Below the pieces are notes generated by a model. It searched no databases and was not told the origin of the DNA. It was given only the letters and a program-made list of their open reading frames with translations. Made by a program: the position numbers and the translations under genes. From positions 1-15,682 of the forward strand of contig JBBDRO010000110.1 of NCBI GenBank assembly GCA_040905425.1: a DNA stretch of 15,682 bases. The letters are read 5' to 3'. Below, piece after piece: positions 1 through 15,682 of this stretch (position 1 is the first letter of the stretch; every line of letters starts with the position of its first letter). The stretch is from Gemmatimonadota bacterium. Lineage in GTDB: Bacteria; Gemmatimonadota; Gemmatimonadetes; Longimicrobiales; RSA9.

Positions 1-14
1 GATTCGCAGCTACG

Positions 15-461
15 TCATCCCGGTCCTACCCACACGATCTCTTCCAGACCCTCAAAGATCACCAGCGAGCGTCGCGCTGGGTTGACGGCGCCATAGCCGG
101 GCACCTCGACCGCCGCGAGGACAGCGGCTCGGACGTTCAGCTTCCCCGCCTCATCGATCATCGTACGGAACGCCAGCTCCTGCTCCTCGTCCTCGTCGGG
201 TCCGCACCAGGGGTGGCAGTTCTGTGCGTCTACCTCACCCCATTCCCCGTCGGTGCACACGATGCACTCCTCATGCATCCCGTGCTCGCCATACATGTAT
301 TTGTCTGTTTCCGTGGTGTCCGGCGGCAGCATCGTGTGATAGGTTGTTAGATCGAGCTTACAGCCGAATTCCACCTCTCCGCACTGAGCAGCGAGACCTG
401 CGGGCAGAGCCATGGCGAGTCCCGCACCGAGTCCGAGTAGCACCGTTCTGCGTTGTTCCAT
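15..461 (-). CDS. Small exported Cys/His-rich hypothetical protein
   Basis: 148-aa ORF. GGAGGG RBS just upstream of the ATG, 10 nt after the stop of the propeller gene. Signal peptide MEQRRTVLLGLGAGLAMALPAGLAA|Q. The mature part has 6 Cys and 4 His (HGMHEECIVC, CHPWC). Confidence 0.75.
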   Translation of the reverse strand: MEQRRTVLLGLGAGLAMALPAGLAAQCGEVEFGCKLDLTTYHTMLPPDTTETDKYMYGEHGMHEECIVCTDGEWGEVDAQNCHPWCGPDEDEEQELAFRTMIDEAGKLNVRAAVLAAVEVPGYGAVNPARRSLVIFEGLEEIVWVGPG

Positions 462-471
462 GCATCCCTCC

Positions 472-1710
472 CTATCGGAGATTTACGCGAGGGCCAGCCG
501 GCGTACCGTCGACTAACTTGAGCCGGACTATCTCTATGTACGGCGCACCGTCATCCATCTCCCGGTAGACCACGACCCGTCCGTCGGAGAGAAATTCGGT
601 GATGAACCCGGGATACACCTGGCTCACGAGCACGCGGGACAGATCCTGATCGATTACCTCGACCCTGCTTTCATACATTTCGGTGTGCGGCACGAAGTAC
701 CGCGCTGGCGCTTCGCAGAATCCGCTCGACCTGCATGGTGGGGGATCGCCCTCGCGCGCGCGTACGGCCCTGAACGCATCTTCGAAATCACGCGACTTCA
801 CACGGCCAACGACCCAGAGGCGGCCCGTGTTGTCCTCATGGATGTCCGCTAAATAGGGCTGAGGCGGGTGTTCGAGTGTGCCTCCCATGCCTCCTGCGAG
901 TCCGTCCGGCAGCCAATCCGCATCACGCACGACGATTTCCCTTAGCCCACCGTGTTCGTCCCACCGGGTGATGCGCAAGCTGTGCTGTTCGATCGCCACG
1001 AAATTCCCATCACGACTCCTGTCCAGGTAGCGGGTCAGCAATCGTCTGAACTGGCCGATGGGGAGCAAAGTTCCTTCGCCTTCGCCGAACGAGTTTTTGA
1101 CGACTGCTTCCCGTCCGGAAAAATCAACTAAATGAAATGGCCATCCAGCGGTCGCGGGTCTGCGCGCGCTACCCGTAACCACGACCGCTTCGGGCCAGCG
1201 GAGTGGCAGCACCTTCTCCGGTACAGGATCCCGGAGAACAATGCTCCTTACAAAATCGAAGTCCCCATCGAACACACTGAGCCGGCGAGGTAACCGGGTG
1301 TCGAGGATCACAACCGAATCGCCTACTACAGTCGCACTTCTTGTGCTTCGGTATTCGCCTGGCCCGCCTCCGAAACCGCCGACAGTCCTCAGAAAGCGTC
1401 CCTCAGAATCGAAGACCTTTACCGGGTCACCATCGGCCACTACCCAGAACCGGCCTCTCGAATCGACTGCCACGGAGTTCGGCATGTGCAATAGAAATCC
1501 GGGCCCCTCCTCCATACCGATTGTGGCTTCGACGGTGGCGGAGAGTCGGCAATCCCGACACATCCGATCGTCCCCCAAGGTGACCTGGCCGGCAACGCCG
1601 GGCGTGGAGACGGTGACGGCAACCGAGAACAGGAAGACCACACGCCGAGCTCCATGCCGGATATGCTCGAGATCCAGATTGCGGAGATAGGTTTGGCTTC
1701 CGGTGTTCAT
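472..1710 (-). CDS. Exported 6-bladed beta-propeller (NHL-like) protein
   Basis: Propeller-blade motifs such as SVAVDSRGRFWVVAD, VKVFDSEGRFLRTVGGFGGGPGEY and DIHEDNTGRLWVV. Hydrophobic N-terminal segment ending GVAG|Q. Start placed at the ATG at 1710; the ORF track extends it to 1779, so the start is uncertain. Confidence 0.8.
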   Translation of the reverse strand: MNTGSQTYLRNLDLEHIRHGARRVVFLFSVAVTVSTPGVAGQVTLGDDRMCRDCRLSATVEATIGMEEGPGFLLHMPNSVAVDSRGRFWVVADGDPVKVFDSEGRFLRTVGGFGGGPGEYRSTRSATVVGDSVVILDTRLPRRLSVFDGDFDFVRSIVLRDPVPEKVLPLRWPEAVVVTGSARRPATAGWPFHLVDFSGREAVVKNSFGEGEGTLLPIGQFRRLLTRYLDRSRDGNFVAIEQHSLRITRWDEHGGLREIVVRDADWLPDGLAGGMGGTLEHPPQPYLADIHEDNTGRLWVVGRVKSRDFEDAFRAVRAREGDPPPCRSSGFCEAPARYFVPHTEMYESRVEVIDQDLSRVLVSQVYPGFITEFLSDGRVVVYREMDDGAPYIEIVRLKLVDGTPAGPRVNLR

Positions 1711-1882
1711 CCTGCTCGCTTCCTGCTTTCGAGTTGGGAGGCGGTGGCTCGTGGCCTCGTCAGGGCCGTTGCGCTGCACCTCGCTCCGCTTCTCCTCAAA
1801 TCGGAATTGTCTTCGCCCCTTCTACCCATATAATCCGAGTCGCGACCCGAAGTCGGACACCCGCGTTTCGGCCGCCTCGATT

Positions 1883-2857
1883 TCAGCACTCCCGCAGCCC
1901 CTCGGCCAGCGTCCTGATGTGGTGATTCCGGCTGAGCACCTTCCGCAGCCTGCCCTTGACGCGCTGCACGTCAGCCCGTTGCTCGTCGAGCGGCAGGTGG
2001 CTGATTCCCAGGGCCGCGGCGTAGAGAGCGGTGTCTCGCTCGCACTCGAGGAAATGCCAGTGGATTGTCCGACACTCCTCGTCGGGCAGCAGCGGTTGAA
2101 TCTCCTCGTAGACCTCCCGGAACTGGCGCCGCCCGAGATCGTCGGCGGCGTCGGACACGCTGGTGGGCATATCCCACCACCTCTCCTCACGTGCCGTGCG
2201 CCTTTCCTGGCTTTGCAGCACGGTGCTGGCCTTCTTCCTGGCCATGTTCAACACCGCGCTCGGGTAGGGTAGCGAAGCCGTGTCAACCAGGGACCTGTAC
2301 CAACCGAGCACCACGTCCACTATGCAATCGTGCGCCCGATCTTGGCCGAGTCCCGGGTAACGCGCCGCCAGTGTGGGCACGAGCGCCAGGTACTCCGGCA
2401 GCATGCGTTCCAGCACTCGCTCAATCTCGGGGTGCAGGTAACCATCGTAGTCCTCCAGGCAGCGCGCGGGCGCGTGGCCGGCAGCCTCCACTTCCGCCTG
2501 CGCCTCCAGTAGGCAAGTCACCGCCGCGCGGAACTCCTCAGGCGTGATGGGCTTCTCCAGGACCAGGCCGGCGCCAAGTTCGTGCGCCCGCTCGCTGATC
2601 TGCTGGCTCGGACGGCCGGTGATTACCTGAGGATGCACCTGCGGGTACCTGTCGCGAACCACCTCGATCAGCTCCAGGCCGTTCATGCCGTTCAGGTACA
2701 CGTCGGCGACCAGGATGTCAGGCTCGTGCTCGGCAATCCGTTCGAGCGCCTCCTCGCCACTGGCGGCGCACTCGGCGGTGAACCCGCCTCGAGTGAGGGC
2801 GCGCACGAGCGTCCTGCGGACTACGGCTTCATCATCGACGACCAGCACGGCAGGCAT
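1883..2857 (-). CDS. Response regulator: N-terminal receiver domain fused to an ECF sigma-70-like output domain
   Basis: Intact REC residues: D8-D9-E10, phospho-acceptor D52, T80, K102-P103. The C-terminal half has a sigma2-like segment (AHDCIVDVVL) and a sigma4-like segment (LPDEECRTIHWHFLE...AAALGIS...VQRVKGRLRKVL). GAGGT RBS upstream. REC call is strong; sigma-like call is moderate. Confidence 0.8.
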   Translation of the reverse strand: MPAVLVVDDEAVVRRTLVRALTRGGFTAECAASGEEALERIAEHEPDILVADVYLNGMNGLELIEVVRDRYPQVHPQVITGRPSQQISERAHELGAGLVLEKPITPEEFRAAVTCLLEAQAEVEAAGHAPARCLEDYDGYLHPEIERVLERMLPEYLALVPTLAARYPGLGQDRAHDCIVDVVLGWYRSLVDTASLPYPSAVLNMARKKASTVLQSQERRTAREERWWDMPTSVSDAADDLGRRQFREVYEEIQPLLPDEECRTIHWHFLECERDTALYAAALGISHLPLDEQRADVQRVKGRLRKVLSRNHHIRTLAEGLREC

Positions 2858-3007
2858 GGGGCACCTCGTGTGGCGATCGACGACCTGGAGCGCGTCCGCC
2901 CGAGGGCAGGGAGGTGCATGTCAGGCGAGAGACACGCTGGCGCGGAAGCGGTCCGGATCGGCGGGTGATCGGGTCGGCCTGCGTCGGCCGGGCAGGTTAT
3001 ACTGCCC

Positions 3008-3036
3008 ACGATACCCGCCGCTCTCCGTTAGGGCAA
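3008..3036 (-). promoter_or_regulatory. Putative sigma-70 promoter for the REC-sigma gene
   Basis: On the minus strand: TTGCCC (3036-3031), 17-nt spacer, TATCGT (3013-3008). Motif match only. Confidence 0.4.
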
Positions 3037-3118
3037 GACATTTCTTTCGCCGGAGAATGCCAGGCGGAGGCGATGAAGCCGCCCTACACACGCGCACGTT
3101 CCGATTAACTGTTTGCAG

Positions 3119-3157
3119 CAAGCAAAGAGAGGCCGCCCGAACCATCCGGGCGGCCTC
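3119..3157 (-). terminator. Intrinsic terminator downstream of the caspase-like gene
   Basis: Perfect 11-bp inverted repeat GAGGCCGCCCG (3129-3139) / CGGGCGGCCTC (3147-3157), followed on the minus strand by TCTTTGCTTG, 33 nt after the stop codon. Confidence 0.7.
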
Positions 3158-3190
3158 CCTGCATGCGGGAAACGGATCGGGCAGCGCGTG

Positions 3191-4969
3191 CTACCGCTGT
3201 CCGCCTCCGCCCGCGCCGGAGCCGGCACTCGCCGCCTTGCTGGCCGGCACCACGGCCAGCGGCACGTCACCGATGCCGCTGCGCTGCGGGTGCTGGCGGC
3301 CATTGGTCTGGCCGGGCACTTCGGCGCTCACGTAGGCGGCCACCTCGGAGAAGGTGACGATGCCGTTGCCGTCGGCGTCGGCGGCGCCGGCCAGGCCCTG
3401 CATGATGTGGTGCGTGAAGACGCCGTGGCCGCCGCCCCAGCGGGTGTCCTCGTGGCTCAGCTCGTTCATGGAGGCGGCCGTCAGCACCACGCGCCGCGAG
3501 GGCGTGAAGAGCTGCGCGAAGGAGCCGCCGATGGGGTTCTCCTCCTCCATGCCCCACTGCGCGCCGCCGCTGTGGCAGGCGTCGGCGAAGACCACCACGC
3601 GCTCGGCCCTGATCTGCCGGCGGAGCGCCGTCTGCACGTCCCACATGGGCACGGCCGTGGATGCCAGCGCATCCATGTTGGCGTCCGACGGCAGCAGGTA
3701 GAGGTTCTCCGGGCGGTTCGGATCGGGCGCGCCGTGGCCGGCGTAGTAGATCACCACCAGGTCATCCCAGTCCGCCTGCTGCAGGAAGACGAACATGGCC
3801 TCGCGGATCTGCTGCGCGGTGGCGTCGCGGTCCGTGAGCAGCAGGACCTTGTCTTCCTCGAACGGCCCGGCAGCCTCCGAGAGCAGGAACTCGTGCATGG
3901 CGCGCGCGTCCGCACCTGCGAAGCGCAGGTCCGGGATGTCGGGGGAGGCGTAGTCACCCACGCCGATGACCACCGCCCAGCGGTCGCCGATGTGCGGCGC
4001 GGCGGTCACCGTGGCCACCTGCCCGCCGGGGCCCGTGGCCACCACGTGTACGCTGTCCGTGGAGGAGGGCAGCGAGAGGTTGGCGCGGAAGCGGCGCGCG
4101 CTCTCCGGCAGCCCCAGCTCACGGCGCATGTCGGCGTCCACGGCGCCGATCTCGGCGCGTGTGCCGGCCACCTCCACCGTGCTCACATCCCCGTCCACGA
4201 TGCCCTCGATGACCACGTCGTTGGTCACCTCCTGGCCGCGGCTCCGCTTCACGATGCCGATGCCGCGCGAGGCCACGTCACCATCCATGGGCGGCAGCAC
4301 GTCGGTGCGGATGATGGCCAGGCGCGGCTCGCCGCTGCGGCCACCGCCGAGCGCCGCGCCCACGGAGCCCGGATCGGGACGCATGTAGTCCGTGGGACTC
4401 CAGTCGGCCTCCTCCCATGAGTTGGCCAGCGCGCCCACGAAGGACGTCTCGCGGATGAGCTTGCGGACGGCCTCGGCAATGGCGCCGGTGCGCGCCGCCT
4501 GCTCGGTGGCGTCGGCGCGGCGGCCCTCCGTACGCTGCGAGGAGAGCACGCCGCCCGCGTCCAGGCGGATGGCGCGCAGGTCCACGGACGCGGTGCCCGT
4601 ACGCAGCCGATTGTCGGCGGGGTTCGGCACCACCTCCCAGTCGGCGTTGCCGAGCACCAGCATGTGCGCGCCGAAGTCGCGGCCGAGCTGCACAGCGGCC
4701 TGCTCGTCACCGCCGAGCGCGGCCTCGACCAGCTCCCGCTGAGCCGCCGTGTGCGCCAGCGCCGGGTCCACCAGCGGGAAGCCCGCTTCCACGAAGAAGC
4801 GGCTGACTTCCTGGGCCGCCAGGTCCCCGCCACCGTTCTCGGTGACGAAGACCAGGGTGCGCGGCAGGTCGCTGGCAAAGGTGATCTGCTGGGCCGCCGC
4901 GGCGCCACCGGTGGCCACGAGGAGCAGGGCCGCGCCCAGCAGGCGCGCGAGGTGTCGTGTGCCGATCAT
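3191..4969 (-). CDS. Exported caspase-family (peptidase C14, metacaspase-like) protease with N-terminal CsgG/FlgT-like and Ig-like domains
   Basis: C14 motifs RWAVVIGVGDY, LRFAGADA, LLTDRDAT, YYAGHG (His codon 3734-3736), FADACHSG (Cys codon 3575-3577) and GHGVFT. Signal peptide ending GGAAAA|QQ. RBS GGGAGA overlaps the upstream stop codon. Confidence 0.9.
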   Translation of the reverse strand: MIGTRHLARLLGAALLLVATGGAAAAQQITFASDLPRTLVFVTENGGGDLAAQEVSRFFVEAGFPLVDPALAHTAAQRELVEAALGGDEQAAVQLGRDFGAHMLVLGNADWEVVPNPADNRLRTGTASVDLRAIRLDAGGVLSSQRTEGRRADATEQAARTGAIAEAVRKLIRETSFVGALANSWEEADWSPTDYMRPDPGSVGAALGGGRSGEPRLAIIRTDVLPPMDGDVASRGIGIVKRSRGQEVTNDVVIEGIVDGDVSTVEVAGTRAEIGAVDADMRRELGLPESARRFRANLSLPSSTDSVHVVATGPGGQVATVTAAPHIGDRWAVVIGVGDYASPDIPDLRFAGADARAMHEFLLSEAAGPFEEDKVLLLTDRDATAQQIREAMFVFLQQADWDDLVVIYYAGHGAPDPNRPENLYLLPSDANMDALASTAVPMWDVQTALRRQIRAERVVVFADACHSGGAQWGMEEENPIGGSFAQLFTPSRRVVLTAASMNELSHEDTRWGGGHGVFTHHIMQGLAGAADADGNGIVTFSEVAAYVSAEVPGQTNGRQHPQRSGIGDVPLAVVPASKAASAGSGAGGGGQR

Positions 4970-4979
4970 ATGGGTCTCC

Positions 4980-5642
4980 CTATCTGATCCGTTCGAGCGC
5001 CGCAGGGGCGTCGGGATGCTCCGGGAAGAGCTCTAGCGTCCGTTCGTACATCTCTGCGGCGCGCGCTGTGTTGCCGCGCCGCTCGTAGTCCAGGCCTCGC
5101 GAGAAGGCCAGCGTGGCGGCTGCCGGAATGTCCAGCTCCGAAGCCAGCACAGCCCGCTCCGGCAATTCCAGGTCCGTCAGGAAACGGTCGGCCAGGCTCT
5201 CCACCACGGCCAGGAAGTCATCGGGACGCGCCGTCTCCTTGAAGGAGCGGTAGACCTGCCCCGTCTCCACGTCGGCCAGGCGGATGTCCAGCCGCGCCAT
5301 GTTGCCCGTGAGGGTGATCTGGCCCGTCACCACGTACTGCGCGCCGGCCAGCTGCCCCACACGCAGCGCGGCGTCCTCGTCGAGCTGACCGGAGACCATG
5401 GCGCCCTGCGTCTCCATGAGCGCCTCGATGCGTTCGCGCTCCACCAGCTTCACCATGCCGCGCTCGGAGAACTCCGAGGTGATCATGGCGGGGAGCGCCT
5501 CCTGCAGCCCCGAGGCGTCCTGCCCGATGGCGAACGCGCTGAAGGGCAGGATGGCCACCGTGACCTGGGACGTCTGCGCGAATAGCACCTGTGGCGCCGC
5601 CATCAGCAGAGCCAGTGGCAACGCGACTCGAAGCGTCCTCAA
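4980..5642 (-). CDS. Exported CsgG/HfaB/TolB_N-fold protein with C-terminal TPR
   Basis: Motifs TVAILPF, KLVERERIEALM and GQLAGAQYVVTG...LDIRLADVETGQ typical of this fold. One C-terminal TPR-like repeat (FSRGLDYERRGNTARAAEMYERTLELFPEH). TTG start with a strong AAGGAGGT RBS. Signal peptide VLFA|Q with no lipobox Cys. Confidence 0.85.
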   Translation of the reverse strand: MRTLRVALPLALLMAAPQVLFAQTSQVTVAILPFSAFAIGQDASGLQEALPAMITSEFSERGMVKLVERERIEALMETQGAMVSGQLDEDAALRVGQLAGAQYVVTGQITLTGNMARLDIRLADVETGQVYRSFKETARPDDFLAVVESLADRFLTDLELPERAVLASELDIPAAATLAFSRGLDYERRGNTARAAEMYERTLELFPEHPDAPAALERIR

Positions 5643-5846
5643 GGGACACCTCCTTCTAGCTGTCGGCGAGGGTTCCGGGGGAGAGCCGGGCAGGACCGCT
5701 CGACATTACGGTTCCAGCAGTTACCCCAATATAGGACGCTTTGGCCACACGCGCGAGGGTCTTGTGGGGGGAGACCCCGGATGGCGCTGGTGCGCGGGGC
5801 GCAGCGCCGCGTCCCCGGCCCCGGCCGCGCGCCAGCGGCCCGCGCA

Positions 5847-5875
5847 TTGACGGGCCGAGGCTGGCAGGGCAGGTT
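5847..5875 (+). promoter_or_regulatory. Putative sigma-70 promoter for the selenoprotein-pfk operon
   Basis: TTGACG (5847-5852), 17-nt spacer, CAGGTT (5870-5875). Good -35 box, weak -10 box. Confidence 0.4.
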
Positions 5876-5909
5876 GGTCCCTACGAACCTGAGCCCGGAG
5901 AGGTGAACC

Positions 5910-6143
5910 ATGCACGTCAGCATTGAATACTGCGTAGTCTGAAACTACGAACCGCGCGCCTCCGGTCTGGAGGCGGAGATTCGTAAGTGCTTTCCGGACG
6001 CCGAGATCGAGCTGGTGAAGTCCTCGGGCGGCGTCTTCGAGGTGAGCGTGGACGGGGAGCTGGTCCATTCCAAGAAGGAGACCGGCCGACACACCTCCTG
6101 GGAGGAGATCCGACCCCTGCTGGAGGCCCGCCGCGGTGAGTGA
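5910..6143 (+). CDS. SelW/SelT/SelH (Rdx) family selenoprotein, 77 aa, CxxU motif (absent from the ORF track)
   Basis: Manual translation reading TGA 5940-5942 as Sec gives MHVSIEYCVVUNYEPRASGLEAEIRKCFPDAEIELVKSSGGVFEVSVDGELVHSKKETGRHTSWEEIRPLLEARRGE*. It has the Rdx hallmarks IEYCxxU and GGxFEVxVDGELVHSK. Strong RBS GGAGAGGTGA at 5897-5906. The stop overlaps the pfk start. Confidence 0.93.
5946..5985 (+). promoter_or_regulatory. Bacterial SECIS-like stem-loop
   Basis: Lower stem TACGAA (5946-5951) / TTCGTA (5980-5985). Upper stem CGCCTCC (5957-5963) / GGAGGCG (5969-5975). Apical loop GGTCT starts with G, 21 nt after the UGA, matching the general bacterial SECIS model. Confidence 0.8.
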
Positions 6144-7233
6144 GCAGCCCATCCGCCGCATCGCGCTGACCACCGGCGGCGGGGACGCGCCTGGCCTGAA
6201 CGCAGTTATCCGCGCCGCCGTGCTGGCGGCCGTGCGGCGCGGCTGGGAGGTGCACGGCATCACCCGCGGCTTCGGCGGCCTGCTGGGCCAGGGGTCGATC
6301 CTCCGCCTGGACACGGACAGCGTGCGCGGCATCACCCACCTGGGCGGCACCATCCTGGGCACCACCAACCGCGGCAATCCCTTCGAGTGGCCGGTGGTCA
6401 ACGGGGACGGCAGCAGCGGCACCGTGGACCGCTCCGACGAGGTGGTGAGCGCCTTCCGGCAGCTCGACCTGGACGCCCTCATAGCCATCGGCGGGGACGG
6501 CACGCTGGAAATTGCCCACCGCCTGGCGCGCAAGGGGCTGCCGGTGGTGGGCGTACCCAAGACCATCGACAATGACCTGGCCGTCACCCAGGTCACCTTC
6601 GGCTTCCACACCGCCGTGCAGACCGCCACGGACGCCCTGGACAAGCTGCACTCCACCGCGGAGAGCCACGAGCGCGTCATGGTGGTGGAGGTCATGGGGC
6701 GCAACACGGGCTGGATCGCGCTGCACGCCGGGCTGAGCGCCACGGCGGACGTCATTCTGCTGCCCGAGATCCCCTACAGCATGGACGCCGTGGTGGAGAA
6801 GATCCACGAGCGCTACCGCGTCGGGCGCAACTTCGCCATCGTGGTGGCGGCCGAGGGCGCCGTGCCGAAGGGCGGCCAGGTGAGCCTCGTGGAGGAGGCC
6901 GCGCCCGGGCAGGCCGCCCGCCTGGGCGGCGTGGCGGAGCGGTTGGCCGCGGAGATCGAGGAGCGCACCGGCCGCCAGACGCGCTCGCTCGTGCTGGGCC
7001 ACCTCCAGCGCGGCGGCACGCCTACCTCCTACGACCGCCTCATCGCGCTCCGCTTCGGCGCGGCCGCCGTACGCTGTGTGGAGGACCGCAGCTTCGGCAC
7101 CATGGTGGCGCTCGACCCGCCCGTCATCCGCGCCGTGCCCATCGAGGACGCCATCCGGCAGATCAAGAAGGTCCCGCTGGACGGGGATACGGTGGCCACC
7201 GCGCGCGACCTGGGCATCTGCCTGGGAGACTGA
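6136..7233 (+). CDS. pfkA: 6-phosphofructokinase, PfkA family, group III-type
   Basis: Motifs TGGGDAPGLN, GGTILGT, IGGDGT, PKTIDND, GFHTA, VEVMGR and GHLQRGG. GGDG together with PKTIDND fits group III enzymes, with ATP the likely donor. GTG start. Confidence 0.95.
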   Translation: MSEQPIRRIALTTGGGDAPGLNAVIRAAVLAAVRRGWEVHGITRGFGGLLGQGSILRLDTDSVRGITHLGGTILGTTNRGNPFEWPVVNGDGSSGTVDRSDEVVSAFRQLDLDALIAIGGDGTLEIAHRLARKGLPVVGVPKTIDNDLAVTQVTFGFHTAVQTATDALDKLHSTAESHERVMVVEVMGRNTGWIALHAGLSATADVILLPEIPYSMDAVVEKIHERYRVGRNFAIVVAAEGAVPKGGQVSLVEEAAPGQAARLGGVAERLAAEIEERTGRQTRSLVLGHLQRGGTPTSYDRLIALRFGAAAVRCVEDRSFGTMVALDPPVIRAVPIEDAIRQIKKVPLDGDTVATARDLGICLGD

Positions 7234-7313
7234 ACCCGGACTGAACGGGAGCGGAACCGGGCGGGACGCGGCGGCAAGGGAACGAGTGACGCGCCTGCAG
7301 GCACGCCGCCCGG

Positions 7314-7343
7314 TGGACCCCACGGCCCCTTGCCACGTATTCT
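7314..7343 (+). promoter_or_regulatory. Putative sigma-70 promoter for the S9 peptidase
   Basis: TGGACC (7314-7319), 18-nt spacer, TATTCT (7338-7343) in a local AT-rich patch. GGAGG RBS at 7374-7378. Confidence 0.35.
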
Positions 7344-7385
7344 ATAGCGTTCGCCCCCACAGCAGAGACCCACGGAGGACCGTTC

Positions 7386-9878
7386 ATGACACGCCTCATC
7401 CCGGGCGCCGCCGCGGCCGCCCACGCCGGCCGGCACACCCTGGTCACCCTCACCGGCCGGGCCGCCCTGGTCACGCTGGCCGCGCTCGCCGGCCTGGCCA
7501 CCCTGGCCGCGCCCGCCCTGGCCCAGCAGGCCGCCACCGCCGAGCCGCCCGCCGCCGAGGGGTCCGCCTTCGAGCTCAGCGTGGCCAACATCATGCGCGG
7601 CCCGGAGCACGTGGGCAGCGGCCCGGCCGGCGTGCAGTTCACCGCCGACAGCCGCTGGATCTACTTCCGCTGGACGCCCGGCGGTCAGGCCTGGGACGCC
7701 TCCTCGAGCAGCTGGCGCGTGCCCGCCGAGGGCGGCACACCGGAGGAGTTGAGTCCGGAGGCCGCCGACTCGGCCGCCATCCTGCTGGCCAACGGCCCGC
7801 TGGGCCCGGACGGCTACACCCGCGCCGTCTCGGTGGGCGGGGACCTCTACTTCGTGGACACCCGGGACGGCACGCACCGCCGCCTCACGGAGACACGCGC
7901 CTTCGAGGGCAGCCCCGTCTGGGGCCCGGAAGGGCGCACGCTCTACTACACCTCGGGTGACGACGTCTACGCCTTCGACGCCCGCGGCGGCACCATCCGC
8001 CAGGTGACGGACGTGCGCACGGGACCGGATCCAAGGTCGGCGGAGGAACGCGAGCCGGAAGGGCAGAAGGGCTTCCTCGTGCAGCAGCAGCGCGAGCTCT
8101 TCGAGCACATCCGCCGGTCCGTGGAACGGCGCGAGGAGCGCCAGGCCGAGGCCCGTGCCCGGGCAGAGGCCGAGCCCAAGCAGCCGACCTACCTGGAGCG
8201 CGACGAGCAACTCGGCAACCTGCAGATCGAGCCGCACGGCCGCTACGCGCTCATCTCCACGCGCCGCTCCGGCGGTGGGGGCCCAACCACCTCGGTGGAC
8301 ATGCCGCAGTGGATCACGGAGAGCGGCTACACGGAAACGCGCAGCATCCGCTCCAAGGTGGGGGACACGGGCGGCGGCGCGGACGGCCGCCTGGGTGTGC
8401 TGGACCTGGCCAGCGGCGCGGTGCGCTGGGTGGACGTGGCGGCGCACGTGCTCCCCGCGGGCGCCGAGGAGCGTGACGTGGGCGCCCGCTTCGCCGGCTG
8501 GAATGACGCCGGCACGCACGCCCTCATCAGCGTGAGCGCCGATGACTTCAAGGACGGCTGGCTGCTCACCATGGACGCGGGCACCGGCGCGCTCACCACC
8601 GTGGCGCACGAGAATCAGGAGGCCTGGGTGGCGGGGCCGTGCTCCATCACCGGCTGCAACGGCTGGCTGCCGGCGTCCGGCACGCTCTACTACACGAGTG
8701 AAAAGGACGGCTTCAACCACCTCTACACGGTGGGCGCCGACGGCACGGGCGAGCGGCAGCTCACCCGCGGCCCGTGGGAGATCCACCGCGTCTGGATCCC
8801 CGAGGGCGCCGACCGCTTCTACCTGCAGACCAACGAGGGCACCCCGCACCAGCAGCACGTGTGGACCATGGCCTTCGACGGCAGCAGGAAGACGCAGCTC
8901 ACGGACATGGTGGGCCAGCAGTCGGTGACCGTGTCCCCGGACCGGCGCCGGCTGGCCATCGTGCACTCCGAGGCCAACCGCCCCGAGGAGCTGTACGTGG
9001 CCGCGAACGAGGCACCGGCGCGCGTGACGCGCGTGACGACGTCGCCTACGGAAGCATGGCTTTCCTTCCCGTGGCAGAAGCCGGAGATCATCCAGTTCCG
9101 CGCCGGCGACGGCGTGATGGTGCCCGCCCGCATTTACCGGCCGGAGGACCTGAGCGCCCAGCCCAACGGCGCGGCGGTGCTCTTCGTGCACGGCGCCGGC
9201 TACCTGCAGAACGTGCACGAGTGGTGGTCCACCTACTACCGCGAGTACATGTTCCACCACCTGCTGGCGGCGCGTGGCTACATCGTGGTGGACGTGGACT
9301 ACCGTGGCTCACAGGGCTATGGCGCCGAGTGGCGCACGGCCATCTACCGGCACATGGGCGGGCGCGACCTGCAGGACTTCGTGGACGCCTCGCGCTGGCT
9401 GAACGCGGAGCACGGCATCGATCCCGAGCGCATCGGCATTTACGGCGGCAGCTACGGCGGCTTCATCACGCTCATGGCGCTCTTCAACGAGCCCGAGCAC
9501 TTCGGCGCCGGCGCCGCGCTCCGCTCCGTGACCGACTGGGCGCACTACAACCACGGCTACACGGGCCGTATCCTGAACCTGCCGCAGGATGACACCCTGT
9601 CCTACAAGCAGTCCTCGCCCATCTACTTTGCCGAGGGGCTGGAGGACCCGCTGCTCATCGCGCACGGCATGGTGGACAGCAACGTCCACTTCTCGGACGT
9701 GGTGCGCCTGGCGCAGCGCCTCATCGAGCTGGGCAAGGAGGACTGGGAGATGGCCGTCTACCCCGTGGAGGGGCACGGCTTCAGCGAGCCCGCCTCGTGG
9801 ACGGACGAGTACCGCCGCATCCTGGAACTCTTCGACAGGGCGCTGCACCCGGGTGGCCGGGCGGCCGACGGCGGCTGA
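7386..9878 (+). CDS. Exported S9 family serine peptidase (prolyl oligopeptidase / dipeptidyl peptidase IV-like)
   Basis: N-terminal propeller region and a C-terminal alpha/beta-hydrolase domain: FVHGAG, DYRGSQGYG, nucleophile GGSYGG, Asp in HGMVDSNV, His in EGHGF. Signal peptide ending PALA|QQ. Confidence 0.95.
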   Translation: MTRLIPGAAAAAHAGRHTLVTLTGRAALVTLAALAGLATLAAPALAQQAATAEPPAAEGSAFELSVANIMRGPEHVGSGPAGVQFTADSRWIYFRWTPGGQAWDASSSSWRVPAEGGTPEELSPEAADSAAILLANGPLGPDGYTRAVSVGGDLYFVDTRDGTHRRLTETRAFEGSPVWGPEGRTLYYTSGDDVYAFDARGGTIRQVTDVRTGPDPRSAEEREPEGQKGFLVQQQRELFEHIRRSVERREERQAEARARAEAEPKQPTYLERDEQLGNLQIEPHGRYALISTRRSGGGGPTTSVDMPQWITESGYTETRSIRSKVGDTGGGADGRLGVLDLASGAVRWVDVAAHVLPAGAEERDVGARFAGWNDAGTHALISVSADDFKDGWLLTMDAGTGALTTVAHENQEAWVAGPCSITGCNGWLPASGTLYYTSEKDGFNHLYTVGADGTGERQLTRGPWEIHRVWIPEGADRFYLQTNEGTPHQQHVWTMAFDGSRKTQLTDMVGQQSVTVSPDRRRLAIVHSEANRPEELYVAANEAPARVTRVTTSPTEAWLSFPWQKPEIIQFRAGDGVMVPARIYRPEDLSAQPNGAAVLFVHGAGYLQNVHEWWSTYYREYMFHHLLAARGYIVVDVDYRGSQGYGAEWRTAIYRHMGGRDLQDFVDASRWLNAEHGIDPERIGIYGGSYGGFITLMALFNEPEHFGAGAALRSVTDWAHYNHGYTGRILNLPQDDTLSYKQSSPIYFAEGLEDPLLIAHGMVDSNVHFSDVVRLAQRLIELGKEDWEMAVYPVEGHGFSEPASWTDEYRRILELFDRALHPGGRAADGG
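7425..7505 (+). repeat. Three degenerate 27-bp tandem repeats in the signal-peptide coding region
   Basis: gccggccggcacaccctggtcaccctc / accggccgggccgccctggtcacgctg / gccgcgctcgccggcctggccaccctg, encoding AGRHTLVTL, TGRAALVTL and AALAGLATL. Confidence 0.55.
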
Positions 9879-9913
9879 GTCCGTAAGCGACGGCGCCGCG
9901 CACGCGCCACGTG

Positions 9914-9951
9914 AAAAGCCCGCCCGGCAAACAGCGCCGGGCGGGCTTTCT
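9914..9951. terminator. Bidirectional intrinsic terminator between convergent genes
   Basis: Perfect 14-bp inverted repeat AAAGCCCGCCCGGC (9915-9928) / GCCGGGCGGGCTTT (9936-9949) with a 7-nt loop and short A and T tracts on the two sides. Confidence 0.85.
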
Positions 9952-9971
9952 CGTGTCTCGGCGGACGCGTC

Positions 9972-10628
9972 CTACTCCGTGCCGCGGCTCCGCATGAGGG
10001 CCACGTGCCGCTTGCTCTCCCCCGTGAGCACCATGTCGGCGTAGCCGTTGTCCGGGTTCCGGCCGCGCTTCAGCAGGCCGTCCACCGTGCCGGGGCCGCG
10101 GTTGTACGCGGTGAGCGCCAGGCGCTCGTCACCCTGGTACTTGTCCATCAGGTAGCGCAGGTACTTGAAGCCCACCTGCAGGTTGGTCTTGGGCTCGAAG
10201 AGCGCGCTCCGCGTGGTGCCGGGCACCAGCCAGCGGGCGGTGGACGGCAGCAGCTGTGTGAGCCCCACGGCGCCGGCGTAGGAGACCGCCGTGCGGCGGA
10301 AGCTGGACTCCGCGCGCACCAGCCCGAAGGCCACGTGCGGTTCGATGTCCTCGGCCACGGCCGCGTCGTGCACCTGGAAGGCCAGGTCCAGCGGAATCTG
10401 GAAGGTGGCGGCATACTCCAGCGCCAGGCCCTGCCGCTGACGCTCCAGCACGCGCTCGCTCCAGAAGCGCGAGACGGTGTCCTCGGAGTAGTCCACGGTG
10501 TCCCCGGCGGGCGGGGCGCTGACGGACATGAAGGCCGCCGCGGGCGCGATGAGCGCCGTTCCTATGATCAACCGCGAAGCCGGACCACGGCGCGCGCGCA
10601 ACCAGTCGCGCGGGTCTCGTATCGGCAT
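9972..10628 (-). CDS. Lytic transglycosylase (SLT domain) protein
   Basis: SLT motifs RAESSF (catalytic Glu), GAVGLTQL, G..YL..L and ALTAYNRGPG. N-terminal hydrophobic segment. Start placed at the ATG at 10628, which has TGGAG 6 nt upstream; the ORF track start is 10700. Confidence 0.9.
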   Translation of the reverse strand: MPIRDPRDWLRARRGPASRLIIGTALIAPAAAFMSVSAPPAGDTVDYSEDTVSRFWSERVLERQRQGLALEYAATFQIPLDLAFQVHDAAVAEDIEPHVAFGLVRAESSFRRTAVSYAGAVGLTQLLPSTARWLVPGTTRSALFEPKTNLQVGFKYLRYLMDKYQGDERLALTAYNRGPGTVDGLLKRGRNPDNGYADMVLTGESKRHVALMRSRGTE

Positions 10629-10906
10629 GCGTATCTCCATCGTCGTCGATGTTGGCCGGGGCGCCAGAAACTGCGCGCCATGAGGCCTAAACCGTTGCAA
10701 ATAGCTAATGTAGGGTTACTTATGCACGAATTGAACCCGGCCATGATACACACCGGGTTCCAGGGAGTTTCCTATCTGGCGGATGGATTACCGAAGAAAG
10801 ACCGAAACTCGCTACGGCGCCATCAACATCATGGACCTGAGTGGATGGCAGCAGCTAGATTATCCTGAGTCCGGAATCCAGAACCTCCTCATCCGACAAA
10901 CAGACC

Positions 10907-13900
10907 ATGAGCGACGAAGCCATGCCTGCCCGCCTACAGCGGGAACCCCGCCGTTTTCCGCATCGGCTAGCCCTGCTGCCCCTGCTGGGCCTGTGCGTGG
11001 CGGTGGCCGCCTGTGATCGGGCCACGGCGCCCCCCCAGGCCGGCAGCCTCACCATCGTGAGTGCCAACGGCCCCGAAGGCGCCGTGGGAGAGACGGTGCC
11101 GCTTTCCGTGCGGGTGGCGGATGATGCCGGCAACCCGCTCGGTTCGTTCACCGTGGAATGGCGGGTCACGGCGGGTGGCGGCACGCTCGCAGCTTCCTCC
11201 ACGCAGACCGGTGCGGACGGCGTGGCAAGGGTGAACTGGGCGCTCGGGACCAGCCCTGGCACGAACCGGGCTACCGGTACTGCGAGTGGGGCCAGCCCGG
11301 TCACGTTCACCGTGCAGGCAGTCGCGGGGCCGCCCGTCAGCCTTGAGGTTCACGCCGGTAGTGGGCAGAGCGTCGCGGTCGGCACCGCCGTACCGACCGC
11401 ACCGGCCCTGCGCGTGGAGGACAGATTCGGCAATCCCGTTGCCGGCGTCAGCGTCACCTGTACGGTGGTCGGCGCGGGCGGCACGCTGGCGTCAGGCACC
11501 GCCACCACGAACGCGGCCGGCGTGGCCACCATGGGAAGCTGGCAGATCGGCACGGCCCTCGGCACCCACCAGCTGAGTTGCACCGCTCCGGGGATCGCGG
11601 CCGTGCTGGTGACGGCCACAGGCGTGCCCGGTCCGCCCGCCAGCATCACGGTACAGACCGGTAACCAGCAGAGCGCCACGGTGGGGACGGCCGTGCCCGT
11701 CGCCCCCTCAGTGCTGGTGCGGGACGCGCACGGCAACCCGGCCGCGGGCGGCGTGGTTACGTTCTCGGTGACCGAGGGGGCGGGCACCCTGACGGGCGCC
11801 ACGGCCACGGCAAACGCCTCCGGCGTGGCCACGCTGGGCGCGTGGACCCTCGGGGTCGTGGCGGGCCCGAATACGCTTCGGGTGAGCGCCGGCTCCGCGC
11901 CCCCTGTGAACATCACGGCCGTGGGATCCCCGGGCGCTCCCGCCAGCGCGACCATCGCCGCCGGCGACGCCCAGGAGGCCCCGGCCACTTCCGCTGTGCC
12001 GGTCGCGCCCAGCGTGCTGGTGGCGGACCAGTATGGCAACGGCGTGCCAGGCGTAGCTGTGGCTTTCGCGGTGGCCACCGGCGGCGGCACCGTCACGGGA
12101 GCCAACGCCACCACCGGCGCGGATGGTCGAGCAACCGTGGGCAGTTGGATTCTCGGCGCCGGCCTGGGCGCCAATACGCTCACCGCCACGGCGGCGGGCA
12201 TGGCGCCGCTCACGTTCACGGCCACGGCGCGTTCCGGACCGCCGGCGAGCATCGCTATCCACGCCGGCAACAATCAGACGGCAACCGTTGGCACGGCTGT
12301 GCCCTCGGCACCGGCCGTCCTCATTCGAGACGCAGCCGGCAACCCCGTTCCGGGAGCGGTGGTGACATTTTCCATCACGGCCGGCGGGGGTAGCCTGACG
12401 GGTGCGAACGCCGCTACCGACGCGGCCGGCGTGGCCACCCTCGGGAGTTGGGTCCTGGGCTTCACGGCGGGCGCCAACGCGCTGTCGGCCGCGGTTGCGG
12501 GTGTATCTCCGGTGACCATGAGCGCCACCGGCATCGCGGGCCCGGCGGCCAGCATGGCCGCGAGCGCGGGCAACAATCAGTCGGCTCCGGCGGGCAGTAC
12601 GTTGCCGATCGCGCCCGCGGTGATCGTTACTGACGCGTACGGCAATCCCGTGGCGGGTGTAGCGGTGACGTTTGCCGTGGCCAGCGGCGGGGGCACCATC
12701 ACCGGTGCCAATGCCACGACCAACGGCAACGGGGTGGCCGCCGCCGGTGCATGGCAGCTGGGCGCCGCCCTGGGCATGAATTCGGCTACCGCGGCGGCCA
12801 CCGGGCTGCCGACCGTCACGTTCCAGGCCGAGGGGCTTACCTCCTCCACCCTGAACCTGTCGGTGCAGGGTGTGCACCTGAACCAGGGCAACCAGACTGC
12901 GGGGGGCACCGTGGGGGGGATCGCCAACCGCGCGGGATTGCTGCGCGTGATGGTGCAGGCCAACGAGGCAAACGCCGCCAGCCCCGCGGTGCGCGTGCGC
13001 CTCTACCAGGGCGCGACCCTGCTGCGGGAGGAGACCCTGGCCGCTCCCGCAGCCGGCGTGCCCACCACGCCGAATCTGAACAATCTGAACGGCACCTGGA
13101 ATCTTGCGCTGAGCGCGGGGGAGGTAGTGGCGGGTCTGGCCGTGGAGGTCCTGGTGGACCCGGGCAATACCGTGGCCGAGAGCAGCGAGAGTGACAACGT
13201 GTTCCCGCCGGGCGGCGGTTCCGCATCCCTCGATGTGCAAGCGATCCCCGATCTGAACGTGGTGTTCATCCCGGTGGAAGCCACCGTACACGGGCTGACG
13301 GGCAACGTCAACGCCGCCAACATGGACAGCTTCCTGGACGAGACGTATCAGCGACTGCCCACCAGCTCCATCTCACCGACGCTGCACGCAGTGTTCACAA
13401 GTAGTCAGGATCTTGCGTCGCGAGAGGGTTGGTTGATCCTTGTGCTAGACATCCTAGGATTGCGGACGGCAGAAGGCGCCATAAACCAGTACTACCACGG
13501 CATAGTTCCGGCCTTCCAGGGTATGGCTCAGGGCGGCATCGCCTCCCTTGCCCACAGCCCCGCGGACCCCGTCCGTGTGGCCCTTTCGCACGACCTGTTC
13601 CCGTCCGCCCCCGGCACCGTGGCGCACGAGTTGGGGCACAATATGGGCCGTGCCCATGCGCCCTGCGGTAGTCCCGGCGGCCCGGACGCGGGCTATCCCC
13701 ATAGCGACGCGCGTATCGGGCCGCCGGGCTATGACGTGACGAGCGGCACGCTGATGAGCTCGGATGTCCTGCGCGATTACATGAGCTACTGCAACCCCAC
13801 GTGGACGAGCGATTACACGTTCGGCGCGATCGTGAACTGGCGCCGGGGTGACCCGCTCGCTAGTCCCGCGGAGGGGTACGCCGCCATGGCCGCGCCCACG

Positions 13901-14452
13901 ACCGGTGTGCTGGTCTGGGGCCGGATGAATTCCACGGACGCCACCTTGAATCCGGCCTTCGCGTTGAGGGCTCCGCCCGCCCTGCCCGATCGGGCGGGCC
14001 CCGACGTGCTGGTGGCCACCGACGGCAGCGGGGACGAAGTCTTCCGCTTCTCGTTCACGGCCGTCCCCGTGGCGGACGCGGCCGATCCGGAGGAGCGCCA
14101 TTTTGCCTTCCTCGTCCCGCTCGAGGGGTCCGAGATCGAGCGGCTTCATACCATCGAGCTGCGCACGGCGCGGCACACGGCCACGCAGGTCGCCTCCACC
14201 ATGGCGGCGGCACCGACGCTGGCCGGGGCGGAAGCGGATCTACGGCTGGAACCGAGGCCCGGAGAGCGCATGCGGCTGCGCTGGGACGCAGGCCGCTTTC
14301 CGATGGCAATGGTGCGTGACGCGGCCACCGGGCAAGTCCTCTCCTTTGCCCGTGGGGGTGACGCCCAGCTGGCCACTGGCGGCCGTGGCGCGGATGGCAT
14401 CCAAATCCTGCTATCGGACGGCGTTCGCACGCGGGCGGTGAGGCATGAGTAA
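10907..14452 (+). CDS. Large lipoprotein: six Big_1-like Ig repeats, metzincin (M66-like) zinc metallopeptidase domain and a C-terminal beta domain
   Basis: Lipobox VAVAA|C. Ig repeats with D..GNPV.G..V.F and G.A....W.LG motifs. Zinc motif HELGHNMGRAH (13625-13657) followed by APCG, and Met-turn DYMSYC. The start could be the ATG at 10922. Confidence 0.88.
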   Translation: MSDEAMPARLQREPRRFPHRLALLPLLGLCVAVAACDRATAPPQAGSLTIVSANGPEGAVGETVPLSVRVADDAGNPLGSFTVEWRVTAGGGTLAASSTQTGADGVARVNWALGTSPGTNRATGTASGASPVTFTVQAVAGPPVSLEVHAGSGQSVAVGTAVPTAPALRVEDRFGNPVAGVSVTCTVVGAGGTLASGTATTNAAGVATMGSWQIGTALGTHQLSCTAPGIAAVLVTATGVPGPPASITVQTGNQQSATVGTAVPVAPSVLVRDAHGNPAAGGVVTFSVTEGAGTLTGATATANASGVATLGAWTLGVVAGPNTLRVSAGSAPPVNITAVGSPGAPASATIAAGDAQEAPATSAVPVAPSVLVADQYGNGVPGVAVAFAVATGGGTVTGANATTGADGRATVGSWILGAGLGANTLTATAAGMAPLTFTATARSGPPASIAIHAGNNQTATVGTAVPSAPAVLIRDAAGNPVPGAVVTFSITAGGGSLTGANAATDAAGVATLGSWVLGFTAGANALSAAVAGVSPVTMSATGIAGPAASMAASAGNNQSAPAGSTLPIAPAVIVTDAYGNPVAGVAVTFAVASGGGTITGANATTNGNGVAAAGAWQLGAALGMNSATAAATGLPTVTFQAEGLTSSTLNLSVQGVHLNQGNQTAGGTVGGIANRAGLLRVMVQANEANAASPAVRVRLYQGATLLREETLAAPAAGVPTTPNLNNLNGTWNLALSAGEVVAGLAVEVLVDPGNTVAESSESDNVFPPGGGSASLDVQAIPDLNVVFIPVEATVHGLTGNVNAANMDSFLDETYQRLPTSSISPTLHAVFTSSQDLASREGWLILVLDILGLRTAEGAINQYYHGIVPAFQGMAQGGIASLAHSPADPVRVALSHDLFPSAPGTVAHELGHNMGRAHAPCGSPGGPDAGYPHSDARIGPPGYDVTSGTLMSSDVLRDYMSYCNPTWTSDYTFGAIVNWRRGDPLASPAEGYAAMAAPTTGVLVWGRMNSTDATLNPAFALRAPPALPDRAGPDVLVATDGSGDEVFRFSFTAVPVADAADPEERHFAFLVPLEGSEIERLHTIELRTARHTATQVASTMAAAPTLAGAEADLRLEPRPGERMRLRWDAGRFPMAMVRDAATGQVLSFARGGDAQLATGGRGADGIQILLSDGVRTRAVRHE
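11033..12844 (+). repeat. Six tandem Ig-like domain repeats with 303-bp period
   Basis: Repeats 2-6 begin at 11330, 11633, 11936, 12239 and 12542, exactly 303 bp (101 aa) apart. Repeat 1 is slightly shorter and more divergent, and its start is approximate. Confidence 0.9.
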
Positions 14453-15143
14453 TCTGGAATGGAGCGCGCCGCGGCGGGGGCTCCGCCCCATATGGATGCT
14501 CGCCTTGCTGCTCCCTGGCGCGTGCGGCTCGCTCGGCGGCCGGGATGAGTCGGCGCTTCCCGGTGGGGCCGATGCCGCCGCAACGGACGCACCCGCCCGG
14601 CTCCTGGTGCGCGGCAGGATCGCTCCCGACACCATCGTACTGGAGCCGCTGTTCATGCTCGACGGCGCGGGAGCAGTGGCAACGACGGGCGCGGCCCGTC
14701 ACCGGGTCCGAGGCTTCGATAGCGCGGGCGCGATCGTGTTTGATGAAACCTTCGAGGGGACGATGGTGGCCTCAGGCGGCGAGGAGCACTTTCAGCTCAC
14801 ACTGCCCACCGGCAGCGCGACGGCCGCCCGGATCCAGCGCGTCGAGGTGCGTGCCGCAGACGGGCGCACGGCCCGGCGCTCCTCGGAACTCACGGCGGGA
14901 CAGTTCATGGATGCGCTGGAACGTACCGATGTGGTCACCGCGACCCGGACCGGAGAAGGGGCCGTGCAGGTCCGCTGGGCCGCGGGGCGCTTTCCGGCCG
15001 TGATCGTTCGTGACGCCGTATCCGGACAGGTTCTGGCTTTTGGCCGTGACGGTCAGACCAGTGTGAGGACGGAGCGTGATTCGCTCGAAGTGTTGGTCTC
15101 CGACGGTGTGCGGAGTGGCTCACTCAGCGTGCGGGTGCGCTGA
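14445..15143 (+). CDS. Lipoprotein paralogous to the C-terminal domain of the upstream metallopeptidase
   Basis: Lipobox LLLPGA|C. 8-nt overlap (ATGAGTAA) with the upstream stop. Collinear similarity, e.g. VRWAAGRFPAVIVRDAVSGQVLAFGRDG versus LRWDAGRFPMAMVRDAATGQVLSFARGG. Confidence 0.85.
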   Translation: MSNLEWSAPRRGLRPIWMLALLLPGACGSLGGRDESALPGGADAAATDAPARLLVRGRIAPDTIVLEPLFMLDGAGAVATTGAARHRVRGFDSAGAIVFDETFEGTMVASGGEEHFQLTLPTGSATAARIQRVEVRAADGRTARRSSELTAGQFMDALERTDVVTATRTGEGAVQVRWAAGRFPAVIVRDAVSGQVLAFGRDGQTSVRTERDSLEVLVSDGVRSGSLSVRVR

Positions 15144-15217
15144 ACACGGATCGGCAGACCGGATGGCGCGCGGGGCACCATCCCTCCAGACTGGACAGCG
15201 CGCCCGGCCGGCGGGGC

Positions 15218-15577
15218 TCAGGTGGGGCCGATCACAACCTCACCTGTAGTGCCAGCCTCCAACTCGACGACGTACGGACCATAACTGCGCTGGCCCGACG
15301 TGGTCCGCCCGATGATCGACACCGACCGGCCGGACGCGCCCGCGATGACGAATTCCTCGGTGCCTCCCGCCGGCACGTTGCCGAGGGCGCGCTCAGCCTG
15401 GCCCTCCGCAAATGTGTAGAAGACATTGACCTCGCTCGTGGTGGCATTTCGCACTTCCACCCGGGAGACGGGGGACGGGTCGGTGCCGATGGAGACGGCC
15501 CGGGCGCAGCCCGCCACGATCGCGAGCAGGAACACGGCGGCTAGGCGGCCCCGCGCGCCAGGGCTCATCACGCGCAT
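15218..15577 (-). CDS. Small hypothetical lipoprotein (single beta-sandwich-like domain)
   Basis: Lipobox LAIVAG|C. Beta-rich body (VEVRNATTSEVNVFY, LGNVPAGGTEEF). ATG at 15577 has an AGGAG RBS; the ORF track start is 15604. Confidence 0.8.
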   Translation of the reverse strand: MRVMSPGARGRLAAVFLLAIVAGCARAVSIGTDPSPVSRVEVRNATTSEVNVFYTFAEGQAERALGNVPAGGTEEFVIAGASGRSVSIIGRTTSGQRSYGPYVVELEAGTTGEVVIGPT

Positions 15578-15600
15578 GGTGCTCCTGGCGCTCACGGCGC

Positions 15601-15682
15601 TCACTCGGAGAAGTTGAAGGTGGCGGCGGATGCCTCGTCCGGCGGGGCGCCCGTCATGAGCTCGATGAGCGCTTCCATCTCC
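15601..15682 (-). CDS. 3' end of a gene truncated by the window edge, product unknown
   Basis: Open frame ...EMEALIELMTGAPPDEASAATFNFSE* with GC-rich third positions, ending TGA at 15603-15601, 23 nt before the next start. Confidence 0.55.
   Translation of the reverse strand, partial: EMEALIELMTGAPPDEASAATFNFSE

Follow-up and report, generated by a model that had tools for sequence, protein, structure and literature searches.

SelW-like proteins belong to the described selenoproteins of bacteria. Those of the Pfam family PF10262, termed SELENOW-like, carry a CxxU motif with one selenocysteine (Sec) and appear as a listed prokaryotic selenoprotein family in the available passages of a review (PMC13188914); 10 SelW-like genes are given in the accessible part of another paper (PMC1794560). 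An example is selW of Campylobacter jejuni (CJnc60), an unannotated 80-aa ORF whose UGA is read through, with support from ribosome profiling and from mass-spectrometric peptides beyond the UGA (bioRxiv 10.1101/2022.11.09.515450, in excerpt). SelW genes have been described as 'completely missed' by annotation (PMC4607533, in excerpt). BSepDB screened the GTDB genomes, and its Table S1 includes genomes of Gemmatimonadota (PMC13326102, in excerpt); selW genes of this phylum may already be catalogued there. The protein family, the CxxU motif, the model of the bacterial SECIS element and the annotation gap have all been described before, and the only part of the present analysis that might be new is a conserved pairing of selW with the phosphofructokinase gene pfk. 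In the literature covered, which comprised titles, the beginnings of abstracts and few subscription papers, no paper on a selW-pfk link or on selenoproteins of Gemmatimonadota was found, and a term search of PMC12013277 and PMC5029168 returned neither 'Gemmatimonad' nor 'SelW'.

The gene considered here lies in a stretch of 15,682 nucleotides, in the following called the window, from a Gemmatimonadota bacterium with a genome of 4.1 Mb (70% G+C, 97% complete); its nearest relatives among named genomes carry the labels Longimicrobiales and Gemmatimonadales. It occupies positions 5910..6143 of the forward strand, which also carries all other features described below unless marked otherwise, and is preceded by a ribosome binding site, GGAGAGGTGA, at 5897..5906. 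From the ATG at 5910 the frame crosses a TGA at 5940-5942 and then stays open up to the stop TGA at 6141-6143. With the first TGA read as Sec (U), the product is MHVSIEYCVVUNYEPRA...GGVFEVSVDGELVHSKK..., a protein of 77 aa whose CxxU motif at 5931..5942 consists of Cys8 (TGC, 5931-5933), two valines and Sec11 and is conserved in orthologs, as are the frame and the stop position. The initial annotation had picked out the ribosome binding site, the ATG and the in-frame read-through IEYCVV-TGA-NYEPRA and had pointed out that the gene is overlooked by the ORF track. Both observations are borne out by the sequence, and the gene is missing from the list of ORFs of at least 60 aa. No alternative letter for the codon 5940-5942 is listed in the contigs of four out of four DNA runs, all of which come from one study and one of which is possibly the source. 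Judging from the comparisons described below, the gene is real and conserved, and its UGA is very likely decoded as Sec.

The read-through protein is similar to bacterial SELENOW-like selenoproteins in its family HMMs, in the position of the CxxU at the end of the first strand, in its length (about 75-80 aa) and in the arrangement of a UGA followed by a consensus SECIS. The assignment to the Rdx/SelW family that had been made from the letters agrees with scores of 74.9 bits for Pfam Rdx PF10262 (cut-off 22.6), 66.9 bits for TIGR02174 CXXU_selWTH (cut-off 34.2) and 96.8 bits for NF041051 (SelTWH_Campy; cut-off 88). Membership of NF041051 is shared with C. jejuni selW, from which the present gene differs in belonging to another phylum and in being a prediction from sequence. 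The stretch C8-V-V-U11 near the N-terminus is the CxxC/CxxU motif of the Rdx, or SelT-SelW-SelH, family, and both C8 and position 11 are invariant across 24 sequences. In a sequence search of solved structures eight chains matched at E<=0.1, every one of the Rdx type, the best relatives being the Rdx proteins 2fa8, 2ljk and 3dex and the SelW protein 2npb; by these sequence matches, the present protein may have the thioredoxin-like fold of the family. Cys-type bacterial Rdx proteins (2fa8 Atu0228, 3dex SAV_2001, 2obk, 2p0g), MIEN1 (2ljk) and mouse SelW (2npb) resemble the present protein with E values from 5e-9 to 5e-3, in alignments that cover residues 3 to 56-70 and include the CxxC/U and the GGxFEV motifs. 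U11 stands opposite the second Cys of the CxxC in the three alignments shown, in line with the correspondence of U and Cys expected among homologs; the solved Cys-type proteins differ from the present one in this CxxC and in a longer C-terminus. A redox activity of the present protein is suggested by such relatives, among them MIEN1 with a redox potential of -225 mV (PMC3527542, in excerpt). As a member of the Rdx (SelW/T/H) family, the product is predicted to work in the cytoplasm as a small thiol/disulfide oxidoreductase whose active site is Cys-x-x-Sec.

A word-limited search of 5.8 billion proteins returned only 7 proteins among 15 candidates, a small number of the kind to be expected of gene callers that end the frame at the UGA. 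Five close relatives in the database (P0002-P0006) read CVVC and are either true Cys forms or Sec proteins with U shown as C; given these five, Sec may be replaceable in the SelW-like protein. Another relative, P0007, shows W in place of Sec, probably because a gene caller mistranslated the TGA.

The UGA is conserved among relatives. By protein search and HMM search, a selW ortholog could be found in 43 of 73 genomes of the host's taxonomic family; 42 of the 43 matches span a TGA and the remaining one begins behind the site. Codon-level reading of the best 30 of these 43 family loci gave TGA in 30/30 and Cys8 in 30/30. Further loci of the phylum have TGA in 28/28 and in 20/20, which makes 78/78 together with the family loci, all of them best-scoring or hand-picked loci and not a random sample. 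Out of 80 named loci, which overlap partly with the other phylum loci read, 73 could be parsed, and TGA is present in 73/73. Behind the TGA, the 30 family loci contain 58 codons with zero stops, and the entropy by codon position is 0.58/0.44/1.01, the third position being the most variable. By this comparison, purifying selection acts on the codons behind the TGA. An Rdx match was obtained in 185 out of 301 genomes taken from the phylum (187 matches overall), and among the 150 of the 187 matches that were listed, 148 contain one TGA and 2 contain none. Two CxxC genes of the phylum (L051, 40% identical, and L052) are Cys-type Rdx genes that have no hairpin and do not lie beside pfk. One genome (G315) encodes both a Sec-type gene beside pfk (L203) and, separately, the CxxC-type gene L052.

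A bacterial SECIS element follows the UGA in a somewhat simpler form than the two-stem hairpin with a G-initiated loop 21 nt after the TGA that the initial annotation had described. The segment 5940-5990 does fold into a two-part hairpin (-21.4 kcal/mol, z -2.96, 0/200 shuffles equally stable), which is less exceptional with wider or narrower fold boundaries (z -0.84 to -2.68). The lower stem, however, does not appear when 30 family sequences are folded to a consensus, and a two-stem SECIS was rejected. Only the upper 7 pairs are kept, 5958-5964 with 5968-5974, or columns 19-25 with 29-35 when numbered from the U of the UGA, so that the element at 5958..5974 consists of the stem GCCUCCG / UGGAGGC and the loop GUC. 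Likewise, the distance of 21 nt from the TGA does hold for G5964, yet this base closes the stem and is variable (A in 40/58 and G in 18/58 sequences, paired to U), and the invariant loop G is 5965, at 22 nt.

Covariation across orthologs, which would be expected of such an element, was found. In 58 sequences, 96.3% of 406 stem cells are paired, compared with 89.5% after shuffling and 27-48% when the register is slid, and there are 23 two-sided changes, a number reached in 0/500 shuffles. Twenty of the 23 are changes from U-A to G-C that also alter two amino acids (Ser-x-Leu-Glu to Ala-x-Leu-Ala); this phylum-wide change may represent one or few events, kin not being independent. Inside the family the covariation is slight (2 two-sided cells in 30 sequences, 8/500 shuffles). 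In 58/58 sequences AGG, AGT or GGT serves as the loop codon, with three amino acids specified around one invariant G, and by a rough count in long ORFs of this genome these codons are rare, at about 4%, 5% and 11% of those for Arg, Ser and Gly, respectively. Ser +7 is encoded by TCC in 30/30 family loci, and Ser +43 by three different codons. Read from these alignments, the rare codons and the amino-acid changes are imposed by the SECIS RNA.

According to excerpts of the review cited above, the bacterial SECIS consensus is N1-G-[G/U]-N-N2 at 16-37 nt from the UGA, with the G within the first two loop positions, an upper stem of 4-16 bp, a loop of 3-9 nt and an energy of at most -7.5 kcal/mol (PMC13188914). 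The present hairpin lies within these ranges with 6-7 pairs, a loop G at +22 and -10.3 kcal/mol. Of the 856 motif-bearing TGAs in the host genome with its 70% G+C, 213 satisfy a loose rule of this kind, so that the hairpin alone is weak evidence, and its support comes from conservation and covariation; a genome-wide selenoproteome deduced from motif and hairpin was dropped as too unspecific. The strict family pattern occurs at 21 sites of the host genome, with 6/6 pairs only at selW. An Rfam search of 5600-6300 at E<=10 yielded four chance matches under the gathering score and no SECIS model. Both the register of the hairpin and its loop G recur in SelW-like loci labelled Planctomycetota, Acidobacteriota, Desulfobacterota and others (L092-L159), and the loop G is present in 72 of the 73 parsed named loci.

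The Sec machinery that the initial annotation had presumed for this organism is encoded in the host genome, where selA, selB, selD and the gene for tRNA-Sec (selC) were all found above cut-offs. The genome also encodes a tRNA-Trp(CCA) distinct from the tRNA-Sec(UCA), which is itself well formed. Across the phylum, selA was matched in 247 of 301 genomes (242 above cut-off). Rdx and selA occur together in 183 genomes, selA only in 64, neither in 52 and Rdx only in 2, so that selA accompanies Rdx in 183/185 cases; kin are not independent, and these counts, which take in one unpublished genome (G224) and two genomes scored selA-positive on weak matches only (G195 and G249, selB being present in both and tRNA-Sec in G249), carry no statistic. 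One of the two Rdx-only genomes (G246) has tRNA-Sec and selB, and its selA is therefore probably absent from the assembly and not from the genome. In the other (G252), the Rdx gene is of the CxxC type, and searches for selA, tRNA-Sec and a full selB gave nothing.

Several further features of the host genome came to light in these searches. The selD gene on the reverse strand (C68:20067-20990, locus L018) has its own in-frame TGA in a GAGUACK motif, and its hairpin is off the selW register. A second likely selenoprotein, reading ...RGHWUPYCQRQ..., has its TGA at 74134 of contig C32 on the forward strand, followed after 20 nt by a hairpin with the loop AGGTG. On contig C94, 19 tRNA genes are arrayed in 2.3 kb (6070-8323), with one more at 10342. 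Extra calls of a tRNA-Cys (C17) and a tRNA-Ala (C43) were discarded for their poor folds.

The conserved UGA, the covarying hairpin and the machinery support the decoding of this TGA as Sec that had been proposed from the letters. The best explanation, in which we place high confidence, is that SelB and the hairpin deliver Sec to the UGA and that the product is a small CxxU oxidoreductase of the cytoplasm, whose gene would be co-transcribed with pfk. Following the established bacterial pathway, SelD would make selenophosphate, SelA would convert Ser-tRNA-Sec to Sec-tRNA-Sec, and SelB bound to the loop G of the hairpin would bring Sec to the UGA. By analogy with the family, Cys8 and Sec11 would then cycle between a reduced and a selenenyl-sulfide state, and the thiols of target proteins would be reduced or isomerised in the process. 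One housekeeping promoter likely drives a joint selW-pfk transcript with selW as its first cistron; the protein would thus be made together with glycolytic enzyme and maintain the redox state in general, not act as a dedicated subunit of phosphofructokinase (PFK).

The pfk gene (6136..7233) encodes a 6-phosphofructokinase of 365 aa of the PFK_mixed subfamily with GGDG and PKTIDND motifs, the only PFK found in the host genome; we take the GGDG motif to suggest ATP dependence. Its GTG start overlaps the selW stop, and its likely ribosome binding site, GGAGG at 6122..6126, lies within the end of selW, 9 nt before the GTG. A putative sigma-70-type promoter (TTGACG, 17 nt, CAGGTT) is situated at 5847..5875 and is likely common to selW and pfk. 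The motif TTGAC occurs in the 200 nt that precede selW in 20/30 family loci and in 4/28 loci of other families (24/58 overall), and upstream of pfk in 19/25 family genomes without selW, compared with 5% of random 200-nt windows of the genome; a scan of 5600-7450 for strict sigma-70 and terminator consensus sequences gave no match. No selW remnant was detected by tblastn (E<=10) upstream of pfk in 30 loci without selW. Because TTGAC precedes selW, and pfk in genomes that have no selW, the gene is likely inserted between pfk and the promoter of pfk, from where it can be lost cleanly. A link of selW loss to a second PFK was considered and rejected, at least 2 matches being present in 37/42 selW-bearing and in 23/28 selW-less pfk-bearing genomes.

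Upstream and divergent from the pair, a CsgG/TolB-N-like protein with a TPR tail and a caspase-domain protein are encoded at 3191-5642 of the reverse strand; the CsgG/TolB-N-like gene lies upstream of selW in 7/60 loci and upstream of pfk in 3 loci without selW. Behind pfk, a gene of the S9 prolyl oligopeptidase family (7386-9878) is there in only some relatives. Further downstream, an ORF of 1181 aa (10907-14452) codes for a predicted lipoprotein-like product with about six repeated Ig-like units; a HELGH stretch in it presumably resembles the zinc-metalloprotease motif.

The pairing with pfk sets this locus apart from the operons in the review cited above. In the available text of section 9 of PMC13188914, bacterial SELENOW-like genes are paired with Prx and not with phosphofructokinase, and the lineage differs too. 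A far-reaching reading would make the hidden selenoprotein the lead cistron of a pfk operon across much of Gemmatimonadota. Glycolytic flux would be tied to selenium and to the redox state by one of two routes, an action on PFK or a gating of pfk translation through UGA read-through. This reading as a whole is unlikely.

A selenoprotein acting specifically on the adjacent PFK, as a redox switch or a protector of glycolysis, is rather improbable. It would account for the steadiness of the pair, pfk lying directly after selW in 43/43 family genomes (30 fetched loci and 13 by coordinates) and, in three other families, in 24/24 (f4), 7/8 (f5) and 2/2 (f8) cases among best-scoring or hand-picked, not random, loci, while the genes flanking the pair differ among loci; a loose parallel is the reported co-precipitation of mouse SelW with the glycolytic enzyme PKM2 (PMC10943047, in excerpt). 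On the other hand, the link is missing in all 14 loci of four families (f2 0/6, f6 0/1, f7 0/5, f9 0/2), and among the named loci pfk is adjacent in 24/41 labelled Gemmatimonadota and in 0/32 labelled otherwise. Family genomes without selW retain pfk in 28/30 cases. A target cysteine that is conserved in the linked PFKs and tied to the presence of selW was looked for and not found: the 55 linked PFKs share no invariant Cys, and three full-length ones have no Cys at all. The commonest, at position 220, occurs in 43/52 linked PFKs, also in 21/25 PFKs of genomes without selW, and is replaced by Val in the present window.

The second route, in which the Sec codon serves as a selenium sensor and scarce Sec-tRNA causes a stop at codon 11 that lowers pfk expression by loss of translational coupling or by polarity, is very improbable. 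The overlap of the pfk start with the selW stop, a distance of few bases in many other loci, and the promoter-like motif upstream of selW would suit such a device; pfk, however, has its own GGAGG site in the window, in other loci as much as about 110 nt separate the selW stop from the beginning of the pfk match, and selW has been lost without trace at the same position in many relatives. Scarcely credible, finally, is a TGA that is a real stop, a sequencing error, a pseudogene lesion or a Trp or Cys codon under another code: TGA is the commonest stop in the host genome (about 68% of long ORFs) and P0007 shows W at the site, but the conservation in all 78 loci, the selection behind the codon and the uniform letters in the four runs oppose a stop or an error, the separate tRNA-Sec(UCA) and tRNA-Trp(CCA) oppose another code, and a genome-wide reassignment is contradicted by the TGA that terminates selW itself.

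Delivery of Sec by SelB and the hairpin to a general redox protein, as favoured above, leaves the mechanism of Sec insertion unchanged and defines no new family. The analysis mends an annotation gap for a gene present in 185/301 genomes of the phylum, and the 58 aligned hairpins provide a clean covarying example of a minimal bacterial SECIS. The selW-pfk pairing offers a testable lead on the role of bacterial SelW, which is left open in the available passages of PMC13188914. If the tie of glycolysis to selenium and redox state were true, a bacterial SelW would for the first time have a physiological partner, and a Sec codon would act as a metabolic sensor.
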